DNA from: a virus
Lineage: Duplodnaviria > Heunggongvirae > Uroviricota > Caudoviricetes
Reading direction: 5' to 3' (one strand)
Length of the DNA: 21,560 nucleotides
Virus record (IMG/VR): IMGVR_UViG_2698536476_000013
Location: 1 to 21,560 of that record
A program made the position numbers and the translations under genes. Each line of letters opens with the position of its first letter. The first letter of the stretch is position 1. This document shows positions 1 to 21,560 of the stretch, in pieces. Under the pieces are notes generated by a model. It did no database searches. It saw only the letters and a list, made by a program, of their open reading frames with translations, and had not been told where the DNA came from.

Positions 1-148
1 TGTGTCCATATTACGTGGGTAGGATCACGCAGGGGTCGGCCCATTTGAGCTTCAGATAGGAACGTTTGAATTCCTTTCACAAAATACATCACATACTGAA
101 CGTGAACATTCCCACTTTGATCTTAAGGCCAAAAAGTATGCAGGACTA

Positions 149-1867
149 ATGATTTTTAGGGATAGCTTGAGAGTATTACCTTATGGTCGAGTAGATAATG
201 ATTTCTTCCAGATAGAAGAAAGACGTTCATGGAATGCAGGGCGATATTATTGGTCTAATAGAAGGATTTTTGGTTATATTGGAATTACTCAATCCAGTAA
301 TAAAGAGCTGAAAGATAAGTCGGGGAGAGAGGGATTCATAAGAAACCAGGCTGCAAGAGAACTGAAAACTATTATATCTAATTTGTTAACTGAACTTGCT
401 GATAGATTTTTTGGTTCACGTTCTGATGACCGTAAAGAGCTTTTAGAACAAGTTAAGCGTGAAAAAGAGTTAAGAAAATCTGCTCAACAACAAGCTCGAA
501 AATCAACACAAAAAAGTTTTTCAGAAGCTTTGAAGAATCAGACACCAGTTCTTGATGCTTCCTTGGAGGCTGTTAAAAGGCTGAAAACTAAGCTTGATAA
601 AACTGATGGTTCGTTAGATTTAAACTATCTTAAAATTATAGACAGTGATCTTACAAACTTAGATGCGTTGCGCAGTGAAATTAAAACGCCTATCAAACCT
701 CCAAAACTTGGAATGTATGAAGAGAAATATAGAGACTACAGAGATAAATTTAATGAGTTCTCTGCGTATATTCTACAAATGAAGTTAGCAATTAATAAAC
801 TTGATTCTGAATTAAATAAACTTGAGCCTTCATTGTCAGCGAAAAATCACCTTGAAAAAAATCAAGGTATTATTAATTCTAAACTAACTAAGTTTAATAA
901 CACGATAGAGGAGAAGATACATTCTCTTTTAAAAAAATGGGCCGATGAAATAAAGGTTGATCGAAGTGATTATTATGCTAAAACTATATCAGTTGTTGAT
1001 TCAATAGATAATGATTCACAAATTGAAAATGTGTTTAATTTGCTCGATAGTTTATATGTTGAGTCAGTTGATACCCTAACTTTCAAATATCAATCAATAA
1101 TAAAAGGTCTCGATAGATTATTTGAAGGTATAAACTTAGATTCAGCATTCTCATTATCTGAAGAAGAACGCTCATATTTTGAAGAAAAAGCTAAAAGTTT
1201 AAACGCGCTTGCACAGTTAGGTATTAGTGTTGAGATAATATCTCATGAACTTGAAGAAATGGATTCTATGGTAACCAGAGGACTAAACTCTCTTCCTACT
1301 TCTGTAAAAGAACACCCTGGTTTTTCATTGGCGTTAAATGCTCACAGATCGCTTACTCAACAAATACGTTTCTTATCACCTTTGAAAATATCAGGTTATC
1401 AATCCAGGCAGAGAATAACTGGAAAAAATATCATGGATTATGTCCTGAAGTTCTTTGGGGAGCGTTTCGAACGGCAACGAATAACTATTGAATTTAGTGA
1501 AGAGTTTAAGCAAATCGCAATAACAGATATACCATCAAGGATCTATCCTGTTTTTACTAATATTATCAACAATGCAATGTATTGGGTCAGTCTGTCAAAT
1601 AATAGGCTCATAAAGATTGGTTTTGTGAATTCTTTGGTTATCATAGCAAATTCTGGTCCGGCAATTGATACCGATGATATCCCGCGACTATTTGAACTAT
1701 TTTATAGCAAAAGAGCAAATGGACATGGGGTAGGTCTGTATCTATGTCGAGAAAACCTTGCTGTTGCACATCATAAAATATGGTATTTAGAACCTGATGA
1801 AGGCGATAACTATTTAATAAAAGATGGCGCTAATTTTGTGATCCAGTTCAATGGAGTGGAGTTCTAA
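149..1867 (+). CDS. Soluble histidine-kinase-like protein (HisKA-like H-box plus HATPase_c/GHKL ATP-binding domain), 572 aa
   Basis: The C-terminal third of the translation carries kinase hallmarks: H-box-like 'EIISHELEEM', N-box 'FTNIINNAMYW', G-boxes 'DTDD..LFELF' and 'GHGVGLYL'. The N-terminal ~340 aa is K/E-rich and coiled-coil-like with no obvious transmembrane segment. The frame stays open upstream to nt 23 without a start codon, so a 5' truncation cannot be excluded. Confidence 0.7.
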   Translation: MIFRDSLRVLPYGRVDNDFFQIEERRSWNAGRYYWSNRRIFGYIGITQSSNKELKDKSGREGFIRNQAARELKTIISNLLTELADRFFGSRSDDRKELLEQVKREKELRKSAQQQARKSTQKSFSEALKNQTPVLDASLEAVKRLKTKLDKTDGSLDLNYLKIIDSDLTNLDALRSEIKTPIKPPKLGMYEEKYRDYRDKFNEFSAYILQMKLAINKLDSELNKLEPSLSAKNHLEKNQGIINSKLTKFNNTIEEKIHSLLKKWADEIKVDRSDYYAKTISVVDSIDNDSQIENVFNLLDSLYVESVDTLTFKYQSIIKGLDRLFEGINLDSAFSLSEEERSYFEEKAKSLNALAQLGISVEIISHELEEMDSMVTRGLNSLPTSVKEHPGFSLALNAHRSLTQQIRFLSPLKISGYQSRQRITGKNIMDYVLKFFGERFERQRITIEFSEEFKQIAITDIPSRIYPVFTNIINNAMYWVSLSNNRLIKIGFVNSLVIIANSGPAIDTDDIPRLFELFYSKRANGHGVGLYLCRENLAVAHHKIWYLEPDEGDNYLIKDGANFVIQFNGVEF

Positions 1868-1868
1868 T

Positions 1869-3617
1869 ATGACAGTGGCAAATTATAATTCTCTTGTCCA
1901 GAAAACTTTCTGCGAAAATGCAATTCGTTCCGTTGTCATGATTGATGACGATTTTCTGACGTATTCTGAATCAATCAGGGCGTTGAATAACGAAGTTGAT
2001 TTAGACTACAACAAAATTGACTCATCTAAACGAGCCGCTACTCTTGAGAGCTTTTTTCAATCTAAAAATATGATTTGTGATGTTGACAATGGTTCTGTTA
2101 ATTTCGATGTGGATCGGATTAGAAAATCAGATCTTATTATTGTAGATTATCATCTTGATAATAATGCACCTGATAAAACACTTAAACTATTACAAGATTT
2201 GAAAGACTCCGATCATTTAAATATGATTGTAATATATACTAGAGAGAATTTAGAAACGGTTTGGATGCAGATATCATCGACTCTCAAAGGTGCTCTGGAT
2301 ATCAACAGCTTGATCATTGACTACGATAATGAAGATGTCCAAAGTTATTGGGAAGACGTTGTATTACCGAACTTAAATGATAATGGTAATAAAGCTCTCA
2401 CAAGAGATGAAACAATAGCCTATATTAAAGACAGTAAGCCTTGTAGAAGAATTAAAAGATTAATACATGATGATGCTGTGTTGGAGGATCAAAAGGATAA
2501 AAACTTCATTGCAAAAATGATTGCAGAATATGCTGTGTCTAGAAATGCAATTATTTCTAGCAACACATCTGGCAATGTCATTCGGGGTGATGAAAGCGGA
2601 GTAAAATGGATTCAATGTGGTAATATCTTTGTCTCCCTATTTCATAAGGTTCAAGATGATCATGAAAACGATGGAGATAGGATTTGGCAAACTCTCAATG
2701 ATTCTCTCATTGAATGGAAACCATCTTATTATCAGTTAATAAAATCTGAAATTCAGAATGCAATCGAAGCTGAGGCTTTATCTTTTGTAAATCATTTGGC
2801 TAACGATCATTACGGTCAAGCTGCGTGGTTAAATGAGATATTAAAATCAGACTCGCCTGATATTAGATGTAGAAATATTGACTTTGTATTTGGTAATTTA
2901 TCAGAAGAGCTTTATCAAAGACTTAAAAATAATAATACGCTGGATGAATTTATCAAAAGTGTTTTTGATAGCTATTCAAATGAATACGCTAACAGCGGAG
3001 TTGCTGCATTGCTCCAATATTGCTCTTCAAAAATGGATCTGCCATCAAATAATGATACTTATCACGAAATGTATCATGCTTTAAATATGAATTTGTCTTC
3101 AAAGAATTTTGAAGATGGTCATATTTCTACTGGCACTATTTTCTTTGATACAGAGTCGAACAAATGGTATTTATGTGTATCTGCGGCATGTGATTTGGTT
3201 CCTACTCAGGGTAACGACCCTCACCATGTAAGATTAAGTCCGCACAGGCTCATTAAAGTTCTGGAGCTTTTTAACGCCAGTCAGAGTAAAGCATTGCCAT
3301 TTGCTGAACATTCGAAATATATATATGTAATGCATAAAAATCAAAGAAAATATCTCTCTATTTTCGAAGGGGATAAAACGCTTCCTGTTGTTGATTATAT
3401 GGTGGTGTTGAATCATGGAACAACAGTTGATGGCGAAGAAAAAAATATTATTTCTGCCGTGTTTTTAAGTAATATGGATGGCAACGTGCAAAATGTTCCT
3501 GTCCGACTCAAACTTAAATCTCAACTGAGAACTGGTTATGCAGAAAGATATCAGGCTATAGCGTCTCAGTATAGCTCAAGGATTGGTGTGGATTATGTAT
3601 CAATGATGCTACCATAA
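1869..3617 (+). CDS. Receiver (REC)-domain protein with ~450-aa C-terminal domain of unknown function (candidate effector), 582 aa
   Basis: ATG at 1869 is preceded by GGAGTGGAG and lies 1 nt after the upstream stop (TAATATG), indicating translational coupling; the longest ORF starts at 1851. The N-terminal ~130 aa has receiver-like motifs: acidic pocket 'VVMIDDD', phospho-acceptor-like 'LIIVDYHL', and 'NMIVIYT'. The remainder has no motif I can name. Confidence 0.65.
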   Translation: MTVANYNSLVQKTFCENAIRSVVMIDDDFLTYSESIRALNNEVDLDYNKIDSSKRAATLESFFQSKNMICDVDNGSVNFDVDRIRKSDLIIVDYHLDNNAPDKTLKLLQDLKDSDHLNMIVIYTRENLETVWMQISSTLKGALDINSLIIDYDNEDVQSYWEDVVLPNLNDNGNKALTRDETIAYIKDSKPCRRIKRLIHDDAVLEDQKDKNFIAKMIAEYAVSRNAIISSNTSGNVIRGDESGVKWIQCGNIFVSLFHKVQDDHENDGDRIWQTLNDSLIEWKPSYYQLIKSEIQNAIEAEALSFVNHLANDHYGQAAWLNEILKSDSPDIRCRNIDFVFGNLSEELYQRLKNNNTLDEFIKSVFDSYSNEYANSGVAALLQYCSSKMDLPSNNDTYHEMYHALNMNLSSKNFEDGHISTGTIFFDTESNKWYLCVSAACDLVPTQGNDPHHVRLSPHRLIKVLELFNASQSKALPFAEHSKYIYVMHKNQRKYLSIFEGDKTLPVVDYMVVLNHGTTVDGEEKNIISAVFLSNMDGNVQNVPVRLKLKSQLRTGYAERYQAIASQYSSRIGVDYVSMMLP

Positions 3618-3688
3618 TTATTATATTTTAGGCGTGGTGATTTTTTTTCGCCATGCCTATTTTATATTTATCATCACAATGATGTTGT

Positions 3689-4105
3689 TTATTTTTGTTT
3701 AAGTCTTCTAAGCTTCATGCATTCTAATGAGAATAATAATAGAGTTGTGCTGTATATAAAGCCAGAGTTAGTTAATAACTTTAAATTTAATGCTTCAGGA
3801 TTTTCACTGAGAAAGTGAAAGGCATAAACTAAGTATACAGCTAAAGTAGCCGTTCCAATTGTTGGTCCAATATCGCCTTGATCATGAGGTTCAAGGTTTA
3901 CATTGAACTTGAAGATTAGCCATTCAAATCCCCAAGTAAAAAAAACAACTAATATCATGGCTGCGAATAATTTCGCGATGTTATCTGCTGATGGATTCAT
4001 CAGAACAGATTGTTTCTGAAAAAATTCACAAAGTGAGAGTCCGAAAAAAATAAAAAAAAGTGGTCTGGAACTAAATTTTTCAAAAACTTTGAATAGGGTT
4101 TCCAT
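3689..4105 (-). CDS. Small integral membrane protein (3-4 predicted hydrophobic helices), 138 aa, unknown function
   Basis: Hydrophobic stretches 'LFFIFFGLSLCEFF', 'LFAAMILVVFFTWGFEWLIF', 'ATLAVYLVYAFHFL', 'GFIYSTTLLLFSL'. AT-rich like the neighbouring cargo. Lies 38 bp downstream of the integrase stop on the same strand. Confidence 0.5.
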   Translation of the reverse strand: METLFKVFEKFSSRPLFFIFFGLSLCEFFQKQSVLMNPSADNIAKLFAAMILVVFFTWGFEWLIFKFNVNLEPHDQGDIGPTIGTATLAVYLVYAFHFLSENPEALNLKLLTNSGFIYSTTLLLFSLECMKLRRLKQK

Positions 4106-4143
4106 TTTCTTTACCTTCAGGATTATATTAGCTATTCTGATAC

Positions 4144-5373
4144 TTAGGCTACCAGAGCATTTGATCTTTGAGCTTGAACGTAATCACTCCACCATTGCAT
4201 CAAACTCTGTCGCTCTATCAGATATTCTGCACGATTGTATGCTGCGATAATTTCATCTTTTTTCGAGTGGGCAAGCGCTGCCTCAAGAACTTCAGCTCTG
4301 AATTTACCAGACTCCTCTGCCGCTGTTCGTGCAATAGAACGCATACCGTGAGCTACAAGCTCGCCTCCGAACCCCATTCGGATGATAGCTGCGTTGGCTG
4401 TTTGTTCATGCATATGATTAAGAGGCGCTTTTATGCTGGGGAAAACCCATTCTCTATGCCCACTTATTGATTTCATTAATTCAAGGATGCGCAAAGCTTC
4501 TTTACTCAAAGGAACTTTGTGAAGCTTTTTCATTTTCATGAAATCAGCAGGAATGTTCCAAATGCTGTTGGTTGTATCAATATCAGACCACCTTGCGCGA
4601 ACGGCTTCACCCGGACGAACCCATGTCAACAATTGCCATTCAATTAGCATACGTGTTTCCAACCGGATTGACGCATTCGTCAAAGATTCCATAAACCTTG
4701 GCAATTCGCTTGGGGGAAGGGCAGGCATATTTTGCTTTTTTGGTTTACTGAATCTTTGACCAAGGTTGTCAGCCGGGTTGAACTCAATAAGTTCTTCAGT
4801 AGCTGCCCACCGGAAGATTTCATTCAGACGTGAAATGATACGGCGTAGAGTTTCCAATACGCCTCGTTGCTCAATAGGATCAAGGTGTTGTTTTAAGAGC
4901 TTAGGTCGGATCTCATTGATAGGGACATTACCCAGACCGGGAAAGACATTTCTCTCTAAGCTGCGCCAGATGTCTGCTGCATGGTCTTGTGAGATACCTG
5001 ATGTCTTTACCTTCTCATCTAACCATTTCCGCGCTACGGCTTGGAGAGTGTGCTCAGTAGCACTCTTTAATGCCTTCGCCTTATCGTTGTTATGGATTTG
5101 GGGATCAACACCATTTGCCAGAAAGGAGAGATATTCATCACGTAAGGCTCTGGCTCTTGCAAGGGTAAGGTGAGGATATGTCCCAAGGCTCATTTTGGTT
5201 CTTTTCTTGCTCACTGGTACTGCATACCTGAAATACCAATTTTTCTTGCCTCCTTTCGCCAAAGGAGCGATTCGTAGAATCAGACCATCACCGTCAAACA
5301 AGTTGATTTCTTTATCGGCTGGCTTGGTGCTTTTGATTTCAGTGTCAGTGAGCTTCTTAGCGATTTTTGCCAT
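4144..5373 (-). CDS. int: Tyrosine recombinase, P4/CP4-57-type integrase
   Basis: N-terminal arm-binding signature 'LTDTEIKSTKPADKEINLFDGDGLILRIA...WYFRY' and C-terminal catalytic region '...HGMRSIARTAAEES...AYNRAEYLIERQSLMQWWSDYV'. The likely start is the ATG at 5373 (GAGGG RBS); the longest ORF extends to 5415. It sits immediately downstream of the ssrA 3'-end fragment, as P4-type integrases do next to their tRNA/tmRNA target. Confidence 0.85.
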   Translation of the reverse strand: MAKIAKKLTDTEIKSTKPADKEINLFDGDGLILRIAPLAKGGKKNWYFRYAVPVSKKRTKMSLGTYPHLTLARARALRDEYLSFLANGVDPQIHNNDKAKALKSATEHTLQAVARKWLDEKVKTSGISQDHAADIWRSLERNVFPGLGNVPINEIRPKLLKQHLDPIEQRGVLETLRRIISRLNEIFRWAATEELIEFNPADNLGQRFSKPKKQNMPALPPSELPRFMESLTNASIRLETRMLIEWQLLTWVRPGEAVRARWSDIDTTNSIWNIPADFMKMKKLHKVPLSKEALRILELMKSISGHREWVFPSIKAPLNHMHEQTANAAIIRMGFGGELVAHGMRSIARTAAEESGKFRAEVLEAALAHSKKDEIIAAYNRAEYLIERQSLMQWWSDYVQAQRSNALVA

Positions 5374-5538
5374 TTTGGGACCCTCGGTTTTTGGACCCTT
5401 CTTAGTGGGTCCCATTCAGGGTGCCATAACTCGTAGTTCTCAGCAATTCTCACTGGACGACAATAGACGTAAAAAAGCCCGCAGAGCTTGTGCTGTGTGG
5501 GCTTAGTAGACTTCATTGAACTTCAAACAACTAAAAAG

Positions 5539-5574
5539 TGGTGGAGCTGGCGGGAGTTGAACCCGTATCCGAAA
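5539..5574 (-). other. att site: 3'-end fragment of ssrA (tmRNA) including the CCA end, with 2 mismatches to the E. coli ssrA 3' end as I recall it; rest of ssrA absent
   Basis: Minus-strand reading 'TTCGGATACGGGTTCAACTCCCGCCAGCTCCACCA' matches the remembered E. coli ssrA terminus '...TTCGGACGCGGGTTCAACTCCCGCCAGCTCCACCA'. Sequence further 5' of this on the minus strand does not resemble the ssrA body. Confidence 0.75.
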
Positions 5575-5768
5575 AATTCTTAACCAATTGAATATTAATG
5601 ATTTTTCTAATTTAAAATACCTCACGTGCATTTTACGTGCATATTGTAGTACCTCTAACGTCCTGATTCTGTCCAACATTTTGAAGTGTTTAGCCGCCAC
5701 TGGGGCGGTGATTAGCGCTGTTTTGTGCTGTTCATAGCACTTCAAGACTATTCAATTCAGAGCAATCG

Positions 5769-5797
5769 TTGAAGAATTACCCGTAAGGTAATATCAT
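5769..5797 (+). promoter_or_regulatory. Putative sigma70 promoter for the moron operon (TTGAAG-17 bp-TATCAT)
   Basis: -35-like TTGAAG at 5769-5774 and -10-like TATCAT at 5792-5797 with a 17-bp spacer, about 110 bp upstream of the 5909 start. Confidence 0.35.
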
Positions 5798-5831
5798 ACT
5801 ATTTAGGTAACTGCGGTTATCACCATCAAGG

Positions 5832-5866
5832 GCCACTGATGACGCTGTTATCATCAGTGGCTTTTT
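5832..5866 (+). terminator. Terminator-like hairpin (10-bp stem CCACTGATGA/TCATCAGTGG) followed by TTTTT, located inside the 5' leader of the moron operon
   Basis: Read directly: GCCACTGATGACGCTGTTATCATCAGTGGCTTTTT. A second hairpin CTTCACTG-CACAGC-CAGTGAAG at 5871-5892 abuts the GAGGAG RBS. Confidence 0.45.
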
Positions 5867-5908
5867 GTACCTTCACTGCACAGCCAGTGAAGTGTTGAGG
5901 AGACTAGC

Positions 5909-6250
5909 ATGAGAACAGTAGCGAGAAGATCGATACAGACGATTGAGCGTCGGACTCAACTCGTCAGTTCTTTTGTTGACTCAAACACAGCAAACGAGTT
6001 CTTCGTGAGAAGACTGAGTGATCGTGTCTCCCCGGCACGTCAGCTGTTTATTGTGACATTGAACAATGAGGTTCGTGACGGTGACGTGATCCCGTTCGCT
6101 GAGATCGCCATGAACAAAGAAAAATTGCGCTATGTTGTGAAGCCAGCAGATCAGTATCCTCAGTATGTAAGCAGTAATCTGCTGAAGAAAATTGAAGCGG
6201 CAATTGCTCTATACATGCAGAAGAACTACAGGGAAATTAACTACCATTAA
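5909..6250 (+). CDS. Hypothetical protein, 113 aa (first gene of moron pair)
   Basis: ATG preceded by GAGGAG RBS at 5897-5902. No recognisable motif. The next gene starts 11 bp after its stop. Confidence 0.55.
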   Translation: MRTVARRSIQTIERRTQLVSSFVDSNTANEFFVRRLSDRVSPARQLFIVTLNNEVRDGDVIPFAEIAMNKEKLRYVVKPADQYPQYVSSNLLKKIEAAIALYMQKNYREINYH

Positions 6251-6261
6251 AAGGTTGCTGA

Positions 6262-7029
6262 ATGGCTCCTGCGTTAATACCTTCATATAACAAGGACTTG
6301 AACATTACGCCATTTGGCGAAAAACGTCTTATTGAGTCATTCTATTTTTTCACTGCCGAGGTTGGCTTACTGAGGGCTGATGAGTACATTGTCAGTTCTG
6401 GTGAGTTTCAGTACTACTTGGATGTGTATCAACTGGGATGTTCCACCGACGACTTTTTTTTAGACTATGGCAGTGACCTTCTTGATTCGAAGGTTCCAAT
6501 GCAGGATCTGGTCAATACCCTCTTGGGTCTTGATATGGTAGACGATAACAAAACGATAAGAATAGGTCGTATACAGTTCAACGACTTTAATTTTATCGAA
6601 GAGAACGGTCAGATGATGACCGGAAAGCAAGTGAAAAGCGCTGTTATCGCACAGGATTTCCAATCAGCAGGTTTGGCGCGTGAGATCTATAAAATGCTTG
6701 CGCGAAAGCATGAGTTTCTCATCTGCGATAACATTCAAAGTATTGCCGGTGGTGCTCTTTGGGCTAGTAGCATCATTCGAATTGCCGAGGTACGGATCTA
6801 CAATTCACGCACGAAGAAATTTATGGACATACTTGGTCCAGGTGCGCGTGGCGTTTCAGGTACTTTGCCATGGAGTGCGAATGATCTGTCTGTAGATGAG
6901 ATTGTTCGCTGGGGTCGTGCGTATGATGATGAAAACTGTTGTCGTCACATTGTACATGTTATCTGTAAGGACCGACTCATTGACGATCAATTTCATGATT
7001 ATGTTTCGATAGGTGGCGCGACAGAATAA
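6262..7029 (+). CDS. Hypothetical protein, 255 aa (second gene of moron pair)
   Basis: Long ORF in operon arrangement with the 113-aa gene. No motif I can name. It ends just before a bidirectional terminator and is convergent with the prophage int. Confidence 0.6.
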   Translation: MAPALIPSYNKDLNITPFGEKRLIESFYFFTAEVGLLRADEYIVSSGEFQYYLDVYQLGCSTDDFFLDYGSDLLDSKVPMQDLVNTLLGLDMVDDNKTIRIGRIQFNDFNFIEENGQMMTGKQVKSAVIAQDFQSAGLAREIYKMLARKHEFLICDNIQSIAGGALWASSIIRIAEVRIYNSRTKKFMDILGPGARGVSGTLPWSANDLSVDEIVRWGRAYDDENCCRHIVHVICKDRLIDDQFHDYVSIGGATE

Positions 7030-7041
7030 CCATCAAAAAGA

Positions 7042-7064
7042 CCCGGCATTTGCCGGGTTTTTTC
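7042..7064. terminator. Bidirectional intrinsic terminator between the moron operon and int
   Basis: AAAAAG-CCCGGCA-TT-TGCCGGG-TTTTTT: a GC stem flanked by an A-run on one side and a T-run on the other. Confidence 0.5.
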
Positions 7065-7070
7065 TTCAAA

Positions 7071-8276
7071 TCACTTCTTCATTCCAGATTCCATTGCGGT
7101 TTTCCCGTCGTATTCAGCCAGGTATTTACCGTAATTGCGGAACAGCATTTCCGGCCCCTTATGCCCCATCTGCCCGGCAAGCCAGAAAAGGTTTACACCC
7201 TGGCTAATGTGTCTGGTGGCGAATGTGTGGCGCGTCTGGTACGGGTTACGGTAGCGCACACCAGCTTTTTTCAGGGTCGGCACCCATGCTTTTTTACGGA
7301 TAGCGTCGGCGTTCGTCCAGGGTTCTCCCGTTTTCGGATCGCTGAATATGAACTCACTTTTCATAAAGGTGTATTGCTTCTGCGCCTGCAGGGCTGCCAG
7401 CGCCTCACTGTTCAGCTCCACCTTACGGGTACCGGCTTTTGTCTTGGTGCCTTTAAGTACCCCTACGACACTGGCCGCCTGAACGTGGGCTGTGTTCGCG
7501 ATGGTGTCGAGATCAGCCCAGCGCAGCGCGCACAGTTCTGAGCTCCGCAGACCTGTATTGAAAGCAAAGCGGAACAGGTTTTCCCATTCCCTGTACCTGC
7601 AGCTCTGGTAAATGGCAAGGGTCTCCGCTGGCGTGAACGGGTCAACCTCGTAATCGTCGGCGCTCGGGCTACTGTCGATCACGTGGTACCGGCTGGCGCT
7701 GACGAGGGTTACCGGGTTAATGGTCAGCAGGCCATCCGTAACAGCTTCATCAATGGCGCTGCGCAGAAATGACAGGTTATTCCTGATTGTTTTCAGCTTA
7801 GTTTTTCGGCTGGCTATCCAATTTTTTAGTATCGCAGGCGTCAATTCTGTTACATGTAGTTTATGTAGTTCTGATAGTGCTGATAGACATTTTTCGTAAC
7901 CGCCAATGGTTGACGGCGACAGATTACGGTTTATGCAAATTTTCAGGTATTCATCAAGATAGGACTTAATATTTTTGGTTTTCTTTACTACACCGAATAA
8001 CTCCAGTTTTTTGGAATTGGGGAAATATTTCGCATATTCAAACGTTCCGCTGGCGATCTGATTTTGTATCTCCCCTAGCAGGCGCTCAGCATATTTTATA
8101 CCACGTGTATTTGCCTCAAGCCGAGATAGGGGCTCCCTGCAAAGAACCCCTTTATATGTGAAAGTGATAACTAGTGTTGAAGCAGTTTTATGCTTACGAA
8201 TAGTTACTCCTCTTGGCAGAGATAATAATCCTTGTTCTTTCTTGCCCATTTTGAAACCTCTATTAAGTCGACCCAA
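7071..8276 (-). CDS. int: Tyrosine integrase, lambdoid phage type
   Basis: C-terminal catalytic signature '...RHTFATRHISQGVNLFWLAGQMGHKGPEMLFRNYGKY' (R..H..R..Y) with an upstream SAM-like core-binding region. An alternative start at 8249 ('MGKKEQ') is possible. Confidence 0.85.
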   Translation of the reverse strand: MGRLNRGFKMGKKEQGLLSLPRGVTIRKHKTASTLVITFTYKGVLCREPLSRLEANTRGIKYAERLLGEIQNQIASGTFEYAKYFPNSKKLELFGVVKKTKNIKSYLDEYLKICINRNLSPSTIGGYEKCLSALSELHKLHVTELTPAILKNWIASRKTKLKTIRNNLSFLRSAIDEAVTDGLLTINPVTLVSASRYHVIDSSPSADDYEVDPFTPAETLAIYQSCRYREWENLFRFAFNTGLRSSELCALRWADLDTIANTAHVQAASVVGVLKGTKTKAGTRKVELNSEALAALQAQKQYTFMKSEFIFSDPKTGEPWTNADAIRKKAWVPTLKKAGVRYRNPYQTRHTFATRHISQGVNLFWLAGQMGHKGPEMLFRNYGKYLAEYDGKTAMESGMKK

Positions 8277-8413
8277 CGCTCTTTAACCCCGTCGACTTTT
8301 AATACATGTACCCCTTCTTTCCATATTCCTCTTTGTATCCGTTTGTTAACGGCATCAACCGTTTCTCCCGCGTTGCGGCAGTAGGTTGATATAGGTACGC
8401 AATCCAGCCCCAC
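8204..8413 (-). CDS. xis: Excisionase-like protein (Xis), 69 aa
   Basis: Small basic protein immediately upstream of int, overlapping its start. GTG start with GAGGTGA RBS. The sequence '...ETVDAVNKRIQRGIWKEGVHVLKVDG.KERWVDL' resembles the excisionase-like family as far as I can judge without a search. Confidence 0.55.
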   Translation of the reverse strand: MGLDCVPISTYCRNAGETVDAVNKRIQRGIWKEGVHVLKVDGVKERWVDLIEVSKWARKNKDYYLCQEE

Positions 8414-8421
8414 AGTTCACC

Positions 8422-8568
8422 TCACACAACATTCAGCCCACGACAGTGACACCACACTTCAAACATTCGTTTCACAATTTCACGACAGTAGAAACCGTCA
8501 ACATCTCGCGTCAGGTCATAGCGATTGCCGAATGTCTTGCGAACCCATAACTCAAAAACCGTATGCAT
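8422..8568 (-). CDS. Small hypothetical protein, 48 aa
   Basis: My own translation (not in the ORF track): ATG at 8568 preceded by a strong GGAGGTGA RBS, and its stop overlaps the xis RBS. Too short to be sure. Confidence 0.3.
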   Translation of the reverse strand: MHTVFELWVRKTFGNRYDLTRDVDGFYCREIVKRMFEVWCHCRGLNVV

Positions 8569-8571
8569 GTA

Positions 8572-8814
8572 TCACCTCCGTTGCATTGCGCGCAATTTTT
8601 TCAGGTGCTTTTCCTGCTCAGTGTCCGCCAGGATTTTGCAATACTGCTGGTGGTCAATATGTTCGAACAGGCAGTTGAACTCACCAATGCATACCCGCCC
8701 GGAGTGTCCGTCCATACGTCGAAAGAACACAGAGCGGTCCGTACAGCGAGTAATCACCACAGGGTATCCGGCCCTGTCCGTGTATATTTGCCCGCGTTGA
8801 ATAAGTGCGAACAT
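8572..8814 (-). CDS. Hypothetical early-left protein, 80 aa
   Basis: Minus-strand ORF co-directional with its neighbours. The competing plus-strand ORFs 8525-8800 and 8563-8847 are less consistent with the operon direction. Confidence 0.4.
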   Translation of the reverse strand: MFALIQRGQIYTDRAGYPVVITRCTDRSVFFRRMDGHSGRVCIGEFNCLFEHIDHQQYCKILADTEQEKHLKKLRAMQRR

Positions 8815-8898
8815 GAGATTATCCCCAGCGGCAAATCGAAAAAATAATCAGCGCAATCGATATTGCAACACCTACAATTGCAAATGCTTCAGGCCAAC

Positions 8899-9762
8899 TC
8901 ATTGACTCACCTCCTGCGGCGGTTCTGGTAGAGGCATCCAGTGGGTTACATCGCATTCAGGGATGCTGATATCATCACCAAGCCACCCTTGACCTTCAGA
9001 CCAGCATTGCACGTAATACCCGTATTCTGTGTTCACTACGCACCACTGTGCGTCGTTCGGCATTAGCTCACTACAGCTTATCCAACCATCCGGAGTTACC
9101 GGAACTTGCGGAATGGCTGTCTGCTCTCGAACGTCATTAGGCGCTATAGGTTCTGCTGCCAACTGACTGGCATATTTGTTAATGGTAACGATAAGCTCTT
9201 GCTCAGCCTCATCCAGATAATCACCGATACCTCGCCTGTCACCGTCAAAATCATCGAAATCGGCACGAATCTTGGCAACCTTCTGGATTGCGGACAACAC
9301 CTCACTAGGAATTACCGGATAGTTGGTTGACGTTTCCGCGATTTCCCGAAAATTATTGGTTGACGAATTCTTATTTTCCCGAAAGTTTCTGGCCTGAAGC
9401 ATGGCGGCGCGGCAGGCATTCCAGCCAGTAGCGTAATATTTCGCATCCTGCCAGCTCGTTTGTACATTTGAGTACGCTTTTTCCTCTGTCATGGCCTCTG
9501 GTATTGATGCCGGTGCAATTCGTGGCAGGCCGATATATAGTGGTACATCTCCCGGCTCCATCGAATTGACGGGCCAAATATACGCATCACTACCATGGTT
9601 AATGAGCGCAATCCCCGAAGTATCGATGATGCCAAATGGCTCCGCTGTCAATGCAGTCAATGCAATTTCATAAGCCCGACGCTCAATATTGTCTCGCACG
9701 TCCAGGCTGCTTATGCGCTCTTTGATTTCTTTAATCAGTTTCTTATCGGTGAAAGTGGTCAT
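8899..9762 (-). CDS. Early-left protein with C-terminal DUF551-like domain, 287 aa
   Basis: The C-terminus 'WISCSELMPNDAQWCVVNTEYGYYVQCWSEGQGWLGDD..THWMPLPEPP' looks like the Trp-rich DUF551 module common in lambdoid early regions. Confidence 0.55.
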   Translation of the reverse strand: MTTFTDKKLIKEIKERISSLDVRDNIERRAYEIALTALTAEPFGIIDTSGIALINHGSDAYIWPVNSMEPGDVPLYIGLPRIAPASIPEAMTEEKAYSNVQTSWQDAKYYATGWNACRAAMLQARNFRENKNSSTNNFREIAETSTNYPVIPSEVLSAIQKVAKIRADFDDFDGDRRGIGDYLDEAEQELIVTINKYASQLAAEPIAPNDVREQTAIPQVPVTPDGWISCSELMPNDAQWCVVNTEYGYYVQCWSEGQGWLGDDISIPECDVTHWMPLPEPPQEVSQ

Positions 9763-9763
9763 C

Positions 9764-10093
9764 TCACTCTCCTTTGATGCGAATGCCAGCGACGCGTAGT
9801 GCGTGTTCTAAGTCAATCAGGCAAAGCCAGCTGCCATTTTCTTTAGGTATCATGACATGTCGCTTATCAGCATTTATTGGGTGCCCATATCGAAGGTCGT
9901 AGCGAGTCGGTAATTGAACTTCCCTCGCTTCCAGTTCTGTAATGCGTTTGTTTTTAGCTTCTAGTTCATCCAGCAGCACCAGCACAACCTGCGGTGTGAC
10001 TTTCATACGAAACGCAAGCAATTTTTGCGGCGTTGCCACGACTTTTATTGCTTCTGCCGCCTCACGCAGTGCCTGATAGTCAATCTTGCTCAC
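9764..10093 (-). CDS. Hypothetical early-left protein, 109 aa
   Basis: ORF tightly packed in the minus-strand operon, with stop/start abutting its neighbours. Confidence 0.5.
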   Translation of the reverse strand: MSKIDYQALREAAEAIKVVATPQKLLAFRMKVTPQVVLVLLDELEAKNKRITELEAREVQLPTRYDLRYGHPINADKRHVMIPKENGSWLCLIDLEHALRVAGIRIKGE

Positions 10094-10329
10094 TGGTTGC
10101 CTCCTTTACGGATCTGCGCTGCGATGCGCGAAAAAAAAGCCTCCCGCGTATGGCTGTTAAGAGCTGGCGCGAACGCCGCGTTAAGAACGGCAGCATCACA
10201 GCCGTCATCGATATAGAGCGCAATTTTTTTCTCCAGGCGCGCTTTGGCTTCCTGCAACTGCATACCCCGGCACGCACGCGGGATATAATCAGCAATTTGA
10301 GCGATAGCTTTTTCGTTCTGTTTAAACAT
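10090..10329 (-). CDS. Hypothetical early-left protein, 79 aa
   Basis: Overlaps neighbours by 4-8 bp in the operon; no motif recognised. Confidence 0.45.
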   Translation of the reverse strand: MFKQNEKAIAQIADYIPRACRGMQLQEAKARLEKKIALYIDDGCDAAVLNAAFAPALNSHTREAFFSRIAAQIRKGGNQ

Positions 10330-10525
10330 GCTTCACCTCGATAGGCTTGATGGTGTCTAACAGCAGTCGGCGGCGCGTATTTTCTGCAAAATGGCGGCGT
10401 CCAGTTTCTTTGTGGTAAAACTCGTTTTTGCCAACGACCCACATCCGCTCTGTTTGGTGCAATTTTTTTACCTGCGGGCCATCTTTGGTGATCACGGTAC
10501 CGGTATGGGTTTTTACGATTGTCAT
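10322..10525 (-). CDS. Hypothetical early-left protein, 67 aa
   Basis: Short basic ORF overlapping the flanking genes by 4-8 bp. Confidence 0.4.
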   Translation of the reverse strand: MTIVKTHTGTVITKDGPQVKKLHQTERMWVVGKNEFYHKETGRRHFAENTRRRLLLDTIKPIEVKHV

Positions 10526-11400
10526 GCCACGACCTCTTCGAATTTCAACTCCAATTGGTCACCCCAGATTTCACATGATTCGGAACACGAACCAGTATCA
10601 AACCGCTTGGCCAGCACCATCGCCTGATACAAACTTCTGTAGTCGCTGTCGGCATACATTCTGGCAATCCCGTCAAGCGTCAGGTGACCACGGTACATAA
10701 CGTCTTTACCTGTTCTGCGATGACCATCCCTGACGTGTTTGCCTGTAACCAGTTCATTAAAAACCCGCATCAGACCAGGTTCGTCTTTACATGCAAGCCC
10801 CAGCTTTTGCGTTGACTTTTTGATGCAAAAAACACAGTTCCCGAGGTGCTCCGGGATTTGCAAATCAAAAGGTTGTTTTTGCCACCACCGGATAACATCC
10901 GACTTATCAAAATCTGACAGCTCGGCAAGATACCGGACGCCAGGTTTCGGTTTCAGCCTACGGGGTTCGTCCGCACGAATACCGAGCCATGTGATGTAAT
11001 TCCCTCGCCCAAAATGGTCATCGCAATATTTCGTGAAAGGGGTGAGTTTTAGCCTGTCAGTACAGAATGCGCCGCCGATGTATGGCGTACCGTACTTTTT
11101 AACCATGTCCATAAACGGTTTAAGCACCGGCATTCGCGTCTGAATATCCTTTGGTTCCCATTCCGTATAACCATTTGGCTGCCCAAGCTCTGGATTTATA
11201 TCGACCTGCAACACAGTTAGCGGTATGCCCCAGAACTTCAAAACCTCCCGAATAAAGCGGTATGTCAGCGGATGTTCGCAACCGGTATCCATAAAGATGT
11301 AGCAGACGTTATTGCCAGCCTTTCTTTGTTCTTCCATCAGGTGAACAAGATATGCAGATGTTCTCCCGCCAGAAAAACTAACTACATGAGTTATGCACAT
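10522..11400 (-). CDS. Phosphoadenosine phosphosulfate (PAPS) reductase-family protein, 292 aa
   Basis: PP-loop motif 'VVSFSGGRTS' near the N-terminus and the overall length are typical of phage PAPS-reductase-like proteins. Overlaps the upstream HD gene by 10 bp. Confidence 0.75.
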   Translation of the reverse strand: MCITHVVSFSGGRTSAYLVHLMEEQRKAGNNVCYIFMDTGCEHPLTYRFIREVLKFWGIPLTVLQVDINPELGQPNGYTEWEPKDIQTRMPVLKPFMDMVKKYGTPYIGGAFCTDRLKLTPFTKYCDDHFGRGNYITWLGIRADEPRRLKPKPGVRYLAELSDFDKSDVIRWWQKQPFDLQIPEHLGNCVFCIKKSTQKLGLACKDEPGLMRVFNELVTGKHVRDGHRRTGKDVMYRGHLTLDGIARMYADSDYRSLYQAMVLAKRFDTGSCSESCEIWGDQLELKFEEVVA

Positions 11401-11927
11401 TTGCGTAATTCCGATAACTCGTTGAAGCGTTCCATAAACATCCCGTAGGCATGGCCCGGTGCCAGTGGAATCACTTTGAACATCTCTGTTGCCGGGATAC
11501 CTTCCAATACAGGCCAGAAAGAGCCATCATCAAGTCCGAGATCGCGGCGTTCGGTTGCCAGCATGATGAGATCGGCATATTTCACTGGCGTGCTCATAAC
11601 AGGAGGTAACCCGTATTTCTCACGGATTACGGCGTCTATTTTTTCTTCCATCCGTTTATAGTCAGGAAGAAGTCGTTTCAGTGGCGCGGGGATGTCCTGG
11701 CAATATGCTTCTGTTGCATCATGCATTAACGCTTCAAAAGCAAATTCCTGCGGCACCAGCTGGCTGCAAAGCACCGCATGCTGGGCGACACTGTAGAAGT
11801 GTGAAAGATGTCCTGCAAAGCGACAGATATTTGAAAGGGAAACTGCGATATCGTTAATCACGATGTCGTCTTTATTTATCTTGTCATAATAAAAATGCTT
11901 CCCGGAAAAAGTTTTAATAAATGACAT
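11391..11927 (-). CDS. HD-domain phosphohydrolase (YfdR/YfbR-like), 178 aa
   Basis: 'H..H' and 'HD' metal-binding motifs ('SVAQHAVL...LMHDATEAY'). The ATG at 11927 is preceded by GTGGAG; the ORF track starts 12 bp earlier at a GTG. Confidence 0.75.
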   Translation of the reverse strand: MSFIKTFSGKHFYYDKINKDDIVINDIAVSLSNICRFAGHLSHFYSVAQHAVLCSQLVPQEFAFEALMHDATEAYCQDIPAPLKRLLPDYKRMEEKIDAVIREKYGLPPVMSTPVKYADLIMLATERRDLGLDDGSFWPVLEGIPATEMFKVIPLAPGHAYGMFMERFNELSELRKCA

Positions 11928-12055
11928 TTCGTTCTCCACTTTATATGCGCTGCACCGCGCTGAATTCTGCTAAAAGGAAGCTCTCACCATCCGGTGATTA
12001 TTGAGTTAATTACGTTTCCATAAATGCCCCCGCAGGGGCATTTGCAGTAATGAAA

Positions 12056-12880
12056 TCAGGCGGTGAAAGTACCAATAAAGGTTTCTACTTTGCTGTCTTT
12101 GAATTTCTCAACAAGCAGATCACGAAATTCGTTAGCCATTTCTTCCTGCATCGCTTCCAGCTGAATAATGCGCAGAACCAGTACAGGACGATCGCCAGTG
12201 ATAATGCTGAGGCGTAATTTAAACGGACGTTCTTTCAGGCCTTCAAACGGAACGCATTTAAATTCAAATGCCACTGGCATAATGTCTTTGGTCTTCGCTT
12301 CGACAGACTCCATCAGGGAGCGTTTGCCGCTGAAGTCATTGTCTTCAAAATCAGCGGTCTGGTTTGCTTCAATTGTGATTTTACGGACTGCCGCAGCCGC
12401 TTTGGTTGCCTGAATGGTGTCACCATTAGCATCAAAGCCCACAAGGTAGTCGGCCCAGTCTTCAATCCATTCTGCCAGTGACTTCTGGGAGTTACGCTCG
12501 CCATTAACAGACAACAGAGCAGAAAACGGTGCTGTCTTTTTCAGTTTGAGGGTGGCGGTGTTATCTGCGTGACCTGGTTCATCAATAGTACCCAGGTTAA
12601 GCACACTGACGGCTCGCATATTATCGGCATCGATAAAGCAGCGGGTGCCTTCATCTGCAAGATCTTTAGAATAACGGGTAAAGTCATCGATGCTGGCAGT
12701 GGAAAGCGCACCACGGAAACGGAAGCGATTTAAATTAAATTTTTCCAGATCATGAATGCGGAAATTCTCAGGCAATGCCACAGCATCGGCACCAATATTA
12801 CTGATAATTTCATTAACACCCTGAGCAGAAATAAGGGCATGGATTTGATTAATTGCGGTTGCGTCTAAGTTCTGAGACAT
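12056..12880 (-). CDS. YfdQ-like (DUF2303-type) prophage protein, 274 aa
   Basis: Length and position upstream of the HD-domain gene match the yfdP-yfdQ-yfdR arrangement of the CPS-53 cryptic prophage. Identification is by context and length, not by sequence search. Confidence 0.55.
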
Positions 12881-12945
12881 AATAAGTCCTCACTATATAA
12901 AGATATTCAGTGATGAGATAAATAATCAGTTAATTAAGAACGATA

Positions 12946-13308
12946 TTAATGACCTGCTGCGCGGAGTTTTCCGTCAGGTTCACCGGCAAGAGTCAGTAAT
13001 TGTCCCTGGTCTTCCTGCAGAATAGTCAGGCGACCACCGCGATTGACATACATCGGCGTTTCGGTGGTGTCTTCTTCGGAAATTTTCCCGCGGTTAGTCG
13101 GGCGAACATATGAGAGTTTGTGTTTGATTTTCACACGGTTCTCATCAAATGGTTCGATTTCCAGGTTGAGTGAGACCTTACCTTTGGTTTTCGTGTTCAT
13201 CACACCGGAAGCGACTTCACTGAGAACTGCGCCGATTTTGGTTTCAAATACGCCGCCGTCCAGCTCCCCGATAAATGCCTGCACATCAGTACTGCGTTCG
13301 CTAGCCAT
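12946..13308 (-). CDS. YfdP-like small prophage protein, ~119 aa
   Basis: Likely start 'MASERSTDV' at 13308 with a GAGGAG RBS. The ORF track extends to 13494, but that extension lacks an RBS and covers the structured leader. Confidence 0.5.
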   Translation of the reverse strand: MASERSTDVQAFIGELDGGVFETKIGAVLSEVASGVMNTKTKGKVSLNLEIEPFDENRVKIKHKLSYVRPTNRGKISEEDTTETPMYVNRGGRLTILQEDQGQLLTLAGEPDGKLRAAGH

Positions 13309-13444
13309 TTTGCTGCTCCTCATCATATCGACCCTGCAAGGTCGGTTGGTTTCTCCACAAAACAGAGAAGAACACCTGCGGTGGCAGCCGCCCGGATGGA
13401 TTGGGTTATGAGCCCGTCGTCCGGTGATGCTCTTCTCTGTTTTG

Positions 13445-13492
13445 TAAAAATGACGGTACCAGCCGGAAGCAAGTGTACAAACTGGTACCGCC
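13445..13492 (-). terminator. Terminator-like hairpin in the leftward (PL) leader: 11-bp stem GGCGGTACCAG/CTGGTACCGTC followed by AUUUUUA
   Basis: Minus strand reads GGCGGTACCAG-(19 nt)-CTGGTACCGTC-ATTTTTAC. It is followed immediately by a 15-bp perfect inverted repeat (13347-13361 and 13431-13445). Confidence 0.3.
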
Positions 13493-13649
13493 AAAGCAGT
13501 GGCTGTTGTGGTGACCGGTGCTGATCTCCGGCTTGCTGTTATTTCAGACTCTCACGGGCGTTTAATTGCCCCGCCGAACAGCTCTTTTCAGCAATAGCTG
13601 CAATGTCTTTCGCGCATCAGCCTGCGCATTCACCACAACTCTAAAAACA

Positions 13650-13703
13650 AATGTAGGATATCCAACATGTGAGTGTCAAGAGTTTATGTTGGTTATCCTA
13701 CAT
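13650..13703 (-). promoter_or_regulatory. OL/PL region: two 18-bp near-palindromic operators (13651-13668, 13686-13703) overlapping a leftward promoter (TTGACA-17 bp-TACATT)
   Basis: ATGTAGGATATCCAACAT at 13651-13668 is the exact reverse complement of the OR site at 14465-14482; the second copy has 1 mismatch. On the minus strand, TTGACA (plus 13674-13679) lies 17 bp from TACATT. Confidence 0.6.
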
Positions 13704-13720
13704 AAAAAGATAGGCTCATA

Positions 13721-13745
13721 AAAAAACCGGGGATACCCCGGTTTT
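13721..13745. terminator. Bidirectional intrinsic terminator downstream of cI
   Basis: AAAAAAA-CCGGGG-ATA-CCCCGG-TTTT. Confidence 0.55.
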
Positions 13746-13765
13746 GCGATAGTGAGGAAGATGTG

Positions 13766-14419
13766 TCAAAAATCCATTATTACTTGTTTGACAAGACCAA
13801 CTATTCTGCAGTTCTCACCGCATTCAATAGTTTTATAGTTAGGATTTAGTGGGACGAGATACCTGTTCGGCCAGTCCTCAACAAATTTTTTGAGTGTCGC
13901 TTCTTGCCCACCATTGATATGGGCAACAACGATTTTTCCGTTAATACACTCTGTATCAATAATATCTGGCTCTACGATAACGATAGAACCTTCTGGTATC
14001 GATGGTGAGCCGAGGGGATTGGTCATTGAATCACCACGGACCCGTAGTGCAAATGCCATTTCTGATACAAGGGCGGTAGTATAAACCCACTCTTCAGCAT
14101 CTTCTTTCCTGACACCAGGCTCCGTCATTGTCCATGAACCCGCCTGAACCCACGAGATAAGGGGGACTTTTTTAACTGCGAATATTTCAGGTTTTAGATT
14201 TATCTTTGGTTCAGGCGAGCCTTTTCCGCTAACAAGCCACAGAGGATCGCATTTAAGTGCGTTGGCTAGGGCTTGAAGGTTGGCTCCATTTGGTTGGTAG
14301 TCGTCCTTTTCCCATCCAGTAACAGTGACGCGGTTCACACCAGTCAAATCAGCCAGTGCTTGTTGTGTCAGGTTCAGTTCTTTTCGCCTTTGGCGAATAC
14401 GATCACTCATGTTCATCAT
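13766..14419 (-). CDS. cI: CI-type phage repressor (N-terminal HTH, C-terminal S24/LexA-like peptidase), ~214-217 aa
   Basis: 'LTQQALADLTGVNRVTVTGWE' is an XRE-type HTH. The C-terminal 'ALRVRGDSM...GKIVVAHINGGQEATLKKF' carries the Ser/Lys autocleavage signature. The gene is divergent from cro with operators between them. The true start may be 14410 or 14416. Confidence 0.85.
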   Translation of the reverse strand: MMNMSDRIRQRRKELNLTQQALADLTGVNRVTVTGWEKDDYQPNGANLQALANALKCDPLWLVSGKGSPEPKINLKPEIFAVKKVPLISWVQAGSWTMTEPGVRKEDAEEWVYTTALVSEMAFALRVRGDSMTNPLGSPSIPEGSIVIVEPDIIDTECINGKIVVAHINGGQEATLKKFVEDWPNRYLVPLNPNYKTIECGENCRIVGLVKQVIMDF

Positions 14420-14483
14420 GTAGGTAATCCTACCACATGCCTGTGTAGGATTCTTGACATTGTCATGTTGGATATCCTACATT
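14418..14483 (+). promoter_or_regulatory. OR region: three operator copies at ~23-bp spacing (14418-14435, 14441-14458 degenerate, 14465-14482) with PR (TTGACA 14454-14459, -10 TACATT 14478-14483)
   Basis: Half-site consensus ATGTAGG-N4-CCTACAT read directly. PR has the same -35/operator/-10 architecture as the leftward promoter at 13650-13679. Confidence 0.65.
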
Positions 14484-14514
14484 TCTGCTTAACGTAATTT
14501 AACGGGAGGCAGAA

Positions 14515-14712
14515 ATGCGGAAATCCGACGTGATTAATTATTTCGGCGGAGTTTGTAAAACCGCCGAAGCCCTAGGTATTAAGCATCCGTCTGTTTCAGA
14601 GTGGCCTGAGATTATTCCTGAAGGCCGAGCGTACCAGTTAGAAAAAATTACTAACGGGAAACTGAAAGTTGACGTGTCTTTATATCAAAAGACTAACAGT
14701 GCTGCGGCATAA
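14515..14712 (+). CDS. cro: Cro-like small DNA-binding regulator (YdaS/Cro family), 65 aa
   Basis: First gene rightward of PR with a GGGAGG RBS. 'VCKTAEALGIKHPSVSEW' is an HTH. Confidence 0.7.
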   Translation: MRKSDVINYFGGVCKTAEALGIKHPSVSEWPEIIPEGRAYQLEKITNGKLKVDVSLYQKTNSAAA

Positions 14713-14739
14713 AAACACCACAGAAATGAGGAATTAACC

Positions 14740-15324
14740 GTGGGTAAAGAACCTGAATGGAAAGTTGATAAACAACCAGCATGGCTGGTGGCAGCAATAC
14801 GAAGAACGATTGCTGATTTACCTCATGGCTATGAGGAAGCAGCGGAAATTCTTGGTTTGTATAAATCTGATGATATCACCCCAGCGAAAGATCAATTGCA
14901 TAACAGACTGCGTAGCGGTGGGGATCAAATTTTTCCACTTGAGTGGGCCATGGTTTTACAGGATGCCAGTGGTACCAGGCATGTAACGGATGCGATAGCG
15001 CGTCGTAGTAATGGGGTGTTTGTGCCGCTGGTGGACATTGATGACATTGACAATGGTGACATTAATCAGCGGCTGATGGAGTCAATAGAATGGATTGGCA
15101 AGCATTCCCAGTACTTACGCAAGGCAACTGCTGATGGAGTTATTGACCAGGCTGAGCGTGAGCAAATCGAAGAGAACAGCTACCAAGTAATGGCGAAGTG
15201 GCAGGAGCATTTAACACTGTTATTTCGTGTTTTTTGTGCGCCGGAAAAGAGTAACGCCCGCGAGTGTGCAGCTCCGGGCGTCGTGGCGTCGATTGCTTCT
15301 GGTTGTGGAGAAACTAACGCATGA
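14740..15324 (+). CDS. Phage early regulatory protein (CII/YdaT/YmfL-position), 194 aa, function uncertain
   Basis: GTG start with GAGGA RBS. Positioned directly after cro as CII-like regulators are. No motif confidently assigned. Confidence 0.5.
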
Positions 15325-15659
15325 ACAGTTTAACAACACACTACCGTCGCTCGCAACTGATTGCGCTTCCTGTACCGGGTGGAAAAGCGAAGGTGGAGTA
15401 TTGCTATGCAGTGAATGTACCAGGTGACAGGGAAATTGTAACCCACAGCTTTGCAGAGTGGGCTGTGGGTGATTTCAACCGGCAGAAGGAGACAGTCCTT
15501 TGCAACAAGTTAACCGCTGGTTCAAAGATCACTACGGAGTGCCCGTCAGAGTCATTCGTTGGGAACCGGAAACACAACGGGTTATCTACCTCCGCGAAGG
15601 CTATGAGCATGAGTGCTTCAGCCCGCTCGAACAGTTTCGTCGTAAATTCAGGGAAATAG
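15321..15659 (+). CDS. Hypothetical early protein, 112 aa
   Basis: ATGA start/stop overlap with the upstream gene indicates translational coupling. Confidence 0.5.
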
Positions 15660-15668
15660 AGGTCGGTC

Positions 15669-16370
15669 ATGAGCACTAAATTAACCGGCTATGTATGGGA
15701 TGGTTGCGCAGCGTCAGGCATGAAATTATCCAGCGTGGCAATTATGGCCCGCCTGGCTGATTTCAGTAATGACGAAGGTGTGTGCTGGCCATCAATTGAA
15801 ACCATTGCCCGCCAGATTGGCGCGGGGATGAGTACCGTCAATCCGTCAGTAAAATCAAAACATGATCCATCAGATAAAAAACCTTCTCGTCCGGACGCTT
15901 CGCAACCGGACACGCAGATGGATGAACAGGATTTTTTAACTCGCCATCCTGATGCGGTTGTATTCAGCCCTAAAAAGCGCCAGTGGGGAACGCAGGATGA
16001 TTTGACCTGCGCACAGTGGCTCTGGAAAAAAATCATCGCCCTGTACGAGCAGGCCGCCGAATGTGACGGCGAGGTGGTTCGTCCCAAAGAACCTAACTGG
16101 ACAGCCTGGGCAAACGAAATTCGCCTGATGTGTGTGCAGGATGGTCGTACTCACAAACAAATCTGCGAGATGTACAGCCGCGTCAGCCGCGATCCGTTCT
16201 GGTGCCGTAACGTGCTCAGCCCGTCGAAGTTGCGGGAAAAATGGGATGAGCTTTCCCTGCGCTTATCGCCGTCCGTCAGCACGCACACAGAAAAACGTGA
16301 AGACCCGTACTTCAAAGCCAGTTACGACAATGTGGACTACAGCCAGATCCCGGCAGGATTCAGGGGGTGA
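15669..16370 (+). CDS. Replication initiation/primosomal-type protein (N-terminal HTH, C-terminal DnaT-like region), 233 aa
   Basis: The N-terminus 'GMKLSSVAIMARLADFSNDEGVCWPSIETIARQIG' is an HTH typical of phage replication proteins. The C-terminal 'WANEIRLM..DGRTHKQICEMY' resembles DnaT-like domains. Position fits a replication module. Confidence 0.55.
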   Translation: MSTKLTGYVWDGCAASGMKLSSVAIMARLADFSNDEGVCWPSIETIARQIGAGMSTVNPSVKSKHDPSDKKPSRPDASQPDTQMDEQDFLTRHPDAVVFSPKKRQWGTQDDLTCAQWLWKKIIALYEQAAECDGEVVRPKEPNWTAWANEIRLMCVQDGRTHKQICEMYSRVSRDPFWCRNVLSPSKLREKWDELSLRLSPSVSTHTEKREDPYFKASYDNVDYSQIPAGFRG

Positions 16371-16372
16371 TT

Positions 16373-16465
16373 ATGAGTCTTTTGAATGAAGTTCAGAAAT
16401 TCATTGAAGCCCATCCGGGGTGTACTTCCGGAGACATTGCGGATGCTTTTTACGTGGGGGCTTAA
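16373..16465 (+). CDS. Small ORF, 30 aa ('MSLLNEVQKFIEAHPGCTSGDIADAFYVGA')
   Basis: My own translation: GGGGG RBS before the ATG at 16373, and its stop TAA overlaps the Dam start (TAATG). Below the ORF-track length cutoff. Confidence 0.3.
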   Translation: MSLLNEVQKFIEAHPGCTSGDIADAFYVGA

Positions 16466-17118
16466 TGAGTAATAAATATTGTCAGGCGCTGGTGGAGCTG
16501 CGGAACAAACCATCCCATGAACTGAAGGAGGTGGGCGATCAGTGGCGCACGCCGGACAGCATTTTCTGGGGAATTAACACCTTGTTTGGCCCGTTTGTTC
16601 TGGATCTATTCACTGACGGTGATAACGCCAAATGTGCCGCGTATTACACGGCGGAAGACAACGCGCTGGCGCACGACTGGTCAGAACGTCTTGCGGAGCT
16701 TAAAGGTGCTGCCTTTGGTAATCCCCCATACAGCCGTGCCAGTCAGCATGAGGGGCAATACATTACCGGCATGCGTTACATCATGAAACATGCCAGTGCC
16801 ATGCGTGATAAAGGCGGGCGCTATGTTTTCCTGATCAAAGCTGCCACCAGCGAAGTGTGGTGGCCGGAAGATGCAGATCATATTGCTTTTATTCGCGGGC
16901 GTATTGGTTTTGAACTGCCTGCCTGGTTTATACCGAAGGACGAGAAGCAGGTGCCGACAGGAGCTTTCTTCGCTGGTGCTATTGCTGTTTTCGACAAGAC
17001 CTGGAAGGGACCGGCAATCAGCTACATCGGGCGCGATGAACTTGAGGCATGTGGTGAGGCCTTTCTGGCGCAGGTTCGCCAGCAGGCGGAAAAACTGGTC
17101 AGGGAGATGGCGGCATGA
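16465..17118 (+). CDS. Phage-type DNA N6-adenine methyltransferase (orphan Dam-like)
   Basis: Catalytic motif 'FGNPPYS' (the D/N-PP-Y/F motif). Likely start is the ATG at 16465 ('MSNKYCQ'); the ORF track begins at a GTG at 16420. Confidence 0.8.
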   Translation: MSNKYCQALVELRNKPSHELKEVGDQWRTPDSIFWGINTLFGPFVLDLFTDGDNAKCAAYYTAEDNALAHDWSERLAELKGAAFGNPPYSRASQHEGQYITGMRYIMKHASAMRDKGGRYVFLIKAATSEVWWPEDADHIAFIRGRIGFELPAWFIPKDEKQVPTGAFFAGAIAVFDKTWKGPAISYIGRDELEACGEAFLAQVRQQAEKLVREMAA

Positions 17119-17441
17119 CGACATTAACTCAATGCCAGCAGCAGGTGCTGGATATGCTGATTTCTTACCAGAAAGAACGAGGCTTCCCGCCAACCAATCA
17201 GGAGGTGGCAACCATGCTGGGATACCGTTCAGTGAATGCAGCGGTGGAGCATCTTCGCGCACTGGAGAAAAAAGGCGTCATCACGATAAAGCGTGGCGTG
17301 GCCCGGGGGATAACGCTTCATACCGCGGTGAAGGACGACGACAGCGAGGCTGTCGGGATTATCCGCTCACTGCTTGCCGGTGAGGAAAACGCAAAGCTGC
17401 GTGCAACCCACTGGTTACATGAGAGAGGCCTGAAAGTATGA
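17115..17441 (+). CDS. LexA N-terminal DNA-binding-domain-like protein lacking a peptidase domain, 108 aa
   Basis: 'LTQCQQQVLDMLISYQKERGFPPTNQEVATMLGYRSVNAAVEHLRALEKKGVI' parallels the LexA winged-helix N-terminus (LexA: '[53 protein letters not shown]'). There is no S24 domain. Confidence 0.65.
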   Translation: MTTLTQCQQQVLDMLISYQKERGFPPTNQEVATMLGYRSVNAAVEHLRALEKKGVITIKRGVARGITLHTAVKDDDSEAVGIIRSLLAGEENAKLRATHWLHERGLKV

Positions 17442-17827
17442 AGCTGATCCTGCCTTTCCCGCCCAGCGTGAACACGTACTGGCGACACCCCAACAAAGGG
17501 GCGTTTGCTGGTAAGAGTCTGATAAGCGCAGCGGGGCGCAAATTCCAGAGCGCGGCATGCGCAGCAATAGTTGAGCAGTTACGTCGTCTGCCGAAACCAA
17601 CGTCGGCACCTGCTTCAGTGGAGATCGTGTTGTTTCCTCCGGATAACCGGATCCGCGATCTGGACAACTATAACAAGGCGCTGTTTGACGCCCTGACCCA
17701 CGCGGGTGTGTGGGAAGACGACAGACAGGTGAAAAGAATGCTGGTGGAGTGGGGACCGGTTATCCCGAAAGGGAAGGTCGAGATCACTATCAGTAAGTAC
17801 GAGAAAACGGCGGGTGCAGCCGCCTGA
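17438..17827 (+). CDS. rusA: RusA-family Holliday junction resolvase
   Basis: 'LPFPPSVNTYWR' and 'RDLDNYNKALFDALTHAGVWEDDRQV' match RusA catalytic-core motifs. ATGA overlap with the upstream gene. Confidence 0.85.
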   Translation: MKLILPFPPSVNTYWRHPNKGAFAGKSLISAAGRKFQSAACAAIVEQLRRLPKPTSAPASVEIVLFPPDNRIRDLDNYNKALFDALTHAGVWEDDRQVKRMLVEWGPVIPKGKVEITISKYEKTAGAAA

Positions 17828-17846
17828 TCAAGAGGAGAAACGAAGT

Positions 17847-18644
17847 ATGAATAATCTGATGGTCATTGATGGTATTGAAGTTCGTCGTGATGCTTATGGT
17901 CGTTACAGCCTGAACGATTTGCACAGGGCTGCCGGTTCTCTGGATAAGCATAAGCCTGCATTCTGGCTCCGCAATGAGCAAACTGAACGTTTAATAAGCG
18001 AGTTGCAGATTTGCAACTCGGTCAATATAGAGCCAGTTAACGTTATTCGTGGCGGAAATAGCCAGGGGACGTATGTCTGCAAAGAACTGGTGTATGCCTA
18101 TGCAATGTGGATCAGCCCGTCATTCCATCTGAAGGTGATCCGTACTTTCGACATGGTAACCAGCGCACCGGAAAAATTATCCGGACAGGCTGCTGACAAG
18201 ATGCAGGCTGGTGTGATCCTGCTGGACTTTATGCGCCGGGAATTAAACCTGTCTAACTCATCAGTGCTTGGAGCCTGTCAGAAACTCCAGGAGGCTGTTG
18301 GCTTACCGAATCTGGCACCGCGCTATGCCATTGATGCTCCTGCTGACGCGCCTGATGGCTCAAGCCGCCCCACGCTGTCACTGAGTGCACTGCTGAAGCA
18401 GTATGGTATCCGCCTGACAGCTAATCAGGCATATCACCAGATGGCGAAGCTGGGGATCGTTGAACAACGTGAACGATACAGCCGCACTGCGATTAACAAC
18501 ATCAAAAAATTCTGGTCGCTGACGGCGAAAGGCTGCATGTTCGGCAAGAACATCACCAGTCCCGCAAATCCGCGCGAGACGCAGCCGCATTTCTTCGAAT
18601 CCCGGTTCCCTGAGCTGTTAAAGCTGCTCGATACCGTTCATTGA
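17847..18644 (+). CDS. KilA-N domain protein (antirepressor-like)
   Basis: N-terminal 'VIDGIEVRRDAYGRYSLNDLHRAAG...KPAFWLRNEQTERLI...GTYVCKELVYAYAMWISPSFHLKVIRTFD' is KilA-N/Bro-N-like. The ATG at 17847 has an AGGAG RBS; the ORF track starts at 17814. Confidence 0.7.
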   Translation: MNNLMVIDGIEVRRDAYGRYSLNDLHRAAGSLDKHKPAFWLRNEQTERLISELQICNSVNIEPVNVIRGGNSQGTYVCKELVYAYAMWISPSFHLKVIRTFDMVTSAPEKLSGQAADKMQAGVILLDFMRRELNLSNSSVLGACQKLQEAVGLPNLAPRYAIDAPADAPDGSSRPTLSLSALLKQYGIRLTANQAYHQMAKLGIVEQRERYSRTAINNIKKFWSLTAKGCMFGKNITSPANPRETQPHFFESRFPELLKLLDTVH

Positions 18645-18645
18645 G

Positions 18646-19641
18646 GTGACCGTGAGAGCGCTACTGACCCCTGAAATTGCCCCGCGTATGGGGATCGTAT
18701 TGTTCAGGCCCGGTTCAGAGCTGATGCCCCTGTTTATGCAGGGGCGTGTCCTGCTGGAGCCTGAGCCGGAACGTTATTCATCTTTCGCCAGTGGTGCCGT
18801 TCCGGCGGCATCACAACCGCTGGCGGATGATCCTGCCGTTCGGGCCGTGTTCCGCAATGAGGCAGTGATTCGTCGTGCTGGTGGAGTGGAATGTCTTGAA
18901 CGCTGGTTACTTCGTGAAAAAGGTTGCCAGTGGCCTCATTCCGACTGGCACAGCGAGAACATGACCACAATGCGACACACGCCGGGCGCAATCCGTCTGT
19001 GCTGGCACTGCGATAACCAGCTGCGCGATCAGTTCACGGAACGGCTGGAATCAATGGCAACGGATAACTGTACCCGCTGGGTGTTGTCTGTTGTGCGTCG
19101 GGATCTCGGTTTTGATGACAGTCACGTTGTGACAATGCCGGAACTGTGCTGGTGGCTGATTCGTAATGACCTGGCGGATGCCTTACCGGAAAGTGCAGCC
19201 CGTAAGGCACTGAGATTACCGAAGCCTGTTGTGCCGTCTGTCACCCGGGAAAGTGACCTTGTGCCTTCGGTTCCTGCCACCAGCATCATCCAGGATAAAG
19301 CGAAAAAGGTGCTGGCGCTGAAAGTGGATCCGGAGTCGCCGGAGTCTTTTATGTTACGCCCAAAACGTCGCCGCTGGGTTAATGAAAAGTACACGCGCTG
19401 GGTTAAGACACAGCCGTGTGCATGTTGTGGAAAGCCCGCTGATGATCCCCACCACCTGATAGGCCACGGTCAGTGTGGAATGGGTACAAAAGCGCATGAC
19501 CTTTTTGTGTTGCCTTTGTGCAGAAAGCATCACGACGAGCTGCATGCGGATACCGTGGCATTTGAAGAGAAGTATGGCTCTCAGCTGGAGCTGATATTTC
19601 GTTTTATCGATCGTGCGCTGGCAATTGGCGTACTGGCGTAA
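18646..19641 (+). CDS. DUF968/YdfU-like protein with C-terminal Cys/His (HNH-like) cluster
   Basis: C-terminal 'QPCACCGKPADDPHHLIGHGQCGMGTKAHDLFVLPLCRKHHDELH', and a position between rusA/kilA and Q typical of ydfU-like genes. GTG start. Confidence 0.5.
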   Translation: MTVRALLTPEIAPRMGIVLFRPGSELMPLFMQGRVLLEPEPERYSSFASGAVPAASQPLADDPAVRAVFRNEAVIRRAGGVECLERWLLREKGCQWPHSDWHSENMTTMRHTPGAIRLCWHCDNQLRDQFTERLESMATDNCTRWVLSVVRRDLGFDDSHVVTMPELCWWLIRNDLADALPESAARKALRLPKPVVPSVTRESDLVPSVPATSIIQDKAKKVLALKVDPESPESFMLRPKRRRWVNEKYTRWVKTQPCACCGKPADDPHHLIGHGQCGMGTKAHDLFVLPLCRKHHDELHADTVAFEEKYGSQLELIFRFIDRALAIGVLA

Positions 19642-19654
19642 GTGGAGAACGAGC

Positions 19655-20407
19655 ATGAACCTTGAAGCCTTACCGAAATATTACTCCCCGAAATCTCCAA
19701 AACTGAGCGATGACGCACCGGCGACAGGCTCTGGTGGTTTAACAATTACGGATGTGATGGCTGCGCAGGGGATGGTGCAGTCAAAAGCAACGCTTGGGTT
19801 TGCTTTATTCCTGGCAAAAGTTGGTGTTCAGGATCCTCAGTTTGCGATTGAAGGTCTGCTCAATTACGCGATGGCACTGGATAACCCGACATTGAATAAA
19901 TTGAGTGAAGAAACCCGGCTACAGATCATTCCTTACCTTGTGAATTTTGCCTTTGCTGATTATTCCAGGTCTGCGGCAAGTAAGGCTCGCTGTGAGCATT
20001 GTGCTGGTACTGGATTTCATAATGTATTGCGCGAGGTGGTGAAACACTCCAGAAGCGGGGAATCTGTTATTAAGGAAGAGTGGGTGAAGGAACTATGTCA
20101 GCATTGTCATGGTAAGGGAGAAGTCAGCACAGCATGCAGAGGGTGCAAGGGTAAAGGTATTGTCCTGGATGAAAAAAGAACCCGGCTTCATGGCACGCCT
20201 GTTTATAAGGTTTGTGGGCGTTGCAATGGAAACCGGTTTAGCCGTTTACCAACCACACTGGCGCGGCTTCATGTCCAGAAGCTGGTACCAGACCTGACGG
20301 ATTATCAGTGGTACAAAGGATATGCAGATGTCATTGATAAACTGGTTACAAAGTGCTGGCAGGAAGAAGCATATGCAGAGATACAATTGAGAAAGGTGAC
20401 AAGATAA
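19655..20407 (+). CDS. Q: Late-gene antiterminator Q-like protein (Cys-rich zinc-binding)
   Basis: Sits immediately upstream of a PR'-like promoter, a terminator and the tRNA cluster. Multiple CxxC motifs ('CEHCAGTG','CQHCHGKG','CRGCKGKG','CGRCNG'). The ATG at 19655 has a GGAG RBS. Confidence 0.6.
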   Translation: MNLEALPKYYSPKSPKLSDDAPATGSGGLTITDVMAAQGMVQSKATLGFALFLAKVGVQDPQFAIEGLLNYAMALDNPTLNKLSEETRLQIIPYLVNFAFADYSRSAASKARCEHCAGTGFHNVLREVVKHSRSGESVIKEEWVKELCQHCHGKGEVSTACRGCKGKGIVLDEKRTRLHGTPVYKVCGRCNGNRFSRLPTTLARLHVQKLVPDLTDYQWYKGYADVIDKLVTKCWQEEAYAEIQLRKVTR

Positions 20408-20438
20408 ATGGTTTTCGCCGAAGATGACGACATGATGC

Positions 20439-20467
20439 TTGCATTTTTCAAAAAATATGGATAAGAT
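20439..20467 (+). promoter_or_regulatory. PR'-like late promoter (TTGCAT-17 bp-TAAGAT)
   Basis: Read directly downstream of the Q stop, followed about 50 nt later by an intrinsic terminator, which is the lambdoid PR'/tR' arrangement. Confidence 0.4.
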
Positions 20468-20515
20468 TTTCCCAACGATGGGCTTTGTATGTCTACCGTT
20501 GATAAGATTTAAGAA

Positions 20516-20538
20516 CCCGCCGATGCGCGGGTTTTTTT
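20516..20538 (+). terminator. Intrinsic terminator (tR'-like): CCCGC stem followed by TTTTTTT
   Basis: CCCGC-CGATGC-GCGGG-TTTTTTT. Confidence 0.55.
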
Positions 20539-20718
20539 GTACCCAGAATCCTGTGAGCTATACGGAAAGTACACAGAAAGGAAGGTGCGACCACAATTAA
20601 TAACAAAATCTTAAAAATTGCACATGGCACTATTAGTTTTCTAAATATTGTGTATTTTTTGTATTGCAGGATGACCCTGTAACGAAGTTTGCGTAACAGC
20701 ATTTTGCTCTACGAGTTT

Positions 20719-20747
20719 GCCAGCCTCCCCCAGTGGCTGGCTTTTTT
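20719..20747 (+). terminator. Intrinsic terminator: 7-bp stem GCCAGCC/GGCTGGC followed by TTTTTT
   Basis: GCCAGCC-TCCCCCAGT-GGCTGGC-TTTTTT. Confidence 0.6.
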
Positions 20748-20770
20748 ATGTCTGTAGCGTCAAAGCAGCA

Positions 20771-20869
20771 ATGTCGCTGGGGCGTCGTGCAATTGGCGTT
20801 GAGCTGGAGACTGAACGTTTTGAGCAGACGGTCAGGGAAGTTCAGGATTTAGTCAGTCAGAACGGATGA
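20771..20869 (+). pseudogene. Relic of the 3' end of a DNA methyltransferase gene (C-terminal ~33 codons only)
   Basis: Translation '..AAMSLGRRAIGVELETERFEQTVREVQDLVSQNG*' resembles the C-terminal 'GR.FIG.E....Y/F' motif of N4/N6 methyltransferases. There is no upstream coding sequence or start; a terminator lies immediately 5'. Confidence 0.35.
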
Positions 20870-20909
20870 TATTGCAGGATTAGTTACGTACCGTTATTAT
20901 CCTGCGCCC

Positions 20910-20985
20910 GGCCCTTTAGCTCAGTGGTGAGAGCGAGCGACTCATAATCGCCAGGTCGCTGGTTCAAATCCAGCAAGGGCCACCA
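20910..20985 (+). tRNA. tRNA with CAU anticodon, Ile2 (lysidine)-type, resembling ileX/ileZ; includes CCA
   Basis: Cloverleaf folded by hand: acceptor GGCCCTT/AAGGGCC, D-stem GCTC/GAGC, anticodon loop CTCATAA, T-arm GCTGG-TTCAAAT-CCAGC, 3' ACCA. Confidence 0.85.
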
Positions 20986-20994
20986 TATCACATA

Positions 20995-21071
20995 CCGCCA
21001 TTAGCTCATCGGGATAGAGCGTCAGCCTTCGAAGCTGGCTGTGCGGGGTTCAAGTCCCCGATGGCGGTCCA
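20995..21071 (+). tRNA. tRNA-Arg (anticodon UCG), argN-like; includes CCA
   Basis: Acceptor CCGCCAT/ATGGCGG, anticodon stem TCAGC/GCTGG with loop CTTCGAA, T-arm CGGGG-TTCAAGT-CCCCG, discriminator T plus CCA. Confidence 0.8.
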
Positions 21072-21084
21072 TTATCAGCATCAT

Positions 21085-21161
21085 GCGTTGTTAGCTCAGC
21101 CGGACAGAGCAATTGCCTTCTAAGCAATCGGTCACTGGTTCGAATCCAGTACAACGCGCCA
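21085..21161 (+). tRNA. tRNA-Arg (anticodon UCU), argO-like; includes CCA
   Basis: Acceptor GCGTTGT/ACAACGC, anticodon stem ATTGC/GCAAT with loop CTTCTAA, T-arm ACTGG-TTCGAAT-CCAGT, discriminator G plus CCA. Confidence 0.85.
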
Positions 21162-21560
21162 CACCACACTTATCTGCCCTGACTCTCTTTTGCGGGCTTT
21201 TTATTACAGGAAAGACACCGGACAGTGAAATGTTAAATGCCTCACAATTCAGGTAGTCGACTGTTGCCTGACATGCTGAGCGTTTGTTAAAAAAATCCTG
21301 CATGATGAATCCCCCTGGGCGGCGGGGCATAATGACAGATGTTTGGTTGCGTATTGTATAGGCAAGTTGCGGATTCTGTCTGGTCATTGCAGAATTCACC
21401 GGGAGGCACCCGGCATCATGCTGTATACAGAGATTAGGCATATATCCAGGCCCCTCATCGCAGGAGCCTTTTTACATGCAAAAAAAGCCCGAGTAGGTTC
21501 GGGCAACAGCATGAGATACTTGCATTGTCATTTTTATCGTGTGGATTTTAACCAGGGTTT

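Follow-up and report, generated by a model that had tools for sequence, protein, structure and literature searches.

Type II toxin–antitoxin (TA) modules that pair a GNAT toxin with a ribbon-helix-helix (RHH) antitoxin, such as TacAT, AtaRT, KacAT, ItaRT and GmvAT, are laid out much like the two-gene locus described here. Their antitoxins are characterized by an N-terminal ribbon-helix-helix followed by a TacA/DUF1778 C-terminal region. In TopAI–YjhQ of E. coli K-12 (yjhX–yjhQ), a small gene is likewise separated by an 11-nt gap from a GNAT gene, and this system shows that in such a pair the toxin may be the small protein, with the GNAT acting as its antitoxin. The type III system ToxIN is organized as a promoter, a short structured RNA, an intrinsic terminator and a protein gene, with the terminator determining how much short RNA is made relative to read-through mRNA. 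Classical morons, including rexAB, bor and lom of phage lambda and lit of e14, are autonomous promoter–gene–terminator units of differing GC content that lie between functional modules and are present in some phages and absent from others. Eukaryote-type protein N-acetyltransferases (HAT1, Tip60 and NatD/Naa40) also rank among the closest known systems.

Here we analyze a pair of open reading frames, ORF1 (113 aa) and ORF2 (255 aa), within a 21,560-nt stretch of the virus record IMGVR_UViG_2698536476_000013 (hereafter, the window), whose sequence matches the chromosome of E. coli O103:H2 strain PV16-126 at 100% identity. Three elements of this account are new: the assignment of ORF2 to the GNAT fold, the small GNAT-like fold of its partner ORF1, and a control region of the cassette's own that contains a leader terminator hairpin.

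The left part of the window is occupied by an island with a P4-type integrase (4144–5415, minus strand). The prophage is bounded on this side by a 36-nt displaced 3′ end of ssrA (tmRNA), which constitutes the att core (5539–5574, minus strand). This assignment follows from three observations: window positions 5400–5574 match annotated ssrA in most E. coli genomes; in other E. coli copies of the prophage, similarity to the window begins at 5539 and extends rightwards only; and tmRNA covariance models give partial matches at 5540–5599 on the minus strand. The preliminary description had placed the pair between att and the integrase, and the location of the ssrA 3′ end bears this out. Next to att lies a prophage arm (5575–5693) that is common to all prophages of the ssrA-integrating type, being kept both in the UMNK88 prophage, whose slot is empty, and in a prophage carrying a DUF4760 gene, and that is thus outside the cargo. 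The other flank is formed by the tyrosine integrase of the prophage (7071–8276, minus strand; Pfam Arm-DNA-bind_2 and Phage_integrase, in agreement with the RefSeq annotation), likewise outside the cargo. With this gene begins a lambdoid prophage that extends beyond a tRNA cluster at 20910–21161.

ORF1 (5909–6250) and ORF2 (6262–7029) are both encoded on the plus strand and converge with the integrase gene, in exactly the arrangement first proposed. They are separated by 11 nt, and each is preceded by a Shine–Dalgarno sequence (GAGGAG at 5897–5902 upstream of the ORF1 ATG; AAGG 8 nt upstream of ORF2). Downstream, the terminator scan and the sequence itself locate an intrinsic terminator shared by ORF2 and int (7035–7064), whose stem (ACCCGGCA/TGCCGGGT, 7041–7058) lies between an A-run and a T-run and is therefore read as bidirectional, as had been suggested. 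Existing annotation lists both products as hypothetical proteins. Compared with copies from other genera, ORF1 has a dN/dS of 0.08–0.19; for ORF2, comparison with the Atlantibacter copy yields a dN of 0.06 with saturated dS, and the family alignments of the two proteins contain dozens of invariant residues. This substitution pattern marks ORF1 and ORF2 as real genes under strong purifying selection. A T8 homopolymer within ORF2 (6454–6461) is shortened to T7 in the PhiR12 phage records, producing a frameshift.

Comparison among E. coli genomes shows how variable this slot is. In a set of 5426 complete genomes, just 10 were found to have the pair, the carriers including prophages of pathogenic E. 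coli (O103:H2 and E110019). In many genomes, O26 and O103 among them, an otherwise near-identical prophage agrees with this one in att and integrase type and encodes identical early proteins further downstream, but has a DUF4760 gene on the minus strand in place of the pair; in UMNK88 att and int are nearly adjacent. Comparison with this empty slot sets the cargo bounds at approximately 5694–7070, and the cargo so defined has a GC content of 43%, compared with 49% for the rest of the prophage. Genome comparison thus identifies the pair as swappable accessory cargo outside the integration module. It shows no homology to a structural or housekeeping phage function. The hallmarks of a moron are found at this locus, namely presence or absence among otherwise similar phages, insertion between modules and, in silico, its own promoter and terminator together with atypical base composition.

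Outside E. coli, the same two genes recur at unrelated positions. In SSU5-like phage-plasmids of Salmonella and Klebsiella they are flanked by the Rz lysis genes and parA, an arrangement annotated in SSU5 and PhiR41_1; an unannotated, SSU5-like Klebsiella phage record contains a matching pair. In Yersinia prophages they are located between the major tail gene and a tail-chaperone-like DUF6246 gene, and in Leclercia and Xenorhabdus they separate the DUF6246 gene from the tape-measure gene. Copies in Pantoea and Xenorhabdus are embedded in myovirus baseplate clusters. The pairs of the Yersinia, Leclercia, Xenorhabdus and Pantoea prophages reside in late structural operons in the same orientation. 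In Buttiauxella, the Q antiterminator is separated from the lysis genes by the pair, which runs on the opposite strand, and in Atlantibacter the pair adjoins an integrase. Photorhabdus harbors it at three non-prophage or remnant chromosomal sites: one next to a chloramphenicol acetyltransferase gene, one flanked by hrpA and a T6SS Hcp gene, where one genome has a tandem duplicate, and one bordered by an HsdR_N-like gene and an integrase.

Across these settings the two genes remain together. ORF2 directly follows ORF1 in 59 of the 60 fetched loci, with a spacing of 0–11 nt or an overlap; the sole exception is the P1-like phage RCS47, which contains an ORF1 homologue alone, and none of the 60 loci contains a solitary ORF2. 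Within 50,697 phage records, matches were confined to PhiR12 (which carries an integrase), SSU5-like phages (which carry a partition gene) and RCS47 (ORF1 only). The family is small, comprising about 40–50 clusters at 50% identity, and its taxon-named copies come almost exclusively from Enterobacterales. On these comparative sequence grounds, the pair is a phage moron of two genes, self-contained and horizontally mobile, a result that upholds and extends the original view of a two-gene moron in a variable cargo slot.

The region upstream of ORF1 contains several layers of candidate control elements. A σ70-like promoter is predicted at 5769–5797 on the plus strand, with a −35 element TTGAAG (5769–5774), a 17-nt spacer and a −10 element TATCAT (5792–5797). 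The pair had been credited earlier with its own promoter-like sequence: taken alone, the promoter scan does not exceed chance (one site observed, 3.1 expected in shuffled sequences), but the position is kept in the Atlantibacter and Yersinia copies (TTGATT-17-TACACT in Yersinia), and a leader hairpin at 5831–5866 had been overlooked. The promoter spacer is filled by an operator-like palindrome, O1 (ATTACC-N5-GGTAAT, 5776–5792), and a second palindrome, O2, coincides with the first leader hairpin, P1 (5806–5821; GGTAAC-TGCG-GTTATC in the window). In the 363 kb of loci examined, every occurrence of the O1 pattern but one lies upstream of ORF1, and two Xenorhabdus copies have it at −77. O2 is perfect (GATAAC-N4-GTTATC) in other E. 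coli copies and in Atlantibacter, Buttiauxella and Leclercia, and all seven perfect matches in the same 363 kb lie 90–103 nt upstream of ORF1, its arms being kept and its spacer variable. Taken together, the cassette palindromes occur in these loci almost only 77–234 nt upstream of ORF1.

Photorhabdus copies have a different palindrome at the equivalent place, TATCAC-N5-GTGATA, which seems to resemble lambda-type operators; it is the only one of the palindromes with an apparent likeness to Fur, Zur, LexA, DnaA or lambda operator consensus sequences. Conserved arms combined with variable spacers point to recognition of the palindromes by a protein. Since the palindromes move together with the two genes, they would be explained most simply by autoregulation through a product of the cassette; no DNA-binding fold or domain was detected in either ORF1 or ORF2.

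Between the promoter and ORF1 lies a leader of about 105 nt with three hairpins, which recur in nearly all of the 28 distinct close-subfamily leaders when each sequence is folded individually. The middle hairpin, P2 (5831–5866, plus strand), consists of a 12-bp stem followed by T5 and resembles an intrinsic terminator. A hairpin of this type with a U-run is present in 24 of the 28 leaders, mostly ending 41–53 nt before the ATG, against a background of 128 in 600 random windows; the 28 leaders are related sequences, so that this comparison carries no formal probability. In the distant branch (Photorhabdus, Xenorhabdus and SSU5-like copies), only 1 of 16 leaders has one. The third hairpin, P3 (CTTCACTG/CAGTGAAG, 5871–5892, plus strand), is located just 5′ of the Shine–Dalgarno sequence; other leaders have a hairpin of differing sequence at this place, including a compensatory C–G to T–A exchange in Atlantibacter, and both P2 and P3 display wobble and compensatory changes. 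RNAalifold, applied to a MAFFT alignment in which the hairpins are misaligned, detected P1 and P2 only in part; the leader structure is accordingly based on the per-sequence folds and on a hairpin scan with the random-window control. An Rfam search of the leader returned a tmRNA fragment only and no known cis-regulatory RNA.

Two further candidates in the leader were discarded. A promoter downstream of the leader terminator would have to fit into 43 nt that include the Shine–Dalgarno sequence and hold no acceptable −10 element; and a 19-codon leader ORF starting at 5838, within the terminator stem, has a start codon that is not kept in Yersinia or Atlantibacter. With a terminator between promoter and genes, the operon would be expected to be mostly off and to require a signal for read-through, or else a short leader RNA of ~60 nt would itself be a product.

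Curated libraries gave little purchase on the proteins. Searches of ORF1 and ORF2 against Pfam, NCBIfam and PADLOC-DB v2 returned no match (E up to 1), which for ORF2 includes the curated GNAT models of Pfam and NCBIfam; their profiles retrieved nothing meaningful among PDB sequences; the viral fold search in BFVD returned no close relative, with best TM-scores of about 0.4; and the searched literature made no mention of either protein and contained nothing relevant. The preliminary description had seen no recognizable motif in either protein. This agrees with the silence of the curated libraries but no longer applies to ORF2, because the remote-homology and structure-based searches that it had recommended yielded a GNAT fold for ORF2, with a motif-A-like loop, and a small GNAT-like fold for ORF1. 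Structure models of both proteins are confident, and the best structural match of each is HAT1.

ORF2 (pI 4.8; phrog_3307, a PHROG family whose function is not known) is, on the basis of its model and profile matches, a divergent GNAT-fold, acyl-CoA acyltransferase-like protein. The model contains the GNAT core, a mixed sheet with the β4–α3–β5–α4 unit, and positions 97–190 of the family profile match proteins bearing Pfam GNAT domains. In GNATs, motif A in the β4–α3 loop binds the CoA pyrophosphate; the ORF2 loop Q134-S-A-G137-L-A139 fits this motif (Q/R-x-x-G-x-G/A), the close-family consensus being R-G-A-G-L-A, and is aligned by hhalign with motif A of YjhQ. Residues invariant in the family include R103, Q123, K125, Y143, D156, Q159, W167 and Y180, and the many polar ones among the invariant positions point to an active or binding site. 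W167 occupies what we take, from the usual motif, to be the position of the general-acid/catalytic Tyr of many GNATs. In the SSU5-like branch, motif A is degenerate (G replaced by A or S); as its glycine is not kept across the family, ORF2 may instead have a non-catalytic CoA-binding fold. Many of the structural neighbours of the two proteins are detoxifying GNATs, among them Mpr1, aminoglycoside and streptothricin acetyltransferases and RimL.

ORF1 is basic (pI 9.8), belongs to phrog_2594, another family whose function is not known, and has the predicted secondary structure helix, five strands, helix. It is predicted from its model to be a partner protein with a small GNAT-like α/β fold, and this model also matches the microcin-immunity protein MccE. 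ORF1 contains no ribbon-helix-helix, helix-turn-helix or DUF1778 signature and no CoA-binding motif. A duplication of the N-terminal half of ORF2 was ruled out as its origin (hhalign probability 0.4%).

We propose, with a probability of about 0.4, that the pair is a tightly gated, lysogen-expressed conflict module, either toxin–antitoxin-like or abortive-infection/exclusion-like, built on an acyltransferase. ORF2 would be an acyl-CoA-dependent N-acyltransferase-like effector that acylates a macromolecular target, and ORF1, its obligate small and basic partner in stoichiometric amounts, would restrain, target or autoregulate it. The two proteins would be translated from one mRNA and probably act as a complex. 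Control would be borne by the cassette itself, through the σ70 promoter, the operator-like palindromes in its spacer and start region and the structured leader, whose middle hairpin would stop most transcripts before ORF1 unless termination is relieved. This reading derives from the strict pairing, the restriction to temperate-type elements and islands, the swappable slot, the independent orientation, the heavy expression control and the existence of a solitary ORF1 but no solitary ORF2. Tight gating by cassette-specific palindromes and by a terminator found in 24 of 28 leaders fits a harmful product, and the lone ORF1 of RCS47 fits a harmless or neutralizing partner. We infer complex formation, catalysis, toxicity, autoregulation and an anti-phage benefit from these features. 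The pair may even found a new class of phage-borne GNAT-based conflict system, with a basic mini-GNAT-like partner and leader-terminator gating, in which the ~60-nt leader transcript could act as a third RNA component or infection sensor; we consider this extension possible but doubtful.

Several observations run counter to the proposal. The pair has no PADLOC match, and the fold of ORF1 is unlike those of known antitoxins of GNAT toxins. ORF2 fits no Pfam GNAT model, is longer than the solved GNAT toxin chains that it matched and has W167 at the presumed place of the catalytic Tyr; its motif-A glycine varies within the family, so that its fold could be a non-catalytic, CoA-binding one. The same-orientation placement in late operons of several phages would permit lytic expression, and the distant branch is largely devoid of the leader terminator (1 of 16).

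Other explanations share part of this evidence. A two-subunit acyltransferase for lysogenic conversion, in which a heterodimer resembling a split tandem GNAT modifies a small molecule, antibiotic, peptide toxin or envelope component for a benefit unrelated to phage conflict or self-toxicity, is rather unlikely in our estimate. It would accommodate the GNAT matches of both proteins, with HAT1 best for both, the many detoxifying GNATs among the structural neighbours (joined, through the ORF1 model, by MccE) and the chloramphenicol acetyltransferase gene adjoining a Photorhabdus pair; but palindromes at the promoter together with a terminator in the leader amount to tighter control than is usual for a harmless conversion enzyme, ORF1 is devoid of a CoA-binding motif, and a single neighbouring gene is weak evidence. 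The GNAT fold of ORF2 would also suit a counter-defence or host-takeover factor, an acyltransferase that, like the GNAT anti-CRISPR AcrVA5, inactivates a host or rival-phage protein during infection or induction. Late read-through is conceivable for the copies in same-orientation structural operons of Yersinia, Leclercia, Xenorhabdus and Pantoea. Such a role is nonetheless unlikely, given that the 50,697 phage records yield only integrase- or partition-carrying or P1-like phages, that the pair has its own promoter and, in E. coli and Buttiauxella, an orientation opposite to that of the adjoining genes, and that Photorhabdus copies occupy chromosomal sites outside prophages.

GNAT folds can also serve as acyl-CoA sensors, as in PanZ and the C-terminal domain of ICL2. 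By analogy, ORF2 might bind acyl-CoA non-catalytically as a metabolic signal and, with ORF1, regulate element maintenance or the lysis–lysogeny decision; unrelated positions in unrelated phages are hard to square with regulation of one element's own affairs, and, with no DNA-binding domain detected in either protein, this role appears improbable. That the ORFs are chance frames or decaying remnants is scarcely credible: purely hypothetical annotation and the PhiR12 frameshift would be in keeping with it, but it is contradicted by conservation, as seen in the low ORF1 dN/dS, the low ORF2 dN at saturated dS, the spread over many Enterobacterales genera, the invariant residues, the near-universal pairing and the confident models. 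A small remainder of probability is kept for readings other than these five.

Should the preferred reading of a TA-like or anti-phage conflict module prove correct, the phage-defence repertoire would gain a GNAT-based family whose partner protein is of a new kind, and a single cassette would be seen to hop among the att/int, Q–lysis, tail, baseplate and partition regions of temperate phages and phage-plasmids that are unrelated to one another. The locus would also illustrate, in compact form, how a leader terminator can gate an accessory operon of a phage. Even a plain conversion enzyme would give a fold and a testable active site to two PHROG families of unknown function. As the pair resides in prophages of pathogenic E. 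coli and in SSU5-like phage-plasmids, it could affect host range in phage therapy or the stability of these elements.

Set against the systems introduced at the outset, the pair resembles several of them in part. It is not a member of the GNAT/RHH type II family: ORF1 has neither the ribbon-helix-helix nor the TacA/DUF1778 region of those antitoxins, and ORF2 resembles TacT and AtaT no more closely than it does other GNATs and, at 255 aa, exceeds the matched solved GNAT toxin chains (154–180 residues). Membership in TopAI–YjhQ, which shares the small first gene and the 11-nt gap, was rejected, as hhalign gave a probability of 0.06% for ORF1 with TopAI and 7.4% for ORF2 with YjhQ, the latter through the generic motif-A region only. 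The pair has no match among described anti-phage defence families, either in PADLOC-DB v2 or in the literature searched. Its likeness to ToxIN is confined to layout, since tandem RNA repeats are absent from the leader and an endoribonuclease fold from both proteins. With classical morons the pair shares the autonomous organization, the presence/absence pattern, the differing GC content and the position between modules; it has no relation to them in sequence or fold, and differs from them in being a strictly paired two-gene cassette with a conserved leader.

The leader of the GNAT pair, the cassette formed by ORF1 (113 aa, basic) and ORF2 (255 aa, GNAT-fold) in the cargo slot between att and the prophage int gene, contains a possible 19-codon ORF (MTLLSSVAFCTFTAQPVKC; window 5838–5897, +) that begins within the leader terminator's 5′ arm, is preceded by AAGGG and ends just 5′ of the ORF1 SD. 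Because Atlantibacter has GTG as the start codon of this ORF and Yersinia has none, attenuation via a leader peptide is doubtful. SSU5-like phage-plasmids carry a leader 5′ of their pair (5409–5600 in locus L003 and 5428–5610 in L004), ~110 nt in length and containing CTCGTAGCCTCTAAACC...GGTCGCCGC. Between SSU5 and PhiR41_1 this leader is apparently well conserved at the nucleotide level, although the pair proteins of each share only about 28–34% identity with those of the window. No terminator-like hairpin was found in the SSU5-type leader, which may be a different regulatory element.

Within ORF2, a T8 run lies at window 6454–6461. It is T7 instead in all five PhiR12 phage records, where it breaks ORF2 into two annotated ORFs (PhiR12_1 counterpart, 713–1479 of locus L027), and is T8 with ORF2 unbroken in four E. 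coli chromosomal copies. The T7 run could stem from an error in sequencing, from slip-strand switching, or from the loss of a gene that is costly.

The two genes also occur in other arrangements. The P1-like phage RCS47 encodes a solitary ORF1 homologue with 33% identity (4974–5324 of locus L005), lacking ORF2 and adjoining hot, humD and phd-doc; if the pair is toxin–antitoxin-like, this gene could be an orphan neutraliser or an anti-addiction gene. Photorhabdus akhurstii carries two tandem copies of the ORF1–ORF2 pair (3967–5051 and 5633–6723 of locus L020), flanked by hrpA and a T6SS Hcp gene, with one TATCAC-N5-GTGATA palindrome per copy.

At the far end of the window (20910–21539), a tRNA-Met/Arg/Arg cluster is followed by two sRNAs that reach the Rfam gathering score, STnc100 (21271–21479, +) and AgvB (21480–21539, −). 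In prophages of enterohaemorrhagic E. coli, such tRNA clusters are located between Q and the lysis genes.

The other occupant of the ORF1–ORF2 slot is a gene for a 302-aa DUF4760 protein (6276–7184, −, of locus L002, strain UTAK-6; also in many O26/O103 genomes), which lies on the strand opposite to that of the GNAT pair, is far commoner than that pair and gives only a marginal PADLOC match. Immediately beyond the prophage att lies a separate island (148–3616, +; 3689–4105, −) with a P4-type integrase (4144–5415, −), back to back with the cargo slot, so that one ssrA site is flanked by two accessory regions. Its products include a 572-aa histidine-kinase-like protein (HEF_HK + HATPase_c) and a 582-aa Response_reg_2 protein, neither matched by PADLOC; this domain pair features in conflict systems predicted by comparative genomics.

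What the first reader, a model, noticed from the sequence alone, without database searches (positions are those of the whole stretch)
17115..17441. Phage-encoded LexA DNA-binding domain without the autocleavage domain
A 108-aa protein closely parallels the LexA N-terminal winged helix but lacks the S24 peptidase domain. It would be uncleavable and could bind SOS boxes as a dominant, non-inducible LexA mimic, or bind LexA itself, which would rewire the host SOS response or prophage induction. It is translationally coupled between Dam and RusA.
Basis: partly seen in the sequence, partly recalled or inferred. Interest (0 to 1): 0.5.

Follow-up and report, generated by a model that had tools for sequence, protein, structure and literature searches.

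The report
Phage LexA-like DNA-binding protein, no protease
This is a real and very common prophage gene for a small protein that copies the DNA-binding half of the bacterial SOS repressor LexA and adds its own short helical tail; it is already annotated but untested, and it probably regulates its own DNA sites rather than mimicking LexA exactly.

Summary
ORF 17115-17441 (+) encodes 108 aa. Residues 1-68 are a full LexA_DNA_bind winged helix (Pfam E 3e-19; 51% ungapped identity to E. coli LexA; model 1.0 Å from DNA-bound LexA). There is no S24 peptidase domain, and ATGA overlaps join the gene to Dam and RusA.

It is not new as an object. The gene is SfV orf42 / PHROG 362 ("LexA family transcriptional regulator") and occurs in 2,233 of 5,426 complete E. 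coli genomes. No functional study was found. The only characterised analogue is GIL01 gp6, an independently truncated LexA that activates a phage late promoter.

New here:
- A conserved two-helix tail (aa 73-103) under purifying selection, probably a dimeriser.
- A 130-135 aa sister clade driven by SOS-box promoters, with DinI or a RecA paralogue upstream.
- A control against the exact-mimic idea. R28, E44 and R67 are invariant in 80/80 host LexAs, but in 36 phage proteins R28 and E44 are never kept and R67 is kept in only 3. E45 is kept in half.

Best reading: a RecA-insensitive, delayed-early dimeric regulator with lineage-specific LexA-like operators. A strict SOS-box mimic is less likely (about 0.2). 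Binding to LexA itself has no structural basis.

The parts
17115..17441 (+). LexA-like gene, 108 aa (homologue of SfV orf42; PHROG 362; PGAP name 'LexA family transcriptional regulator')
   Evidence: ORF. PF01726 E 3e-19. phrog_362 E 4.6e-59 over the full length. 96-99% identical in about 50 lambdoid phages. dN/dS 0.03-0.15 against diverged copies.
17115..17318 (+). Winged helix-turn-helix DNA-binding domain, aa 1-68 (helices 6-22, 28-35, 40-52; strands 56-58 and 66-68)
   Evidence: AlphaFold model pLDDT 88-90 over aa 11-60 and 79-82 at the ends of the domain. RMSD 1.0 Å and 50% identity to 3JSO LexA-DNA. 51% ungapped identity to E. coli LexA 1-69.
17232..17270 (+). Predicted recognition helix alpha3, aa 40-52 (VNAAVEHLRALEK; S39 lies just before it)
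   Evidence: S39, N41, A42 and E45 match the LexA contact residues. E44 is V and R52 is K (contact list from PMC3091678 and PMC4807011). Position 44 is never Glu in 36/36 subfamily members but is Glu in 80/80 host LexAs.
17319..17345 (+). Acidic linker, aa 69-77 (HTAVKDDDS), the lowest-confidence part of the model
   Evidence: The pLDDT block for residues 71-80 averages 62. Length varies across the subfamily.
17331..17423 (+). Conserved C-terminal two-helix hairpin, aa 73-88 and 93-103. It replaces the LexA hinge and S24 domain and is inferred to be a dimerisation module.
   Evidence: DSSP helices 73-88 and 93-103, pLDDT 86-88. Conserved pattern EAVxLLRALxAGExxARERAIxxL with invariant A97 and L101 across six or more genera. 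Tail dN/dS 0.06-0.29. No specific PDB match.
17103..17106 (+). GGAG Shine-Dalgarno inside the end of dam, 8 nt before the ATG
   Evidence: Read directly from the sequence.
16465..17118 (+). Upstream phage Dam methyltransferase. Its TGA overlaps the LexA-like ATG (ATGA). The likely true start is the ATG at 16465, not the GTG at 16420.
   Evidence: PF05869 E 5e-46; TIGR01712 E 6e-76. The Pfam and NCBIfam matches start at residue 29-32 of the 232-aa ORF, and the stop of a small upstream ORF overlaps the ATG at 16465.
17438..17827 (+). Downstream RusA Holliday-junction resolvase. Its ATG overlaps the LexA-like TGA (ATGA).
   Evidence: PF05866 E 1.3e-14; phrog_34 E 1e-57.
18646..19641 (+). DUF968 (Orf/NinB-like plus HNH), the most conserved neighbour of the LexA-like gene across all clades. 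Context only.
   Evidence: PF06147 E 4e-80. Present 1-4 genes downstream in every locus examined. Family described in PMC4118853.
19613..20407 (+). Q antiterminator. It marks the end of the delayed-early (ninR-like) operon that contains the gene.
   Evidence: PF03589 E 1e-52.
13766..14419 (-). The prophage's own CI-type repressor (HTH_3 plus Peptidase_S24). This shows the LexA-like protein is not the immunity repressor.
   Evidence: PF01381 plus PF00717. Flanking operator-like palindromes at 13648-13706 and 14426-14482.

Best explanation
The gene encodes a RecA-insensitive, LexA-derived transcription factor of lambdoid prophages.

Shown:
- A complete LexA-type winged HTH (aa 1-68) is followed by an acidic linker and a conserved two-helix hairpin (aa 73-103).
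- There is no protease domain and no conserved cleavage site.
- Both modules are under purifying selection.
- The gene has no promoter of its own. It is read as part of the delayed-early ninR-type operon, between the replication genes and Q, with start and stop overlapping its neighbours.

Inferred:
- It is made only after CI is inactivated or on infection.
- The hairpin supplies the dimerisation that the missing LexA C-domain would normally provide.
- The dimer binds a palindromic operator whose half-site is related to the LexA CTGT half-site, because S39, N41, A42 and E45 are kept.
- The operator is not identical to an SOS box, because N28, V44 and T67 replace residues that never vary in real LexAs.
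- Specificity differs between phage lineages.

Its job is therefore most likely phage-specific timing or control of transcription once the SOS signal has fired, as GIL01 gp6 does. It is unlikely to be a wholesale replacement of LexA at host SOS boxes. The sister clade, which is driven directly by host-LexA-controlled promoters, fits the same logic: host LexA cleavage switches on an uncleavable LexA-type regulator.
For: Domain, fold and absence of S24.

Tail conserved across Escherichia, Citrobacter, Salmonella, Cronobacter, Klebsiella, Enterobacter and Atlantibacter.

Purifying selection: dN/dS is 0.04-0.09 for the DBD and 0.06-0.29 for the tail.

A dimeriser is needed and sufficient for LexA-DBD function, as shown by LexA-DBD fusions in the sulA-lacZ two-hybrid assay (PMC7595419).

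Operon position is conserved in 10 or more independent loci. No sigma-70-like promoter or terminator lies immediately upstream.

Specificity diverges from LexA. Host LexA helix III is [RK]S[PA]NAAEEHL in 80/80, with R28 and R67 invariant. The phage subfamily has 0/36 R28, 0/36 E44, 3/36 R67 and 18/36 E45, with high entropy at positions 40, 44 and 45.

Precedent: GIL01 gp6 is a DBD-only LexA homologue with its own operator that activates late genes (PMC6182141).

The sister clade has SOS-box promoters upstream of the cassette in three lineages.
Against: No operator was found. Neither SOS boxes nor any recurrent CTGT-type palindrome exceeds chance in the window, and the one conserved inverted repeat was rejected.

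Dimerisation by the tail is inferred from conservation and helix pattern only. No multimer model could be run.

Four of five helix-3 contacts are identical to LexA. The DBD is much closer to host LexA (46-54% identity) than gp6 is to this protein (no BLASTP alignment). Real binding to SOS boxes therefore cannot be excluded.

Neighbours are RecA-pathway genes (RusA and DUF968/Orf, plus DinI or RecA in the sister clade), which hints at an SOS link.
Confidence: 0.5

Rival explanations
1. Non-inducible LexA mimic. The protein binds canonical host SOS boxes (CTGT-N8-ACAG) as a dimer. Because it cannot be cleaved, it re-represses the SOS regulon, and LexA-controlled rival elements, after host LexA has been destroyed during induction.
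For: - 51% identity and 1.0 Å RMSD to the E. coli LexA DBD. S39, N41, A42, E45, K53, R64 and G65 are kept.
- The free LexA NTD still binds SOS boxes and represses, so cells must degrade it with ClpXP (PMC10584840).
- LexA DBD plus any dimeriser represses sulA (PMC7595419).
- In Klebsiella the homologue is co-operonic with DinI, an SOS shut-off factor, behind a consensus SOS box. In L019 it follows a RecA paralogue.
- Conserved neighbours are RecA-pathway proteins (RusA; DUF968/Orf, PMC4118853).
Against: - R28, E44 and R67 are invariant in 80/80 SOS-box-binding LexAs but are N, V and T here. R28 and E44 are never kept in 36 subfamily members and R67 in only 3. E45 is lost in half of them, including the Klebsiella clade that sits behind the best SOS box (helix SSSNAVLLHL).
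- All these hosts share the same LexA helix III, so a mimic should keep LexA's recognition residues.
- The dimer geometry set by a different dimerisation module need not match the 16-bp SOS spacing.
Confidence: 0.2
2. Protein-binding modulator. The domain acts mainly through protein contacts, for example by binding LexA, RecA*, RNA polymerase or a phage partner (as gp7 binds LexA in GIL01), rather than through its own operator.
For: No operator was found. The conserved tail could be a protein-protein interface. GIL01 shows that phage proteins can retune LexA.
Against: LexA's dimer interface lies in the C-terminal domain (PMC6590174), and the solved LexA-RecA* complex is of full-length LexA (8TRG). 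This protein lacks that domain, so it has no counterpart to it. The invariant residues (S39, N41, K53, R64, G65) are the DNA-facing ones, which points to selection for DNA binding.
Confidence: 0.08
3. Decaying remnant of a captured lexA gene with no current function.
For: The residues following the DBD align weakly to the LexA hinge and cleavage region, including an Ala-Gly at 88-89.
Against: dN/dS is 0.03-0.15. The tail is conserved across genera at 40-50% identity. The gene is intact in thousands of genomes. The Ala-Gly is not conserved.
Confidence: 0.02

Closest known systems
E. coli LexA N-terminal domain (PDB 1LEA, 3JSO)
   Same: Same winged-HTH fold, with ungapped alignment over residues 2-69, 51% identity and 1.0 Å RMSD. 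S39, N41, A42, E45, H46, K53, R64 and G65 are identical.
   Different: No S24 peptidase or dimerisation domain, no Ser119/Lys156, and no conserved Ala84-Gly85 site. N28, V44 and T67 replace residues that are invariant in 80/80 host LexAs. A two-helix tail takes the place of the hinge and C-domain. It is encoded in a phage delayed-early operon, not behind an autoregulated SOS box.
GIL01 (Bacillus tectivirus) gp6, a truncated LexA homologue that activates late promoter P3 (PMC6182141)
   Same: Phage-encoded, LexA DNA-binding domain only, uncleavable, and made only after the SOS signal. In the 130-135 aa sister clade the gene likewise sits behind a host-LexA-repressed promoter.
   Different: Independent origin. 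gp6 (66 aa) gives no BLASTP alignment to this protein, derives from a Bacillus-type LexA, has no C-terminal tail, and uses K38 with a GaCACAnnTGTGaC site. The present family has a conserved hairpin and a helix much closer to host LexA. No activator or repressor role has been tested.
Engineered LexA-DBD fusions (LexA-based bacterial two-hybrid)
   Same: Architecture: a LexA DBD plus a heterologous dimerisation module, which is sufficient for operator repression (PMC7595419).
   Different: Those fusions use the wild-type E. coli DBD and target the sulA SOS box. Here the DBD has diverged at invariant LexA positions, and dimerisation by the tail is only inferred.
Short phage proteins with only the LexA DBD (BFVD hits: Mycobacterium phage Wildcat, Tectiviridae, uncultured Caudovirales; 65-150 aa)
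   Same: Same domain-only design in many unrelated phages, with RMSD 1.1-1.5 Å over about 66 residues.
   Different: Only 24-41% identical, and most lack the conserved hairpin. None is characterised apart from gp6.
DinI / PsiB (SOS-dampening proteins carried by mobile elements)
   Same: Possible shared purpose, which is control of the SOS response by a mobile element. DinI is co-operonic with the Klebsiella homologue.
   Different: DinI and PsiB act on RecA filaments, not on DNA operators. There is no sequence or fold relationship.

Membership tests
LexA repressor proper (NCBIfam TIGR00498 equivalog) | N-terminal LexA-type winged HTH (PF01726) | tested here: met
   PF01726 E 3e-19, full profile 1-65 of 65. 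RMSD 1.0 Å to 3JSO.
LexA repressor proper (NCBIfam TIGR00498 equivalog) | C-terminal S24 peptidase and dimerisation domain with a Ser/Lys dyad | tested here: not met
   No PF00717 hit. The protein ends at residue 108. TIGR00498 matches only model positions 1-91 of 203 and scores 70.9 against a cut-off of 110.95.
LexA repressor proper (NCBIfam TIGR00498 equivalog) | Conserved Ala-Gly autocleavage site in the hinge | tested here: not met
   The window has A88-G89 in a weak alignment to LexA VAAGE. The dipeptide is not conserved in the subfamily, where AN, ER, TR, SG, DD, AC, AE and AD occur instead.
LexA repressor proper (NCBIfam TIGR00498 equivalog) | Recognition residues that are invariant in SOS-box-binding gammaproteobacterial LexAs (R28, S39, N41, A42, A43, E44, E45, H46, K53, R64, R67) | tested here: not met
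   All are invariant in 80/80 host LexAs. The window protein keeps S39, N41, A42, A43, E45, H46, K53 and R64, but has N28, V44 and T67. The subfamily has 0/36 R28, 0/36 E44 and 3/36 R67.
Pfam PF01726 LexA_DNA_bind domain family | Score above the gathering threshold over the whole domain | tested here: met
   69 bits against 23.7.
PHROG 362 ('transcriptional repressor') | Full-length match to the family profile, including the C-terminal tail | tested here: met
   E 4.6e-59, protein 1-108 against profile 1-106 of 106. The clade-B member L019 also matches (E 1.7e-41).
GIL01 gp6-type truncated LexA activators | Phage-encoded LexA DBD without a cleavage domain | tested here: met
GIL01 gp6-type truncated LexA activators | Detectable sequence relationship to gp6 (same lineage) | tested here: not met
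   BLASTP finds no local alignment between the 108-aa protein and the 66-aa gp6. The two are related only through the Pfam domain.
GIL01 gp6-type truncated LexA activators | Gene expressed from a host-LexA-repressed promoter | tested here: not met
   The window has no SOS box above chance, and the gene is embedded in the PR-type delayed-early operon. The feature is met only in the sister clade (L001, L015, L019).
GIL01 gp6-type truncated LexA activators | Binds its own palindromic operator and activates a late promoter | not testable with these tools
   No operator was identified in silico. This needs EMSA, ChIP or reporter assays.

The most novel reading that the evidence does not exclude
The protein is a RecA-proof LexA surrogate. 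Once host LexA has been cleaved, it re-silences SOS boxes or SOS-like boxes. These would include those controlling recA/lexA, LexA-controlled antirepressors of rival prophages, colicins and SOS-induced defences. That would give the induced phage control over the host damage response and over competing elements. It is carried by about 41% of E. coli genomes, including Stx-type prophages, so it would be a widespread hidden modulator of SOS output and possibly of Shiga-toxin phage induction.
Probability: 0.2. Interest if true: 0.7.

Novelty: new member of a known kind. Interest (0 to 1): 0.4.

Why it matters
LexA cleavage is the switch that turns on DNA repair, mutagenesis, prophage induction and Shiga-toxin release. 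A LexA-type DNA-binding protein that cannot be cleaved is encoded in the early operon of prophages found in two of every five sequenced E. coli genomes, including Stx-type phages, and it has never been tested.

If it binds SOS or SOS-like operators, it would change how long and how strongly the damage response runs in lysogens. If it controls phage promoters, it is a missing regulator of the lambdoid developmental programme and a Gram-negative counterpart of GIL01 gp6.

Either way, one EMSA or ChIP experiment would settle it. The sister clade, which sits behind SOS boxes with DinI or RecA, offers a ready comparative system.

Tried and rejected
1. **SOS boxes in the window.** There is no perfect CTGT-N8-ACAG. 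Eight one-mismatch hits were found against 6.7 expected.

2. **CTGT/ACAG inverted repeats at spacings 0-16.** Counts were at chance and mostly inside genes. The intergenic CTGTAACG-N7-CGTAACAG at 20677, downstream of Q, is shared only with one near-identical phage and was not pursued.

3. **Palindrome 16382-16408 upstream of dam.** It lies inside a 30-aa remnant ORF of a PerC-family gene and is not an evident operator.

4. **Conserved inverted repeat CCACAG-N14-CTGTGG at 15443-15468.** This was rejected as the operator. It lies in the ymfM coding region and is identical in Citrobacter phage phiNP, which lacks the LexA-like gene. Klebsiella phage KpF5 has a different stem at the same place.

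5. **Recurrent palindrome arms across eight representative loci.** Nothing was shared or syntenic.

6. **'AG' at residues 88-89 as a retained LexA cleavage site.** It is not conserved in the subfamily.

7. **Defence-system models (PADLOC).** The only hit was a weak wHTH-level match to a CARF model (E 3.6e-4).

8. **Literature.** Ten full-text searches, using LexA-like, phage-encoded LexA, truncated LexA, LexA family, RefSeq accessions and neighbour gene names, found only annotation-level mentions of this gene (PMC8136144, PMC7946995) and the GIL01 gp6 work.

9. **Unavailable resources.** The primary LexA-DNA structure paper (PMC2921665) is not held, so contact residues are taken from secondary sources. 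The AFDB fold library was unavailable. A homodimer or protein-DNA model could not be run with the tools.

Full report
**1. What is there**

The window holds a lambdoid, Stx-type prophage early region:
- a CI-type repressor (HTH_3 plus S24) at 13766-14419 (-);
- a CII/CP76-like gene, a ymfM-like gene and an HTH_36 replication protein;
- then Dam, the 108-aa ORF, RusA, a KilA-N protein, DUF968 and the Q antiterminator;
- a tRNA-Met/Arg/Arg cluster at 20910-21161.

The ORF at 17115-17441 (+) starts at an ATG preceded by GGAG. It overlaps the Dam stop and the RusA start by ATGA on each side.

**2. Identity of the protein**

Residues 1-65 match Pfam LexA_DNA_bind end to end (E 3e-19). phmmer aligns residues 2-69 without a gap to E. 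coli LexA 2-69, which gives 35/69 identities.

An AlphaFold model built on a 36-sequence alignment has mean pLDDT 83.9. It shows the three helices and two-stranded wing of LexA, then two further helices at 73-88 and 93-103. The N-terminal part overlays DNA-bound LexA (3JSO) at 1.0 Å. The tail has no specific structural match.

There is no S24 domain. The NCBIfam LexA equivalog scores well below its cut-off and covers only the first 91 model positions. The protein therefore cannot self-cleave.

The prophage has its own cleavable CI, so this is not the immunity repressor.

**3. How common it is, and what is already known**

The gene is 96-99% identical in about 50 sequenced lambdoid phages. These include SfV (orf42), SfII, SfIV, mEp460, phage cdtI, many Stx2c phages and Stx1 phage Lys8385Vzw. 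It is variously annotated as 'LexA DNA binding domain protein', 'LexA-like' or 'transcriptional repressor'.

It matches PHROG 362 over its full length. It occurs in 2,233 of 5,426 complete E. coli genomes, with up to four copies per genome, under the PGAP name 'LexA family transcriptional regulator'.

Ten full-text literature searches found only table-level mentions of this gene (PMC8136144, PMC7946995). The one characterised analogue is GIL01 gp6, a 66-aa truncated LexA homologue. gp6 is expressed after LexA inactivation, binds its own palindrome and activates the phage late promoter (PMC6182141). gp6 gives no BLASTP alignment to the present protein, so the two are independent truncations.

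A fold search of viral models shows many other 65-150 aa phage proteins with only the LexA DBD.

The object is therefore catalogued and the kind is known. The function of this family is untested.

**4. The C-terminal tail is a real module**

Relatives at 40-65% identity from Citrobacter, Salmonella, Cronobacter, Klebsiella, Enterobacter and Atlantibacter align across the whole protein. They share the pattern EAVxLLRALxAGExxARERAIxxL, with invariant A97 and L101.

dN/dS against diverged copies is 0.04-0.09 for the DBD and 0.06-0.29 for the tail.

The LexA DBD alone does not repress sulA in the LexA-based two-hybrid system, but does so when fused to a dimerising partner (PMC7595419). The simplest reading is that the hairpin replaces LexA's C-domain as dimeriser. 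This is an inference, because no multimer model could be run.

The apparent Ala-Gly at 88-89, which aligns weakly with the LexA cleavage site, is not conserved.

**5. Does it read SOS boxes?**

For:
- S39, N41, A42 and E45 are kept. These are four of the five helix-3 contacts listed in PMC3091678.
- K53 and R64/G65 are also kept.
- The free LexA NTD is known to retain SOS-box binding (PMC10584840).

Against, I ran a control. Eighty genuine LexA genes were fetched from Enterobacterales, Vibrionaceae and Orbaceae, with NTDs down to 70% identical to E. coli. All 80 have helix III [RK]S[PA]NAAEEHL, with invariant R28, E44, E45 and R67.

In the 36-member phage subfamily, of similar or greater divergence and living in hosts with this same LexA helix III:
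- R28 and E44 are never retained;
- R67 is retained in 3 of 36;
- E45 is retained in 18 of 36;
- positions 40, 44 and 45 have high entropy.

The window protein has N28, V44 and T67. A protein selected to occupy the unchanging SOS box should look like LexA at these positions. Instead the pattern looks like lineage-specific operator specificities built on a common LexA-like scaffold.

The window has no SOS box above chance.

**6. Context**

There are two arrangements.

*Clade A* is 105-111 aa and includes the window. The order is (PerC-like, Dam or another methylase) - LexA-like - RusA - (KilA-N or Ant) - DUF968 - Q. The start codon overlaps whatever gene lies upstream, and there is no private promoter. 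The Dam coupling is therefore local, not a conserved partnership.

*Clade B* is 130-135 aa (Klebsiella, Enterobacter and one metagenomic contig). A terminator and a good SOS box precede a cassette of phrog_1813 - LexA-like - phrog_1212 - (RusA) - DUF968 - Q-like - lysis genes. Between the SOS box and the cassette sits DinI (Klebsiella), a 369-aa RecA paralogue (L019) or nothing (Enterobacter).

The SOS boxes in clade B are canonical while the recognition helices differ (SSSNAVLLHL, ASPNAALTHL, SSPNAAAEHL). The boxes are therefore for host LexA. This mirrors GIL01, where host LexA cleavage switches on an uncleavable LexA-type regulator.

The constant neighbours are RusA and DUF968, an Orf/NinB-like recombination mediator fused to HNH (PMC4118853). 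Together with DinI and RecA, they are all RecA-pathway proteins. This keeps an SOS-related role on the table.

**7. Search for an operator**

Nothing convincing was found.
- A conserved inverted repeat (CCACAG-N14-CTGTGG, 15443-15468) was traced to the ymfM coding region. It also occurs in a phage that lacks the gene, so it was rejected.
- A palindrome upstream of dam lies in a 30-aa remnant of a PerC-family gene.
- No palindrome arm recurs across loci.

**8. Verdict**

| Item | Assessment |
|---|---|
| Observation | Confirmed |
| 'Uncleavable' | Supported |
| 'DNA-contact residues conserved' | Partly (4 of 5 in helix 3, but three LexA-invariant residues replaced) |
| 'SOS-box mimic' | Possible but disfavoured (about 0.2) |
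| 'Binds LexA' | No structural basis |

Best reading (about 0.5): a delayed-early, RecA-insensitive, hairpin-dimerised LexA-type regulator with lineage-specific, CTGT-related operators, acting on phage (or a limited set of host) promoters after the SOS signal.

Novelty: a new, uncharacterised member of a known kind. It is distinct from gp6 in its independent origin, its closeness to host LexA and its conserved tail.

Interest is moderate. The gene is extremely widespread and sits in Stx-type phages, and one binding experiment would resolve it.

Noticed in passing
L001:5385-6393 (Klebsiella), L019:340-2231 (metagenome), L015:4560-5408 (Enterobacter): In the 130-135 aa sister clade the LexA-like gene sits in a cassette (phrog_1813 orf - LexA-like - phrog_1212 orf - DUF968 - Q-like). 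A terminator and a good SOS box precede the cassette. DinI (Klebsiella) or a 369-aa RecA paralogue (L019) lies between the box and the cassette. The nin/Q/lysis region appears to be wired directly to host LexA.
   Followed up: partly
L004:2190-2209 (Cronobacter prophage; same in L005 and L006): A near-consensus SOS box, TACTGTTTTTATATACAGTA (18/20), lies inside the coding region of the prophage cI gene, about 220 nt from its start.
   Followed up: no
L011:10165-10184 and L014:13860-13879: An SOS-like box, TACTGTAAAAATAAACAGTG (16/20), sits at the very start of a DNA methyltransferase gene downstream of Q in Citrobacter prophages. One of these phages (phiNP) lacks the LexA-like gene.
   Followed up: no
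window 16374-16466: A 30-aa ORF (MSLLNEVQKFIEAHPGCTSGDIADAFYVGA) matches the N-terminus of the 163-aa PerC-family gene that occupies this position in relatives (L012:4517-5008). It looks like a remnant left when Dam replaced that gene. Its stop overlaps the ATG at 16465, which is probably the true Dam start rather than the GTG at 16420.
   Followed up: partly
window 15443-15468: A conserved inverted repeat, CCACAG-N14-CTGTGG, lies inside the ymfM-like ORF (15321-15659). The arms are invariant across E. coli and Citrobacter phages. The C. freundii locus has a G-T (wobble) pair in one arm, and Klebsiella phage KpF5 has a different stem at the same place. It may be an RNA hairpin or a coding coincidence. 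It is not linked to the LexA-like gene.
   Followed up: yes
window 149-5415: Upstream of the prophage is a separate integrase-bearing island. It carries a histidine-kinase-like protein (HATPase_c plus HEF_HK, 149-1867), a Response_reg_2 (PF19192) protein (1851-3617) and a P4-type integrase (4144-5415, -). A second integrase at 7071-8276 (-) appears to belong to the prophage. No PADLOC match was found. This may be a conflict or defence island.
   Followed up: no
window 20910-21161: A tRNA-Met(CAT), tRNA-Arg(TCG), tRNA-Arg(TCT) cluster lies downstream of Q, the arrangement typical of Stx phages just upstream of stx. The closest phage over this part, Lys8385Vzw, carries stxA/B there (L007:13406-14632).
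   Followed up: partly
proteins P0130, P0132, P0149, P0152, P0153, P0155, P0156 and others: Several 140-350 aa proteins contain two tandem LexA_DNA_bind domains in one chain. They may be single-chain pseudo-dimers that solve the dimerisation problem in another way.
   Followed up: no
window 17339-17355: A perfect palindrome, CGACAGC-gag-GCTGTCG, lies inside the LexA-like gene itself, in the linker-coding region. The Cronobacter locus has CTGTCGG-aatat-CCGACAG about 50 bp upstream of its copy (L004:5935-5953). Probably chance.
   Followed up: no
L016:8373-9098 and L015:2863-4232: Cargo genes next to the module in relatives: a pertussis-S1-like ADP-ribosyltransferase downstream of Q in a Salmonella prophage, and an RNase_A_bac toxin / CdiI_2-like immunity pair upstream of the SOS-box promoter in Enterobacter.
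   Followed up: no
window 10522-11400 (-) and 12056-12880 (-): The early-left operon carries a PAPS-reductase-domain protein and a DUF2303 protein. PHROG also labels some Dam relatives 'PAPS reductase', which explains the odd RefSeq name given to dam in several phage records.
   Followed up: no
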